From Rebecca billardiae RCC1528 (Eukaryota; Protista; Haptophyta), in NCBI GenBank assembly GCA_965240325.2, contig OZ251225.1, positions 2,170,001 to 2,234,000 on the forward strand: a stretch of 64,000 nt of DNA. Direction: 5' to 3'. Numbering within the stretch: the first letter of the stretch is position 1; the number at the start of each line of letters is the position of its first letter. This document shows positions 1-64,000 of the stretch, in pieces. The notes below the pieces were generated by a model that worked only from the letters and a program-made list of their open reading frames with translations, did not search any database and was not told the DNA's origin. A program made the position numbers and the translations under genes.

Positions 1-746
1 AACCTTGGAACGTTCGGCTGCTCAGCCGATCAGGAAGTGCGGGAGCGCCGCCTCTCGTCATGTCGTCCAGTCCGGATCCTTAGCAGCTACGAGTTACGAC
101 TTACGTAGTCCGGAGTAGTCACTCCGCCGTCGGCCGTGCGACGACCTCAGGGCCTCAGGCTGAGTGACTCAGGCTCAGGCGCTGTCAGTCCGTTCACGTT
201 GACCGTTCCCCGGTCGGCCGACTATAATTCACTAATTGACTGAGTCACTATCCGTGACGTCCGCCCCGGACCGCCGTCCGCCCCGTCCAGCCTCCACCTG
301 GCACCTGTCCCGCGGGCGGGCTCCGGACAAGGCCTCCGCCCTCCGCCGGCTCCGGTCACCCGCACCGGTGCCAGTCAGCCAGTGCCCAGTCCCGATACTG
401 TCCCGTATTCCGTAACGGTTACTAACGGTACGGGCCGAATTGGCCACTAGAACAATGGAACATGGCCCCCGTCCGCCCCGAAAACGTGATGCGCGTCGTG
501 CGGCGGCTGCTCGGACCTCTATGGCGGACCCAACAAATACGCAGCACGCCCCTTGGAGACAGGGGACTTCCGTCCACGGCTCCGACCCACTCCGCGGCGG
601 CAGGGCCGAAGACGAGGCCCGTGCGCGTGCGCACACGGACTCGGCCACTCCGGCAGAAGAGCTCCAAGCACAGTCGGCTCGATCTGCAAGGGCGCCCGGC
701 CAAACGGCCGTGCGAGGGCGCGTCTGGCGCGCGCGGCGCGAGCTGC

Positions 747-2618
747 CTACCGCATGCCGACGCGGTGCGAGACCGTCGCGAGCACCTGGGCCTTCTCGAC
801 CGCCTGGAGCCCGGAGGTGTCGAGCACATGCATGATCTGCGCGATGGCCTCCTGCTGCTCATAGGTGAGGGCGGGAGCGCCGACCGCGGCCGAGCCGCTG
901 TAGCCGGCCCGGCTGGGAGATGCCGGCGGCGACGCCGCGCGTCGGCCAACTGAGTTGCTGCGCTGCACGCCGCCGCCGGGGATGACGCCCGTGAACGAGT
1001 GCTGCGTGATACTCCCGTTGCGCACAGGCGACTCGCCGCGCGCGGGCGAGCCGCCGCGCGCGGGCGAGTTGCCCCGGTAGGAATCGCGCGAGCCCGAGAC
1101 GCGCGCAGTGCGCTCACTCTCACTGTGAGGGCGGGCGGGCGCGCGGACGGGGCGAAGTAGGGTGAGCCGGGCGGGCGGGTCGGGCGGCGTGGCACGTGGC
1201 GCGCGCCGAGCCGCGCGGCGCCGCACAGTCTCTGCTCGATCTGCGAGCGGATCGAGCCGACGGCGCCTTTTTTGATCGTCGGCGCGCCCTGGGGACGAGG
1301 CTCGGGGCCAGCCGCGTCCTTGGGCTCGTGGCCCTCTGCGCCGTGAGCGTGCGACGGCTGGCGCGAGTGTGTGTCGGTCGGAGGCATCGAGCCCATGTCG
1401 AGCTTGGGCACGCCCTGCGCGCGCGCACGCGCGGGGTCACGCGGGCGAGGCGGGGCAGCGAGGTGGATGGCGGCAGCACGCGCGTGAGAGGGCGGTGTGG
1501 CGCGCACACGCACGCGGCCTGTCCGCAGCGCCGCGCCGCGCGTCACGCGTCGCGAAGGCGAGCGCGCGTCCGCTCGCGCGTACCGACGAGCTCGCACCGC
1601 CATGCCCGCCATGCGACGCGGCCCCGCCATACCCGCCCTGCGGCGCGGTGGGCCCCAACGCGGGCGAGTGCTGCCCCACGACCGAGCCGTGAGGTGCAAT
1701 CTTGGGCGGCGGCGAGCCCGCCGCCACGTTCTCCTCTGTTGGCATCTCCTGGTGCATCATGCGCCACTGGTACGAGTCGGTGCGCGTGTACGAGGGGCGG
1801 CGCGCGCCGACGCCGGCCGAGGCGGGCGAGGTGCCGGCGGCGGCGGAGGGCGTCGCGGCCGCCGCCGAGCTCGCCGCCGAGGCGTTCAGCGCCGCCTGCG
1901 CCATCTCCACCTCCGCGCGCTCGCGCTCGGCGCGCTCGCGCTCGGCGCGCTCGGCGGCCTCGCGCTCGGCGCGCTCGCGCTCGGCGCGCTCGCGCTGCTC
2001 ACGCTCGGCGGCCTCGCGCTCGGCGCGCTCGAGCCGCTCGTGCTCCTCGTGCTCCGCACGCTCGCGCGCCTCGCGCTCCGCACGCGCGCGCTCGGCCGCC
2101 TCGAACTCGGCGCGCTCCTGTTCGCGCTCCTTCTCGATCCGGACGCGCTCGCGCTCCGACTGCTCACGCGCAAACTCGGCGGCCTCGCGCTCGCGGGCCT
2201 CGGCCGCCTCGGCGGCGGCGCGGGCCGCGGCCTCCTCCGCCTCGGTCGCCCCCGCATCGCCCGTCGCCGCGGTGGTCACCGCGCCGGCAGCGGCCGCCTC
2301 TGGGCCCGGCTGAATGCTGACCTTGTACACGCGCTGCGAAGCGCCCATGCGGAACTGCGCGCCGTCCTGGAGCTGCTCCGGAGCGTTCGGCGCGAGCTTG
2401 ATCCCGTTCAGGTGCGTGCCCTGCGACGACTTGAGATCCGTGAGGAACCATTCCCCATGCTCGTTGCGCGTGATCGTGCAGTGCTTGCGCGAGGTCGACG
2501 CGTGATCGGCGCGGTAGTCAACGTCGAGGGCGCGGCCGAGCATGGTCATCTCCTTGGTGAAGCTGACTGTGTCCATCTTCGTCTCACCATCGAAGACGTC
2601 GAGCGTGAGCGACCCCAT
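747..2618 (-). CDS. FHA-domain protein with an E/R/A-rich coiled coil, 3 exons (2618-1584, 1414-1227, 1122-747), ~532 aa
   Basis: The N-terminus has the FHA signature (LGR...HASTSRKHC...DLKSSQGTHLNG...LQDG..FRMGAS). Two GT-AG introns with CTCAC branch motifs join three ORF-track frames in phase (1599 nt total). Confidence 0.8.
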
Positions 2619-2942
2619 GGCGTACGCGCGTCTGAGCTGGGCACGTCCACGAGTGCCGTGGGAAACCCGAGCTCGATGGGCGGCCTGCCTGCTGCTTGCC
2701 CAAAGTGCGGCCGTGGATTAGCCGTGAAGGGCCCTGCTTTTGGCCAATTTCGGGCCAAGCTGTTGTTGATCAAGTTGGGGTCGCTCTGCACTCTCCGCCA
2801 TTGGCAGCGGTTTCAAGCTTTGTGGCGGGACGGTGTGCCAGGACCGGGCCCAACTTTGGGACTGCGCATCCGGACTCCCCGCAGCCTCCTCGACAGAGTT
2901 CAGATGGCAGTTGGCACCGTAGCGCTCGGCTCAGCCCGGGCC

Positions 2943-3887
2943 TCACGCCGGCTGGCTGCTGCCGCCGTCGCCTGCACGATCGCTGCCGACAGCCATGCTG
3001 GCAGCGCACCGGCGTAGACGCCGCACGTCCTTTGGCGGCCTCTCCACGGCCTCGTCGTCGCTGTCAAAACCCTCGGACCACTCCGTGTCCGAGCCAGTCG
3101 CGCTGCCGTCTGCCGGGGCTGGTGACTCGGCGGCAGCATCGGCCCCACCGGTGCCGGGCGCGGCCTGACTGCGCGCGGCGTGGCTGGCAGCGGCCGTGCC
3201 GCTCTCCTCAGACTCCCCGCTCCGCCCGCCCGCGGGCACGGCACCTCGCGCGTGCTGCGCATCGTCGCAGCCGGCCGCGACGGCAGCAGCAGCCTGGCGG
3301 CCAAGAGGCTCACCATCGGGAGGGGGAGGTGGCGCGTCAGCGCGCGCGTGCCGGGCGCGCGCCGGTCGGCCAACACCCTCCGCCGCCTCCGGCCGCTGCG
3401 GGTCTTCGTCGTCGCTGTCGAGCGCCCGCCGCTTCCGCTTGCGCATCGCGAGCTCGACCGTCAGCGTCACGCTCACGTCCGGCTCGCTGGACGCCTGCGC
3501 GGCCGAGCCGTCGGCGGGCGCGAGGTGGACAGAGATGAGGTCGCCTTGGCTCAGGTGCAGCAGGGCGCCTGCGCGTCGGCTGCGTCCGACGTGCTCGACG
3601 GTGTGATCGCGCGGGCCACGCGTGACGACGAGCGAGACCATGCCATCGACCCCACCTAGCGTAGCGCGTTCCGCCTCCAGGGCGAGAAGGTAGTGCCCGC
3701 TCTCGCTCACTACGTATTGGCCGAGTGATGGGTCGAGCTCGCGCGGCTGCGCGTCGGAGCAGCGCCAGTCGACGAGCCTGAGTGCGCCGATTTCGGCGAG
3801 GCGGGGATCGCCATCGAGGCCGAGCCTGGCCCGCTGGCTCCTCGCACGCATGTCTTGTGGCCGCCTCCGCCTCTCCAGGGCCGCCAT
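2943..3887 (-). CDS. Hypothetical protein, 314 aa; possible C1q/TNF-like beta-sandwich, then a basic NLS-like motif and acidic tail
   Basis: Single ATG-started ORF. VVSESGHYLL and GALLHLSQGDLISVHL resemble C1q/TNF strands, followed by MRKRKRR. Head-to-head with the PMI gene. Confidence 0.5.
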   Translation of the reverse strand: MAALERRRRPQDMRARSQRARLGLDGDPRLAEIGALRLVDWRCSDAQPRELDPSLGQYVVSESGHYLLALEAERATLGGVDGMVSLVVTRGPRDHTVEHVGRSRRAGALLHLSQGDLISVHLAPADGSAAQASSEPDVSVTLTVELAMRKRKRRALDSDDEDPQRPEAAEGVGRPARARHARADAPPPPPDGEPLGRQAAAAVAAGCDDAQHARGAVPAGGRSGESEESGTAAASHAARSQAAPGTGGADAAAESPAPADGSATGSDTEWSEGFDSDDEAVERPPKDVRRLRRCAASMAVGSDRAGDGGSSQPA

Positions 3888-4166
3888 GGCTCAACGGGGC
3901 TTTTCCGGCGGGCGTTCGCCCTGAGAATCCTGCCATTCCTCACGGCAACGGCAAAAAAACACGCCTGGCGCTGGCCTGGCCGCCCCGGCCGGCAGCAGCT
4001 CCAGCCGCCGCCTCCTACATTAATAAGAGCGGGTAGCTCCACGGGGTAATTCCACTAAGTCTACCTATTCTGGATCGAGCAAGCCGCCATTGTGCAGCGG
4101 GATCTCGTCCGCTTCCGAGCAACGCATCCAGCTCGCGAACGTGTTCGTTGACGTCGCCGTGTCACC

Positions 4167-6464
4167 ATGCCAGGCGGACCAGGTCTGCTCAGCGACCTCT
4201 TGCACCAACTCGATGTGCCCTCGGACGTGCGTCTCGTGAGCGTCTCCACCTCCATCGACCCGGTCGACGGCGCGACGGTGTGGACGGTGCAGTACAAGCA
4301 AACGTTGCCCGGCCAGCAGCAGTATCCGGCGGCGGCGCCCAGCCGACCAAAGGTCATCGCGCCCTCACATTCGATGCCCCAGTCTCCACGCGCCGGACCG
4401 ACGGCCCCGCTCTCGCCCTCGCACATGCCCCGCGACTTGAACATCGAGATCCCGCCCAGCATGAGCATCCAGAGCCTGGGCGGCGGGAGCGTCATGCGCG
4501 TGCCGCCGTCGCCGACGCCGGCTACGGCCATGCGCTGCTTCCCGCTCAAGTGCATCGTGCAGACGTACGCGTGGGGCAAGATCGGGCTCGATTCGGCCGT
4601 CGCGCGCCTCGCCGCCGAGGGCATCAACGACGACATCCCCATCGAGGAGTACACGCCGTACGCCGAGCTGTGGATGGGCACACACCCGGTTGGGCCGTCG
4701 CTCGTCGTGCTCGAGAACCCGTGGAAGTCGATCACGCCGCTGTCGGACTGGCTCAAGCTGAACCCGGTGATGGCCGGCTCGCAGGTGCGCGCGTCGCGCC
4801 GCCGCACCGTGCCTGCCGCACGCCGCGCCGCACGCCACGCGCACGCGTGCGGCCGCTCAGCGCGCGTGTGCCGCGCATGCTGCGGCCCCCATACCGTGCC
4901 GTGCGCAGGGCTTGCACGGACACATCCAGGTGCCGTTCCTGTTTAAGGTGCTGTCGGTCCGCACGGCGCTGTCCATCCAGGCGCACCCGGACAAGGCGCT
5001 CGCGCGCGAGCTCCACCACAAGCGCTCCGACCTGTACAAGGACGACAACCACAAGGCATGCGCGCGGCGCATCCGCTCTGCACGGCCGCGCATGCGCGTG
5101 CGCGAGCGTGCCCGCGCGCGCGCGCGCGCATGCTCGCCTGCCGGCGGCACCACACGCGGGGGCGTGCGCATGCCGACACCGGGTGCGCCTCTCCCACCGC
5201 GTGCGCCGCCGCCGCCGCCGCCTCCCTCCAGCCGGAGATGGCCATCGCCATCACGCCCTTCGAGGCGCTGTGTGGGTTCCAGCGCGCAACCTCGATCGTC
5301 GCAAATTGCATGGCGTGCCCGGAGCTCATCGAGCTCGTGGGTGAGGACAGGGTGAGCGCGCTGGACCAGGCGGCGACGTCGTCGGACGACATCAAGCCGG
5401 CGCTGCGTGACCTGTTCACCGTGCTCATGACCGCCCCCGCGCACATCGTCGAGACTAAGTTGACGAACCTGATGACCCGCATCGACGCGACCAACGAGAT
5501 GCTTCGGATGCCCGTGGACACGCTTGCGCAGCGGATCCACGCGCAGTACCCGGGCGACGTGGGCGTCTTCTGCGTGTACCTGCTCAACTACGTGTGCCTC
5601 AAGCCAGGTGCGCCGCGGCAGGCGCGCGCGCGCCCGCGGCGCGCCCGCCCGCGTGCGCACCGGCGTGGCGCTCACGCCGTGCTGTGCTGCGTCTGGCGCG
5701 CGCGCACTCGGCTGCGGCTTCGACCCGGCGCGCGCGCAGGCGAGGCCGTGTTCATGGCCGCCAACGAGCCACATGCCTACCTGTATGGGGACTGCGTCGA
5801 GTGCATGGCGTGCTCGGACAACGTCGTGCGCGCGGGGCTGACGCCAAAGTTTAAGGACACGGCGACGCTGTGCGACATGGTGCGCGCCGCGCGCCCACAG
5901 AGCCGAGGCCGGGCGCGCCACGAGGCAGCGCCGCCCGCCGTCGCGGGCAGGCGAGCGCGCACTCATTGCCCCCGACCGCCGGCCACGCTCGCCCGCGCGC
6001 GCTGCAGCTCACCTACAACGACGGCCCCATCGAGCTGTACCGCGGGCAGCCGATCGGCAAGTTCGTTAGCACATACATCCCGCCGCCGGCCGTGGATGAG
6101 TTCAGGCTGGAGCGCTGCCAGCTGCCGCCCAACTCCGCCTGCTCGTTGAAAGTGCGCGCGCGGCGCCCGCGGTGTTGCGCGCGGGTGCGCCTGCCCCGCC
6201 CGCCCTTGAGCCGACCGGTGGCTCACGTGTGCGCGCGCCCGTGCACGCGCCGCGTGCCCGCCTCCTCCGCGCGCGCAGGCGGTGGACGGCGTCAGCATCA
6301 TCGTCGTGATCAACGGCGCGGGCATCATCGAGGAGGTGTCAGGCCACAAGCACCCGATCAAGGTCGGCTCTGTGATGCTCGTGTGCGCCGGCTCGCAGCT
6401 CAACTTGAGAACACGCGAGACAGAGAGCTTGCTCGCGTTCCGCGCGATGGCACGAGACGTGTGA
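4167..6464 (+). CDS. MPI: Mannose-6-phosphate isomerase (type I PMI), 6 exons (4167-4784, 4909-5055, 5232-5607, 5740-5879, 6008-6151, 6279-6464), ~536 aa
   Basis: Motifs [44 protein letters not shown]|[42 protein letters not shown]. The exons splice in frame, and intron 2 is GC-AG. Confidence 0.95.
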
Positions 6465-6594
6465 TGCCACGATGGAGCTCGAACTGCCGATGGGAGGCAG
6501 GTGTGCCCGCCCGCATGCCCACGTGGGTAACTAGTGTCACTAGTTCCCCAGGCGCTCAGGGTGCAGCAACTCACGGATTGGCGGCGGATCAGCA

Positions 6595-6774
<180 letters not shown>

Positions 6775-7288
6775 ATTATCTTCACTGATCGTCGATGAGT
6801 TCGCGTTGCGACACAGCTTATACGTGATATTGCGGATTTGCGGATGGGCCTCATGGATGACATAGTGATGGATGAGGCCCGCGCGGGCCGCGGTGACAGT
6901 AACTAGTAAGATAACGGCCCTGCATGTGACGGGCTGACGGGTCAGCAGACAGCAGCGACAACGTCGCGGTCTCGGACTCACATGCCGCTCGGCCGCCGCA
7001 GCATGCGCGCGGGGAGGCCGGGGATGCCATAGTACTGTGCCTACGGTGGCCCGCCGAGGCAGCTTCGCGAGTGTCTTCGACCGCTTCGTCGAGCACTGTT
7101 AGCAGCAGTCGACGGACGACAGCGCGGACGCAGGCCACGCAGCACGCAGGGCGGCCCCGCGGTAACGAATTACAGGCACCGGTAGCTACTGTGACTAGTC
7201 TAGCTGCCTAGCTGGCACGACGGCGGAGTGTGACTGTGAGTCACTGATGACGCGGCAGCGATATATTCGTCACGATCAGTAGTCGTAG

Positions 7289-9643
7289 TCAGCTGAGACC
7301 ATGGTCCATGCTGATGTGATCGCGCACGCTGGGCATCGTGCAGGCGAGTGCCTCCGCGAAGTCGTGTGATGCGACGAGCGCCTTGCCGAGCGCCGCGTCA
7401 CCGCCATCCCGCTGCGCGCGGCGCAGCGCAGCCAGCGCCGCCTGCACGCAGAGCTGCGCGAGGTCCGCGCCGCTGAGCCCGTGGGCGCGCGCGGCGAGCG
7501 CGACCAGGTCCACGTCGCGCGCCAGCGGCATGCGGCCCGTGTGCACGCGCAGCACGTCCGCGCGCGCGTCCGCGTCGGGCAAGCCGACGTGGATGTGAGC
7601 ATCAAGGCGGCCCGGTCGCAGCAGGGCGGCGTCGAGGAGGTCCTTGCGGTTCGTCGCGCCGATGAGCACGACGCCCTCGCTCGCCTCGACGCCGTCGAGC
7701 TCGGTCAGCAGCGTCGAGAGCACGCGCTGCTGCACGCTGTCCCCGCCGTCGCTCGCGCGCGCCCGGTCGCCCACGAGCGCGTCGAGCTCGTCTAAGAAGA
7801 CAAGGGCGGGTGCGCACGCGCGCGCGGTGGCGAAGAGCGAGCGCACGGTGGCCTCGGCCTCGCCGACGAGGGCGGAGTACACGCTGGCGCCGGAGAGGTA
7901 GAGGAACGTGGCGTCCAGGCTGGTGGCGACGGCGCGCGCCAGAAGCGTCTTGGCGCAGCCAGGCGGGCCGTGCAGGAGCACGCCGCGCGCGCCTCGCACA
8001 CCCAGTCTGCGCATGGCAGCGGCGCGCGTCAAGGGCCACTCCAGAGCGGCGCGCACCGACGCCTTCGCCTCGGCCTGGCCGCCGACGTCCTCCCACCGCG
8101 CGGCGCGGACCTCGAGGGAGAGCGCGCGCACGACCGTCGGGCGCACGCGCGCGCGCGCGGCAGCAAAGTCCTCGGCGTTCACCATCGGCTCTGCCTCTGC
8201 CGGCGCCTCTGCTGGCGCGGCCGCTGCCGTCGCGCTGTCGGCCAGTGAGGCCGCCTGCTCGCCGCCGGGTGGCGTCGCGGCGCGGAGCGCGTGCAGAGCA
8301 GCCTCGCGGCAGAGCGCGGCGCAGTCGGCGACGCTGAAGCCCGCGCACGTGCGCCTCGCCAGCTCTCCCAGGTCCACGTCCGGCGCGAGCCGCATGTGCG
8401 CCGCCACCGCTACCAGCACGCGCTCCCGCTCGGTAGCCATGCCAAGTGCGAGCGCGATTTGAACGTCGGCACGTCCGGCGCGCAGCAGCGCGGGCGCGAG
8501 CTGGGGCAGCCGGTTGGTCGCGCCGATGACGAGGAGCCTGCCGTCGGCGGGCATCGCGTCGATCTGCGCGAGCAGCGTCGCGCCCACGCCCTCGGGCCCG
8601 TCGCTCAGCCCACCATCTGGCAGCAGCCGCGCCGCGCAGACCGCGTCGATCTCGTCCGCCGAGATCACGCACGGCAGTCCGCCAGTCGCGCGCCGGTGGC
8701 CGGGCTCGGCGGCGCGCGCGCGGACGAGGGAGCGCTGCAGGGCCGTGGCGTGCCGGGCGGCGCGCGCGAAGACGCGCTGCACCGCGCGCGACGCCGCGCG
8801 CTCGTCCGCGCCCAGCGTCGCCACCTCGAGCACGTGAAGCGGCAGGCTCTGCTCGGCGCACAGCGCACGCACAAGGTGTGACTTCCCGACACCCGGTGGG
8901 CCGTGGAGCAGGATGCAGCGCACGGGGCGCGCGAGGGCTCGCGCCGCGCCCGCGGGCGAGGTGGCCGCCTCGGCGCAGTGCGTGCACAGTGCGCGCACGC
9001 GCGCGATCGCCTCCACGCCGGGCTGCGCGCGCAGGCCCGATCGGCGGTGCGCATGCACACTGTCCGCCTCCACCTCGTGCTGCCCGCCCGCCGACGCTGC
9101 CGCCGCGGCTCGGAGGGGCTGCTCTGCCGCGGGGGCGGGCGTGGGCGGCGGGACCAGGACGATGCGCGTGCTCGGAAGCACGCGAACGAACTTCGCGCTC
9201 GCCGGCGTCACGGCCGTGACGACCACCTCGCACTGGCCCGACGGGGCATCGATGTGGACACGACAGCCGGCGCACACAGCTATCCCGCACATGCCGAGGC
9301 TGAGTGCATCTGCGCGCGTAGCGGGCGACTCGAGCGCAGCGTCGTCGCTCTGCGTCCACACGCTCACGCTCTCCGCAGCGGATGCTTGCCCGTAGCGGAC
9401 GAGGCCCGCCGTCGCAGGTGCCGCACACAGCGCGTGGCCGGCGGGCAAACGCACCGTGCGTGTGGTCGGCAGGCCTGTGCGCAGCCCCGGGTCGGCGAGC
9501 CAGAGCGTGTACACCGCCGAGCCGGAGCTATGCATGGCACGGCCAGCATGCCTCACCACCACGTCGCCGATGCGCAGCGAGCGCGCCTTGAGCTCGCCGG
9601 CCGGCAGCCGGAGCACATCCCCTGGCACGGCGGCGACGGCCAT
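7289..9643 (-). CDS. Double-ring AAA+ ATPase of the CDC48 family, AFG2B/SPATA5L1-like
   Basis: Two AAA modules: GPPGVGKS...DEID...GATNR, and GVLLHGPPGCAKT...FLDELD...GATNRKDLLDAALLRPGRLD. The GCAKT D2 Walker A fits the AFG2/SPATA5 subfamily. Start taken at ATG 9643. Confidence 0.85.
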   Translation of the reverse strand: MAVAAVPGDVLRLPAGELKARSLRIGDVVVRHAGRAMHSSGSAVYTLWLADPGLRTGLPTTRTVRLPAGHALCAAPATAGLVRYGQASAAESVSVWTQSDDAALESPATRADALSLGMCGIAVCAGCRVHIDAPSGQCEVVVTAVTPASAKFVRVLPSTRIVLVPPPTPAPAAEQPLRAAAAASAGGQHEVEADSVHAHRRSGLRAQPGVEAIARVRALCTHCAEAATSPAGAARALARPVRCILLHGPPGVGKSHLVRALCAEQSLPLHVLEVATLGADERAASRAVQRVFARAARHATALQRSLVRARAAEPGHRRATGGLPCVISADEIDAVCAARLLPDGGLSDGPEGVGATLLAQIDAMPADGRLLVIGATNRLPQLAPALLRAGRADVQIALALGMATERERVLVAVAAHMRLAPDVDLGELARRTCAGFSVADCAALCREAALHALRAATPPGGEQAASLADSATAAAAPAEAPAEAEPMVNAEDFAAARARVRPTVVRALSLEVRAARWEDVGGQAEAKASVRAALEWPLTRAAAMRRLGVRGARGVLLHGPPGCAKTLLARAVATSLDATFLYLSGASVYSALVGEAEATVRSLFATARACAPALVFLDELDALVGDRARASDGGDSVQQRVLSTLLTELDGVEASEGVVLIGATNRKDLLDAALLRPGRLDAHIHVGLPDADARADVLRVHTGRMPLARDVDLVALAARAHGLSGADLAQLCVQAALAALRRAQRDGGDAALGKALVASHDFAEALACTMPSVRDHISMDHGLS

Positions 9644-10492
9644 GGCCTTGGCGAATCTTTTCCGTGCGGCGAGATTGTGGAGATCGCTCCAACAACAAAA
9701 GCTGCTCAAAAGCCGTGTCCGGGGCGGCCTGGTCACGTCGATCATCGGCGCTTCGGCGGTTGCGCTTTCGGCGTTGCGTCAATGAACAGCCGCGGTCGGT
9801 CCAGACGCCAAACCGACGGCTCGCCGTCGGGCACGACGTCGGCCCGACCGCTTGGCTGTCATGTGCCCGCCCGGCAGGACGGGGGAAGGTGGTGACAGCG
9901 AATCAGAACACACATATATCTCAGACATTCAGGTTGCATTCACAGAGATCACGCTGAACGCGTGGAGCAGGCGCCCGAGCGAGCCGCGTCAGGGGCACAG
10001 CCGCACGGCGTGCGGACCGTGGCGCAGCACACTGACTGCATCCTGACCGCCGCACACATGGCACCGGTCGCGCTGGCAGATGTTGGCTGGAGACGAGCCA
10101 CCCGCGTGCGGCATGTTCACACCGCCGCACGCTGACGACGCGTAAAAAAACAGACGGCGGGCACGTGCTTATGTGCGCGCCTGAGCCGGGCCGTAGAGAG
10201 CCCGCTGCCGCGCCGTCCCTCTCCGGGCGCGTAGCTGCGCGCCTCGGCCGCCAACTGCCCTCCCCCGATGCATCGCCCGCCGGCGCATGCTGCGGCATAC
10301 CGACCCGAGCCGCTCCCCCCAAAGATGCCTGCGGTGTGGCTCCCGCTGCTCCCGGCCCACCGGCCCAGACGCAGCCCCGCCCGTGTGCCGCCGCCCTGCC
10401 GCAGACAGCCGCTGCAAGCAGGGACGGCGGCGTCACGCCTGCCGCACGCGTCCGACGCTCCCTCTGCTCATGCTGGTCGTCGCGCTCACCCC

Positions 10493-10998
10493 CTACTCCT
10501 CCGGAGCCGGCTTCGGCTTCGGCTTCGGCTTCGGCTTCTCCACCTCCACCAGCTCGTCCTCGGCGAAGTTGTTCGTGTTCACGCCCGCGTAGTTCACCTT
10601 CTCGAAGCGCACAACGACCGGGTAGCGAATCCCGCTCGTGTCAACCGTCGCCACGCTGCCCACCTCCTGGTACCAGTACGACTCGGGGCGCATGACCTTG
10701 ACCTTCGAGCCTCGCTCGATCATCTGGATCGACTGCGAGCGTCGGCCGTCGCGCGCGCGCAGGGGTGGGGCGTGCAGAATGCGTGAGCGCGCGAGTGTGT
10801 GCGCCGATTGCAGCATGGCCGGCACCGCCGTCGGCTGCCCGCGGAGCGCGCAAGGTTGCAGCCCGCGCAGTCGTGCAGGCGGCAGCGTCTCACCTGCGGC
10901 GCGGCGGCGCGCGTCAGCGCGCTCCCAGCGAGCCGGCTCGCCGCCAGGCCGCTGCAGGCCTGGACGAGCGCAAGGAGGGCCAGGAAGCGGAGGAACAT
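10493..10998 (-). CDS. psaE: Photosystem I subunit IV (PsaE), nucleus-encoded with a bipartite presequence; exons 10998-10894 and 10732-10493
   Basis: Mature part [57 protein letters not shown]. Exon 1 encodes the signal peptide [17 protein letters not shown] plus a Ser/Ala/Arg-rich transit peptide. GT-AG intron in phase 0. Confidence 0.95.
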
Positions 10999-11230
10999 CC
11001 TGTCGGGCGAGGGCGACGACGCGATCGGAGACTTTAATTTGCCGGGTGATAGGGCGATCCCTGGCTTGCAATTGGTTGAGCGCGCTTGCAGGCAACCCGG
11101 ACTCATTACCCGCAAGATATTGGCGCGTGCAGAGTCCGGCTGATTGGGCCACTGCACGTCCAGGAAGAGCCCAGCGGTGCCAGGGCAAGCACACGCGCGC
11201 GGTGGATCCATGACGACGCACGACCCGCGC

Positions 11231-12277
11231 ATGCTGAGCGCGCGCGCGCTGCTCATCGCGCTCGCCGCGGCGGCGACGGGGGCCCACGGCTTCAGCCCCC
11301 TCGCGCCAGACCCTCGCCACCACGGCGCGCGGCTGCAGCTGGTGCCCCAGCCGCGTGCGCCCGTGCTGCGCGCCGCGGTCGATCGGTCGCCGCTGCTGGG
11401 CGCACAGCGCGCGCGGCGAGGGGCGGCGAGTGCGGTGCGCTTGAGTGACGCGCCCGCGCCGCAAGCAGCTGCACCGCCCCGCGATCTCACGGGCGACGCT
11501 GGCGTGCTCAAGACCACGACCACGGCGGGCACGGCGCCGCCGCCGCGCCGCTCTGCCACGGTGCAGATTCGCTATACTGCGCGCCTTGCCGAGACCGGCG
11601 AGGTGGTGGACGCGCCGGAGGAGCCGGTGACCTTCACCCTGGGCGAGGGCGATGTGATCACGGGGTGGGAGGTCGCCGTGGCCGCGATGCAGGTGGGCGA
11701 GTGCGCCAAGGTCACGCTCTCGCCCGCATACGCGTACGGCGAGCTCGGCCAGCCCCCGGCCATCCCGCCCGGTGCGTCACTCGAGTACGACATCGAGCTG
11801 CTCGGCACGGTGACGGCGGCGCCGGCGCCCGCCGCGGCACCCGCCGCGCCGGCGGCAGGCACGCCGACCCCGCCCGCCGCGCCGATGGCCGGCGCCGACA
11901 CGGCGAGCACCGACACCATCCCGCAGCCGCTGTCGATGGCCGACCTCGAGCGGCCGGACATTGCGCGCAGCCCTGCCGAGATCGCCGCGCAGTACGAGGC
12001 GCGCATGGCGGAGCGGAAGGCGGTGGCCAGCGGCGCGGGCGGCGGCGAGGGCGAGGGCGGCGGCCTGATCGGCGCGATCGTCGAGCGGCTGCGCACCGCG
12101 TACATCTTCGGCCTCTTCGACTCGCAGACCGGCGAGCCGGCACCGTGGTATCTCAACCCGCTGATCACTTTCCCGGCCATGTTCGCGTTTGTCGGCTTCG
12201 GCACGTGGCTCGTCACGCTGACCGGCGCGTTCCACATCGGCACGCCCGGCGGCGGCGAGGCGCCGCTCCCGTTCTGA
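11231..12277 (+). CDS. FKBP-type peptidyl-prolyl isomerase, probably plastid-targeted, with a C-terminal membrane anchor
   Basis: FKBP motifs GVLK...VQIRYTARL...[23 protein letters not shown]...[24 protein letters not shown]. Signal peptide [23 protein letters not shown]. Hydrophobic segment [19 protein letters not shown]. Confidence 0.88.
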
Positions 12278-12691
12278 TCGGGGCCGACCTCGAAGCGCGC
12301 GCCCCGTGCCGCGCAGCCTGCCCACGGAGGGGGACCTCGGCGGGTCTGGGCCCACGCCACGGCTGTCGCGGCTGCGCCCCGACGCCGAGGCCGAGCGCTG
12401 CAACACTGAGCGCGGTCACTGGGACCGTCACTGGCGTTCGGTCAGACCAACTTTATGCCACCGCTTGGGCGCAGCCCGCCCGGTTGGTATGATCAAGCTG
12501 AGACTGCCGCTGCGTTAATCTGACAACTGGTACTTTAAAAGTTAGTATACTTATTACTTCGATTTGTCCGTCAGTGACGGTCTGCCTCCGCGGCCTGACT
12601 CACTCGGCGGCCTCGGGCCCGTGATGGGTCTGCGGACTCTGGAGTCTGGGACTGTCATTGAACAGATATTAAGACGTGCTACACAACATCA

Positions 12692-13327
12692 GGCTCCGGC
12701 TCCGCCCCCCCCCCCCCCCCCCAGCTCCGTTACGTCTCAGTGGCCCCGAGCCGAACGGTCAACCAAGCCGGACCATGCAGCTGAGTGAGGCAGAGTCCCT
12801 TCCGACCTACACGACAGACCGACCGCCCCGATTCGGCTGATTGATGATAATGACTTCGATCAATCAGTGCTGACGAGATACGCCCCGCGATACGGGCGGG
12901 CCATCCGACCACCTTGAGGCTTGACCTGGCCCAATAGGTTCAGACTCTATTTTACTATATTATAATTACCCGTCTCTTAGTACTCATATTTCAGCACAAC
13001 CCGGGAGCGTTCCGGACACTTGTGTACATAATACATAGCAGTATGCACGAAAATGTCTCCCGGACTGGGTATTTAGTTATAGAAAATATCGTCTGAACCT
13101 AATACCTATTGGAGGTGTGGCTGATGATCCATCTGCCAGTGATCTGGCCAAAATATCGTCCAAGGGACCGCCTGGGGTGGTGTCTAGGAGCTATCGTAGA
13201 TCATCAGAGGTGGCGATCCCGCCGAGTTGGGACCGTGTCAAGAATAACAATATATAGTCAATAAGATGTAAGTTGTAACGCAGACGCTCCAGTGACCGGA
13301 CTGGGGGGGGGACCGAAGCCGGAGCCA
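12692..13327. mobile_element. Possible MITE with imperfect terminal inverted repeats (GGCTCCGGCT-polyC ... polyG-AGCCGGAGCC)
   Basis: 12692-12730 is approximately the reverse complement of 13293-13327. The interior is AT-richer. No clean target-site duplication (TSD). Confidence 0.35.
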
Positions 13328-13647
13328 ACAGGCATGCTGATATGTCGATGATTGACGATGGCGAACGCCGCCGAGATGAATAAGATCCACTACGACTATA
13401 GCATCATATATACCTTTATATTGTAGCTTGACGCGATGGAATAATCGCCAAGCGGGCCAAGCAGCAGCTACTGAATGAGTGACGACTGTAGTCCGACGCA
13501 GACCGTCGCGCCACGCGGACGACCCGGCGCCACCGACGGCGCGGTCAGACTCATGCTAGGCCGGGCGGTTACGAGTCATGCTGATGCTGACGATACGACG
13601 ACTCGGCTCATCATAGGCCGCGTGAGTCATCTAATTGAGTAATACCT

Positions 13648-14462
13648 TAGGGTCTCCAACATTAAACTGGACACTTTATTGGGCAGCAGCTCAGCGTACG
13701 GCCTGTGGCTGCCTCGCGCGGGGTCAGGAGCGGCCAGCTCGGCTCGTGTGCACCCCACTGGGTCTGCCTGCGACCGCGCATAGCTGGGCAGCCCGCGTTG
13801 AGCACCAATCTGGGTCATGCGGACAGTCGGCACAAGGCTGGTCGTGAGGGCCGTGAAGCAGCCGTGTGGCTTCTGCTCATCGGTCTGTAGCCAGCAAGCC
13901 CGCTCAAGGCCGCCCAGATATTATAACGTGGCATGGTCGGTGACTATGCGAGATGCGCTCGACAGCCCTGGGCGAGCCCGGGCGTAGCGCTACACCAGGA
14001 GCATACGGCCCGATCGGTCCAGCCTAGTACCAGTTGCACACCTCTCTTGCATAGTTGCTGCACAGCCAGTCGATCGGCTCTGGCCGTGCAGGCAAGGGCT
14101 ACACTCGGCGCCACTACCCGCAGCGAACGCTGGAGGCCCAGCAGTGCGCACACCAACCCGCCCGCCGTCAAATGCAACCGTGCGCCAGATACGAATTTCA
14201 GCATGCATGCCTGACTCGCGGGGGCTCCGTGGACCTGTTCAGAGCCAACCGCTAGTTGGTTGAGCTGTAACTACATCCTAGCCAGCCCTGGCCACACGCA
14301 GAGCGCGCCGCTCGCTGCAACCACTTCCTGTCGTCATCCGAGGAGTAAGGTCCATGGCGCTAATGAGAGCCTCTGGCCCATCTCATCGTCAGCAGCCGTA
14401 CAGTATATTTGTTTTAACGTGCCTAGCAAAAATCAGTGTCCGAACAATTGTTGGGGACCCTG
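13648..14462 (-). mobile_element. Degenerate Tc1/mariner-type element
   Basis: 28-bp imperfect TIRs (13648-13675 and 14435-14462, ~20/28 matches). The right end reads ...GGGGACCCTG|TA. The minus-strand remnant PRYNIWAALSG resembles a DDE-transposase strand motif. Confidence 0.5.
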
Positions 14463-14485
14463 TAATCTCAGGCGGACTCATGAGT

Positions 14486-16035
14486 ATGGCGGGCCGTAGG
14501 TCCGCCCCTTGTAGTGCCCGGGAAAAAGATAAGAAAAGAAAAAGAAAAAAGAAAATCGCCTCGCAGAGAAAAGAAAATCGCTTCGCTCACTACCGGGCGC
14601 CCTCGCAGCTCCCACTGGGGACGCTCGGCCGAAAACCATCTTGGCCATGGCGCGGAGCGCGTGGGCCGCGCGCGCCAAATCCAACGCCGGCGCGGACATC
14701 GCGCGGGGATTCCCGAACGGTGTTTTCGCCCGATTCGCGATTGCTGCCCTCGTCGTCTCGCGTGCAGGTCGAACGGGGGCTAAATCGACGCGTTTGGAGC
14801 GGTACGCTCGGCGCGTCGACACGATCGTGCGACCTGGGGCGATCCTCGCCCGACGTGCACGTCGAAAGCTCGCACCGGCCATAGCATCATGCGCTGCGCA
14901 TGATGACCGCCTCGCGCGATCCACCGTCGCGCGTCGGGCTCGGTGCGAGAAAGCCCTCATCACGAGGCGTCTCGCGGGCGGGAAGCGCCATCGCACGCGA
15001 CGCAAGATTTCTGAACTCGATCGCCGGAATCCGCGCACCGGACTCAGTCATTGCTCGCGGTCCGGTCCCTCCGCCGAAGCCCACGTCCGGCCTGCATGGC
15101 GTCGACGGTGACCAATGCGACGGAAGCGCAGCGCCAACGGCGTACGACGCGCAGCGGACGCACCTCCCGGGTCTGTCGCCGTGGCAGCAACCGCGTCATA
15201 GCGAGTTGGCGACCCTCGCCGCAGCGCGACACAGACAAGCCCGTGATGCCATCCGCAGAGAGATGAATCGTCGAGCATGCAACATCGCCGCGCCATGGCC
15301 TCGTCCATGGCGCAGGCGCTGCGGGACGAGGCGGAAGTCGTCACGCCGGTGACGGATGCGCTGCGATTCGTGTGCCCGCGTGCGCAGCGCTTGCCCACTC
15401 TCGATCGCGAGTGGCACACGCTGTCGCTGTGCGCGCGCGCGCGCGCAACCAACAGCTCCTCGTGCCGCCGAGCACGCGAGCGCCAGACCTGTCGAAGATG
15501 CGAAGAGCGACGACCGCGTGACGTCAACGCGCTCGTGCTCAGCGTGGTGGCCGTGTACGACGTCAACGCGACCTGCGCCGAGCCCATCATGCCTGCAGCC
15601 GACATCGACAAGCATCCTCGCGACGACCGCTCTCGGCTGGCGGCAGGAGGACATGCACATGATCTACTCTGGCGGCTTCGTCGGCGGCGAGGCGCTCGAT
15701 TACGCCATCGCGGTCGAGATGCGGCACATACAGCGCGTACCCGCGCTCGCGCGGAGGAACGGGCTACCCGCCCCGCCCCGCGTGCTGCACATTCCCTCGT
15801 GGGTGTGGGCCTCGCTGATGCGCATACTGCAATACTGCTCTAAGAGTACTGAGACCGTGAGACGTGTGTACATCACGTCGGGGAGCCAACTTCACGTGTC
15901 ACTGGTCCTTGCACTCGACTGCCCGTCACCGACAACCACGAGCGAATGATGTGGAAAGACGCGACCCCGCAAAGGATACTACATTGCGACAGCACTGGCA
16001 CGGCCCGCCGACCCCCCGCCCGCCAGGGCACAGTT
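14486..16035 (+). mobile_element. Repeat family A, copy 1: Helentron/HINE-like non-autonomous element
   Basis: Shares its 5' part and 3' terminal block with 28504-30780. It has a 5' hairpin GGCGGGCC-GTA-GGTCCGCC, a 3' subterminal inverted copy ACGGCCCGCC (16000-16009), then a GCCC-GCCA-GGGC stem-loop and AGTT. Confidence 0.7.
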
Positions 16036-16394
16036 CATTTAGAATATATATCGATCGGGGCGCGGAATATTCTCGTCGTCATATATCATCATCCGTAGTC
16101 GATCATCTGAGACAGCTGTCACGCTGAGTCATTTCACGGCAAGCAGTCGTCCGCGACCGCGTGATGATGAGCCGCGCGCTGACGACTCCTTGGTAGCTCG
16201 GTGCATATATATAGTCATTGGAGTGATCATCACTGCTGACGAGTCGACTCGGAGTCTCGAGACGACAGGCAGACAGTGGAGTTGCGCATGCGGTGATCAG
16301 GGCGCGGACGATATGCTGCGTCGCCGCGCGTGCAGCCGGTCGCCGCGGCACGCAGCAGGCCGGCAACATGCATGGCACGCCGTCTGGCTGAGGC

Positions 16395-19300
16395 CTAGAC
16401 GGCCTGGGCGACAGCGTCCTCGGTGCGCGCCGCAGCCCGGCGGCGGCGGACGGCCGTGAGCATGGCGGCCGCGACCACGAGCATGCCCGCGCCCAGGAGC
16501 GCCGCGGCGGCGAGCGGCAAGCGCGCGCCGCCGACGGCGCGCAGGGCACGCCGGGCGCCGTGGATAACGCCAAAGCCTTCATCGCTGGTCGTGCACTCGC
16601 CGCCCGTGAGGCAGGGCGCCAGGAAGGTGTAGGCCTGGCGCACGCTGCTGATGCGGCGGTTGATCTTGTCGGCGACGTCGGTGGCAACGGCGCGGAACGC
16701 GACGCCCTGCGGCGACGTCTGCGTGGCACGCCACCACGCGAGCAGGGCACGCGGGCGGAGCGAGGAGATGAGCGATCGCCGAGCGCGCGGGCCACTCGCG
16801 CGCCGAGGTAGGGCGCTGCGCGCACCGGGAAGAGCGCGGCGACCTTGGCGACCTGGCAGCGGTAGTTGCAGAAGACGTAGTCGAGGCCCTCGTCGTACAC
16901 GAGCGTGTCCTTGCCGTCGTGCCAGATGATGTCGTACTCGCCGTCCTGCGTGTTCACGTAGTCGGCGCCGAGACCGCCCGAGACGAAGTCGAAGCCCGAG
17001 CCGCCGTAGATCTTGTCGTCGCCCAGGCCGCCTGTGTGGCGCGCAGGCGCCGTCGTCGGCAGCGCGCGCGCGCGCGTGAGCGCGCGCGTGCGGTGCGGCG
17101 GAGCGCCAGCCGCGCGCGCCTCGGCACGACCTGCGGCGAGGCGAGGCGCGGCGCGAGGCGCGGCGCGCATCGCGCTGCGACGCGCGCACCAAAGAGGCGG
17201 CTGATGGCGCCACCGTCGTTGTCGTCGCCGCCGTAGAGCTTGTCAGCGCCAAGACCGCCGAAGAGCCAGTTGCGCGCCGCGCCGGCCGTGCCGCCCGCGT
17301 CGTTCCCGCCGTGGCCGCCGTGCAGCGTGTCGTCGCCGGCGCCGCCGAGGTGGACGTTGAGCGTGTTGCCGCCATAGCCGCCGCCTGCCGACCCGCTGGA
17401 GCCCGCGCCAGCAGAGCCGCCACCGCCCGCGGCGACTTCGTCGTCGCCGCGGCCGCCGACGACAATGTTCACAGCGTCGCCGCCGGTGGCGCCAAGGTTT
17501 GCGTTGCCACCCTTGCCGCCGCTGTAGAGGATGATGTCCTCCCCGGAGCCGCCGAAGAGGAAGTTGATGGCGTCGCCGCCAGTCGTGGCCCGCGTGCCGA
17601 TCATGCCCCCGGTGGCATCCCCGCCGTTGCCGCCGTACGCGAAGATCGAGTCGTCGCCAGCGCCTCCGGTCACCAGGCTGATTGCCGTGCCGCCGTCGCC
17701 ACCGTTGGCGCCGAGTCCGGCGATGCCGCCCGCGTAGCCAATGTCGTCGGCGCCGACGCCGCCGCTGATCAGGTTGATCGCCGTCCCGCCAACGCCGCCG
17801 TCATAGCCATTGCCAGCCCTGCCACCTTCGTAGATGAGCTTGTCGTCGCCGGTGTAGCCGCTGACCAGGTTGATCACCGTGCCGCCGTTACCTCCGTCGT
17901 ACCCGTAGCCGGCGATGCCGCCCGCGTACAGGACCTTGTCGTTGCCCCGGCCGCCCTGCACGACGTTGAGCACCGAGCCGCCGATGCCGCGGTCCCGGCC
18001 GTAGCCGCCGTAGCCGCCTTCGTAGAGGATGTCGTCGATCTCGCTGCCACCGTGGACGATGTTGATGGCGTGGCCGCCGAAGGAGCCCGAGTTCCAGCCG
18101 TAGCCACCGTTGCCGCTCCCTTCCAGGATCTCGTCCTCGCCGCTGCCGCCGTTGACCACGTTGAGGACGGAGCCGCCGATGCCCGTCGACCAGGCATCGC
18201 CTCCCGAAGCGGCTTCGCCCTTTCGCGACGTCAGCAACTCGTCGTCACCGCCGCCGCCGTTGACCACGTTGAGGACGGAGCCGCCGATGCCCGAGAGATA
18301 GCCGTCGCCACCGTCGCCGCCTCCGCGCAGCACCTCGTCGTCGCCGTCGCCGGCATTGACCACGTTGAGGACGGAGCCGCCGATGCCAGAGGTCCAGCCG
18401 GGGCCCGCGTCGCCGCCGTCCTCCAGCACCTCGTCGTCGCCGTCGCCGGCATTGACCACGTTGACGACGGAGCCGCCGATGCCCGAGGTCCAGCCGTCGC
18501 CACCGTAGCCGCTGTCCTCCAGCACCTTGTCGTCGCCGGCGCCGGCGTTGACCACGTTGGTGACGGAGCCGCCGATGCCCGAGGTCCAGCCGTCGCCCCC
18601 GCGGCCGCCTTGTTCCCGAATCACCTGGTCGTCGCCGTCGCCGGCATTGACCACGTTGACGACGGAGCCGCCGGTGCCCGAGGTCCAGCCGTCGCCACCG
18701 TCGCCGCCGCCCTCTAGCACCTCGTCGTCGCCGTCGCCGGCATTGACCACGTTGAGGGCGGAGCCGGCGGTGCCCGAGGTCCAGCCGTCGCCACCGTCGC
18801 CGCCGCTCTCCAGCACCTTGTTGGCGCCGGCGCCGGCATTGACCACGTTGGTGGCGGAGCCGCCGATGCCCGATACCCAGCCGTCGCCCGCGTCGCCGCC
18901 CTCCACCAGCACCGCGTCGTCGCCGGCGCCTGCATTGACCACGTTGACGACGGAGCCGCCGATGCCAGACTGTGAGCCCCAGGCCGCGTCGCCGGCGCCC
19001 GTCAGCACCGCGTCGTCGCCGTCACCGGCATTGACCACGTTGGTGGCGGAGCCGCCGATGCCCGAGATCCAGCCGGGGCCCGCGCTGCCGCCACCCTCCA
19101 GCACCTCGTCGTCGCCGTCGCCGGCATTGACCACGTTGGTGGCGGAGCCGCCGATGCCCGAGTTCCAGGCGTCGCCCGCGCCGCCGCCGCCCTCCAGCAC
19201 CGCGTCGTCGCCGGCGCCTGCATTGACCACGTTGACGACGGAGCCGCCGATGCCAGTGGCGTAGCCAGTATTAGCGTTGCCACCCTGTTGGATTAGAAGG

Positions 19301-21935
19301 TCGTCACCATCGCCACCGCTGACCACGTTGGTGACGCTGCCGCCCCGACCGACCATGTAGCCCCATCCAGCGTTTCCACCGTAATAGAGGACCTTGTCAT
19401 CGCCGTCGCCTCCGCTGACGATGTTGGTCGCGCTGCCGCCGACGCCGACGGCCTTGCCTAGGCCCGCGTCGCCGCCGTAGTAGAGGACGTCGTCATCGCC
19501 GGCGCCGCCGTTGATCACGTTGGTCACGCTGCCGCCCTTGCCGACCTCGTAGCCAGCGCCAGCGTTGCCGCCTTCGTAGAAGACTTGGTCGTCGCCGGCG
19601 CCGACGTTCACCACGTTGACGGCGTCGCCACCGACGCCCGCTGCCCGGCCTGCACCCGCGTTGCCACCGAAATAGCCGACCTCGTCGTCGTCGGCGCCGG
19701 CGCCGGTGTTGATCACGTTGGTCGCGCTGCCGCCGCGGCCAATCGTGTAGCCAGCGCCCGCGTCGCCGCCGTAGTAGAGGACGTAGTCTTTGTCAGCGCC
19801 ACCGTTGACCACGGTGGTCACGCTGCCGCCGCGGCCTATCTCGCTGCCACTGCCCGCCTTTGCGCCCCATGCAAAGAAGATGTCGTCATCGGCGCCGCCG
19901 TTGGCCACGTTGAGCGCGTCGCCGCCGATGCCGCCCCTGATGCCGTCGCCAGCATCGCCACCGTAAGTTCCGATCGTGTCGGCGCCCACGCCGCCGTTGA
20001 GCACGTTGGTCACGCTGCCGCCCCGGCCGAGGTCGCCGCCGTCGCCGGCATTGAGGCCTTGGTAGCCGATCTCGTCCCAGCCCGTGAGCCCGTTGATGAG
20101 ATTGACGGCGTCGCCGCCGACGCCGAGGCTGGAGCCGTCGCCGGCATTCCCTCCGTACCCGCTGAGCCAGTCGCCGCCGGTGCCGCCGTCGATCACGTTG
20201 ATGGCGCTGCCGCCGACGCCGACGTACGCGCCCTGGCCCGCGTTGCCACCGTAGTAGTTGATCTTGTCGTAATCGTCGCTGCCGAGCACGACGTTGCGCA
20301 CGTGGCCACCGCGCCCAAAGCCTCTTCCGTCGCCTGCGTTTCCACCCCAGTTGTTGATGTAGTCGTAGCCGAGGCCTCCGGCCAGGAGGTTGGTCGCGTC
20401 GCCGCCGACCCCGAGCGCCGCGCCGTCGCCGGCATCGCCTCCGTACTGGTTGATGTACCCGCCACCGGCCCCGCCGAGCACGACGTTCAGCGCGCTGCCG
20501 CCCGCGTTGCCAACGTACTTGCCGTCGCCCGCGTAGCCCCCGAAGTAGTTGATCTTGTCGTTGCCGTCGCCGCCGGCGATGATGTTGAGCACGTCGCCGC
20601 CGGTGCCGAGGGAGGACGCATCGCCCGCGCCGCCGCCGTACTCGTTGATAAAGTCGTCGCCCTGGCCGCCGGAGAGGATGTTGAGCACGCTGCCGCCCGT
20701 GCCGCCCTGCGCACCGTCGCCCGCCTCGCCGCCCTCGTAGTTGATGGAGTCGGCTCCGGCGCCGCCGGCCACGATGTTCACGGCGCGGCCGCCGACAGAG
20801 TTCCAGGTGGCGTCGCCGGCATCGCCGCCGTCGTAGTTGAGGTTGTCTTCGCCCTGCCGCCCGAGAAGCACGTTGAGCACGTTGCCGCCGCGGCCGTGGA
20901 GCTGCGCGTCGCCGGCGTCGCCGCCGTCGCCGTAGTTGATCTTGTCCTCGCCTCGCCCCCCGAAGAGGATGTTGACAGCGTCGCCGCCCGTGCCGCCGAT
21001 GCCGACGCCAGCGGAGCCGCCACCGTCGTAGTTGATCTTGTCGTCGCCAGACTGGCCGCGCGCGACGTTCAGCACGCTGCCGCCCGTGCCGAGCAGGACG
21101 CCGGCGCCCGCCGACGAGGCGCCATTGTCGTTGATCACGTCGTCGCCGCCGCCGCCGTACACGGCGTTCACCACGTCCAGGCCGTCGCCGTAGAAGGCGG
21201 CCGTGCCGGCGCTGCCGCCGTCCAGCGTGTCGTCGCCCTTGTCGCCGCCCACGTAGTGATAGCGGATGGCCTTGTACCCGTCGAGCGCGGTCGGGAGCAG
21301 GGCGGGCCTCGCGTCCGGCGCGGCCAGGTCATCCGCGCCACCCTTGCCAATGTAGGTCCCCAGCCGACGCCGGTGCCTGCAGGGCGAGCGCGAGCAGCGC
21401 GCGCGCGCCGAGGCCGTGAGCGTTCGCGGATGTGGCCACTGGGGCGCGCGCCGCCCCACGACACTCCGCTGTCGCGTGCCCTGTGCCCCGTGCCCCGCGC
21501 TGGCATGGATGCGCGCTGCAGGCGCGCGCGCGCGCGCTGCCGCGCGCTCCGGGATGGCGGGCCGGCCGGCACGAGTACACACGCCCGCCAAGGCTGCGCA
21601 GGCCCGGCCAACGCCCGGTGCGGCCAGGAGGAACGATCCGCTGACGCGCGCCGTGCGCCCCGGCCGCGCGGAGCCACACCCGCTCCGCACCGGCCTCCCT
21701 CCCTGCCCAACCCCCCGGCGCGCGCCGTGATCGGGCCGGCACGGCCGCGTGCCGCTCCGCGCGCGCAAAGCGCGCGCGCGCACTTGGTGTCGGCGGACAT
21801 CGCGCCTGCCGGCGTGCGAGCCGCATCGATCGGGCTCCGCCGGCCAGCTGACGGCGAGGCCGGCACCGATGCCGCGCCCGCCACGGCGGCGGGGAGAAGC
21901 AGCAGCCACGCCGCGGCCGCGCGCCAAGAGCTCAT
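16395..21935 (-). CDS. Large type-I membrane protein with ~40 Gly-rich RTX-like repeats; exons 21935-21784, 21376-17190, 17031-16826, 16718-16395; ~1622 aa
   Basis: Signal peptide (MSSWRAAAAWLLLLPAAVAGA), RRRL motif, and a ~32-33-aa repeat GGSV(L/V/T)NVVNxGxGDDx(V/I)xxxGGxAGxG containing GGxGxDxL/I. C-terminal TM helix followed by RRRR. Three GT-AG introns give 4869 nt in frame. Confidence 0.85.
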
Positions 21936-22270
21936 GACGAGTCAGCTGCTCGGCGCTCGGCAGACCGAGTGCCCCCTTGCCCCACCCAACCCCGCACCGC
22001 GCACGGTTTTTGCTGGCCCCTTGAACGCGGCGCCGGCCACCGACGACAGGTGCCGCTCGTCACATATTGAACCCCCTTGGTCACAGCATAAGGTAAAGTT
22101 TACCGGCGCAGTGACCAACTTCTGAGAGGACTGGCTGCTGACCAGCCGGGGCCCGCCAACTTCGACTATTATACTGATGAGACCACGAGTGCCGTCGAAT
22201 ACAATCATGCATCCACCAAGTGTTTTCCAGAATTGCATGCGAGAACCCCCTTGCCGTGGGCTACCTCATG

Positions 22271-22838
22271 CAAGGGGCTTACAAAATCCTCATGTCATCA
22301 CAGCCGTGTCACAGCAAGGGGGTTCAATCAAGGGGGGAGAAAGCACAGCGGGACCATCAGGTGCGCCGTCCCGCTCTCTTGGGAATTGAGTGTCCGGTGT
22401 TTTCCCATAGAAAGCGAACACGTTTTGCTCGTTTTGAAATGTTTTGCTCTCGGACCGATGGATTTACATGGGACGAACACCGGACTCTCAATTTCCCAGC
22501 GGGTGGGACGGCGCACCTGATGGTCCCGGATCCCCCGCTGTGCTTTCTCCCCCCTTGATTGAACCCCCTTGGTCACAGCGCGGGCTTTTTAAATTCCCCT
22601 TTATAACGGGCTCCGGGTGTCAGGCTGGCGGCCGAAGCCTCTGCTGCCGCCGATATGATTCTTCGAGGAAGACAACAGTACTTTAAAGTTATGTACCCCC
22701 ATACTGGTACTACCGCCGCAAGAAGTTGCAGCGTACGAAGTATGATACCAAGGGCATTTAACTGGCGACTCACCTTTTAATCATAAAAATGGTCATTAGC
22801 GCCACGGGCCGTGTAGGTGGTATTTTGTAAGCCCCTTG
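22271..22838. mobile_element. Outer non-autonomous TIR element (TIR CAAGGGGCTTACAAAAT) containing a nested MITE
   Basis: Perfect 17-bp inverted repeats at 22271-22287 and 22822-22838. No TSD visible. Confidence 0.6.
22315..22571. mobile_element. 257-bp MITE with long TIRs (CAAGGGGGTTCAATCAAGGGGGGAGAAAGCACAGCGGG...) and a 7-bp TSD GTCACAG
   Basis: The arms are reverse complementary over ~95 bp with small indels. GTCACAG occurs at 22308-22314 and 22572-22578. Solo end copies near 22066-22079 and 33853-33869. Confidence 0.8.
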
Positions 22839-23990
22839 GTGAAATAAATTTAGCGCGCGGGTGTTTTCGTCTGACGATGACTTCTGCGGGCGAATATATC
22901 GTCAGTGTTGTTCAGAATTGCATGCGATACGTGATTACCCGCGGATCAATAACGACGTAGGTTCCCGCCTCGTACGTCGTTGATAGGTGCCGCCGCGGTT
23001 CGCAGGACAAGGTGCCCGAAATTCGCGACTTTCCGCGGGGGGGGGGGCCACGTCCGTTTCAACGGGACGGCCGCCCCCGCCCGCGCGGCTTGCGTGACAT
23101 CAAGGAGAGTCCGGAAAGGGGAATCCGGGACGCTCGTCAACACGGGGGGGGGGGGCTCTTGACGGCCGCGCCGCGCACCCCAGCGTGTCGACCCGCGCCT
23201 CGAGTATGCAAGCGCATTTGGCCATTTGGCGGGCCGCGCGCGGAGCGCACCGCGCCGCGCGTGGGCGCGTCGGCCCGTACGCTCGGAGCACCGGGGGAGA
23301 AAAGTCCGAGCGCGCCGCGCCGCGCCCGTCGTGCGCCATGCACGCGTTCGCTTCAGCTTCGGTGCCGAGCGCCGTCGCCGGACGGGAATGAGAGGCAGGG
23401 CCGGTGCCGAGCTGCCAAGCCGCGGGCGCGTGGAAGGGTACCCGTGGAAGCGCAGGCCCGGCCAACGCCCCCGGACCGCCCAGACGGCCCGAGTACTGAG
23501 GCGAGGGGTAGGCCTTAGGTACTCACGAGGTGCCGTGACCACTCACTCCGCTGAGTTACTGGTTTCGGTCGGTCGGGCCAGGCTTCAGCGTGGCACGATG
23601 ACCCCGGCTCAGTGGTGGTCGTCACGCATGCGGATTGCGGGCCACACATCAGATGATTGATGCCCGGCGGAGTGCTCAGTGAGTCAGTTGGTCACTGTCA
23701 CTGTTGAAACCGTCTAAGTCAGACTAAGAGTTACCTAACAGCCAGGCCTTGCCGCTGGCTGGTCAAGGACAAGGGCTGGTGTTGATGAGGGTGGATATCA
23801 TTTGCGCAAGCGTGATGAAGCAGATGGCGCGGCAACCCGTGCCACAGTGAGCCTAGTACGCACGTTGTTAAAACAAATAGACTGTACAGTTTACTAAGAA
23901 TATAAAGAGACGCACACAGCTCAGGCAGGCGACAGTACCACGGCCGGGCGGCCGCGGATCTTTTTCGGGGTTTCCTCGAGTTATAGGCTT

Positions 23991-25145
23991 ATGGCGGGCC
24001 GTAGGCCCGCCCAGGCTTGTACTCATTCTATGATTTTCTATGCTTTAACGACACAGGTAGGACAACGCAGGTCTCCTGATTCGTCGGCGGCAGTTAAAAC
24101 CGATCGTCGGCGACACGAACTGCCCGGGATAAAAGAAAACAAATGCAAAAACTGAAAATCGCTGCTGTTGTGCAGTTGATTTGGTGGGTCTGGCGCGAAC
24201 GGCGAAGCTCACAATGTCAATGACAACGGGGTCCGCAATCAGCAATCAATGTACTGGACAGACGCAAGCGCGGCTGTGCAAATCAAGCCAGACTACGAAA
24301 TCTGACGAATCCGGAGCAGCAGGACTCGGAGCTTCTAATTTGAGCTCAGCTGAGTATCGCCCCAAGCAGGCAAGAGGTTGCCGCAAATGGCGGCACGCAG
24401 CGCAGCAGCAGCGAAGGGCATTCGTTGTGGCAAATCTTCCGTCAGCGCGGCAAGCACGTCGCAGTCGCAAGGCCCGAAGTACGGCTGCCGGGTGGCACAG
24501 TGGGCTGCGACCACTCGGACCTCCACTCGGAGGTATTCCAACTGTCGACGACGTCGCCGATCTGGTGACTGCGTAGCAGTGGGCATAACATATATCACAT
24601 CATCCCATGTTGCTGATCATGCGGTGAACAAGGAACAAGGACCGCTTGTGCCTCGCTGCCCACGGTGGGCCGTGCAGCTCCCACTGGCGGAACTTTGTCG
24701 CAGATCTAGCGCGCCACGCGCCGTGCGCGCGCGCAATCCAACACCATCGAGCACATGATACTGAGCACCCCGAGACCAGTTTTCGCCCGATTCGCGATTG
24801 CTGCCCTCGTCGTTTCGCTTGCAGGTCGAACCGGGGCCAAAGTACGCTTACGCACGGCGCGTCGCCACAATCGTGCGACCTGGGGCACTTCACGCCAGAC
24901 TTACAAGGCGAGCCCTCGCACCGGCCACAACACCAGACGCTCCGCATGACAGCCACCTCGCTCTATCCAACGCAGCGCGTCGGGCTCGGTGCGGAAAGGC
25001 CCTCATCACGAGGTGTCTCGCGGGCGGGAAGCGTGCATCATTGAACCCCATGATCGCATTCCTTTGATCGCACGCGCCGCTCAAGATTATTTTGGCGCGG
25101 CCTTCTGAACTCGATCGCCGGAATCCGCGCACCGGACTGTCGCTC
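23991..25145 (+). mobile_element. Repeat family A, divergent 3'-truncated copy
   Basis: Starts ATGGCGGGCCGTAGGCCCGCC. 24675-25140 matches 14606-15045 (e.g. GTTTTCGCCCGATTCGCGATTGCTGCCCTCGTCGT and CTGAACTCGATCGCCGGAATCCGCGCACCGGACT). Confidence 0.65.
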
Positions 25146-25187
25146 GCGGTCCCTCAATAAGATAGTTCAGGGCAGAAAGTCCGGGAG

Positions 25188-26056
25188 GTGACGAAACACA
25201 AGAAGTTGGTCCGCTGGGGCCGCGGGGCGCGATGGCAGCCGTGCCCCCGTGCGCTCGGGCGGCCACTTGCCCGCCGTGTGCGTGGCAATGTGCGCGTCAG
25301 CACCGGCTGAGACGTGCCTACGGGATGGTATGGGCTATGAACGTCCCATCAGTGCGCTTGAATGACCGTGTTGCGCGCGTGTGATGCAGTACGCGTGCAC
25401 CGCTGTGCTTGTTCGCCCGTGCTCGTCGCTTGCGCCGAACGCGCGGCTGGCACGAGGTTGTGCTCGGTGAGCGAGTACTGACTGAAGCCACCAAGCGTTT
25501 GTGTGAGATGATGCCGCTCTCTCAACGCTTCACCATCTCCACGGTAGCGTCGCATCGCATCTTTCGGGGCACTTCGAAGCACGCATGCTGCATGGTGTAT
25601 TCCGCGCGCAAAGGTATTTCAAATTGAGCAGCAATGGCCTGTCTATTGGTATAATGCTTGAGACAGCTTGGCATGCGTGCTCCTCCGGAGAATGCAGCTG
25701 TAGGGGATGGTGCGCGGCAGGAACAAGGGCAGATGCCATGTGCATGCCGTCAACGGCCCAAGTCGGTACTCGCTCACCGAGCACAACCTCGTGCCAGCCG
25801 CGCGTTCGGCGCAAGCGACGAGCACGGGCGAACAAGCACAGCGGTGCACGCGTACTGCATCACACGCGCGCAACACGGTCATTCAAGCGCACTGATGGGA
25901 CGTTCATAGCCCATACCATCCCGTAGGCACGTCTCAGCCGGTGCTGACGCGCACATTGCCACGCACACGGCGGGCAAGTGGCCGCCCGAGCGCACGGGGG
26001 CACGGCTGCCATCGCGCCCCGCGGCCCCAGCGGACCAACTTCTTGTGTTTCGTCAC
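25188..26056. repeat. Foldback with 296-bp near-perfect inverted arms (25188-25483 / 25761-26056) and a 277-bp spacer, inside outer 17-bp TIRs (25156-25172 / 26082-26098)
   Basis: The arms read as reverse complements, with one mismatch noticed near the inner end. The ORF track gives identical peptides on opposite strands. Outer pair is AATAAGATAGTTCAGGG / CCCTGAACTATCTTATT. Confidence 0.92.
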
Positions 26057-26241
26057 GGCAGTTGAGAGAGTCCGGGAGATCCCCTGAACTATCTTATTCG
26101 GCCGAAACCCGAAAGGCGAAAACCATTCCGGACCCGTCCGGGCGGTGCAACTCCGCCTGGTCCGGTGGCCGAGAAACCGTTCGCGTCGACTCGCGAAACG
26201 CTTTATTGGCCGACCCGTGGAAGGAAAGCGTCCACCTCGCC

Positions 26242-28388
26242 ATGGCCCCGACCAGCTCGAGCGCGGGCGCGAGGCGCCAGCCGTGGCACACGGTGTACAA
26301 CGTCAACCCCGGATGCCCCAACCGAGCCGCTTGGTTCGCCGCGCGGCGTGCTTATGCACTTGGGGAGACCCCAGACAGCGCTCCCGAGCCCGAGCCGGCG
26401 CAGCCGGAGTCATGGGGAGGCCGGCGGCCGCGCCCGACCATCCCCGCGCCCGGTGCGGTGGAGGCGCGGCGCGCGGGTCCGGACCGGATCGTGGTCAACG
26501 TGCCCGTCACCGGCGTGCCCATGCCCTTCCTGCGCGACAGCCGTCGTGGGATGACCTACGGCCTTGCCTATGAGAGGGAGGAGGAGGAGCGCCGTCGGCG
26601 CGGCCGATCGCCGCCCGCCGGCCCCGCGCCGCCGCCGGGCGAGAGGCCGCCCCGGCGGCGTCAGCTCGGACGGTTCGATACGACGCCTTACGTGGCATGC
26701 ACGACTGCCGACGACTTCGAGAGCGAGTACGGCGCGTCGCCTGCGCGTGCGGGCTCGCGTGGCAGGGAGCGCGCGCATGCAGGCGGCTCTCGCCCCGGCG
26801 AGGCCCGCCGCTCCTCGTTGTCCCGGCGCGGCGTGACGCTCAGGCCGCAGCACATGCCAAGGTGCAAGTGCTGCGGTGCACGCACCCCTGCGCGCCTGCG
26901 CAAGGCGCTCTCCGACTCCGAAGACGACGGCGACGACGGCGCGCGCGCGCGCTCGACCAGCCGCGAGCGCGCCACAAGCCGCGAGCGCGAGCGCTCGAGC
27001 CGCCGCGCGCGGCGCGAGAGCGACTCCTCCGAGTCCGAGGGCGACTTCGTGGACCTGCGCGAGCTGGACGCGGCGCTGCGCGACGACCGTGCTAGGCGCG
27101 CGCGGGGCGGGTCATCGGCCGCGCTCCGCGGCGCAAGCGAGGAGGCCAAGGCGCACGCGCGTGAGATCATTGGCCGATGGGTCGCTTCGAAGCGAGCAAG
27201 CCGGCAGCAGCGCTCGCGCTCGCGCTCAGCCGAGCGCGCGCGCTCGCGCTCGCGCTCGGCTCCGCGCTCGGGCTCCGCTGGCCGCAGCGGTGGTGGCTCT
27301 GCCGCCGCGGACCGCGCCACGGCGGGCTCGAGCCCGTCACGCTCGAACCTGCCTGCCGGTCGCGATGGAGGCAGCAGACAGGCTGCGGTGGCGGGCGGAA
27401 GCGGCCGCAGCGGCGCCGGTGTCGGCCGTGCTGGCCGCATCGGCGCGGCCGCAACTGGAGGCAGCAAGAGCGGCGCTACGTCGGGCGAGCGAGCGAAACG
27501 CGCGCGCAAGCCGACCGGCAGTATCCAGCAGGGGCGAGGGGCGCAGCCGAGCGGCGCGCGCGCGGCCGGCGATGGCGGCGGAGCGGGCAGCGGCGCGCGC
27601 CGCTCTGAGAGGGGCGGAGCGGCGCGCGGGTCGGACGGGGGCGGTGCCGTGCTCGCAGGCGGCGCGGGTGGCGCTGGCGCATCCGGCGCAGACGCAGCCA
27701 CGCGACGCAGGGCCGCCAAGCACGGCGCCGTGTCGGCCGCGTCCACCGCCACGGCGCGGCTCCAGCGCAGCCGCTCGCCCGTTGTCGTCGTGCGCATGTC
27801 AGGTGACGGGTATGCCCCCGCGCGCGGCGACGCGGCCGCGGCCGGGGATTCGGACAGCAGTGGCACCGGCTCCTCAAGTCCGGGCCGCGGGCGAGAGCAG
27901 CGCGGCCGGACCTCGCCGACGCGGCCGGCGTGGCGAGCGGCGGGCTCGGCGCCGGACGGCTGCTGCACCCGCCGGCGCAGCCCGCGCATCGACCGAGCGG
28001 TACGCCAAGCGCGCCGCGCGCACACGCCTGACACGCCGTCTCGTCTGCGCGGTCGTGCGCGTGCGCCGCACCGCCGGCCGCTCGCGTGCTCCCTCCCCAG
28101 CCACACTCCGCGCTGACCGTGTGCGCCCCCGCCTGCGGCCGTGCCTCCGCGCGATGACAGTTCCTCTTCCTCAGCTCGGGCCCGATGAGGCAGCTCGAGC
28201 GACTAGACGCCATGGGCATCGGGAGCGCGGCCAACAAGCGCCGGCGGGAGGCGCAGCGCTCCATGGCGCTGGCAGCTAAGGCGGCGCGAGCGCGCGGAGC
28301 GCATCCCTCCAACGCTGCGCCCGAATTTGCCGCAGTCGTGCCGCCGGCCCTGGGCAACCGCGCCAAGACGTGGCCCGCCTGGCCGTGA
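26242..28388 (+). CDS. Hypothetical low-complexity Arg/Ser/Gly-rich protein; exons 26242-27999 and 28161-28388
   Basis: Long ORF from ATG 26242. A GT-AG intron (28000-28160) with a GCTGAC branch motif joins in frame to the 28185 ORF. RS-like dipeptides. No recognisable domain. Confidence 0.55.
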
Positions 28389-28503
28389 CGTGGGCTGCAA
28401 GCTCTAGCACTGATCTGGACTCTGGAGTAGAATGAGACTGCGCGTGCCCGGCGTCACGGCGTGGCCCAATGGCCAATGTCTTTGACTTCGAGAATTGAGT
28501 GAG

Positions 28504-30780
28504 ATGGCGGGCCGTAGGTCCGCCCCTTGTAGTGCCCGGGAAAAAGATAAGAAAAAGAAAAGGAAAAAAAGAAAATCGCCTCGCAAAGAAAAGAAAATCG
28601 CCTCGCTCACTGCCCAGGCCGGGTCGCTTCGCTCACTACCGGGCGCCCTCGCAGCTCCCACTGGGGACGCTCGGCCGAAAACCATATGGCGCCTGGCGCG
28701 GAGCGCGTGGGCCGCGCGCGCCGAATCCAACGCCGGCGCGGACATCGCGCGGGGATTCCCGAACGGTGTTTTCGCCCGATTCGCGATTGCTGCCCTCGTC
28801 GTCTCGCGTGCAGGTCGAACGGGCGCTAAATCGACGCGTTTGGAGCGGTACGCTCGGCGCGTCGACACGATCGTGCGACCTGGGGCGATCCTCGCCCGAC
28901 GTGCACGTCGAACGCTCGCACCGGCCATAGCACCAAGCGCTGCGCACGATGGCCGCCTCGCTCGATTCACCGTCGCGCGTCGGGCTCGGTGCGGAACGGC
29001 CCTCATCACGAGGCGTCTCGCGGGCGGGAAGCGCCACGGCCATCGCACGCGACGCAAGATTTGGCGCGGCCTTCTGAACACCATAACCGGAATCCACACA
29101 CCGGACTGTCGCGTGCCCCGGTCCTTGGCAAGGTCGGGCGCATGCAAATCCGTTTGCTACAGGCTGGGCTCAGCAAGAGTTTCCCGAGCGCCGGCGAGGC
29201 CGCGCTCGCGGCGGCGGACGATGACGCGAAAACCGCCGAGTACGATCGCGTGCAACGCGAGCCTAGTCCCCGGCAAAATTGTCCACGGAGCCGCGCGCGT
29301 CGCTCACCACGTGCCCGGCGCTCCGCCGCGGAGGCGCCGTCACAGTGGTTTTCACGCTGGACCGAGCAGTCTGAAGTGGCGCTGAACTGAGGTTTCGTCG
29401 GTCCGGTCAGCCACTTTCGCAGTTCAGAGGCCGGCAAGGACGCGGTTGCCTCGGTGCCCGCGATGAGGGCTTGACGACCTCGTCTGCGCGGAGGCTAGAT
29501 GCGGCGCGCATGATGCCGACTGCGCCTGACGATGATGCCCCACGTCTTGCGCATATGCTGGGGTAGCCTCCAAAGTCACTTGCTGGTGCCTCGTCGCTCA
29601 AACTCTTCACCCGCGTGCACTTTGAACTCAACCGAACAGCTCCGCGTTAATTGGTGGATCCCACGAGGGGGTTGGGGACGGGAGGGGTGTGTTGTAGTGG
29701 GGTCATACGCACGGACAGTCAGGTAATGGACACCAATGGTCGCGAAGGTTGCTGCATACAATTTATCCTGGGTGGTGCAGGTGTGTATCTCGCGATCCAC
29801 GGACGTGCTCGGGGGTTGGTGCCCATCGTTGGAAAGCTCTCGACGAGGCCGATTTTATGGTGTAATCGGCGATTTTTCGCGCCCGCCATGGGATCCACCA
29901 AATTGGGATTTATCCTCGGGAAACTCTTGCTGAGCCCAGCCTGTACGATCGGTGGTGTTCCTCGCGAGCTCGCGGGCAAAGATCGCTCGGCGCTCGAGGG
30001 CCCACGTCCGGCCTGCATGGCGCCGACGGTGACCAATGCGACGGAGGGGCAGCGCAAAGCGGCGTACGACGCGCACCGCACGCACCTCCCGGGTTTGCAG
30101 CCGTGGAAGGAACCGCGTCTTGGCGAGTCGGCGGCCCTCGTCGCACAGCGCTATGACCGATCCCAGAGGCGCATCCGCGACGAGCTGAAACGCCGAGCGT
30201 GCAACATTGTCGCCCCATCCTCCACCATGTCACGAGCGCTGCGGGACGAGGCCGACGTCGTGAAGCCAGTGGCACATGCGCTGCGCTTCCTGTGCCTGCT
30301 CGAGCAGCGCGTGCCCACCCTCGATCGCGAGTGGCACACGCTCTCGCACTGCGCGCGCGCGCACCGCACTTCCAGACGACCTAAACAAATGAAACATGAC
30401 ATCACACTCCGCCACCACTGTTTAGCTCCGAGGACATTGAACCGTCACCGTCAGGCGTCACAAGCAAGCCGCCGTCGCACGCCAATCAGTTGGCAGTGCG
30501 TGCGCGCAGTCGACGGCTTGGCACCCGGGACTTGACGAGTAGCGCCGAGTGGGTGCACGAATAAATAACACGCGCAATCACACTGTCGGTGAGATCACCA
30601 GAGTCATCTGTCGCGTTATTATTCGTCAGTGAGTCAGGTAGCTCACCATCATCTGTGTGTCGCATTGTTATTCGTCATCCTGCCCGTCAAACCGCTAAAT
30701 AAAAGGCGCGAACCCGCTGGGGAAATATTGCGACAGCACTGGCACGGCCCGCCGACCCCCCCGCCCGCCAGGGCAGAGTT
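28504..30780 (+). mobile_element. Repeat family A, copy 2 (Helentron/HINE-like), interrupted by a Tc1/mariner-pogo element
   Basis: High identity to 14486-15040 and 15080-15445. Near-identical 3' block ATTGCGACAGCACTGGCACGGCCCGCCGACCCCCC(C)GCCCGCCAGGGCA.AGTT. Confidence 0.75.
29160..29943 (-). mobile_element. Tc1/mariner-superfamily (pogo-like) non-autonomous element, 784 bp
   Basis: Perfect ~29-bp TIRs CAGGCTGGGCTCAGCAAGAGTTTCCCGAG with TA on both sides. Absent from family A copy 1. Minus-strand remnants SVEFKVHA and KPQFSATSD resemble pogo/CENP-B HTH motifs. Confidence 0.85.
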
Positions 30781-30893
30781 TATGTATTATTATAACGTTC
30801 CTTGCCTTATTGTTTTTTTTCGGCGTCGGTTGCAAAAAGCCGGATGCTGGGACGTTCGAACGCGCGCGGTTGTTACGGCTGTGATTTCGCAGG

Positions 30894-32350
30894 ATGGCTG
30901 ATACCGTGGTGCACGCCGCGCCCACCACCACCATTCTCGCCGTACCGGTGGGCAAGGAGGTGAATGATGTGGATGCCGTGCACGAGGCGGCTGTGATGAC
31001 ACGCCGCGAGGAGATCATCAAGGAGCGCCGCTCGCGCCTGACCGAGAACAAGACGTACAAGCTCGGGATCGACACGAAAGCGCTCTCGGGGCAGGTGGAT
31101 GAGAAGGTGATGCAGGAGGCGGAGGAGCGGGCGCAGGACGCCGCGTACGACGAGCTGCGGCTGAACGTGGACAAGCACCTCATGTTCGTCGACCAGCAGC
31201 GCGACGCCTTCCTCCGCGCGCGCCAGGAGGACATCAACGACTTCCGCCTGACGATGCAGAGGAAGGAGGACAGGCGTGAATGGGACCTCAACAACCCGCA
31301 CGCGCTGCAGAACGACGCGCCCGCGCGGCGCTCGGACGACGATCCGAACCTGTCGGTCAGCGGGCTGCAGAAGTTCGCGGGCGAGGACCTGCAGATCGCG
31401 CAGCGCACCAAGCAGCAGCAGGCGCAGCTGCGCGCGTGGGCGGACGCGCAGGCGCGCGAGAAGGCGGAGAAGGACGCGAACGAGAAGCTCACGGACGCGC
31501 TGTGGGCGAACCACATGCTCGAGGCGGACCTGCTGCGCACGTCGTACGCGGAGAAGGAGGCCGAGATCCTCCGCCAGCGGCAGAAGGAGTTCGCCGAGTA
31601 CAACCTCGCGCAGGCCGAGCTCAAGAAGCAGCTGAGGGTCGAGACCGACGCGCAGGCTGAGATGGACAACGCCGTGGAGATACAAAACCAGCTCAACTCG
31701 GCGTGGCTGACGGAGGACCCGGCGATCACGCGGAGCTTCGTGCAGCCGCACAGGTGGGGCGCGGCGCACCCAGCGCGCGCGCGCCGCGCGCCGCGGCGCC
31801 AGCCGGTGCACCAGGCAAGCCGCTCGTGCGTGGGTGCGCGTGCGAGCTCACTGCTGTGCTCTCCCGCCGTCCCTCGGCGCCGCGCGCGCTCGCAGGCCAC
31901 GCCCCGACCACTACAAGGGCATGTCGCCCGAGGACATCCAGGCGATCAACGAGGAGCGCGCGCGCCAGGTGCAGGAGCGCAAGAGGCTCGAGCAGGAGGA
32001 GAAGGACCTCAACGACAGCATCGACGACATGCAGTCCCAGTGGAACCGGCTGGCACAGCAGCAAGAGCACGAGGTGCGCGCGCGCGCGCGCGCCCCGGGC
32101 TGGCGGCACCGCCGGCTGCGCTCGTGCCTCCGGGCAATGCGGCCGCACGTGCTCACACCGCTCGGCCGGCCCGCCCGCTTGTCGCGCGCAGGTGGAGATG
32201 CGCCGGGCTGCGCTGCGCAAGCAGCTGCTGGAGGAGCACAAGGCGCAGGCCGAGGCGTCCAAGGCGCACTACTCGCACCTTTACAACGAGGTCTACACCA
32301 ACGAGGTGACGGACGACTTTTACAAGCGGTTCGGCACGTCTGCCCGGTGA
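30894..32350 (+). CDS. RIB43A: RIB43A-family axonemal ribbon protein; exons 30894-31753, 31896-32073, 32192-32350; ~398 aa
   Basis: Motifs ERRSRL...KLGIDTKALSGQVDEK, REWDLNNPHALQNDAPARRSDDDPNLSVSGLQKFAGED, RPDHYKGMS, and C-terminal FYKRFGTSAR. In-frame splicing. Confidence 0.9.
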
Positions 32351-33506
32351 TCGGCGAGTCACGCACTGCGCGGTGCGCGGAGACGGAGTGAGACATGGAT
32401 ATCAATCATCATGGACATCATCGGGTCGGCAGACTGTCGACTGACGCCGCCTGGCTCCCTGTGTGATTCACCGGGCCCGGCCCAGCCGCCTGCCGCCCGA
32501 GCCGGGCTGCCGGCCCCGGGCGGCGGCGGCCCTGGCCGGCGGGCCTGGACCTGGCCCTGGGCCTGGGCCCGAGGGCGAGGGACGAGAGTCACGTGTGACG
32601 CGGGCCGCCCTGCCGCCGCGACGGGGCCACGGCAGAGTCGTCTCGGCCGGTAGCCCGAGCGCCAACGGAATCTCAGCTGCTCAGTTTCTTAGTAGCTAGG
32701 TCCGCCCGGCGACCGCCCGCCGCGCCATGCGCGGGGGGCACAGGGCCACAGGGGGGCAGAGCCCCCCGCTGAGTCTTCAGTGATGATCAGTCTGATAGTG
32801 ATATTCAGTCTCAGGCCCGGGCCCGGCCGGCGACTAGGCCGACGATTCCCGACGAATATTTTTTGGGGCCATTTTGCATGATGGAGCAAATATATCTGGC
32901 ATGATGATTGATGTTGCATGGATGCCGCGGTGCACTGGCCAGGAGTCAGTCACGGTCCGAGAAGTCGGGACTTCGCCTGTACTTGTAGTCGGGCCGCGCG
33001 CCGCGTCCCACGGGCACTGCCGGGCCCGTCGGCGGACCACGTCAGCAGCCGCTGCAGCCGCGACGACGTAGTCCCGGTTTCTTAGTGTGACTATGCGTAC
33101 AGCGAACCAGCTAATCGCTAGTCTCAGTTTCAAGGTTAGATCCGCAGATAGCAAGCTCCAGTTTCTTAACGTGACCGCTCCTTATTATTGCCCGCGATTG
33201 CCTGTAGTGAGGCGTGAGTGCGTGCCCTCGTCATCCACTCATCGTGATTATTGAGCCTCGTGTCATGACTCGGGCTCGGCGGCGGCGCCGCGTCTTTTTG
33301 ATGCGTGACACCGATGACAGCCGTGCACTGCGTCACAGTCACAGATCATTGACTACAATGATGACGACAGAATTGACAGATCACTCAGTATAGCTAGCGC
33401 AGTAGTCAGTCACTCGTAGTCACAGACTCATACTAAGCTACAGATATATGCTGCTGATGACATTGCGACGACGATGATCGCCGTCGCGGCGATTAGTTAT
33501 TTATAG

Positions 33507-33724
33507 TTATGGCCCGCGGTGCAGGGCGGAGCGCGCAGCGTGGAGCCCGCAGTGCGGGCCCGAACCACGTTTCAATAAAAAGATCTTTGATCAAAGAAAA
33601 AAGGGACGGGGCCGGGGCGATTTTCAGGGAGGTGGAGACCGAGTTTCGATTTTTTGAGACCGCATAGAGACGTTCATTCATTAATCATTCGGCGAGAAAA
33701 GACCGCGCCCACGATATTCCCTAA
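33507..33724 (+). mobile_element. Repeat family B, 5' fragment
   Basis: Matches 45009-45209 (TTATGGCCCGCGGTGCAGGGCGGAGCGCGCAGCGTGGAGCCCGCA...AAAAAGATCTTTGATCAA...GAGACCGAGTTTCGA). Confidence 0.75.
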
Positions 33725-35083
33725 GTAAAGTGCGATCTGGACGTGAGCCGGACGTGACTTTAACGTGACGGTTCGTTACGAGCGAATCGTATTCGTCGTC
33801 CCGGATCGCGTGACGTCCTGACTGGAGTGACTGGGCCACATCCGGATCGGAGTTGATTGAACCCCCTTGATCGGAGCCTCGGTCTCGGAGGTGACGTGCC
33901 CCGCACGAGCCACGATGGCGGATGGGACCAACCCCATATTACCCCTGGCTGCGAGCGCGCCTGCACGTGCCTCCGGACCCGCCTCCCGCTTGCTGCTCAC
34001 GCAGTCAGCAGTGCGACCGTGGCGCATGATCTCAGAACTCAGAAGCAGACAGTCTGCACGGTGCTGCCGAGTCCTGCCGACAGGCGACAGTACAGCCTGC
34101 ATCAGCTAGACTGCTAGTCACATTATTGACGATGATGATTGTCATGTGCGACTACTACGAAGTACGGACTGCAGTCCAACGCGGACTGCAAGACCAAGTC
34201 CAACGCCCGGGCCAGCCTCGCTCGCCGCCAGCAGGTCCTGGCCAAATCCCGGAAGAATGCACGCTGACCGCTCGAGGGGCGGCGATGCGCAGGCTGAAGG
34301 TCTCGCTGTTCATCGCCATCTCGCGGCTGAGCGCCGCGACCGAGTCGTCGCGGCCGTCGCGTGCCGGAGGCGGTGCCGCAGCCCGCCGGCCGCGTCCCGT
34401 GCCGCGTCCCGAGCACGGCCACATGGGCGGCCACTGCGCCACTTGGCGGGTGGATCGCGCGCGAGCGACGCGTCTCGCTCGAGGAAGGCGATGCGCTCGA
34501 GCACGTGCGCCATGCTGCCCTGCGGCGGTGGCGCGCCGCTGCTCAGCAGCGCGCTCGAGCACAACGGTGCGGAGGTGAACGGAGCGTCCAAGCCGTGCAG
34601 CTGCCGCTCGAGGTGAGGCTGTCGCACAGCTCCGAGCTCCGCGATCGTGGCTGCATACGGCCCCGTCCCCCTAGTGCCGCCAGCTGCCAGGCGCGGTGGT
34701 GCCACCAGGCCGTTGAGAGGCATGAGCTGGCCGACTCCGTCACGGGCGATGGCGGACGTACCCGCGGGGACGCGCATCGCGCAGCTGCGCGCTGGCACGC
34801 CAAGCGTGAGCATCGGCTTGGAGCTCGCGCGGCAGCCGTGCTCGGCATCCGTGAGCTCTGCGTGCCCGCCGAGGCCCTGCGCGCCGCTCCGCGGGATGAG
34901 CCGACGAGCCCCCGGCGCTGCACGTTGTCGCGCAGGTCCGGCGGGATCGGGTGGCTCGTGGGCTGGCTGCGGGCGCCAGCTGCGCTCGGAGCGAGCTTCG
35001 CCTCGTCCAGGTCGCGGCCAGACGAATCGTAGCACGCGCTCATGGAGGAGAGAGGCATGCTGCTTGCGAGCGCGGTGCCACTA

Positions 35084-38000
35084 TCAGACAGCTCCGCGGC
35101 GTGCGGCTGCACGGCGTGCGCACAACGCGGCGCGCGCGGCGTTGAACTCCTCATCCAGCGCCACAGCGGCGTCCTCTAAGTCCAAGCCCAAGCTGGTGCG
35201 GCCCGCGCAGCCCGCGCGGCCCGCGCCCATCAGCTCCCTCTGCATCTGCTGCGGCAGCAGCTGCTGCGCGTACTGCTGCTGCTGCTGGAGCTGCTGCTGC
35301 TGCCGCTGTGGCCGGCTGTAAATGATGTGGCGCTGCGTCTGCTGCTGTGTCTGCTGCTGCAGCTGCTGGAGCTGCTGCTGCATCAGCAGGTGCTGCGGCT
35401 GCTGCTCGTGCTGCTGCTGCTGCTCGTGCTGCTCGTGCTGCATCAGCAGGTGCTGCTGCTGTGGCCGCGGCAGCAGCACCTGCTGCTGCTCGTGCTGCTG
35501 CTGCTGCTGCTCGTGCTGCTCGTGCTGCATCAGCAGGTGCTGCTGCTGCGGCCGCGGCAGCAGCTGCTGCTGCTGCTCGTGCTGCTGCTGCTGCTCGTGC
35601 TGCTCGTGCTGCATCAGCAGGTGCTGCTGCTGCGGCCGCGGCAGCAGCACCTGCTGCTGTGGCAGCTGCTGCGGCAGCTGCTGCGGCTGCTGCGGCTGCT
35701 GCGAAGGCGAGGGCTGCTGCATCAGGTGGTGGTGGTGATGTAGCGGTGCCTGCTGCTGCTGCTGCATCAGCAAATGCTGCTGCTGCTGCTGCATCCGCTG
35801 CTGCATCCCCTGCTGCATCCGCTGCTGCATCCGCTGCTGCATCCGCTGCTGCATCCGCTGCTGCTGCTGCTGCTCGTGCTGCTGCTGCTGCTCGTGCTGC
35901 TGCTGCTGCTGCTGCTGCTCGTGCTGCATCAGCAGGTGCTGCTGCTGCTGCTCGTGCTGCTGCTGCTGCTCGTGCTGCTCGTGCTGCATCAGCAGGTGCT
36001 GCTGCTGCTGCCGCGGCAGCAGCTGCTGCTGCCGCGGCAGCAGCTGCTGCTGCTGCTGCTCGTGCTGCTGCTGCTGCTCGTGCTGCTCGTGCTGCATCAG
36101 CAGGTGCTGCTGCTGCGACCGCGGCAGCAGCTGCTGCTGCTGCTCGTGCTGCTGCTGCTGCTCGTGCTGCTCGTGCTGCATCAGCAGCTGCTGCTGCTGC
36201 TCGTGCTGCTGCTGCTGCTCGTGCTGCTCGTGCTGCATCAGCAGGTGCTGCTGCTGCGGCCGCGGCAGCAGCTGCTGCTGCTGCTGCCGCTGCTGCTGAT
36301 ATCGAGCCAGCAGAAGCAGCAGGTGCTGCTGCTGCTGCTCCGGCGGCATCTTCAGCAGCCCATCGAGAGAGTGCTGCCCGTCGTCCCCCGGCACACCGTA
36401 CGCATTCATTGCTGTGCGCACCGCCTGCATGTCCTCCTCCTGCTGCGGTGGGAGGTCGTCGGTGCTCGAGTGCCCGAGCGCGCCAAGTGCGGCGCCAGCC
36501 ATTGCATCCTGGGTGGCCCCAAGCTGCTCGACGTCAGAGCGAGGCAGGCCGTGCCACTCCCTCTCGGCCTGCGCGCCCACGTGCATCTCGCCGCCATGAG
36601 GGTCCGGTACGTAGCCGTGGCACGGCGCAGCCGTCGCTCCAATCGGCATCGCGATGGCCATGACGGGCTGCGCGGCTGCGATCGGCTGGCGGCCGCGGCC
36701 GCCGCCGCTCGCGTGCGCGGCGCACGCGTACTGCTGCGCCGCGAGCGAGCCGCTCGCATCCCACGACGGCTGCACCGGCAGCTGAGCGTGGCCCGCCGCC
36801 AGGCGCATGCCATGCTGCTGCGCGGCCCCGCCGAGCGCATGCTCGTACGCGGTGCCAGGGTAGAGAACGCGTGCTTGCACGGGCTCGGCGATGCCGGCGG
36901 CTGAGCGTTGCTCAGGCCCGCCGCGCGCGAGCGCGTGCTGCAGCAGCTGGTGCGCCTGCGCGTCCTCCGAGTCGTGGCAGGCCAGCGTCTGCGTGGCGTA
37001 CTGGTAGCCCACCGCCGTCGCGCCCAGGCTGATCGCGGGCACGTGCGCTCCCGCCATCTCGCCGCTGACCTGCGCGAAGAGCGGCGGCTGCGTGCATCGC
37101 GGGAAGTGCTGCTGCAGCATGGCAGAGCCGGCGCTGCGCTTGCGCGCGGCTGGCCGCGCGCGTGGCTTCGGTGGGCGCGCACTCGACGCGGCGGGCACCG
37201 CCGCCGCCACGGCCGCGGCCGCGCCCTCAGCTGCGGCCGGCGCTGCCGCTGCGTGTGCCTCCGCCTCCGCACCCACCCCAGCTGGCGCGTCGGCCGGAGC
37301 GGCAGCCGGCTGCTCGTCAGCGGGGGACCCGGCCGCGCCGTTCAGCGGCATCGAGCCCGTGCGGATGAACTCGTTGAGCCCGCGCAGCTGTTGCTGCGCC
37401 GCCTCGTACTTCTCGCGGTCTCTCCTGCGCACGGTCGGGCGGCCAGCCGCGAGCGGGGACTTTGCGCGACTCTGCCGTTCAAACTGCCCGTCGCGCAGCT
37501 GCTCCTGCCACTGGTCCAGAGCCTCGCCGTACTGCGGGCAGCGCAGCACCGCGGCGAGGGCGTCGGGGCTCCGATCGGGCTCGGGCAGCAGCTCCGCGAG
37601 CTCCTGCTGCTCGTCAGGCGTCAGCAGCGTCAGGAACGCATGGCTGCCGATCACGCGCCGCAGGTCAACGGTGCCGAGCGGCGAGTGCCGCGAGCGCAGC
37701 GCGTCGCCTGCCTCGGCGGCGAGCGATCCGGGGCCAGCGCGCAGCCGGACGCGTATCGGCCGGCTCGACGCACTCTTCTTCAGGCCGCTCGAGCTGCCCT
37801 GCGCGCGCGCCGCGCTCGCGTCGGGCGTGGGGGCGTCGTCTTCAGCGAGCGCGCTCCGACCAGCTGCAGCCACATCTGCTGTGCCCACAGCAGCGCGCCG
37901 CGCGGCCGCCTGGAGATCGTCGAGAGCAGCCTTGCCCAGCGAGCCCGACGCAGCGCTGCCGCCCTTGCGCATGGGATACACGCGCGACTCTCGCACGCGG

Positions 38001-39022
38001 ATCTCCACGCCGCCGCACAGCACGCGGTACGTACCCTGGTTGACGCCGAGCACCTTGCCAGACTTGCCGTCGTGTGGCCCGCCGCGCACGCAGACGGCGG
38101 TGCCGGGGCGGTAGTTGCTGCCCTGCGCGCCCTTCGCTGGCCGGGCAGCCACTGGCACGGACTCGCGGACGGGCTTGTGCGCAGGCTCCGGCGCAGGTGC
38201 GGCGGCGCCAGGCGGCCCGGCCGCGGGTGCCGCGGCCGCCGGCGCCGGCGCCGGCTCCGCGCCCGCACCGCTTGGTGCCCTGCTCTGCGCCGCCTCCTCG
38301 GCGCGCCTCTGCGCCTCCTCGACGCGCGCGCGCTCCTCCGCGCGATGCCGCTCCTCCTTCATCACCAGGATCCGCCGTGAGCGCTTGACGGACTCCGCCG
38401 AGGGCACGACGAGGTGCGGCCCTCTCCGCGCCTGCTTGGCTCGCAGGGGGGCGGATGCATCGGATCCTGCGGCGGTGTCGGCAGCCGGTGTGGCAGCGGA
38501 CGCTGCAGCAGCCGGTGTGGCAGCGGACGATGCATCTGAGCTCGGCGCACCAGCCGATGCGAGACCCATCGCGTCGTCCAGAGCGCCCATGGCCTGCGAA
38601 GCTGGCGCGTCTGCTGGCGCACACGCCGGCGCGCGCAGCCGCGCGTCCGCAGCTGGCGCGTGTGCGGGAGCGTCTGCTGGCGAGCTAGGATGGCAGCCTG
38701 CGGTCGAGGCCGGCGCCTTCGCTGGAGACTGCCCTTTCATCTGCGCCTCAGCACTCCGCGCAGCCTCGCTCTCCAGCGCGACCGGCGACGCTGCGCGTTG
38801 GCTGCGCGTCGCGGCGGTGCGGGGGCTTTGTCGCACAGCCTCACGGACTGGGCACGAGGACTGCCGCGTCAAAGAGGGACGCGGTCGCGTGGCCGAGGCT
38901 GGGACGTGGGTCTCGTCGAGCGCGTTGGCCTGCGCTGCCTCCGTGCCGTCTGCGAGCCCCGCGTCCGCCCCGCAATCGCCGCCGCCACTTGCGCCGGCGG
39001 CTTCTTCGCTGTCGCTAGACAT
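35084..39022 (-). CDS. DEUBAD (ASX-homology) domain protein with a KOW-like motif and a long polyQ/His repeat region
   Basis: DEUBAD-like segment SPLGTVDLRRVIGSHAFLTLLTPDEQQELAELLPEPDR...YGEALDQWQEQLRDGQFE. KOW-like segment PGTAVCVRGGPHDGKSGKVLGV. ATG at 39022. The C-terminal boundary is uncertain. Confidence 0.75.
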   Translation of the reverse strand: MSSDSEEAAGASGGGDCGADAGLADGTEAAQANALDETHVPASATRPRPSLTRQSSCPVREAVRQSPRTAATRSQRAASPVALESEAARSAEAQMKGQSPAKAPASTAGCHPSSPADAPAHAPAADARLRAPACAPADAPASQAMGALDDAMGLASAGAPSSDASSAATPAAAASAATPAADTAAGSDASAPLRAKQARRGPHLVVPSAESVKRSRRILVMKEERHRAEERARVEEAQRRAEEAAQSRAPSGAGAEPAPAPAAAAPAAGPPGAAAPAPEPAHKPVRESVPVAARPAKGAQGSNYRPGTAVCVRGGPHDGKSGKVLGVNQGTYRVLCGGVEIRVRESRVYPMRKGGSAASGSLGKAALDDLQAAARRAAVGTADVAAAGRSALAEDDAPTPDASAARAQGSSSGLKKSASSRPIRVRLRAGPGSLAAEAGDALRSRHSPLGTVDLRRVIGSHAFLTLLTPDEQQELAELLPEPDRSPDALAAVLRCPQYGEALDQWQEQLRDGQFERQSRAKSPLAAGRPTVRRRDREKYEAAQQQLRGLNEFIRTGSMPLNGAAGSPADEQPAAAPADAPAGVGAEAEAHAAAAPAAAEGAAAAVAAAVPAASSARPPKPRARPAARKRSAGSAMLQQHFPRCTQPPLFAQVSGEMAGAHVPAISLGATAVGYQYATQTLACHDSEDAQAHQLLQHALARGGPEQRSAAGIAEPVQARVLYPGTAYEHALGGAAQQHGMRLAAGHAQLPVQPSWDASGSLAAQQYACAAHASGGGRGRQPIAAAQPVMAIAMPIGATAAPCHGYVPDPHGGEMHVGAQAEREWHGLPRSDVEQLGATQDAMAGAALGALGHSSTDDLPPQQEEDMQAVRTAMNAYGVPGDDGQHSLDGLLKMPPEQQQQHLLLLLARYQQQRQQQQQLLPRPQQQHLLMQHEQHEQQQQHEQQQQLLMQHEQHEQQQQHEQQQQLLPRSQQQHLLMQHEQHEQQQQHEQQQQQLLPRQQQLLPRQQQQHLLMQHEQHEQQQQHEQQQQHLLMQHEQQQQQQQHEQQQQHEQQQQQRMQQRMQQRMQQRMQQGMQQRMQQQQQHLLMQQQQQAPLHHHHHLMQQPSPSQQPQQPQQLPQQLPQQQVLLPRPQQQHLLMQHEQHEQQQQHEQQQQLLPRPQQQHLLMQHEQHEQQQQQHEQQQVLLPRPQQQHLLMQHEQHEQQQQHEQQPQHLLMQQQLQQLQQQTQQQTQRHIIYSRPQRQQQQLQQQQQYAQQLLPQQMQRELMGAGRAGCAGRTSLGLDLEDAAVALDEEFNAARAALCARRAAARRGAV
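35268..36340 (-). repeat. Coding CAG-rich minisatellite (polyQ with HLLMQHEQHE, LLPRP and RMQQ modules)
   Basis: Visible (CTG)n arrays on the + strand with repeated higher-order units. Confidence 0.95.
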
Positions 39023-39222
39023 GGTGGCGACAGCGAGCCCGCTGCGCACCCGCCTGCTCGCGTCTCTGCGATTTTCAATAAAGCGAGCGGCTGTGATTTG
39101 ACTGCTGATTTTTTTTGGCGGCCCGCGGCCGCGGGCCGCGGGCGGGCGCGTGAGGTGGGCGTCAATCTCGCCTGCCTGAGCTGTGTGCGTCTCTTATTCT
39201 TAGTAAATTGTAGCTCTGCAGG

Positions 39223-39828
39223 ATGGCGGTCGAGCAGGTGTGCGTGGTGGCGTGTAAGGCCTTCCTTGACGCCGACGCGGCAGCTTCCGCGTGGCTGGAG
39301 GAGCGGGTGGCGCTGCTCTACGAAGCGACTGATTGTGTGCAGCGTGCGCGGGGGCAAGCCCCTGCAGGACGGGGCCTCCTCAGTGCAGAATCAGTCGCCC
39401 ATGCTGGGAGGCTTCAGGCTGGCAACGCGCTCGAGCGCCTGTCGGCGTGCCTCACGCGTGTGCAGGAGGACCTCAGCGAGCACGCTGCGGGCCTCGAGGA
39501 CGCGAATCTAGCGCTGGCCGATGCTAAGGCGACGCTATCACTCGCGTGCTCGCCAGAGGAGGCATGCGTGGCAGCCGATGCGCTGAATGGCTGCTCCATT
39601 GCTGACACGCTGGCTGCGCTGGATGCCCTGGCTGGTGCGCTGGAGGGCGAAATCCAGCTGACGGAGTGGGCTCAGGCGCAGTTGCACGCAGATTCGACGG
39701 CAGAGGTGTGCCAGGGTCTGCTGATCTCTCTTCGATTGCGACCATTCGTCTCTGCCGCGACAGCGCGTGCCGCGCGGGTTCACATCGAGCGAGCTGCACG
39801 TGGGGGCACGTCGTCATCGGGTGCCTGA
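39223..39828 (+). CDS. 201-aa helical protein, possibly C1orf109/AIRIM-like
   Basis: Clean ATG ORF divergent from the DEUBAD gene. Its size and the segments CSIADTLAALDAL and LRLRPFV recall the C1orf109 family. Family call is weak. Confidence 0.5.
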   Translation: MAVEQVCVVACKAFLDADAAASAWLEERVALLYEATDCVQRARGQAPAGRGLLSAESVAHAGRLQAGNALERLSACLTRVQEDLSEHAAGLEDANLALADAKATLSLACSPEEACVAADALNGCSIADTLAALDALAGALEGEIQLTEWAQAQLHADSTAEVCQGLLISLRLRPFVSAATARAARVHIERAARGGTSSSGA

Positions 39829-40191
39829 CTCCACACTGGCCTGTCTGTCTCCTGACGAGGCCATGTGCGCGCTGCGGGGCCGAGGTGCGCGCCGCGGGGC
39901 CCGTCGGGGGCAGCGCGTCGCGCAAGTGGAGACCAGCCACCGGATCATCACTTCATCAGTCGGTCATCCACCGGCAGGGCGACGCGGCGGGAGCCCCAGA
40001 CAGCCCTCAGTCCGCCATCCGACGATGGGCACGATCACGATGGCGTGTGGATCACAGATTCATACGCACACTCACAGTAGATTTGCTACTATAATTAATT
40101 AGCTGCTAGCTAGACGAGTTAACTCACGCGTGTGTCGTGGTGATGTGGACCGCGTGACTCAATCACTGAGTCGGATATGATTATACTTAGT

Positions 40192-40193
<2 letters not shown>

Positions 40194-40262
<69 letters not shown>
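40194..40262. repeat. (TA)n microsatellite
   Basis: Directly visible. Confidence 0.98.
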
Positions 40263-40264
<2 letters not shown>

Positions 40265-41132
40265 TAATTAATATCCGGCGATTATCCGCGTCGGCTAAGT
40301 GAGTCACATTACTTCCGACCCGGGGCTCACCCGGCCGGTCAGGTGCCAGTGATTGCGTCACAGTCACACGCTGAGCCATTCGTCTATTCGATGCGGATGA
40401 TGTATTGAATTCATGTATATCATTGCGGTAATTGCGGATCCGCGGTGGCGCGCGCGCGTCGACGCCAGACGGTGCGTTGTTGAGGCTTCCGGGCCCCCTG
40501 AGGCTTCCGCTCGGCGATGGCGGATGGAGTGATTGATGGGCGGCTACGACTTACGAGGGCCGAGGGGGGGGACGACGGCGAGGAGCGCTGATCCTGGTGT
40601 TTGTCTCTGCTGCTCGATCTGCTGCTACAGCTTGCTGACTCTGACGCCTGCTCGTTGCATACTGTACTACGTCCGGTTCAATGTACTATAGTGCGGATCT
40701 AGCTGCTATTATTTAATATTATTAAATAATTTAAAACAATATATATATATGATGTACTTATAATCAGTTAAAAACCGTATACTAGGCTACGACTATGCCC
40801 GAACGCGTGCGGAACGGTGCGCGGCCGAGTTGGATGTTGGCGTCACTGCAGTAGACAGCCAGTAACCGTGTTGGCTGCCTAGTGCAGCCTGCGGCCTGCA
40901 CCGTAGCCCCGCGGGCCGGGGCACGTTCTGATACGGTGCGCGGGTTCTGCAGCCGAATCACGATCAGCCGATCAGTGCCGGTTCGCCAGACTCTCGGCGA
41001 TGAACTCTCGCGATTCGCGCAGTGCCACCCGCGGCAGGACCGCAATCCACAACCGCCATCGGCACTCGCGATCGACAGCTGCTGGCCGTCGTCGATCCAG
41101 CGTGACCGAGGCTCCAACCGTGGTGCGATCGG

Positions 41133-41847
41133 TCAATCGAGCTTGATCTTGCCGCCGACAGCCTCGAGCTTCTCCTTCATGGCCTCTGCGTCCGCCTTCT
41201 TCACATCCTCCTTCAGCTGCTTTGGCGCCCCCTCGACCGCCTCCTTGGCCTCCTTCAGACCCAGGCCGGTGATCGCGCGCACCTCCTTAATGAGCTTGAT
41301 CTTCGATTCCGCGTCAAAGCTCTCGAGGATGACGTTGAACGAGGTCTTCTCCGCCGCGGGCTCTGCTTCCTCCGCGGGCGCCGCTGCGGCTGGGGCAGCT
41401 TGCGCCGGTGCGGCGCCCATAGGTGCTGCCATCATGACATCCTTGATGCCCAGTCTCTCCTGCGGTGGCGGCGGATGGGCGAGCGCCCGAGCGTAGCCGC
41501 AGCACGTGAGCGCGCGCGCAGGGCGAGACGTGCCGGCGCGGCGCGGGTGCGTGGCATCAGTTGGGGATCGGCGCGGCAAGCACGCGGACCTTCAGCGTCT
41601 CGGTGAGCTCTGCTGCTTCGAGCAGCGTCAGAGACGCAATCTCCTGCGCCAGTCGTTCAACTTTCTCCGACTTGTGAGGCGAGCTGTCCGTGGCAGGCTC
41701 GCTGAGCCGTGCGACGGCGCTGCGGTGGAATGATCGCCTCTCGAGTGGCAAGCAGGCGCGCGCGTAGCTCGTCGCCAGCGGTGCCCGCGCCGCTCGCCCG
41801 AAGGCGTCGCGCGCCGGTGCGCGGCTGGCTGCAAGCCGAAGCAGCAT
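41133..41847 (-). CDS. MRPL12: Ribosomal protein bL12 (L7/L12), mitochondrial-type; exons 41847-41590 and 41459-41133
   Basis: Motifs [17 protein letters not shown]|ERLGI and [28 protein letters not shown]. The presequence is Arg/Ala/Ser-rich with no hydrophobic signal peptide, suggesting mitochondrial targeting. Confidence 0.92.
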
Positions 41848-42128
41848 GTCACCGCACGATCGCAAGGCCGCGTCACCACGGACCCCCACGGCAGTCCGGG
41901 CGCAGGCTCGACGACGACGAAATGCGATGCCCGTCGTCCATAATATATTCGATAAAAGGGGAAGGGGAATACAAACGCCGCGCGCCGCGCGGAAAGTCGC
42001 GCGGACGGTGCGGCAGCGGTGGTTGGAGGTTCCTCAGGAACAGCAGGCTGCGGCGACTTGCCGGCGGCGGCTCTCAACCCCTTCGAACTTCGCAGCGCAG
42101 TAGCGGAGCTCTTCCGTGAAGGGGCAAG

Positions 42129-44599
42129 ATGCGTGCGTGGCTCGGGTATGGCGGGGCGAAGCGGCGCGCGAGCGCCGCCAAGGATGACGACCCGCTGAGC
42201 ATGACCATCGCCGAGATGGATGCGGTACACCCAGCAAGCCGGCAAGTGCAGAGCAGTCGCTCGACACATGCGCTGCACAAGCTCCAGCCCATCAAGACGA
42301 ACCGCAGCTTCAAGGCGCAGATGCTCGCGCTGACCTTTGGGACGGGCACGGGGCAGTACTCCCTGCTCGCGTTCGGCGCGCTCGTCCTGGTCATCCTCGG
42401 TGCCATCTTCTGGGTGGCGTTTGCAGACGGCGTGGAAAGTTACGATCGCTCGTGGCGCGCGGCCATGTGGCTGAGCTGGGGCATCTTCTTCGATCCGGGC
42501 ACGCACACGGGGCTTTCCTACGACGACGGCGAGGTGGACAAGTTCATCGTGGTCATCTTCTCCGTCTTCGGCTTCCTCTTCAACCTCGTCTTCCTCGGCG
42601 TGATCGTCGACAACATCCGCAAGGTACTCGACAGATTTTACACGCGGTACGCCGAGATCCAGGCGACCGACCACGTCGTGATCCTGGGCTGGACGCCGCG
42701 CACGCTCTTCCTGATCAACGAGGTGATCGCGCTCTTCGAGGACCAGGGCACCGACGGCGAGATCGTCGTCGTCGGCAACCGCGTGCGGTACGACATGGAG
42801 CGCGCCGTGGAGCTCGCATTCCGCAAGCGGCAACCGCCCGTGCCAAAGAACGTGCGCGTGCGCTGCTGGGAGGGCGACACCGCCGAGGAGGACGACCTCA
42901 CGCGGCTCTCGCTCTCGGACGCACGCTTCGTCGTCGCGCTCAGCGAGTCGAACGACCCGCGCCTCGCCGACGCGCAGGCGATCGAGATGATCCTCGCGCT
43001 GCAATCGCTGGAGGATGAGGACAAGGTGCGAGCGCACGCCGCGCGCCGCGCGCCGCGCGCGCGCAGGTGGCGCGCGCTGCGAGCGCAGACGGCGAGCGGC
43101 CCGCGGCCCCGGTGGGCGCTGTTCGGCGGCGAGGCCGCGACGCGCGCCGAGTCCCCGCGCGCCGCCCCTGCTCCCCCGCGCGCCGCGCGCCGCAGTGCCG
43201 AGGGCCCATCATCGCCGAGCTGCGCACGAAGGATGCCTTGGACGTCGTGCGCACCGTCAACGAGACGTCGACGACCGATGTGCTTGCCGTCAACTCGTCG
43301 CGTCTGGTCGACATGATTGTGAGCATGACGATGCTCCGCCCGACGCTGGGGCGGGCGCTCGTGCAGCTCACGAGCTTCTTCGGCAACAACTTCATGTTCG
43401 TCCCGGTGACGCCGGCGCAGGAGGGCCTCACGTTCGTCGAGGCCTCGGCGCAGTACCCTCGTGCGATTGTGATGGGCCTGCGCCCGAATGGCGGTATCCC
43501 CGTGATCGCTCCGGGGCAGAGCACCGTGCTCAAGAAGGGCGACCGGCTGCTGTGCGTCGCTGAGAATCGGTCGGACGTGCTCCTGGCCGACGCTCTCGCC
43601 GCCGCCGCTTCCACCACCGCCGCTGCGTCGCGAAGCGGTGCTGTGCCGATGGCGCCCGTGTCCTCGCCGCCGCGTCTGAGTAACGCGCAGCGCTCCGCCT
43701 CGTCCGCGCGCCTCGCGCAAGCCACGGTCGCCGACAAGTCCATCGCTGATCTCACGCCGAAGGCGCAGAAGGTCGTGGTGATCGGCTGGCGGACGGCGCG
43801 CGAGATGGCCGCGCTCGTGCGCTCCATGTCCCAGCTGCTCGCCCCTGGCTCGGAGATCTTCATCGTCTCGCAGATGGAGGCGGAGCCGCGCGAGAAGGCG
43901 CTTGAGGCCGAGAGGCACGGCATGCCTGACGGCACGGACTTTGCGCACGTGACGCACGTGATGGGCTCGCCGATGTCCACCGCCGTGCTCGGGCGGCTGC
44001 CGCTGCACGCTGCGGCCGTGGCGCTCGTCATCGCCGACTCGGCGGGCTCGTCCGCGGTCACCGATGGCGACTACCAGGACGGAGACGCGCGGCTTGACGA
44101 CGCGCGCGTGTACGCGGTGACGACCCTGCTGCGCGCGTGCGCAGGGCCCGGCCTGCGCATCGTCACGTCGTTCAGCCACATCATGACGTACCGGCTGCTG
44201 ATCCGTGGCTCGTCGGGCCGGGTCGGCGACAATGACACGACCAAGATCGTGCACCGCAACGCGCTCGAGGTGGGGCTCATCGCGATGCAGGCGAGCGACC
44301 CGACGCTCTCGCTCGTGTACAGAGAGCTGCTGGGCGCGGACGCGGTGGCCAACCGCGTCGTGTTCGTGATGAAGTTCGACGAGGCGCGGCGCACGCTGCG
44401 GCTGACGGGCTCGTCGTACTCCTTCGCGGACATGGCCGAGCGCCTGCTGCGCACGTTTGGCCACGTCCTCTTCGGCCACCGGACTTTCGACATCGCCACC
44501 GGCGAGCCTGAGCTCAACCCGCCGCACAAGGACACGCCGATCGAGTGGCGCGCTCAGGACGAGCTCTTGCTCTTCCGCCACCGCAAGGCGTCGGCGTGA
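42129..44599 (+). CDS. CASTOR/POLLUX/DMI1-like cation channel with RCK domains; exons 42129-43025 and 43196-44599; ~766 aa
   Basis: TM-pore-TM unit (WLSWGIFFDPGTHTG...VFGFLFNLVFLGVIVD) and RCK1 (HVVILGW...DLTRLSLSDARFVVALS...ADAQAIEMILAL...IIAEL). Then RPTLGRALVQL, RCK2 VVVIGWR, and C-terminal LNPPHK. Confidence 0.85.
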
Positions 44600-45008
44600 C
44601 GCCGTGGACGTGCGTCTGAGTGAGTGAGGGGCGGTCGACCCGTGCTGACCCTCGCGCGCGGCCCAACGCCATGGTGTGACAATCCGGCTGTGTGACCGCG
44701 CCAATCGTGCTGCAGCCTGCAGCTGCAGGTCGCCCGCTCGGTAGTCGGTAGACGTGAGGCCCGGCACTCACGGCAGGCCGCGGGCCCTGCGCTCGGCTGC
44801 GCTGCCGGCCTAGGGCTACAGTAGTGCCAACCTGCGCTCGGTACTCTCGGTCTCGGTACGGTGCCGGCGGGGTGGGCAGTACGTCAGGGCCACCGAGACA
44901 GACACCGACTCCGCGCTTCATCGTTCATATTTATTTGAATCATAGCTCAGTATACTCAGACGAGGCGGTAGTAACAGCAGAACTGCTAGTTAGTCATACT
45001 GAAACTGA

Positions 45009-45350
45009 TTATGGCCCGCGGTGCAGGGCGGAGCGCGCAGCGTGGAGCCCGCACCAGCGGGCCGGAACCACGTTTCAAAAAGATCTTTGATCAAGAAAAA
45101 GGGACGCGGGGGCCGATTTTTAGGGCTGGCGGAGACCGAGTTTCGAATTTTGAGACCCTCTCTACAGATGCATCACGGAGAAAAAAACCGCGTCCACGAC
45201 ATTCCCCTAATCAATCGTGGACGGCCGGGCGTGAGAGTTCACTTCTGTGTGAAGTAGGACGGTTACAAGTCCAATACAAGCGTCAGCTTCTCCTAAATTC
45301 CCCTTTATAACGGGCTCCGGGTGATCAGACTGGCGGCCGAAGCCTCCAGC
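45009..45350 (+). mobile_element. Repeat family B, longer copy
   Basis: The 5' part matches 33507-33724. The 3' part TAAATTCCCCTTTATAACGGGCTCCGGGTG...CTGGCGGCCGAAGCCTC matches 22590-22641. Hairpins at both ends. Confidence 0.7.
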
Positions 45351-45970
45351 CCTACCCTGGCCAGCCCCCAACCAACCACCACTTCTTTGAGGCTATTTTT
45401 GCACGTCCTTACGGGATCAGTGAAGTAACCAACCGATATATATTGGCTTCGTCGGGGTCGTATTCACTACTGGAGTATATTGGGTAATTGTGGGTACTCT
45501 CGTTCAGTCTATCATATCAGTACATTGGCTCGCTAACGGTGTTGGGGGCATAAGGTCATTTTGGGTAATTGTGGGTATTATCATACCCAGTTGGGGGCCA
45601 GGGGGCGCGCGGCACGCGCTCGCTCCAAAACGGGGCGAGCCCTCGTCGCCCTCGATCGACCGCCATCGGTGTGGACGACCGCGCGGAGCGCGCGCCGCGC
45701 GCGCGCCGCCCGCGCGGCCGCGGGCGCCTCCCGCGCGGGTGGCGCACGCCCGCCCGCGCGCCCGCCCGCGCGCGCGGCCGCGTTTGCGGGCGCGCGCGGA
45801 TTTTCGAAGGCTTCTGTCTGTCGGGCGTTGCGTCCGACTCGTGCGCCATGTCGTGCCATGTCGTGGCGTGCGCATGTGCGCACTCTCGGTGGGGTGGTGC
45901 GCGGGCGGCGGCGCTCTCCTGAATTCTACCCCGCGCCCGTTTCGCTGTGCGTGCGCGCTGCGTCGCGCAG

Positions 45971-46753
45971 GCACGCGAGAGTACCTGCGGCTCCCGCGCG
46001 GCCGACGTGGACGGTTGCCCCGGCGCGCCGCTCCAGCACGCGCTCGCGTGTCTGCGTGGACTGGGTTATAGCGCGCGTGCCGCGCCTTCTTTTCTCGGTG
46101 CAGGCGCGCTGGCTGCAGGCCTTGGCCATCGACTACGCGGCGCGCACCCTAGCACTCCCTAGCAGCCAGCCGCGACGAGTCCGAGTCTGCGCGCGCAGAT
46201 GGGCGGCGGCGCGCAGGCCGTGCGCGCGCAGATACACGAGCACGTGCGCGTGAAGGCGCTGGGCGCCGAGCTGGCAAAGCGCGACGCCGAGCTCAACGCG
46301 TGCGCGCAGAGGCGCTGGGCGCCGAGCTGGCGAAGCGAGACGCCGAGCTCGACGCGCTGCGTCACGCGGCACGGATGCGCTGGGCGCGCGCGCTGCCCTT
46401 GTCCACGCCCTGCAGCAGCTCGAGCAGGTGTGGACGGCCCTCGAAGCTACGGTGGGCGAGCGCGCGCCGCTCAGCCTGCCGCTGGCCGCCGCCATCCTCG
46501 AGGCCGACGCGGCGGAGCAGGCGGCGGGCGAGCACGGCGGCGCGGTGCGGAGCAGGGCACGCGTGCGCCTGGCGGCGGGCGCGACACGCCACTCGCTTCG
46601 TCCCACCCCGAGCTCCGCTCGGTCTGCGCGTGGCTGCGCAGCGTGGGCGGGCAGCAGTGGCGCGCGCTCTCGCTATGCCGGCCCGAGGCGCGCCGGCTGA
46701 GCGACCAGCGGCCCTTCGTCGAGCGCATGGCGCAGCGCGAGCACCTCTAGCAG
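45971..46753 (+). pseudogene. Fragmented coding-like sequence (probable pseudogene or captured gene fragment)
   Basis: Protein-like segments lie in different frames. A ~56-bp tandem duplication (46243-46356) shifts the frame, and a TAG lies just before a typical GTGCGCGCGC donor. Flanked by intron-like sequence. Confidence 0.35.
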
Positions 46754-47831
46754 GTGCGCGCGCGCGCGCGCACGCGCCGGCCCGCGCCGCGCGGCGCCTC
46801 TCGCCCTGCACGCGCGCCGCCCCGCTTCCCCGCGCGGCCCGTCCGCGCCTCTCGCCCTGCGCGCGCGCCGCCCCGCTTCCCCGCGCGGCCCGTCCGCTGG
46901 TGTCCCGTGCCACCCTTGGCCGTCGGCGCGCCCATTCACGCGCCGCGAGTCCGACGGACGGGTCTGACTCTCACTCACTCTCCGAGACGGTGCGGCTCGG
47001 CCTGTCTGACTGCCAGGCAGACGCCAGACCGTGCGGATTGACGACGTCACGGTCTCATTCTCAACCACTGCGCCGCGGGCCCCCAACTGCGTTGGTTCTA
47101 CGGAAAAGGACCGCGGAACGCGGTCATAATTTATGTATGTATCCGCGCAAGCTTCGGTTACACACTGTGACACTGATGTCTGACTCACTCAGATCATCTG
47201 TCAGATCGGTCACGGGTCAGCCTCGGCCAGTCGGCCAGCGGAGCCCTGTGCGCCGTGTGGCACCGCGCATCGCAGATCGCTCCGGCCAATTACATGCATA
47301 TAGTTTCTTACACATGCCATGCTGCGCTTCAATTGCACGTGACCCTTCGAACCTAGCACTGCGAATTGATTTGATTCACTCTCCGCGGACCGCGCTGGTA
47401 CTTACGGTGACTCTCTCAGGTCAATCCGAATGGCACGGGGCTTTTCGGGGATTACGCCTGATACCGTCGCGCTGCATATACAAAGTTCTGTGGCACGCCC
47501 TCGCATTGGTCGAAGCAACCGGCCGGATGAGATCTGACTGTGCGCAGGCGCGTGCCTCGGCTCTGCCCACGACATGACGTACGCCTCGGCCAGATCCTGC
47601 GCATGCCGTCCTCGCCGCCGAGGTACCAAGCGCCCAACTTGGCCTGCGCAATCGCATCACCGCGGCTCCTTGCGCTGTGAGCATCTCCACCAAGGCGTCC
47701 TCCATGGCCGATCCGGACGGCGGAAGCGGCACCGGCAGCTTGGAAGCTTCGTCCGAAGCGTCCGTCCGGAGCGAGAGCGCTCGTCCCTGGCTCGTCGCCG
47801 CCCACAAGCGGGACGGTCGCTTCTTGGGGCG

Positions 47832-48288
47832 ATGGATGAGTCCGACGTTGGCATCCGCGAATTCCTGCGGCCAGGCCCCGGCTTCACCGCGATCATCAAG
47901 CATCGCTTCGCGGACTTCATCGTGCGGGAGGTCCGGCTCGACCAGCGCGTGTGTCGGCTGCGCGTGCGCGCGAGCCGTGCCGCGGACACGCTCCCCTCGC
48001 CCGCTGGACCTGCTGGCGTAGAGCGCGACGCGACGGAGGATGCGGCCCGTGCGACGCTGGCAGACAGCCTCAGTGAAGCCGAACGCGCGGTGCTGGCCGA
48101 GCTCGCGCGCGCATCGGGCGCGGCTGACGCCAGTGCGCGCGCGGGCGAGGTCGTCCTAAGCGTGCACGACGACAAGGCGACGCGCACGGCGGTGCACAAG
48201 GCGATCCGCGCGCTCTACCCGGGCCTGTGCAGCGAGACGCGCGGAGAGGACAAGTCCATCGTCGTGCAGAGCGTGAAGGGTGGGCCAC

Positions 48289-48320
<32 letters not shown>

Positions 48321-49904
48321 AACAAGCGGCGGCGCGTCGACCCGTGGCCGGGCGGCGACCTTCACTTCCTCTCGTTCACGCTGCTCAAGGAGAACCGCGA
48401 CACGATGGACGCGCTGGAGACGCTGGCGAAGGCGCTGCACGTGAAGCCGAGCACCTTCTCGTACGCCGGCGTGAAGGACCGGCGCGCCGTCACCGCGCAG
48501 GAGGTGCGCGCCTACCGCCTCGACCCGAGCCGGCTGGGCGGTTTCCAGGACGCTTCCGCGGCGGGGCGCGACACGCTCTCAGTGGGGGACCTCGAGTTCG
48601 CTCGCGATGCGCTCAAGCTGGGCGACCTGGCGGGCAACCGGTTCACAATCGTGCTGCGCGACGTGGCAGTGCACGCGCTGCCCTGCGCGCTCGCCGGCGT
48701 GGCGGCCGTGCGCGCGCGCGGCTGCATCAACTACTACGGGCTGCAACGGTTTGGGAATAACGCGGCCGCGCCGACGCACCGCATCGGCGCCGCGCTGCTG
48801 ACGGGCCGGCTGCGCGACGCGATCGAGCTGATCCTCGCGCCGCGCGCGGGCGAGCGCGCCGACGTCGCCGCGGCGCGGCAGACCTACGCGCAGTCGCGCG
48901 ACGCCGCCAAGGCTCTCGCGCAGATGCCCAACTTCATGCACCGCGAGCGTAGCCTGCTGCAGGGTCTTGCGACGCCGCACGGCGCGCGCGACCTCGCGGC
49001 CACGCTCGCGCGCGTGCCGCGCAACGTCCGCAAGCTCTACCTGCACGGGTACCAGAGCTACGTGTGGAACTGCATGGCGTCCGAGCGCATCCGGCTATAC
49101 GGCGCGGACGCCCCCGTGCCGGGAGATCTCGTGCTGCTCGAGCGCGCCGCGCCGTCAGCTGCCGCCTCCGCGCCCGCGGCCGGCGACGGCGGCTCTGCCG
49201 AAGCGGCCGCGATCGGCGGCGCGGCGGCGGGCGAGGGCGAGCTGCTCTGCCCCGTGCGCGCGCTCAGCGCGGACGAGTGCGCCTCCGGCCGCTACTCGCT
49301 GCGCGACGTCGTCCTGCCGCTGCCCGGGACCGACGTGCGCTACCCCACCAACGAGCTCGGCCAAAAGTACCACGCGCTGATGCGCGCGGACGGGCTCGAC
49401 CCGGCCGACATGGAGCGGCGCGTGAAGGAGTACCAGCTGTCGGGCGCGTACCGCAAGCTGCTGCTGCAGCCGGAGGACGTGCAGCACGCCGTGCTCGCGT
49501 ACCCGGCGGACGAGCCGGACTGCCAGCTGACCGAGACCGAGCTGGACGAGTCGCGCGGGGTCGCGGTGGGCGGCACCGTTCTCACGCCGGAGGACCCTCG
49601 GCTCGCGCCGCCGCCGCCGGGCGAGGCGGACGAGGCGCGCGCGGCGGGGTGCGCCGCCGGCGCGGACAGCGCGAGCGACGCCCCAGCCGCGGCTGCGGCG
49701 TGCAAGTACGCGCTGCGAGTCGAGTTCACGCTGCCGCCCGGTGCGTACGCGACCATGGCGCTCCGCGAGCTGTGCAAGCAGTCGACCGAGGTGGATCGGC
49801 AGGCGCAGCTGTCCAAGGGGCAGGGCGAGCGCTCGCTCGGCACGACCAATGTGTCCGACGAAGCCGCCGCTGCCGCCCCGGCCGTGACGCAGGATTCGCA
49901 GTGA
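47832..49904 (+). CDS. PUS7: Pseudouridine synthase PUS7 (TruD family), intronless
   Basis: Motifs DVGIREF..GFTAIIKHRFADFIVREV, FTLLKENRDT, catalytic YAGVKDRRAVTAQ, LGDLAGNRFTIVLR, INYYGLQRFG, LYLHGYQSYVWN, GAYRKL and FTLPPGAYATMALREL. Confidence 0.95.
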
Positions 49905-50294
49905 CTTGCGGCGGCGCGTCCTGGGTCGGCTGACTGAGCGGAGGTAGGCTCAACGCCTCAAGGCTGACTCAAGCGGAAAAGTGGACAGCAGTTTTCATAT
50001 GAATGGTCATTCATCACTGCTGACGCTGTTGATCACAGCGGCCGCCCATGGATGCACAGTCGTCCCACAGCCGCAGTACATCGTCTGACCAAGGGCGGTA
50101 GTCTGACTGTGAGACTGTCCTCCTCGTCTTGATGACGTCTCAGACTCAGTCGGAAGCCGACTGATGATCGAGGCTTCGGCCGGTCGAAAGCGCGTCCGGG
50201 ACCAGCAGAGTCCGGGTTGAAAGCGGGCGCGCTCCTTGGCTTCGCGGCGCCGCCCGCGCCCAGCAGCGGAGGGACGACGACGGCCCGCGTCACC

Positions 50295-53200
50295 ATGCGA
50301 CCCGCGCTTTTCGTGATGGTGCTCGCGGGCGTCGCGGCCGCGAGCGCCGCTTCGAGCGGCACGGCGCCCAGCCCGCTGTACCCTGGTTTCGGATGCGGCT
50401 CGATCGTCGCCATGCAGGTCGCCGACGCGCAGTCGTGCGCGGACGCCGTGAGGCGCGTATCATCAAGCCGCGTCGCGTTCTCGTGGTCCGCGGCGACCAA
50501 GCTCTGCATGGGATGCTCGCCTTTCGACGTGCGCCAGCGCCAGCAGGACGTCGAGTACGACGTCTACTCCCTTGCCGATGACGGCGCAAGCGCGGATCCC
50601 GCCACCTCCGCCTTTGCCGCTCCCGCGGCAGCAGCTCCACGCCCACTTGCGCTCTCGACGTCGGCTCCGCAGCCGACGCTGCCCGCGGAGCGATCGCCGG
50701 CAGCGGTGGGCGCGGCGAGCGACGCTGCTACTGGGACGAGCAGCTCGGGTCCACCCCCGTCACCCGCGGCCCCCGCCGCTGCTCCCTCGTCGCGCTCGTA
50801 CATCGGCGCCGGCTGCGGCCATTTTGTGCGCGCCGCGGTCCCCTCGGCCGACGCGTGCGGCGACGCGGTGCGCGAGCGGGCGCACGGCGCGGACCCGCCG
50901 ATCACGCACTTTGCGTACAACGAGCGAGCACGCCTCTGCTTCGCGTGCACCGACGACGAGGTGTGGAAGCGCGTCGACGACGCGTCCACGTCCATCCACC
51001 CGGTCAGCAGCGGTGGCGAGCGGTCGCCCGCGCCAGCGCCGGCGGCGACTCCAGTGCTGCCGCGCGCGCCGAGCTCGCCCACGCCGGTCTCTCCAGCCCC
51101 AGCAGCCGCGCCAGTGGTGCCCTCGCGCGCGCCGAGCTCGCCCGTGCCGGTCTCGCCCACCTCGACACCCTCGCCATCTCTCCCCTCGCGCGCGCCGATC
51201 GTGCTCGCATCGCCCTCGCCGGCGCCTCGGCCAGCGCCGTCGCCCAGCCCGTCTCCGGCCGGCTCGGCCGCGCCCGCTCCCGGCTCCGAGGCTGTGCCTT
51301 GGGAGCACCTCGAGCCGACGCGGTCGGGGATGCGCTGCGGGAGCTTCGTCGCGTCGGGCATCGACTCCGCCGCCCGCTGCGCCTCGGCCGTCTCCTCGTC
51401 CGCCGGGCCGCACTACCCGTACATTGCGTGGTCTGATATGAGCCTCTTCTGCTACAAGTGTACCGAGGCGGAGGTCGAGTCTGCCGGCCGCGCGCTCATC
51501 GAGCCGGCGTTCGACATCTACCCGGTCGCCTCGCTGCTGCCGGTGGTGCACTTCTTCTCGCCGCAGCCGCCGCCCGCGGCGCCGACGGCGAGCCCACCGC
51601 GCTCGCCATTGGCAGCACCGCCCTCACCCTTGCCCTCGCCTTCGCCCTCGCCATCGCCACGGCCCCCGCCGCCCTCGCCCGCGCCATCGCCGACTGCGTC
51701 GGCCGGTAGCGTGGCCGTGGCCGCTGCGCACGCCGGCTGCGGCGACCTCGTGGCGCAGGGCGTGACCAGCGCGGCCGCGTGCTCGCGCCTCGTCGCCGAC
51801 GCCCCGTACTTCACGTGGGGCGCGGGCAGCGGCTTCTGCTTCAGCTGCTCCGCGCCTCAGTTTGAGCAGCGCGTCGAGATGGGCAGCTATGACGTGTACG
51901 GCGGCGCCGGCGGCGCGACGGCCGTGCCCGCGCCCGCGGCGCCGCCGCCTGGGCCCCGCGCGCGCCTCGCGCCGCCCCCGGCGCCGAGGCACGCCGCCGG
52001 GCCCGCCGTCCTCGCGCGCCTCGTGTACCCACGCCAGGGCTGCGGCACGTTTGTGGGCGCGGGCGTTCCGTCGGCCGACGCTTGCGCGAGCGCCGTCGGT
52101 GCCGCCATCGAGCACGTCGCCTACTCCGTCGATCGGGGGCTGTGCTTCGGGTGCGACGAGGGCGAGCTGGCTGCGCGCCAGCCGGCGCCGGATGCATCCA
52201 TCTTCGCCGTCGTTCGCACCGGCGCCGCTGCCGCGGCACCGCCGAGCGTCGTGCCCGCCGCGTCGCCGAGCCCATCACAGCCCGCACCCAGTCCGCCGCC
52301 GCTGCCGGCCTCGCCGCCGCTGCCGCCACTCAGCCTGGTCGCGTTTGCCACGAGCTTCTGCGGCTCGCGGCGGTGGCCCACGTCGACGGACACCGAGTCC
52401 GCCGCGGCGTGCGCCGAGGCCGTCGCCGCCGGCGCCAAGCCCGGCCAGCCTGCGCCCGCGCACTTTGCGTGGGCCGAATCGCCCGGCTACTGCTACGCGT
52501 GCTCGGCACGCGAGGTCGGCGCGCGCGTCGGCGACGCCCAGTACGCGATCTACCACACGCGCGCGTTCGTGGGCGCGGCCGTCGCGGTGGAGCAGCCGGC
52601 TGGCGGCTCCGCCGGCCCGCACTCCGCCGGCGGCACGAGTGCCGCCGGCGGCGGCGGCTCGGCGGGCGGCGGCGCGGCGGCGGCGCTCGGCTTCCATCTC
52701 GACCGCCGAGGTTCAACCTGCGTCGAGAACGCCGCCGTGTACGACGACGTCGAGTCGGCCGCCGAGTGCGCGGCGCGGACCGGCGGCTTCGCGCGCTTCG
52801 CGTACTCGCCTGTGTTCCACATCTGCACCGCGTGCACGGAGCGCGGCTACGCGCTGCGCACCCAGCTGGCGAATTACGACATTTACGCGCGCGGCGCGGC
52901 TCCGAGCGCGGCGCCGGCGCCGGTGCCGCCCTCGCCCTCGCCGGCGGCGTCGCCCAGCCCTCAGCCGCACCGCGCGGCGGAGCCTGTGTACGCCGCCGAG
53001 GCAGGCTGTGGCGACCTGCGCGCGACGACCGGCGGCGAGCCGCCCACCGTCGCGGCGTGCCGCCGCGTCGCGTCGGCTGCGGGGACGCGCTTCTTCGCCG
53101 CGCCAGACGATCCGACCGCGCCCGGCGGCAGCTGCTACATATGCTCCGACGCGCAGGCGCGCGCGCGGCTACCGTACAGCGGCTACGGCGTGTACGAAAC

Positions 53201-56200
53201 AGACCCGTCGGCCGCGCCGCACGGCGGCGGCGGCGGCGGCGCGCGCCCGACCGTGCCGGCGTGGATGAGGCCCTACCCGCCGCCGAGCCCGGGCCCGCCG
53301 CCCACGCCGCCGCCCGCGCTGCCGCCGCCGCCGTCGCCCGCGCCGCCCCCTGTGCTCGTGGGCACAGACGACGGGAGTGGCATGGTCTATCGCCGCTCGG
53401 GCTGCGGGTCGATCGTGATGCACAACGTCTACTCCGCCGCCAAGTGCGCCGAGCTGGTCAACCGGTATCGGCCCCAGCCCTACTTCACGTGGGGCGAGAG
53501 CACGGCTTTCTGCTTCAGCTGCGACCCGAAGCAGCTGGGGCGGCGCGAGCGCAACCGTGTGTATGCGATCTACAGCATGGAGGCTTTTGGCGGCGTGCGC
53601 CTTGTGCCGCCGTCGCCGCTGCCGCCGAGCCCGAGCCCGCCGAGCCCGCGCCCGCCGCCGCCGTCGCCGTCGCCGCCGCCGTCGCCGCGCCCGCCGCCGC
53701 GCGCGGCGCTCCGCCCCGGCACGATCCCCACGCGCCGCCCTTCCACCCCGTCGGGCGCGGGTCCGCAGCCCGTCGCGCGCGGCTCGGGCTGCGGCAGCAT
53801 CGTTCGCGCGAGCGTGGGCAGCGTCGCGGAGTGCACTGTGCTCGTGGCCGCGGAGGCGCGCACGCGGTACGCCTCGTTCTCGCCCAAGTCGGGCGGCTGC
53901 TTCAGCTGCTCCGAGGAGGAGTACGGCTACCGCATGCCGATGGAGGGCTACGACATTTATTTTGCGGCGCTGCCGCCGGGGGGCGGCCGGCCGAGCGCCG
54001 GGCCCGGCCCGGGCGCCGCCGACGCGCACGGCCCGGCGCCGTCGTCGCCGGCGCCGGCGGCGGTGGCCGGCGGCGGTGGCAGCGGCGGCATCACGGGCGC
54101 CGCTGGCAGCGGCGGCGGCGGTGGCAGCGAGGGCGGCAGCAGTGGGGGCGGCACCACCCCCCGCCCGCTCCCTCGGCCTCCGAGCGCGCCGACGCGCCCG
54201 AGCGAGGCTCCGGCTTCGGCCCCCGCCCCGGCGCCGAGCGCTCCTGCCGCGCACGCGCGCGCGCCCGCGCGGAGGCGGGTGGGCGTGAGCTGGCTCGCCG
54301 TGAGCGCGCTGCTCGTGCCCGCCCTCCTCCTCGGCGCCACCACCGTCTCAGCGCCCGTCCTGCCGCCGCCCGCGGCGGACGGCGCCTCGCAGCCCGCCGG
54401 CGGCGAGATGCTATCTCCCGCGCCGGCGCGCTCTCGGCACCGGGACGCCCTTTGGATCCTGGGCTCGGTCGCGGGCGCGGCGCTCGCGTGGCTCGCGCTC
54501 GGGTACTCGCTGGCCTTCAACCCCCGCTCGGTGCCCGGCGGCCTCGTCGGCTCACCACAGCTCGTCGAGCCCACGGCGGTGGGCGCGTCGGCGGGCGGGC
54601 TGGATTCGAGCTGGGTGTGTGTAAGCCTCGAGCTTGTGCGCGCGCTCGCGGCCGCGCTCGCGCTGGCCATCTGCGCGCCGCTGCGCCTGCTGTGGCAGCA
54701 CGGCGCCGCCGCGACCGTCGGCATCGGCGTGTGGGTCCTCTGCGCCTACGCGCCCATCGCGCACTGGGCGTGGAGCGAACACGGCGCGCTGCGGCAGCGC
54801 GGCGTCCAGGACGTCGGCGGCGCATCCGTTCTCTACATCAGCGCCGCGTGCGCGATGCTCGTGATTGCGCGCGCCCGGCTCTCCTTCCTCGAGCGGCTGC
54901 GCGAGGAGCCGCTGGGCACGGAGGAGTGGGAGATTGGCGCGCAGTGCGTCGGCAAGCGCTGGGCCCGCCTCCCGCCACATGCGGTCGTCGGTCCGCGCAC
55001 GCGCGCGCGCGCTCGTGCGCAGAGCCCGCCGAGGGCTCGGCGCGGCGCGGGCGCGCGATGCGTGCCGCGTGCGCGGCGCGAGCGCGGCGCGCGCGCTGCC
55101 GGCGGGCTGGGCACGCGGTGTCCGCCGCTCGCCCCGCCTTCACCGCCTGCACCCCCGACCCCTCCGAACTGCCGCGTCGCGCCCCGCGCCGCGCGCAGCG
55201 CTCTTCGTGGCCGGAGTCATCGGCCTGCAGGCCGCGTCGGCGCAGCGCGCGGGCGGCGACCCGACGCAGGCGTTGTTCGCGACGGCGCTGTCGGTGCGCG
55301 CGCGCGCGCCGCGCCGCGCGCCCCCGGCTTCTGCGTACGCACGCCGATCGCACACCCCGGCCGCGCGCCGCGCGCGGCCCACGACTCACCGCCGCCCGCC
55401 GCCGCCGCCGGCCCGCCGCCGCCGCCGCCGCCGCCGGCGTGGACGCACCCTCGCGCGCAGGCCGTGTGCGGCGCGGTGGTCTGGATGGTCTTGGCCGAGC
55501 TTCGCGCGCGCCGGCGCAACCTGTCCAAGGCGCCCCTGCGCAGCTCCGTCTCCTTCGCCATGCTCGGCGCGGCGAGCGTCGAGTCGACCGTTCGCTCGCT
55601 CGAGCGCGTGCGCGCGCACGAGCTCGCGGACGCGGTGGTCGGTGCCGTGATCGGTATGGCCTGCGCTACGCCCGCGGCTGGTGTGCAGTCGGTGGTGCCT
55701 GTTGGCTTCCAAGCGCTCGCCGGCGCCGCCGTCGCGTTCGCCGTCGCCTCGCCGCTCGACCGCTTCTTCGTCGTCCAGCTCGATGGGCCCGACTACGCCT
55801 CCACGACCCTCGTGAGCGCGCTCGACGCGCCTTCGCACACGCTGATGCTCGCCGGCGGCTTCGGCGCTCCGACTGCGCTCACGCTGGCCGCGCTCACGGC
55901 GACGCCCGCTTCGGAGGCCGCGGCAGGGCGCGGCCTGCCGGAGCGCCTCGCGGCTCAGCTCCTCCTCGCCCTCGTCGCCGGCCTCTGGTCCGCGTGCGTG
56001 ACGAAGGTGCTGCTCCTCCTCGGCCGTTCCTTCGCGCGCGAGATCACGATCCTGCCCATGCCCGACGGCGGCGCGCAGCGGCAGCGCTCCAACTCGCCGC
56101 CGCAGCCGCCGCGGTCTGAGGCCGAGGTCGCGGCGCACGGCTCCTGCATGCGCAGCGCCGACGCCTCGACGCAGCCCACGGGCCCGCCGCACTCCGCGTC

Positions 56201-56957
56201 GAGCCAGCCGGCGGCCCTGCGCTCCGCGCACCGGACGCCCGCGCACACACCCATCAAGAGCAGCGCTCTCAGCGCGGCCCCGCGGCCGAGCCCGTCGCCG
56301 CGCATCGACCTGGCCTCCTCGGACCTCTCCTCGTGCACGCCCGTGCGCCGCCACGCCGAGGCGGCGGGCCGCTCCGACGCGCTGCCCCTCCCGTCGAGCG
56401 CGCGCCCGGTGCGCGCCGTCGACATCCCCGTCGTGCTGCCCGACGGCGCGAAGGTGATGATGACGATTCGGCAGGGCGACGAGATCGCGCAGCTCGTGCG
56501 AGCCTTCTGCGCCCGCCACCAGCTGGCGGAAGACTGTGAGCCTCACATTCAGAACTACCTACTGCAGCGGTACACGGCGGCGGGCGCGGCGGAGCCCGGC
56601 TCCGCGCTCAAGCGCGCGGCCTCGCCGCTCACCCCCGAGCCGTCGCTCCGCCGCCCAGCCGGTGCAGAGCCGGGCGGCACGCGCACGTTGACTGCATCCG
56701 ACCAGCTGCCCACGCCAAGCCCGCACCATCGCGCCCCGGAGAGCAGCACGCAGCTCGCCGCCGGCGCGCGCGTCACTCACTTCTCGTCGTCCCCTGCCGC
56801 TCTCGACAGCGCCGACTCGGGCGCTGATGGCGGGGCTCGACCGGCGACGGGTCAGACGCACGCGACCCGCGAGTACGCTCATCGCTCCCGCGCAGCGGCA
56901 GCGGCGAACGCTTCGAGTGCCGGGCCTGCGGTCGCCAACGGCAATGGGAATGCGTGA
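50295..56957 (+). CDS. Signal peptide + 10 Cys4 PAN/apple-like modules + degenerate ammonium-transporter (Amt) domain + cytosolic tail; exons 50295-54951, 55199-55293, 55461-56957; ~2082 aa
   Basis: Signal MRPALFVMVLAGVAAASA. Amt-like motifs in the correct order: WLAVSALLV, WLALGYSLAF, YAPIAHWAW..GAL...GVQDVGG, LFVAGVIGLQAAS, ALFATALSAVCGAVVW, GAVIGMACATPAAG. One GC-AG and one GT-AG intron give 6249 nt in frame. Confidence 0.85.
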   Translation: MRPALFVMVLAGVAAASAASSGTAPSPLYPGFGCGSIVAMQVADAQSCADAVRRVSSSRVAFSWSAATKLCMGCSPFDVRQRQQDVEYDVYSLADDGASADPATSAFAAPAAAAPRPLALSTSAPQPTLPAERSPAAVGAASDAATGTSSSGPPPSPAAPAAAPSSRSYIGAGCGHFVRAAVPSADACGDAVRERAHGADPPITHFAYNERARLCFACTDDEVWKRVDDASTSIHPVSSGGERSPAPAPAATPVLPRAPSSPTPVSPAPAAAPVVPSRAPSSPVPVSPTSTPSPSLPSRAPIVLASPSPAPRPAPSPSPSPAGSAAPAPGSEAVPWEHLEPTRSGMRCGSFVASGIDSAARCASAVSSSAGPHYPYIAWSDMSLFCYKCTEAEVESAGRALIEPAFDIYPVASLLPVVHFFSPQPPPAAPTASPPRSPLAAPPSPLPSPSPSPSPRPPPPSPAPSPTASAGSVAVAAAHAGCGDLVAQGVTSAAACSRLVADAPYFTWGAGSGFCFSCSAPQFEQRVEMGSYDVYGGAGGATAVPAPAAPPPGPRARLAPPPAPRHAAGPAVLARLVYPRQGCGTFVGAGVPSADACASAVGAAIEHVAYSVDRGLCFGCDEGELAARQPAPDASIFAVVRTGAAAAAPPSVVPAASPSPSQPAPSPPPLPASPPLPPLSLVAFATSFCGSRRWPTSTDTESAAACAEAVAAGAKPGQPAPAHFAWAESPGYCYACSAREVGARVGDAQYAIYHTRAFVGAAVAVEQPAGGSAGPHSAGGTSAAGGGGSAGGGAAAALGFHLDRRGSTCVENAAVYDDVESAAECAARTGGFARFAYSPVFHICTACTERGYALRTQLANYDIYARGAAPSAAPAPVPPSPSPAASPSPQPHRAAEPVYAAEAGCGDLRATTGGEPPTVAACRRVASAAGTRFFAAPDDPTAPGGSCYICSDAQARARLPYSGYGVYETDPSAAPHGGGGGGARPTVPAWMRPYPPPSPGPPPTPPPALPPPPSPAPPPVLVGTDDGSGMVYRRSGCGSIVMHNVYSAAKCAELVNRYRPQPYFTWGESTAFCFSCDPKQLGRRERNRVYAIYSMEAFGGVRLVPPSPLPPSPSPPSPRPPPPSPSPPPSPRPPPRAALRPGTIPTRRPSTPSGAGPQPVARGSGCGSIVRASVGSVAECTVLVAAEARTRYASFSPKSGGCFSCSEEEYGYRMPMEGYDIYFAALPPGGGRPSAGPGPGAADAHGPAPSSPAPAAVAGGGGSGGITGAAGSGGGGGSEGGSSGGGTTPRPLPRPPSAPTRPSEAPASAPAPAPSAPAAHARAPARRRVGVSWLAVSALLVPALLLGATTVSAPVLPPPAADGASQPAGGEMLSPAPARSRHRDALWILGSVAGAALAWLALGYSLAFNPRSVPGGLVGSPQLVEPTAVGASAGGLDSSWVCVSLELVRALAAALALAICAPLRLLWQHGAAATVGIGVWVLCAYAPIAHWAWSEHGALRQRGVQDVGGASVLYISAACAMLVIARARLSFLERLREEPLGTEEWEIGAQCVGKRWARLPPHAVVGPRTRARARAQSPPRARRGAGARCVPRARRERGARAAGGLGTRCPPLAPPSPPAPPTPPNCRVAPRAARSALRGRSHRPAGRVGAARGRRPDAGVVRDGAVGARARAAPRAPGFCVRTPIAHPGRAPRAAHDSPPPAAAAGPPPPPPPPAWTHPRAQAVCGAVVWMVLAELRARRRNLSKAPLRSSVSFAMLGAASVESTVRSLERVRAHELADAVVGAVIGMACATPAAGVQSVVPVGFQALAGAAVAFAVASPLDRFFVVQLDGPDYASTTLVSALDAPSHTLMLAGGFGAPTALTLAALTATPASEAAAGRGLPERLAAQLLLALVAGLWSACVTKVLLLLGRSFAREITILPMPDGGAQRQRSNSPPQPPRSEAEVAAHGSCMRSADASTQPTGPPHSASSQPAALRSAHRTPAHTPIKSSALSAAPRPSPSPRIDLASSDLSSCTPVRRHAEAAGRSDALPLPSSARPVRAVDIPVVLPDGAKVMMTIRQGDEIAQLVRAFCARHQLAEDCEPHIQNYLLQRYTAAGAAEPGSALKRAASPLTPEPSLRRPAGAEPGGTRTLTASDQLPTPSPHHRAPESSTQLAAGARVTHFSSSPAALDSADSGADGGARPATGQTHATREYAHRSRAAAAANASSAGPAVANGNGNA

Positions 56958-57084
56958 GAACGCCCAAGGTGGTGCGTGCGCATCAGTCAGCAGTCATCGT
57001 CGTGATGAATATTGACGCGATGATGACGATGCTCGTCGGGAAAGGGCTTGAGGAGCAGCCGAGCAGGGCCTCCGAGACTCAGCT

Positions 57085-58408
57085 GGGTGAAAATCCCATT
57101 TTCTGGCCTGTCCGGGCGGAAAATCCGGCTGCTCCGATCTGACCGGACCGGGACCCGGACAGCACAGTATCTAGGGACCAGACACTTTTACATCTTAGCA
57201 TGGGGCGGCGCCCCATTTGCACAGTCAAAAGACCGCGGGTGTAAAAGCAGCCGTTGTCGAGTTCGATGTAGCGGCTGGGCGAATTAGTGAATTAAAAAAA
57301 CAATTCACGAGACACTTGCGCCCACGGCCGCGATGGCGTGCGCCGTCCACCCACGACGGAGTCGTGGACGGACATCGCTACACAGCCTACGCGACAGGCG
57401 TTGTCGTGATCGAGGTGCCCGTGCCCGTTGTCGATAGCCAAACGATTGGCACGACGACCTGGCACCACATCCGCGTCAAAGCGCGGCGAGGCCGTGTTCC
57501 AGCGCGTGTGCGGCAAGCTGGCCGATGTGCGGACGGCGTCGGGTGGCGCAGGGGCTCCTGCCGATGCTACCTGGCGGCTGCTGCGGAGCCTGCTGCCGTG
57601 GTCGAGCCTGAGGCAGAGGGTGCGTCAACCGCAGAGCAGCTCAACGCTTCCGAGATCGAGCTGCGCGCGGTCGGACCAGATGACGGCCCGCGGCCGTCCA
57701 AGCGCACACGCAAGGACGCCTGAGCAGACGCGTTCAGTCCGAGCAAAGCCTGGTCGGCGTACGAGCGCGAGCCAGCTCAGACACGGCACGAGCGCACGCG
57801 TGACGGCTCGTACGATGAGCTCGTCGGCTTGGTCACCGGGCTGCCGTCGCTCGTCGCCTCGCTTGTCACGTCACACTCAGCTGAGCAGAGACATCACTCC
57901 CGCCGTTCAGCTGATCGACGAGGACGAGGCGGCCAAGACGGCGGCGGCTCAAACGCCTGGAGGAGGAGCGCAGGAGGAGGAGGAGCTCCCAGCGCTAAGC
58001 CTGTGGGGCCGCGCCGAGGCCAGGCACCGCGGCCAGCGGCTGCAGTAGCGGGTGGCGGCCGGACAGCAGCTCGGCGGCACACGCTCACTCATACGTCGAT
58101 CCTCTTGCTCGAGAGTCGAGCCTCGAGGCGGCGGGCAAGGTGCAGGCCGCACGCGAGCTTGCTGAGCGCGCGCAGGCCGAGCCGCAGCTGAGCCCCGAGG
58201 GTGCTCGGGACGCCGCGTGCGCAAGCAGGCCGCCTCGCAGCAAATGGTGCTTCGCATAATATCTACGCTGATACCGACCCGGAAAAAATTTCTTCGCACT
58301 GCGTGCGCTTTATTATTCCCTTTCTTATTGTATTCCTTATTCGCGTATTAAATGCCGCTTTTCCGCCTCCCCAGTGCACAAGTGCGCCAGAAAATGGGAA
58401 TTCCACCC
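57085..58408. mobile_element. 1324-bp non-autonomous TIR DNA transposon, copy 1 (4-bp TSD AGCT; possibly Sola2-like)
   Basis: Ends GGGTGAAAATCCCATTTTCTGGC / GCCAGAAAATGGGAATTCCACCC, with AGCT on both sides. Nearly identical to 59553-60893. Confidence 0.88.
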
Positions 58409-58697
58409 AGCTACTGCACACGTGGCGCCTGTACTACTGAGCTGTGTGAGTCTCTTATTCTTATGCTGATAGTAAACTGCTGTAACTCACTCACTGTACC
58501 AACTAAGTACTGTACTACGTAGTCTAACTTGTCCGTGCACGGTGACGGCGCGGCCAAATCTGATTTCGATTCTGGAGATCGCGGCGGCCAACAGGGCTGC
58601 CGCAAGGAGAGTGCCGCGCCGGTCGCGACCATGCGCCCGGCGTGAGGAGTGGGCGGCGTGTCGCTGGGCGGACCTTTGCGGCCGAAGGTGCCGGGCC

Positions 58698-59108
58698 ATG
58701 ACCGAGCGCGCCATCGAGGCATTCCTGACGCACAAGAACACGCCCGACAACAACGAGTACCAGCAGCTTCAGCACACCGTGTACACCAAGGAGGGAAACG
58801 GCCCCGCGCATGGCTGGGCACATGGTCTGCAGGAGGTGCAGTCGGCTGCAGCACTGCACGGGAGCATGCCGGGCACGTTGGACGTGGTCGAGCACCCGTC
58901 GTACGTCGCAGATTACCTGGGCGTCGACAAGCGCGTGCTCCCTGAATTGGTGGAGTCTGCACTCAGCTTTGTGGGCATGCTGCCCGAGCAGCCGCCGCCG
59001 ACCTACATCCCGCCCAGGCCACAGGACCGGCCGAGCCCAGAATCGCAGCCAAATCCGTACCGCCTGGAGTACACGATATTTGATCTGCGGGGGAATACCG
59101 TGACATGA
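58698..59108 (+). CDS. Short orphan ORF (~136 aa) between the two transposon copies; possibly a gene fragment
   Basis: MTERAIEAFLTHKNTPDNNEYQQLQHTVYTKEG... has non-shadow amino-acid composition and GC-ending codons. No family recognised. Confidence 0.35.
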   Translation: MTERAIEAFLTHKNTPDNNEYQQLQHTVYTKEGNGPAHGWAHGLQEVQSAAALHGSMPGTLDVVEHPSYVADYLGVDKRVLPELVESALSFVGMLPEQPPPTYIPPRPQDRPSPESQPNPYRLEYTIFDLRGNTVT

Positions 59109-59552
59109 TCTCTGCGAGCGGCATCGCATTGCAGGAAGCCGCTGTCGTTGCTTCGGCGTGCAGCAGTGTCAGAGGATTTCATCCAGGTTCCGCGGTCGGC
59201 TGCGCGGCGTCGGCGTCGGCGTCGAGCATCTTCTGGGCGGAGCGCAGTGGGCTCTATGGAATACATGAAACGGCGCCCGAGACTCCAATCACGTCGGCCA
59301 TATCGTCACCTCACTGCTTGCTCCGATACGGAGCCCAGGCTGCTGTTTACCGCCCGCGACTCCGCAGGCGCAGTGGCAGCGGGCGTGATGGCGGTGATGG
59401 GCGTGATGACGGATGGCCGCAGGCGAGCGCGGCCACATCACGCGAGCGCGGCCACACGCTCCGACGGCTTATAGATCTATACTGCTAGGCGACAGTGTAT
59501 TATTGATAGATGCGCTGATGATGATATATGACATCCGCCAAAATGACATATA

Positions 59553-60893
59553 GGGTGAAAATCCCATTTTCTGGCCTGTCCGGGCGGAAAATCCGGCTGC
59601 TCCGATCTGACCGGACCGGGACCCGGACAGCACAGTATCTAGGGACCAGACACTTTTACATCTTCGTTCTCTTCGGATTTGAGCATGGGGCGGCGCCCCA
59701 TTTGCACAGTCAAAAGACCGCGGGTGTAAAAGCAGCCGTTGTCGAGTTCGATGTAGCGGCTGGGCGAATTAGTGAATTAAAAAAACAATTCACGAGACAC
59801 TTGCGCCCACGGCCGCGATGGCGTGCGCCGTCCACCCACGACGGAGTCGTGGACGGACATCGCTACACAGCCTACGCGACAGGCGTTGTCGTGATCGAGG
59901 TGCCCGTGCCCGTTGTCGATAGCCAAACGATTGGCACGACGACCTGGCACCACATCCGCGTCAAAGCGCGGCGAGGCCGTGTTCCAGCGCGTGTGCGGCA
60001 AGCTGGCCGATGTGCGGACGGCGTCGGGTGGCGCAGGGGCTCCTGCCGATGCTACCTGGCGGCTGCTGCGGAGCCTGCTGCCGTGGTCGAGCCTGAGGCA
60101 GAGGGTGCGTCAACCGCAGAGCAGCTCAACGCTTCCGAGATCGAGCTGCGCGCGGTCGGACCAGATGACGGCCCGCGGCCGTCCAAGCGCACACGCAAGG
60201 ACGCCTGAGCAGACGCGTTCAGTCCGAGCAAAGCCTGGTCGGCGTACGAGCGCGAGCCAGCTCAGACACGGCACGAGCGCACGCGTGACGGCTCGTACGA
60301 TGAGCTCGTCGGCTTGGTCACCGGGCTGCCGTCGCTCGTCGCCTCGCTTGTCACGTCACACTCAGCTGAGCAGAGACATCACTCCCGCCGTTCAGCTGAT
60401 CGACGAGGACGAGGCGGCCAAGACGGCGGCGGCTCAAACGCCTGGAGGAGGAGCGCAGGAGGAGGAGGAGCTCCCAGCGCTAAGCCTGTGGGGCCGCGCC
60501 GAGGCCAGGCACCGCGGCCAGCGGCTGCAGTAGCGGGTGGCGGCCGGACAGCAGCTCGGCGGCACACGCTCACTCATACGTCGATCCTCTTGCTCGAGAG
60601 TCGAGCCTCGAGGCGGCGGGCAAGGTGCAGGCCGCACGCGAGCTTGCTGAGCGCGCGCAGGCCGAGCCGCAGCTGAGCCCCGAGGGTGCTCGGGACGCCG
60701 CGTGCGCAAGCAGGCCGCCTCGCAGCAAATGGTGCTTCGCATAATATCTACGCTGATACCGACCCGGAAAAAATTTCTTCGCACTGCGTGCGCTTTATTA
60801 TTCCCTTTCTTATTGTATTCCTTATTCGCGTATTAAATGCCGCTTTTCCGCCTCCCCAGTGCAGAAGTGCGCCAGAAAATGGGAATTCCACCC
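59553..60893. mobile_element. 1341-bp TIR DNA transposon, copy 2 (4-bp TSD TATA)
   Basis: Same TIRs, with TATA on both sides. Differs from copy 1 mainly by a 17-bp indel near 59665-59681. Confidence 0.88.
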
Positions 60894-61333
60894 TATATAT
60901 ATATATATGATCGCGGGTATAACGATTAACGTCGACGATGAGAGTATACGATCAATCAAATGAGTAAACCGACGTCGACGACCGATTCGTCATTCGTCAA
61001 GCGCGCGTTCCACGCTCAGAATAAATATATGGAGCATCGATCATCAGCAACGCAGCTAGCTATATATATATACTGCTAGTATTAGAGTAAATAATCGATC
61101 AGGTCATGCCGTATTTATTATTACCGTATTAGTATATCATCAGCATCGTCATCATATATATCACTATATCAGCACATTTCCGACATTTCGCCCGTTCGGT
61201 CGTCATCGCGTTGCTGTGCGTAGCTAGCAGCAGTCGTACATTTATCAGCGGTGACGACACGTTCTTGAAGCAGCCAGCGGCCAGCGGCCAGCGGGTGAAG
61301 CGGAAGCCGCGCCCTAAGAGTAATCTGACTAGC

Positions 61334-62314
61334 TTAGAATTTCATCTGCTCGGGCTTGACGCCGCGCTTCAAGTTCTGCTCTCGGCTCTCCCACGGGCGG
61401 TAGTCGACGAGCACGTCCCCAGCGGACGAGCGCATCGCGCCGTCGGCGCCCGTCGTCCACGTGACGGTGAGGTCCACCTTGGCCCCAAGCACCCCGCCTG
61501 TCCATGGGACGTGGGTCGGCACGGTGAGATTGCGTCGAGAGCCGGGCACGATGCCAAAGGGCGCCATCGCGGCCACCGAGGCGGGGTCCTCGGGGTACCG
61601 CCCGTTGAGATGCTTGTCGCGGTTGCGCCGCCTGAACTCCTCCGTGTACGCGCCGCGCTGCCCGTAGAGCGGGTGGGTCGGGTCGGTCTGGTGCTTGAGC
61701 CAGCACTCGCCGAAGAGGTGCGTGTTCCCGTTGTCCGCTGACCAGCAGTGGGGCATGTAACAGAAGACCCAGCTGTTGCACGGCCGCTGCGGGTACTTCG
61801 CGGCGTGCACCTGGCATGCGTTGCAGCATTCGCCCGCCGACTTCACGTGGTGACCGCGCCCGTCGACCACGGCGTTGCCCTGGGGGTCGCTGTGCGGCTC
61901 CTCGCCGCAGGTGGGCGGCGTCGTGACGCCTGGGCAGTCGAGGAAGCACGTGATGGCGGTCTCGGGCGCGTCGCAATTTCCATCGCCGCACGTGGGCTCC
62001 ACCTGCTGCGGCACGGGCGGTGGTGGCGACGGCGGCGAGAGCTGCAGTGGCACGCGCGCAACGTGTGAGTCCGAGCTCGGCGTATGTTGCCACGTCATGG
62101 GTGTGCCTGCCGCTCTTTGAGGCGTGCCCTGCAAGCCGAGGGACATCAGCGCAAGGAGCGGGCCGCTGCCTGCGATGAGGAGAACGAGCCCGATCGTACC
62201 GACAGCGAAGCAGAGCCACGGCCGATGCACCCTGCCCACACCCTCCTCCAGGTTGGCGGCGACAATGGCGGCGCCCTCATCAAAATTTGCCGCCACCACA
62301 GCAGTGGTCGTCAT
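61334..62314 (-). CDS. Type-II membrane protein with a CGDG Cys-rich motif and a plant/algal PAN/apple-like domain, 326 aa
   Basis: N-terminal TM (WLCFAVGTIGLVLLIAG), CGDGNCDAPETAITCFLDC, SAGECCNACQ...CNSWVFC...ECWLKH and VPWTGGV. Confidence 0.75.
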   Translation of the reverse strand: MTTTAVVAANFDEGAAIVAANLEEGVGRVHRPWLCFAVGTIGLVLLIAGSGPLLALMSLGLQGTPQRAAGTPMTWQHTPSSDSHVARVPLQLSPPSPPPPVPQQVEPTCGDGNCDAPETAITCFLDCPGVTTPPTCGEEPHSDPQGNAVVDGRGHHVKSAGECCNACQVHAAKYPQRPCNSWVFCYMPHCWSADNGNTHLFGECWLKHQTDPTHPLYGQRGAYTEEFRRRNRDKHLNGRYPEDPASVAAMAPFGIVPGSRRNLTVPTHVPWTGGVLGAKVDLTVTWTTGADGAMRSSAGDVLVDYRPWESREQNLKRGVKPEQMKF

Positions 62315-62732
62315 AGCGATGGCCGCCCCCTTCTTAAAATACGTAGCTGCAGTTTACCCGCTTACTTATTGTCTGGGCGCGCGCAGCCGACGCGCGGTTC
62401 TCGTCTGCCTGAGCTGTGTGCGTCTCTCACTCCCTGTGTGCAGCACTGCACTAGCCGCGCAGTGATCATCACTCTCCGAGTCAATCTGTCTCTGAGTGAG
62501 ACTGAGTCTCTGAAACTGAAGACCTGGTACTAGTGGTACTCTGAAACGTCGCGGGCCAGCTGACGCCCGTGAGGCGTGACGGCCCGCCAGACGCTGAGAG
62601 CCGCCCGAGACCCGGATGTAAGTAATACGTATATATACTAACTAATGTAGCAGTCAATGACCGGCACCCGACACTCCATCACAGTCCGGACATCGTTACG
62701 ATGGTGATGGTCAGTCGTCACTCGTCAGCATA

Positions 62733-64000
62733 CTACTCGTCGTTGATGTCGTCGTTTATGGCCATGCTGACAGCGGGTCCTGCGGGCACTGCCGTTTCCG
62801 TCCGGGCCTGCGCTGCCTGTGCATCATCGCCCCCTGCCACCGATCTTGCCGGGACGCTCGCAGCGCCGTCGAGCCGGGCCCCGGCGGCGGGAGCACGCAA
62901 TACCGCGCCACGCGACGCCGGCTGCCACGGCTCGAGGGCGAGCTCAGCGTCCGGCATGAGTGCGACGGTGACGGCGGCCTCGACGATATCCGAGCCCTTC
63001 AGCCTGGCCCCCGGGAGCGCTGGCAGGACCGGCATCCCGTGGTCCATGTCGTTGGCGATGATCGCCAGCGACTGCGGCAGCAGCGCGTCGGCGACGCACA
63101 CGAGCCCATCATTCTCCGCGCCGTGCATGCGCGACACATACAGGTTCGTCAGCGCGAGCGCGTGCGCGAGGGAGCGCGGCGCGCGCGAGCCGAGCGAGAC
63201 GACGCGGATGCTCGGGTGCAGCGCGCGCAGGTGGTCGTGCGCGGCGAGCACGGCTCGGCGGTGCCGGTACGTCATGTCGTGCAGCGAGCTGATCCCCAGA
63301 TCGAAGCGCTGGAGCAGCTGCTCGAGCACCTGCGACGCGGCCGGGTTGCCGTGCATGATGTCCTCGGCGATCGCCGCGCCGCCGAAGGGCGCCTGCAGGC
63401 TCACGACGGCGTGCGTCACGCGGCGCAGCTCCGGGTACAGCGCGAGCGCGAGCGAGGTGTCGATCATGCCCTTGGAGTGCGCGATGATCACGAGCTTGCG
63501 CCCGCCCGAGCCGCGGTGGATGTTGGTGAGCGCGAGCCGGAGGCGCGCGGCGTTGAGCGAGGCGGACGCGTCAGTCGAGCTGTCCAGACTGACGTACCGC
63601 GCATCCAGCCCGAGGTGGCGGAGCCGGTCGAGCGCCTGCCGGAAGTAGCCCACCACCGTGTTTGCAAAGAGGCCGGGTACGAAGATGTAGACGTAGCGCG
63701 AGTCGAGGGCGGACGAGTGGACGTTCGCCTGCACGTGCGCGAGGACGCGGTAGAAGGCGGAGGTGGCGTTCGCCCGCGGCGGCGGGAGCTCGCGGAGCGT
63801 CCAGCCCACGTCCTCCGCGGGCGAGGGGATGGGCAGGCGGCGCTGCCAGCGGCGCATCACGGAGCCGGTCCTGTCGACAAGCGTCGTCCAGAGCCCGGAT
63901 GCGGGCGGCTGCTGGTCGCCGTACACCACGTCGAGGTACGCCGCCGACGTGTCGCCCGACGCCGGCGGGCGCGAGGCCCCCGGCGCGCCGCCACGCGCTG
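62733..64000 (-). CDS. Alpha/beta-hydrolase (lipase-like), 5' end outside the window
   Basis: Oxyanion motif YIFVPGLF, nucleophile elbow IIAHSKG, LQAPFGGA.IA, NDGLV and MDHG (Ser-Asp-His triad). Confidence 0.85.
   Translation of the reverse strand, partial: ARGGAPGASRPPASGDTSAAYLDVVYGDQQPPASGLWTTLVDRTGSVMRRWQRRLPIPSPAEDVGWTLRELPPPRANATSAFYRVLAHVQANVHSSALDSRYVYIFVPGLFANTVVGYFRQALDRLRHLGLDARYVSLDSSTDASASLNAARLRLALTNIHRGSGGRKLVIIAHSKGMIDTSLALALYPELRRVTHAVVSLQAPFGGAAIAEDIMHGNPAASQVLEQLLQRFDLGISSLHDMTYRHRRAVLAAHDHLRALHPSIRVVSLGSRAPRSLAHALALTNLYVSRMHGAENDGLVCVADALLPQSLAIIANDMDHGMPVLPALPGARLKGSDIVEAAVTVALMPDAELALEPWQPASRGAVLRAPAAGARLDGAASVPARSVAGGDDAQAAQARTETAVPAGPAVSMAINDDINDE

Follow-up and report, generated by a model that had tools for sequence, protein, structure and literature searches.

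The window analyzed, a stretch of 64,000 nucleotides from Rebecca billardiae RCC1528, contains on its plus strand an open reading frame running from 50217 to 56957, with its first ATG at 50295. In our model, the gene is made up of three exons (50295-54990, 55199-55293, and 55461-56957) and its predicted product is a membrane glycoprotein of 2095 aa. The features are listed below; modules 2 to 10 were delimited by their Cys pattern and by alignment, and slashes mark splice junctions.

50295 to 50357, plus strand: predicted signal peptide, MRPALFVMVLAGVAAASAASS, opening with the frame's first ATG as start codon
50373 to 50582, plus strand: module 1, PAN/apple-like with four Cys (alignment, AF2 model, Foldseek)
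50793 to 51014, plus strand: module 2
51315 to 51545, plus strand: module 3, with 66% identity to one of the modules that precede the CCMP2436 homologue
51717 to 51914, plus strand: module 4
52020 to 52220, plus strand: module 5
52338 to 52577, plus strand: module 6, the start of which, FCGSRRWPTSTDTES, has a match in L001 (Pavlovales sp. CCMP2436) at 3726-3896
52698 to 52901, plus strand: module 7, the end of which has a match in L001 at 5309-5467
52986 to 53213, plus strand: module 8
53382 to 53597, plus strand: module 9
53769 to 53981, plus strand: module 10
53982 to 54284, plus strand: linker rich in Gly, Pro, Ala, and Ser that connects module 10 with TM1 (83% P/S/A/T/G), ending in ARRRVG
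54285 to 54990, plus strand: Amt-like domain, TM1-TM5 and first residues of TM6, up to the end of exon 1 (Pfam PF00909, Mep2 match, hydropathy)
54991 to 55198, plus strand: intron 1, G/GTCCGC ... GCGCAG/C, phase 1, with a (CG)n run inside
55199 to 55293, plus strand: exon 2, 95 nt, coding for the larger part of TM6 and the beginning of TM7
55294 to 55460, plus strand: intron 2, TCG/GTGCGC ... GCGCAG/GCC, phase 0, with (CCG)16 inside
55461 to 56024, plus strand: Amt-like domain, TM7-TM11, strongly diverged (custom HMM, hhalign), with the ATPAAG motif kept
56025 to 56954, plus strand: tail of about 310 aa, predicted to be cytosolic, with coding-type GC3 (0.89) and dN/dS of about 0.3-0.4 against L003
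56409 to 56573, plus strand: conserved 55-aa tail domain, VRAVDIPVVLPDGAKVMMTIRQGDEIAQLVRAFCARHQLAEDCEPHIQNYLLQRY

The exon/intron model agreed with the GC3 signatures, and both exon junctions aligned without gaps to L003, an intron-less contig of a close relative that is truncated at its 5' end and so does not reach the point at which modules and Amt-like domain join. GC was flat over the codon positions in intron 1, and the junction at intron 2 (...ATALS/AVCGAVVW) agreed with the spliced forms in L003 and in another relative, P0004. Exon 2 lies in a frame different from that of the long open frame; its GC1/2/3 values in its own frame were 0.74/0.58/0.97, and its equivalent was also present in P0004, P0082, P0083, and L003. 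An alternative donor is possible for intron 1, at 55015, and would add 8 residues that are absent from L003. The dN/dS ratio of the gene against L003 was 0.31-0.41, with purifying selection on the core of 11 membrane segments. An earlier note on this DNA had proposed one spliced frame of about 2082 aa; its single gene model stood, but with two introns, the TM6 exon in another frame, and a product of 2095 aa. All four parts that it had described (signal peptide, ten Cys-rich modules on Pro/Ser/Ala stalks, Amt helices, and tail) were found in the gene.

By eye, the n/h/c pattern of a signal peptide is recognizable in MRPALFVMVLAGVAAASAASS: the n-region is basic, some 13 hydrophobic residues form the core, and the last residues are small. 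This peptide would direct about 1300 residues to the secretory lumen or the cell exterior. Residues 1-1205 contain exactly 40 cysteines, arranged as ten units C-x13-16-C-x18-26-C-x2-C, each of which terminates in Y-D/A-I/V-Y, and two disulfides are predicted per module. Seven of the nine inter-module linkers consist of 69-82% Pro/Ser/Ala/Thr. Because identity to module 1 is merely 21-33% and repeats at the DNA level are confined to the low-complexity linkers, the modules are, as judged from these alignments, old and not recent duplicates.

The AF2 model of module 1 had a pLDDT of 96 and a pTM of 0.84. The top PDB matches found for it with Foldseek were all PAN/apple proteins, namely the SML-2 lectin, MIC4, the HGF N domain, and AMA1. 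TM scores against PAN/apple structures of the PDB and AFDB were 0.6-0.78 (about 0.7 for the top matches) with a probability of about 1.0, and the AFDB clusters that were matched are named Apple or PAN. The best PDB match of the module profile was to the apple domains of MIC4 (E = 0.015), and no match to the Pfam PAN models was found at E up to 1, in the whole protein or in other module-bearing proteins. As modeled, the modules have the PAN/apple fold, in which an antiparallel sheet wraps around a single helix and disulfides hold the structure together, and they reveal a PAN-like four-Cys module family missed by Pfam. PAN/apple is a binding fold. With PAN/apple adhesins and lectins such as Toxoplasma MIC4, Sarcocystis SML-2, AMA1, and the HGF N domain, the modules share the fold (TM about 0.7), the tandem arrangement, and a predicted outward orientation. 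They differ from the usual apple pattern by their four Cys, including the C-x2-C pair, and their anchor would be a multi-pass, transporter-derived core, whereas those proteins have a single helix or GPI.

A search with the Pfam Ammonium_transp HMM (PF00909), which had been put forward in the earlier note as a check, gave 30.8 bits for a cut-off of 23.2, the match being limited to profile positions 42-168 of 399; P0004 scored 40.2 bits over positions 38-252. With a custom HMM made from 18 canonical Amts, the spliced product scored 77 bits (positions 53-263), with a weak second stretch at 246-383. The TM1-TM5 part matched Mep2 in a PDB sequence search, and all 100 of its 100 matches by ESM features were Amt clusters, at 0.89 (under the lead threshold of 0.9). 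The C-terminal half gave no Amt match by single-sequence PDB search or by ESM features; profile-profile comparison (hhalign) aligned it with TM8-TM11 of Amts in the expected register (E = 4e-4), at a probability of just 35%. An AF2 model of the Amt-like domain of P0004, based on a family-only alignment, had a pLDDT of 51 and a pTM of 0.34 and yielded no meaningful Foldseek match and no Amt. Hydropathy indicated 11 segments, collinear with the Amt HMM. We conclude from these sequence profiles that the membrane domain is descended from Amt/Mep ammonium transporters.

An N-out, C-in topology is favored because the predicted inside loops contain 22 Lys + Arg, as compared to 10 for the outside loops. 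Four arginines are found directly before TM1, on the predicted outer side, which counts against this orientation. The protein resembles Amt/Mep/Rh proteins (E. coli AmtB, fungal Mep2) in its 11 segments, its predicted N-out/C-in topology, its homology above the Pfam threshold, and its GYSLAF, PIAHWAW, xD(V)GG, and TPAAG motifs. Unlike them, it has a signal peptide and 1300 predicted extracellular residues before TM1, a C-terminal half that is barely recognizable, and a tail of about 310 aa with a conserved domain of its own, and other residues have taken the place of the twin-His pair and of the two gate phenylalanines.

Inspection of the hmmalign columns indicated that five pore positions (AmtB numbering) are replaced: F103 by V, F107 by A, H168 by Y, W212 by V, and F215 by L. 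The Phe gate (F107 and F215) is thus lost. As to the twin-His pair, no relative has a His at position 168 and no His aligned with H318. The His of the family motif VLDAPxH is 4 residues out of register with H318 and is Tyr or Arg in 2 of 8 members. In TM3, a conserved Arg occupies the Q104 position. Residues equivalent to W148, D160, and S219 have been retained here and in all relatives covering those positions (4, 3, and 5 rows, respectively, the P0004 row being misaligned at D160), and since they are kept, an ammonium-binding site could persist. The state of the pore residues was consistent over the relatives.

The 55-aa tail domain is 31-82% identical in nine relatives. It had solely sub-threshold matches, to the ubiquitin-like folds Raf RBD, FERM F1, and Rad60-SLD. 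Its PDB profile matches were all Raf RBDs, but with E values of 0.3-1.5, and its ESM features led to unnamed clusters. Assignment as a Raf RBD was not supported, with scores of 16-22 bits for a cut-off of 25.7 and coverage of the first half of the model alone. Pfam and NCBIfam scans of the protein disclosed no HK, HAMP, or GGDEF domain.

About eight relatives, 38-66% identical, were found in Pavlovales sp. CCMP2436 and in environmental assemblies; the only named one is annotated merely as a 575-aa hypothetical protein beginning at TM1. Comparison with them supports a genuine architecture that other Pavlovales-like organisms have also conserved. We found no description of PAN modules followed by an Amt core in open-access papers or among public annotations, in line with what the earlier note had surmised.

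The gene most likely encodes one large membrane protein with ten extracellular PAN/apple domains and an Amt-like core. The most likely function that we infer for it is that of a non-transporting surface receptor or adhesin built on an Amt-derived scaffold, and, as an overall explanation, a 2095-aa PAN-array protein with an Amt-derived core that acts as a non-conducting surface receptor or adhesin is the one towards which we lean, with some reserve. Canonical ammonium conduction would have been lost, and the Amt-derived core, probably a trimer-forming scaffold, would serve as the membrane anchor; the PAN modules would bind a carbohydrate or protein ligand and the tail domain would recruit a cytosolic partner. 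The earlier proposal of an Amt scaffold repurposed as a receptor is partly supported: it agrees with the architecture, the PAN binding fold, and the loss of the twin-His pair and Phe gate, which are needed for canonical transport; the receptor role itself is putative. A bolder version, possible but doubtful, is that pavlovophyte haptophytes have an unrecognized class of surface receptors, in which a transport-dead trimeric Amt scaffold carries three long PAN/apple arms and signals the binding of a ligand, or of a ligand plus ammonium at W148/S219, to the conserved cytosolic domain.

We also considered that two distinct proteins, a secreted one with PAN repeats and one that is Amt-like, encoded by adjacent genes or brought together by an assembly join, might be linked here solely by the rarity of stops at 75-79% GC. 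Spurious long frames do exist elsewhere here (e.g., 1345 aa at 52082-56119), GC3 in the linker does not single out any frame, and the annotated CCMP2436 model begins at TM1. This explanation is nonetheless very improbable: the stretch that leads from module 10 to TM1 lacks an in-frame ATG, the nearest Met being residues 1214 and 1216, in module 10, and 1372, past TM1; two independent contigs, P0001 and P0082, each comprise module, linker, and TM1-TM5 within one open frame; and L001 contains at least 6 module pieces upstream of the Amt-like gene and on the same strand, with no other gene called in between. An assembly chimera at the junction, against which the earlier note had warned, is unlikely because of this continuity and of the upstream modules in CCMP2436. 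A decaying pseudogene, with Amt residues lost through disuse, would account for the loss of catalytic residues and the high divergence of the C-terminal half, but is extremely improbable in view of a frame that is open over exons totaling 6.3 kb, in which GC3 is of the coding type, a dN/dS of 0.3-0.4, and substitutions and motifs common to the relatives. Because relatives at 38-66% identity share the same substitutions, the losses appear to be old and the changed state to have been kept.

It is improbable that the protein still works as a transporter or channel, moving ammonium or some other small solute through a remodeled pore, with the ectodomain added for regulation or anchoring. Both gate Phe and the first pore His are lost, no His aligns with the second, and an Arg stands at the Q104 position in TM3, although the 11-segment core is under purifying selection and family motifs (LVRAL in TM3, VLDAPxH before TM10) are conserved in the membrane segments. 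Nearly all known active Amt/Mep/Rh proteins have the twin-His pair; the known exception is fungal Mep1/3, in which Glu takes the first position. An ammonium sensor or transceptor appears unlikely. In this case, NH4+ would bind to the external site (W148, S219, and the structural D160), the pore would be blocked, and the tail domain would be signaled, with the PAN array providing a second input or positioning the protein. The conservation of W148, D160, and S219 in each relative covering them and of a domain in the tail fits with this, and Amt scaffolds are already known as ammonium receptors in Ks-Amt5 and Sd-Amt1 (PMC11152129). However, in these receptors the Phe gate and the His pair are intact and guide NH4+ to internal sites, whereas F107, F215, and H168 are replaced here; F107, an Ala in this protein, belongs to the external binding site itself; and no HK, HAMP, or GGDEF transducer is present.

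The favored reading, a surface receptor or adhesin on an Amt-derived core, invites comparison with the bacterial Amt-like receptors Ks-Amt5 and Sd-Amt1 (PDB 8qj3), which keep every pore motif, sense NH4+ at internal N1/N2 sites, and carry a C-terminal HK or HAMP-diguanylate cyclase (PMC11152129). They share with the present protein an Amt scaffold fused to another functional module and, as predicted for the latter, used for a purpose other than net uptake; here, the added module is N-terminal and predicted to be extracellular. The known type of Amt fusion to a histidine kinase or diguanylate cyclase was ruled out because its members keep an intact pore (PMC11152129), while the pore motifs are lost here, and HK, HAMP, and GGDEF are lacking. 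Amt/Mep/Rh proteins have been studied as channels and, in a few bacterial cases with an intact pore, as ammonium sensors. Yeast Snf3/Rgt2 and Ssy1 are transporter-like nutrient sensors that no longer transport and offer a functional analogy, in that a transporter fold with a long cytosolic tail would serve as a membrane signaling scaffold; unlike the protein described here, these MFS and APC members are not known to carry any large ectodomain built of modules, and they still have the ancestral substrate as ligand. If our reading is correct, this would be a eukaryotic case, conserved between species, in which the fold is kept, the pore residues are lost, and a big adhesion-type ectodomain is displayed outside. 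It would provide a natural test of the roles of the Amt scaffold besides transport, such as trimerization and conformational coupling, and a candidate recognition system (for other cells, prey, symbionts, or viruses) in haptophytes, the surface receptors of which are almost unknown.

In P0001 and P0004, a Met is found directly before TM1, and because of this the Amt core may be expressed separately in these two relatives.

We examined the candidate gene for coding signal in the window, which consists of eukaryotic-looking DNA with a GC content of 60–79%; the GC reported for Diacronema lutheri is 73% (PMC8379373). One uninterrupted frame spans 50217–56957 on the + strand, with its earliest ATG at 50295. 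The gene and its neighbor are as follows:

50295–56957, + strand: candidate gene, encoding a predicted signal peptide, ten Cys-rich modules, an Amt-like membrane domain, and a predicted cytosolic tail
47832–49901, + strand: upstream neighbor, a TruD/Pus7-type pseudouridine synthase gene (Pfam TruD 245 bits, PUS7L_N 34 bits), apparently a single exon; the public gene collection has no entry with an identical product

Because long open frames are cheap at such GC, openness of the frame is by itself no evidence for a gene. What does count as evidence is codon-position composition: in the frame of the earlier note, GC3 was 0.85–0.93 and GC2 0.56–0.70 over the modules, the tail, and the membrane domain in each of its halves, while the flanking DNA was flat at all three codon positions. 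An Arg/Ala-rich frame of 1345 aa in another register (52082–56119, + strand) overlaps the gene, and both strands hold many others; such frames arise from the 75–79% GC and are not genes.

Residues 1–21 of the protein look, on reading by eye, like a signal peptide. The ten Cys-rich modules on Pro/Ser/Ala stalks described in the earlier note were borne out: residues 1–1205 contain exactly 40 Cys, all inside ten units of the pattern C-x13-16-C-x18-26-C-x2-C followed by a Y-D-I-Y-like strand, and Pro/Ser/Ala/Thr make up 69–82% of seven of the nine inter-module linkers. The array is old, since the other units are 21–33% identical to module 1 and tandem repeats at the DNA level are confined to the low-complexity linkers. 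No N-x-S/T sequon was found in the ectodomain of about 1330 residues (50295–54284), so that any glycosylation there would need to be of the O-linked type, on the Pro/Ser stalks. Module 1 was modeled with AlphaFold from an alignment of the ten modules, giving a pLDDT of 96 and a pTM of 0.84. The leading Foldseek matches of this model were without exception PAN/apple domains, the PDB entries being the Sarcocystis lectin SML-2, Toxoplasma MIC4, the HGF N domain, and AMA1 (TM about 0.7); AlphaFold DB clusters labeled Apple or PAN concurred. A module profile compared with PDB sequences also placed the MIC4 apple domains at the top (E = 0.015). The Pfam PAN models did not detect the modules in this protein.

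The module also occurs in further pavlovophyte proteins, D. lutheri KAG8463553.1 and Pavlovales sp. CCMP2436 KAJ1617926.1 among them. Proteins of 130–560 aa from pavlovophytes and marine samples that have the four-Cys PAN-like unit are P0009–P0011, P0013, P0015, P0023, P0037, P0038, and P0079, none of which shows an Amt domain. Pfam scans of module-bearing proteins, which covered KAG8463553.1 and six members of this list, gave no significant match. The unit is a module family without a name.

The membrane domain scored 30.8 bits with Pfam Ammonium_transp, above the gathering score of 23.2, over profile positions 42–168 only, and its closest solved structure by sequence was Mep2 (E = 8e-4). With ESM features, for which scores below 0.9 serve as a lead only, all 100 of the 100 neighbors of the N-terminal half were Amt clusters (top score 0.89). 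The C-terminal half was recognized neither by single-sequence search nor by ESM features. Profile-profile comparison of the family relatives with 14 canonical Amts placed it on Amt TM8–TM11 in the expected order (E 4e-4, with a probability of only 35%); these Amts had been picked by N-terminal similarity to the query alone, so that their C-terminal halves are unbiased. An exhaustive HMMER search yielded about eight true relatives, and generic Amt patterns retrieved from metagenome contigs only canonical Amts (mostly bacterial, about 30% identity) and no family member. Hydropathy indicated 11 segments, and a positive-inside count of 22 versus 10 is consistent with the predicted N-out, C-in orientation. 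The TM1 proposed in the earlier note (VSWLAVSALLVPALLLG) lies outside the HMM alignment and resembles, by eye, the canonical TM1 consensus. An AF2 model of the Amt-like domain, computed for the relative P0004 from a family-only alignment from which canonical Amts were deliberately excluded to avoid forcing the fold, reached a pLDDT of 51, and its Foldseek matches were noise. The putative Amt fold rests on sequence profiles.

The single in-frame splice assumed in the earlier note had to be abandoned, as the TM6 exon sits in a different frame. The TM5–TM7 interval of the long frame reads as Arg/Ala/Pro junk. There, a different frame yields a TM6-like peptide over 95 nt (own-frame GC1/2/3 of 0.74/0.58/0.97). 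Two homologs, P0082 and P0083, read the same TM6 exon and then run on into GTGCG-type donors; P0004, the annotated CCMP2436 protein, has the TM6 join in spliced form. L003, an intron-less 1722-nt contig from JGI sample 3300016936 whose 3' end is lower in GC, and which we infer to be a transcript, encodes a 60%-identical relative with an uninterrupted TM5–TM6 loop, TM6, and TM7. Gap-free alignment to it was obtained solely with introns at 54991–55198 and 55294–55460, removal of which gives a product of 2095 aa. A donor at 55015 in the initial splice model was dropped because only 54991 aligned without gaps.

Indirect evidence argues strongly for one fused gene. No in-frame ATG occurs from module 10 to past TM1, so TM1 can be translated solely within the long protein. 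A module, a linker, and TM1–TM5 lie in a single open frame both in P0001 (ENA metagenome contig) and in P0082 (Logan contig), and the frame of P0082 is open across a Pro/Ser stalk as far as the contig end. The CCMP2436 homolog is preceded by at least six same-strand module pieces with no other called gene between, and some of these are nearest to specific window modules (66% identity for module 3, versus 30–36% to others). For the sole named relative, the annotation gives a hypothetical protein of 575 aa beginning at TM1, as separate genes would have it; taken together, we consider two genes very improbable. A dN/dS of 0.31–0.41 against L003 indicates that the gene is maintained, and a pseudogene is hardly credible.

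Pore states were taken from the columns of an hmmalign alignment with canonical Amts. Two MAFFT alignments were set aside because short exon fragments in them were misplaced.

Pore residues of the protein (E. coli AmtB numbering)
F103: Val
Q104: Arg, conserved family-wide
F107: Ala
W148: retained
D160: retained
H168: Tyr; His in no relative
W212: Val
F215: Leu
N216: Gln
S219: retained

No His aligned at the H318 position; a family His in the motif VLDAPxH is four residues off that register and is not universal. With these replacements, a remodeled transporter seems quite improbable. The main rival is an ammonium sensor working through the retained W148/S219/D160 site. However, Ks-Amt5 and Sd-Amt1, which are ammonium receptors based on Amt, retain all tabulated pore motifs (PMC11152129), whereas several are replaced here, so that the protein is not of their type, and we regard such a sensor as unlikely. 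The anatomy of the gene is established; as to its function, which we infer, we lean somewhat toward a non-transporting surface receptor or adhesin, in which the PAN arms would bind a ligand, the Amt-derived core would anchor the protein and probably trimerize it, and the tail would engage a cytosolic partner. Each part is of a known kind, be it the PAN domains, the Amt fold, or receptors derived from transporters; what is new is how they are combined, together with the loss of the pore. No open-access paper was found with both an ammonium transporter and an apple domain, and a wider literature query returned nothing relevant.

The tail, put at about 300 aa in the earlier note, measures about 310 aa and is for the most part of low complexity. 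It includes a 55-aa domain conserved in nine relatives (31–82% identity), whose matches (Raf RBD, FERM F1, and Rad60-SLD) were all sub-threshold and consistently ubiquitin-like folds; ESM features gave mostly small-protein clusters without names.

Several features of the relatives deserve mention. In the CCMP2436 locus (L001, MU631790.1, 1–12948), the model KAJ1620506.1 begins at TM1; the module pieces upstream of it, at least six in number, carry no annotation and lie in a region broken by assembly gaps (N runs). In this model a 30-aa stretch rich in His and Pro is inserted between the equivalents of W148 and D160 and resembles a retained intron, and the C-terminal end is unrelated to the family tail. 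Positions 1–22 of the environmental contig L002 translate as DVYKRQ / EMCIRDS, which is typical of leftover Nextera adapter; this contig end is thus an artifact, and the N-terminus of P0001 is truncated. L002 and another, independent environmental contig, L084, carry a 312-aa mitochondrial-carrier gene (L002 3650–4588, L084 3603–4541) directly downstream of the family member. Scans of two ORFs directly downstream of the window gene revealed no such domain, and both contigs may therefore be orthologous to a paralog instead. Finally, four Arg (ARAPARRRVG, 54264–54284) immediately precede TM1 on the predicted outside face, without conservation in relatives; they could form a basic processing site freeing the ectodomain, or reflect mere local composition.

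Follow-up and report, generated by a model that had tools for sequence, protein, structure and literature searches.

A haptophyte Amt-fold membrane domain that lacks canonical transport residues and lies between a cysteine-rich ectodomain and a conserved tail domain

The window analyzed here is the whole 64,000-nucleotide stretch of contig OZ251225.1 from Rebecca billardiae RCC1528, and all positions are counted from its first letter. It carries one plus-strand gene (50295-56957) with at least two introns. From N- to C-terminus, the product consists of a signal peptide, ten extracellular four-Cys modules, a membrane domain with the 11-helix Amt fold, and a cytoplasmic tail that includes a small domain conserved in the family. 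The alga is GC-rich and of haptophyte type. The gene is composed of the following features.

50295..50360, + strand: start codon and hydrophobic, signal-peptide-like N-terminus (translation; in frame through to 54990)
50385..53960, + strand: ten four-Cys ectodomain modules with Pro/Ser/Ala-rich linkers between them (module HMM)
54291..54990, + strand: Amt-like TM1-TM5 (Pfam PF00909, PDB profile search and site tables)
54991..55198, + strand: intron 1, 208 nt, phase 1, running from GTCCGCGC to CGCGCGCAG after an exonic tcg (frame change, homologue P0004, collinearity with L004, no codon GC periodicity)
55199..55293, + strand: TM6 mini-exon, 95 nt (tblastn with P0004 and P0007)
55294..55460, + strand: intron 2, 167 nt, phase 0, running from GTGCGCGC to CGCGCGCAG after an exonic tcg
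55461..56033, + strand: Amt-like TM7-TM11 (alignments; structural match between the family model and AmtB)
55521..55622, + strand: insertion specific to the family, in the loop between TM7 and TM8, which Amt topology places in the cytoplasm (alignments)
56034..56408, + strand: low-complexity cytoplasmic linker, with 37% amino-acid identity to L004
56409..56600, + strand: conserved domain of the cytoplasmic tail, with the order strand-strand-helix-helix, shared by every family member whose sequence extends to the C-terminus
56955..56957, + strand: stop codon (translation)

The complete Amt-fold domain spans 54291-56033 and is interrupted by two GT..AG introns flanking the TM6 exon. A single long ORF (50217-56957) reads through both of them, and the VIGLQ motif lies in a different frame, on its own 95-nt exon (55199-55293). 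The intron segments have no codon GC periodicity, the annotation of the homologue P0004 places an intron at the same site as intron 1, and the L004 contig is intron-less at both junctions and collinear with the spliced product. For intron 1, a donor GTGCGT at 54944 was rejected because it gives the wrong phase; the donor at 54991 was chosen since its phase-1 product matches P0004 and L004. The TM6 exon was also recovered in the genomic-looking loci L001, L002, L005, L007 and L008, which have both intron positions and the architecture in common. No stops or frameshifts occur in the spliced frame. The database annotations are read-through ORFs.

Homology of the membrane domain to ammonium transporters extends over nearly its full length once the introns are removed. 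The read-through ORF scores 34 bits against Pfam PF00909 (cut-off 23.2), matching profile positions 42-168 only. The spliced product reaches 82.9 bits with an HMM made from 19 ordinary Amts, where the match covers positions 53-386 of about 412. A PDB profile search retrieved Mep2 (E 3.7e-10) and AmtB (about 3e-8); against the TIGR00836 'amt' subfamily the score was 32 bits, below the cut-off of 343. Hydropathy of the spliced window protein gives ten peaks and a weaker TM10. Structure was compared by proxy, using an AF2 model of the relative P0004, with pLDDT of 29-59 in the TM6 region; this model superimposes on AmtB (2npk) with Z 28.9 and an rmsd of 3.4 over 316 residues, covering AmtB 7-386. 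Structural scores of the same model are Z 25-29 for Amt/Mep proteins and Z 16.8-20.4 for Rh proteins, and sequence matches are all to Amt/Mep and none to Rh. The membrane domain is intact as an Amt fold. Proteins of this fold have their N-terminus outside the cell and their C-terminus inside, which fits a signal peptide and ectodomain at the N-terminal end and a tail at the C-terminal end.

Residues equivalent to functional positions of E. coli AmtB were read from profile and multiple alignments (MAFFT, hmmalign, HMMER profile), across which the losses are consistent, rather than by eye. The window protein retains W148 (codon 54771), D160 (54810) and S219 (55237), together with D309, P311 and G319. 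The twin-His pair is replaced by Tyr at H168 (54834), in a gap-free alignment of TM5, and by Ala at H318 (55851). W212, F215 and N216 have become Val, Leu and Gln (55216-55230), F103 has become Leu (54627), and F107, the Phe of both the outer gate and the binding site, has become Arg (54639; register ±1, as HMMER puts the Arg one residue earlier). D310 is Ala and D313 is His (55836). At the outer S1 site, W148 and S219 are thus kept along with D160, and F107 is replaced by Arg. The first-pass annotation had reported the same three residues as apparently retained, apparent Tyr at H168, loss of the H318 motif and conversion of WFGFN to VIGLQ, all of which are borne out. Its description of the F103/F107 segment as unrecognisable does not hold, as TM3 aligns without gaps when anchored on a conserved Arg following it. 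The proper alignment it had called for places no His or Phe at the canonical twin-His or gate sites of the window protein.

TM10 of the window protein was left unaligned by hmmalign to the ordinary-Amt HMM. A low-confidence hhalign register is anchored on LDGPD, a motif found in the window protein and L004 alone, and was set aside. The register preferred is that on LDAP, a family-invariant motif; it also matches DDP and sets AG opposite HG. Position 318 is taken by a residue other than His in every register, the hhalign alternative included, and the sole His near TM10 aligns with D313 in both MAFFT and hmmalign.

These substitutions are a property of the family. Position 318 is Ala, Ser or Val in all 12 members, and position 168 is Tyr or Gly in six of seven, with the divergent L006 keeping H168. 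All seven relatives that include the TM3 segment have Arg at F107 (register ±1) and Leu at F103. W212 is lost in each of eight members, and F215 is Leu or Met in the same number; four of the 18 ordinary Amts in the comparison set also have Leu at F215. W148, S219 and D160 are invariant within the family, which further has a conserved His at the D313 position and, at N216, either His or Gln.

The family is small, with about ten representatives among 1.84 billion proteins, and its only named member comes from Pavlovales sp. CCMP2436. A word-index protein search with the read-through piece as query gave no match, and with P0004 as query it returned only P0004 itself and P0001. In metagenome contigs, 83 matches to family patterns yielded zero relatives, and ESM Atlas gave only chance-level matches to P0004. 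A quick tree, made without the fragment rows L004tx, P0005, P0008 and P0041 and the aberrant P0019, unites the family on a long stem branch of 2.3 changes per site (SH-aLRT 100).

All members follow a common plan of one to ten four-Cys modules, an Amt-like core and a tail resembling half of a ubiquitin-like fold. Searching with an HMM of the modules, derived from the window sequence, gave ten copies there; ahead of the Amt-like domain it gave seven copies in L007 and one each in L002 and L005. No Pfam family matches the modules. The TM7-TM8 insertion, absent from ordinary Amts, contains the near-invariant RSSVSFAMLG (55539-55568). The tail domain (AF2 pLDDT 83) resembles the first half of the ubiquitin-like fold. 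Pfam RBD matches it below threshold in eight of ten members, and Foldseek returned only weak half-domain matches to SUMO and FERM-F1 (E at least 0.1). Searches of the tail with Pfam and NCBIfam found no histidine kinase or HAMP-GGDEF; its only feature is the domain of about 55 residues, with RBD and ubiquitin-like matches below threshold.

The first-pass annotation had proposed that the Amt domain is a pseudo-transporter without its transport residues, and had suggested dN/dS among orthologues as a check, with neutral decay counting against the idea. Both gate Phe residues, the twin-His pair and W212 are indeed absent, and the substitutions are fixed across the family. With dS between the window and L004 near saturation, dN/dS amounts to 0.10-0.29 in TM6-TM11, 0.15-0.19 in the tail domain and about 1.05 in the linker. 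The values of 0.1-0.3 in the membrane domain speak against neutral decay, and purifying selection on the domain points to a maintained pseudo-transporter rather than a pseudogene.

From these residue losses we infer that canonical ammonium transport has been lost in the Amt-like domain. F215 replacements in AmtB abolish transport (review PMC10433425), and loss of the twin-His pair abolishes the selective deprotonation mechanism (PMC10433425; PMC9040831). AmtB single twin-His mutants still support growth on ammonium, and twin-His-less AmtB is channel-like instead of dead (PMC10433425; PMC9040831), so some conductance is possible in the window protein. We consider it somewhat better than an even bet that the domain is the non-transporting Amt-fold core of a receptor-like protein. 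Lacking the pore His and gate residues, it is probably an anchor or a relay of signals and not an ammonium transporter. The surface protein would be receptor-like or adhesion-like, with this domain as its membrane core, probably trimeric by analogy with Amt proteins; on the outer side of the membrane the core would hold a variable ectodomain, and on the inner side a putative partner-binding domain. What was once the ammonium site may be plugged, or occupied by the protein itself, through the Arg; NH4+ would presumably be repelled or displaced by a fixed positive charge at F107, and W148 and D160 may be kept for the fold alone. More tentatively, the family could represent a new class of eukaryotic surface receptors, in which an Arg-sealed, probably trimeric Amt-fold core would couple one to ten Cys modules, with the RSSVSFAMLG loop also facing the cytoplasm, to a ubiquitin-like-half adaptor, signalling a ligand unrelated to ammonium; we regard this as possible rather than probable.

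Sensing, scaffolding and a changed substrate had been offered initially as roles for the domain, and of these three scaffolding, or signal relay, is the better option. A conduit of altered substrate, with a wider, hydrated pore conducting hydrated cations, NH4+ in channel mode or gas, is unlikely. AmtB and Mep2 twin-His variants do turn into unspecific ion channels (PMC10433425; PMC9040831), small residues replace bulky ones in the pore (W212 to Val, H318 to Ala, F215 to Leu), and polar residues occur at D313 (a conserved His) and at N216 (His or Gln); however, the conserved Arg at the outer gate would disfavour the entry of cations, the lumen may be filled by Tyr at H168, and a large ectodomain and a tail domain are untypical of transporters. 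The pore is also blocked in RhCE, a relative that naturally lacks the twin-His pair (bioRxiv 10.1101/2022.02.10.479914). An ammonium or amine sensor, in which W148, S219 and D160 would bind a ligand in the outer vestibule and relay it to the cytoplasmic tail, draws on the family-wide invariance of these residues and on the existence of the bacterial Amt-based receptors Ks-Amt5 and Sd-Amt1 (PMC11152129). Those receptors keep every motif and bind NH4+ at the internal sites N1/N2 through the gate and His pair (PMC11152129), both absent from the window protein, and D160 and the HWxW motif may be structural. The earlier argument from a retained outer site to sensing is weakened by the Arg at the binding-site position F107 and by TM1, which in the window protein, P0001, P0004 and P0007 contains neither Asp nor Glu, an acidic residue there being one that the bacterial Amt receptors use, and we judge ammonium sensing to be quite improbable. 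Less likely again is a regulatory or scaffolding subunit that would join trimers with the alga's active AMTs, tethering or tuning them. The whole Amt fold is kept, with the helices through which known Amts trimerise, and the RhAG2-RhCE heterotrimer, in which RhCE, its pore blocked, gives the ankyrin interface, offers a precedent (bioRxiv 10.1101/2022.02.10.479914), but interfaces may have diverged along the long stem branch (2.3 changes per site).

Two further readings are very remote. A decaying pseudogene, or a dead domain carried along by an ectodomain gene, would fit the loss of many catalytic-type residues and the read-through ORFs of the database annotations. It is at odds with dN/dS of 0.1-0.3 in the domain as opposed to about 1 in the linker, with substitutions that are identical in members sharing just 35-45% identity, and with conserved intron positions and an open spliced frame. 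The alternative that misplaced introns or misalignment conceal canonical His and Phe residues could appeal to the long ORF reading through two introns and to Pfam detecting a third of the domain. The splice model, however, is backed by the collinear, intron-less L004 and the annotated homologue P0004, the gap-free TM5 alignment gives Tyr at 168, and the His near TM10 aligns with D313, with none at 318 under the hhalign register.

If the non-transporting receptor-like reading is correct, the family would be the second known instance, independent of the first, in which the fold of an ammonium transporter persists in a role other than transport. Maintained loss of the twin-His pair and Phe gate is known for animal Rh30 and, within the literature searched, for no member of the Amt/Mep branch and in no alga; the present case is also the first found in that literature to be joined to a large extracellular repeat domain. 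Its natural variants, with Arg at F107 and with Tyr and Ala in place of the two His, bear on residues whose roles are debated. To our knowledge, the signalling proteins of haptophytes are almost unknown, and the family is a candidate group of surface receptors in these algae. Automatic 'ammonium transporter' labels, to be expected on such genes, would lead to inflated counts of nitrogen-uptake genes in haptophyte genomes and metatranscriptomes.

With the Amt/Mep proteins (E. coli AmtB, A. fulgidus Amt-1, fungal Mep2; PF00909), the window protein shares the 11-helix fold (Z 25-29), profile homology over the whole domain, W148, D160 and S219, a Gly-rich TPAAG-like motif in TM8, D309/P311/G319 and QLL..WS in TM11. 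It differs in lacking the twin-His pair, the Phe gate and W212, in the Arg at or next to F107, in the conserved TM7-TM8 insertion of about 35 residues and in the family's large N-terminal ectodomain and C-terminal domain, which occur in no characterised Amt. The fungal Mep2 and plant AMT1;3 transceptors are likewise Amt-fold proteins with a signalling role, but they keep the twin-His pair, and their signalling needs an intact transport mechanism (PMC9040831). Ks-Amt5 and Sd-Amt1 (structural matches at Z 24.5-25.2) resemble the window protein in fusing an Amt module to another module for signalling instead of uptake. Their canonical motifs are intact, they use the internal N1/N2 sites, and their C-terminal transducers are a histidine kinase or HAMP-GGDEF (PMC11152129), whereas the window protein has lost the motifs, its additional part for sensing would be extracellular and no known transducer domain was found. 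Of the features of that receptor class, intact motifs and a TM1 Glu (PMC11152129), neither was found, the N1/N2 comparison being confined to the TM1 acidic residue. Human RhD and RhCE (Rh30) are natural members of the superfamily that have lost transport yet are maintained (PMC10433425), and RhCE, with its blocked pore, is the cytoskeletal (ankyrin) attachment of its heterotrimer (bioRxiv 10.1101/2022.02.10.479914). Rh30 belongs to another clade, is animal and not algal, and is without a repeat ectodomain or tail domain; still, it would offer the nearest functional analogy to the window protein, ahead of the bacterial Amt receptors with all their motifs kept.

The spliced product of the gene under study (window 50295-56957, + strand) contains an Amt domain. 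Pfam PF00909 (Ammonium_transp) matches at 54471-54869 (34 bits; cut-off 23.2), covering only profile positions 42-168 of 399, and a PDB sequence search retrieves AmtB of E. coli, Af-Amt1 and Mep2. With an HMM of AmtB and 18 ordinary Amts, the spliced product scores 82.9 bits over positions 53-386 of ~412, and a PDB search with a profile of seven family N-halves detects Mep2 (E 3.7e-10) and AmtB (~3e-8). The fold was assessed using as proxy for this product the relative P0004, which NCBI annotates as a spliced protein and which comes from the only named relative, Pavlovales sp. CCMP2436. An AlphaFold2 model of its residues 1-500 (pLDDT 72, pTM 0.74; TM6 and loops weak) aligns structurally with AmtB (Z 28.9, rmsd 3.4 Å over 316 residues, AmtB 7-386); Z is 24-27 for Mep2, Af-Amt1, Sd-Amt1 and Ks-Amt5, and 17-20 for Rh proteins.

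The gene lies in an open frame of 2246 codons (window 50217-56957, + strand). GC content of the window is very high (0.59-0.79), and in such DNA all frames tend to contain long open stretches, so that the frame alone is no proof of a gene; its content supplies that proof. Antisense to the gene run long Arg/Gly-rich open frames (window 51624-56546, minus strand; for example 55386-56546, 386 aa), which look like by-products of GC content, gene-like in length alone. Comparison of the three forward frames located the TM6 equivalent in a different frame from the rest. A splice model was drawn up, guided by the relatives P0004 and P0007:

up to 54990, + strand: upstream exon, TM1-TM5
54991-55198, + strand: intron 1, GTCCGC...CAG, phase 1
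55199-55293, + strand: TM6 exon, in the other frame
55294-55460, + strand: intron 2, GTGCGC...CAG, phase 0
55461-56954, + strand: downstream exon, TM7-TM11, linker and tail

This two-intron model is supported by matching boundaries, codon periodicity and comparison with relatives. Both introns have near-identical boundaries, with tcg directly followed by GT[CG]CGCGC at their starts (54988-54998, 55291-55301) and CGCGCGCAG at their ends (55190-55198, 55452-55460). Codon periodicity is evident in the exons (GC2 ~0.57, GC3 0.91-0.97), while the GC-richer introns are flat, with 0.81-0.91 at all positions. Moreover, a closer relative's 1.7-kb contig, L004, matches the joined product collinearly over both junctions without gaps, and the same mini-exon between two gaps occurs at the same places in five other genomic-looking loci (L001, L002, L005, L007, L008). 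We regard L004 and L006 as assembled transcripts, since neither has introns at these points and both bear JGI sample numbers similar to what we assume to be those of culture transcriptomes; a poly(A) tail was not found on L004.

Transport sites were compared using AmtB from NC_000913.3, with mature numbering checked. The assignments agreed between MAFFT (family and ordinary Amts), the same alignment with three loci added, hmmalign and HMMER's own alignment.

Residues at AmtB sites (AmtB site; window residue; window codon; family)
F103; L; 54627; L 7/7
F107; R; 54639; R 7/7, register ±1
W148; W; 54771; W 7/7
D160; D; 54810; D 7/7
H168; Y; 54834; Y in 5, G in 1, H only in L006
W212; V; 55216; V, I, A, C or M, 8/8
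F215; L; 55225; L or M, 8/8
N216; Q; 55228; H, Q or Y
S219; S; 55237; S 7/8, T in 1
D309, P311, G319; kept; 55824, 55830, 55854; nearly all, two exceptions
D310; A; 55827; A
D313; H; 55836; H in most
H318; A; 55851; A, S or V, 12/12

In line with the first-pass annotation, made by eye, W148, D160 and S219 are retained according to MAFFT, hmmalign and HMMER, H168 is replaced by Tyr and WFGFN has become VIGLQ. Loss of the H318 motif is likewise confirmed: hhalign gives a low-confidence alternative register for TM10, and His is absent from position 318 under every register of this helix. The F103/F107 segment, previously judged unrecognisable, proves alignable and carries a conserved Arg. TM3 is gap-free when anchored on the conserved Arg after the helix, the distance from position 107 being 15 residues in AmtB (F107 to R122) and window alike; HMMER opens two gaps within TM3, shifting the Arg one residue earlier. 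The most divergent member, L006 (4-279), has His at the H168 position and lacks H318, indicating that the two histidines were not lost simultaneously across the family.

When 1.84 billion representatives were searched exhaustively with HMMER, about ten of them proved to belong to the family (P0001, P0003-P0008, P0041 and the tail fragments P0002 and P0015); all matches ranked below them are ordinary Amts, aligned over the N-half only. Shared by the family but missing from ordinary Amts are the TM3 Arg, LDAP(A/S)H where TM10 begins and an insertion of ~35 residues:

55521-55622, + strand: TM7-TM8 loop insertion with near-invariant RSSVSFAMLG; L008 is the sole member without it

In Amts this loop faces the cytoplasm. 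RSSVSFAMLG may serve as a site of regulation or phosphorylation.

In a quick tree the family is grouped (SH-aLRT 100) on a stem 2.3 changes per site long, a pattern that fits a single early episode of rapid change with constraint thereafter. Between window and L004, dN/dS is 0.10-0.29, depending on method, for TM6-TM11 (236 codons) and 0.15-0.19 for the tail domain (65 codons), against ~1.05 for the linker between core and tail (92 codons); as dS is high and GC3 extreme, the contrast between segments outweighs the absolute values. Pseudogene decay is close to excluded, as is an artefact.

Every locus was translated in six frames and searched with HMMs for the Cys module, the three membrane parts and the tail domain; the order was always modules, Amt-like core, tail. 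Module copies number ten in the window, seven in L007 and one each in L002 and L005:

50385-53960, + strand: ten Cys modules of ~60 residues with four Cys, joined by Pro/Ser/Ala-rich linkers

The modules follow the pattern C-x12-18-C-x14-30-C-x2-C ... Y-D-I-Y and match no Pfam family. In L001 (Pavlovales sp. CCMP2436, MU631790.1), module matches at 398-532 and 8887-8961 lie upstream of the annotated P0004 start at 10001, so the public P0004 model is probably N-terminally truncated. Between its W148 and D160 equivalents, that model also appears to retain as coding a His/Pro-rich stretch that resembles an intron. Amt topology, with the N-terminus outside and the C-terminus inside, would make the modules extracellular and the tail intracellular. 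The tail domain is confidently predicted as strand-strand-helix-helix (pLDDT 83) and resembles ubiquitin-like folds at sub-threshold level only: Pfam RBD in 8/10 members (best E 1.6e-5, below cut-off) and SUMO or FERM-F1 in Foldseek (~39 columns, E 0.1 or higher). The one role assigned to it is probable partner binding. Two tandem copies occur in an unrelated small protein, P0069 (152 aa, MERC ERR1711907_88219), indicating a mobile module and not merely the tail of this family. In two assemblies (L002 3650-8223, L008 3665-5537) family genes adjoin genes for a mitochondrial carrier and for ribosomal L35, which suggests conserved local synteny between those genomes.

In AmtB, F107, W148 and S219 form the outer ammonium site S1 and F107 and F215 the gate, and no transport remains when F215 is replaced by A, H, E, S or W (PMC10433425). 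Loss of the twin-His (H168 and H318) turns selective deprotonation into an unselective, channel-like mode (PMC10433425; PMC9040831). In the family, the S1/gate Phe residues and the twin-His are lost together and their replacements fixed, which makes canonical ammonium transport very unlikely.

Sensing, scaffolding or a changed substrate had been proposed instead. Judged by the lost transport residues, the Arg charge, Rh30 as nearest analogy and the poor fit of bacterial Amt receptors, the domain is slightly more likely than not to act, structurally or as a transducer, as the membrane core of a receptor-like protein. The Arg at the F107 position would keep the outer gate positively charged at all times, which argues against cation entry and against ammonium sensing at S1; it may instead fill the old ammonium site. 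Among the rival readings an altered conduit is unlikely, and for an ammonium sensor we consider the chances smaller still. A regulatory subunit of active AMT trimers appears slightly less probable again than a sensor.

Searches of open-access text gave no description of a family within the Amt branch that lacks these residues or carries a fused ectodomain. The nearest analogy is Rh30, where transport is lost according to reviews (PMC10433425) and where RhCE, its pore blocked, is the subunit through which ankyrin attaches to a heterotrimer (bioRxiv 10.1101/2022.02.10.479914). In bacterial Amt receptors every motif is intact, and sensing takes place at internal sites accessible through the pore (PMC11152129); they are not the model for this family.
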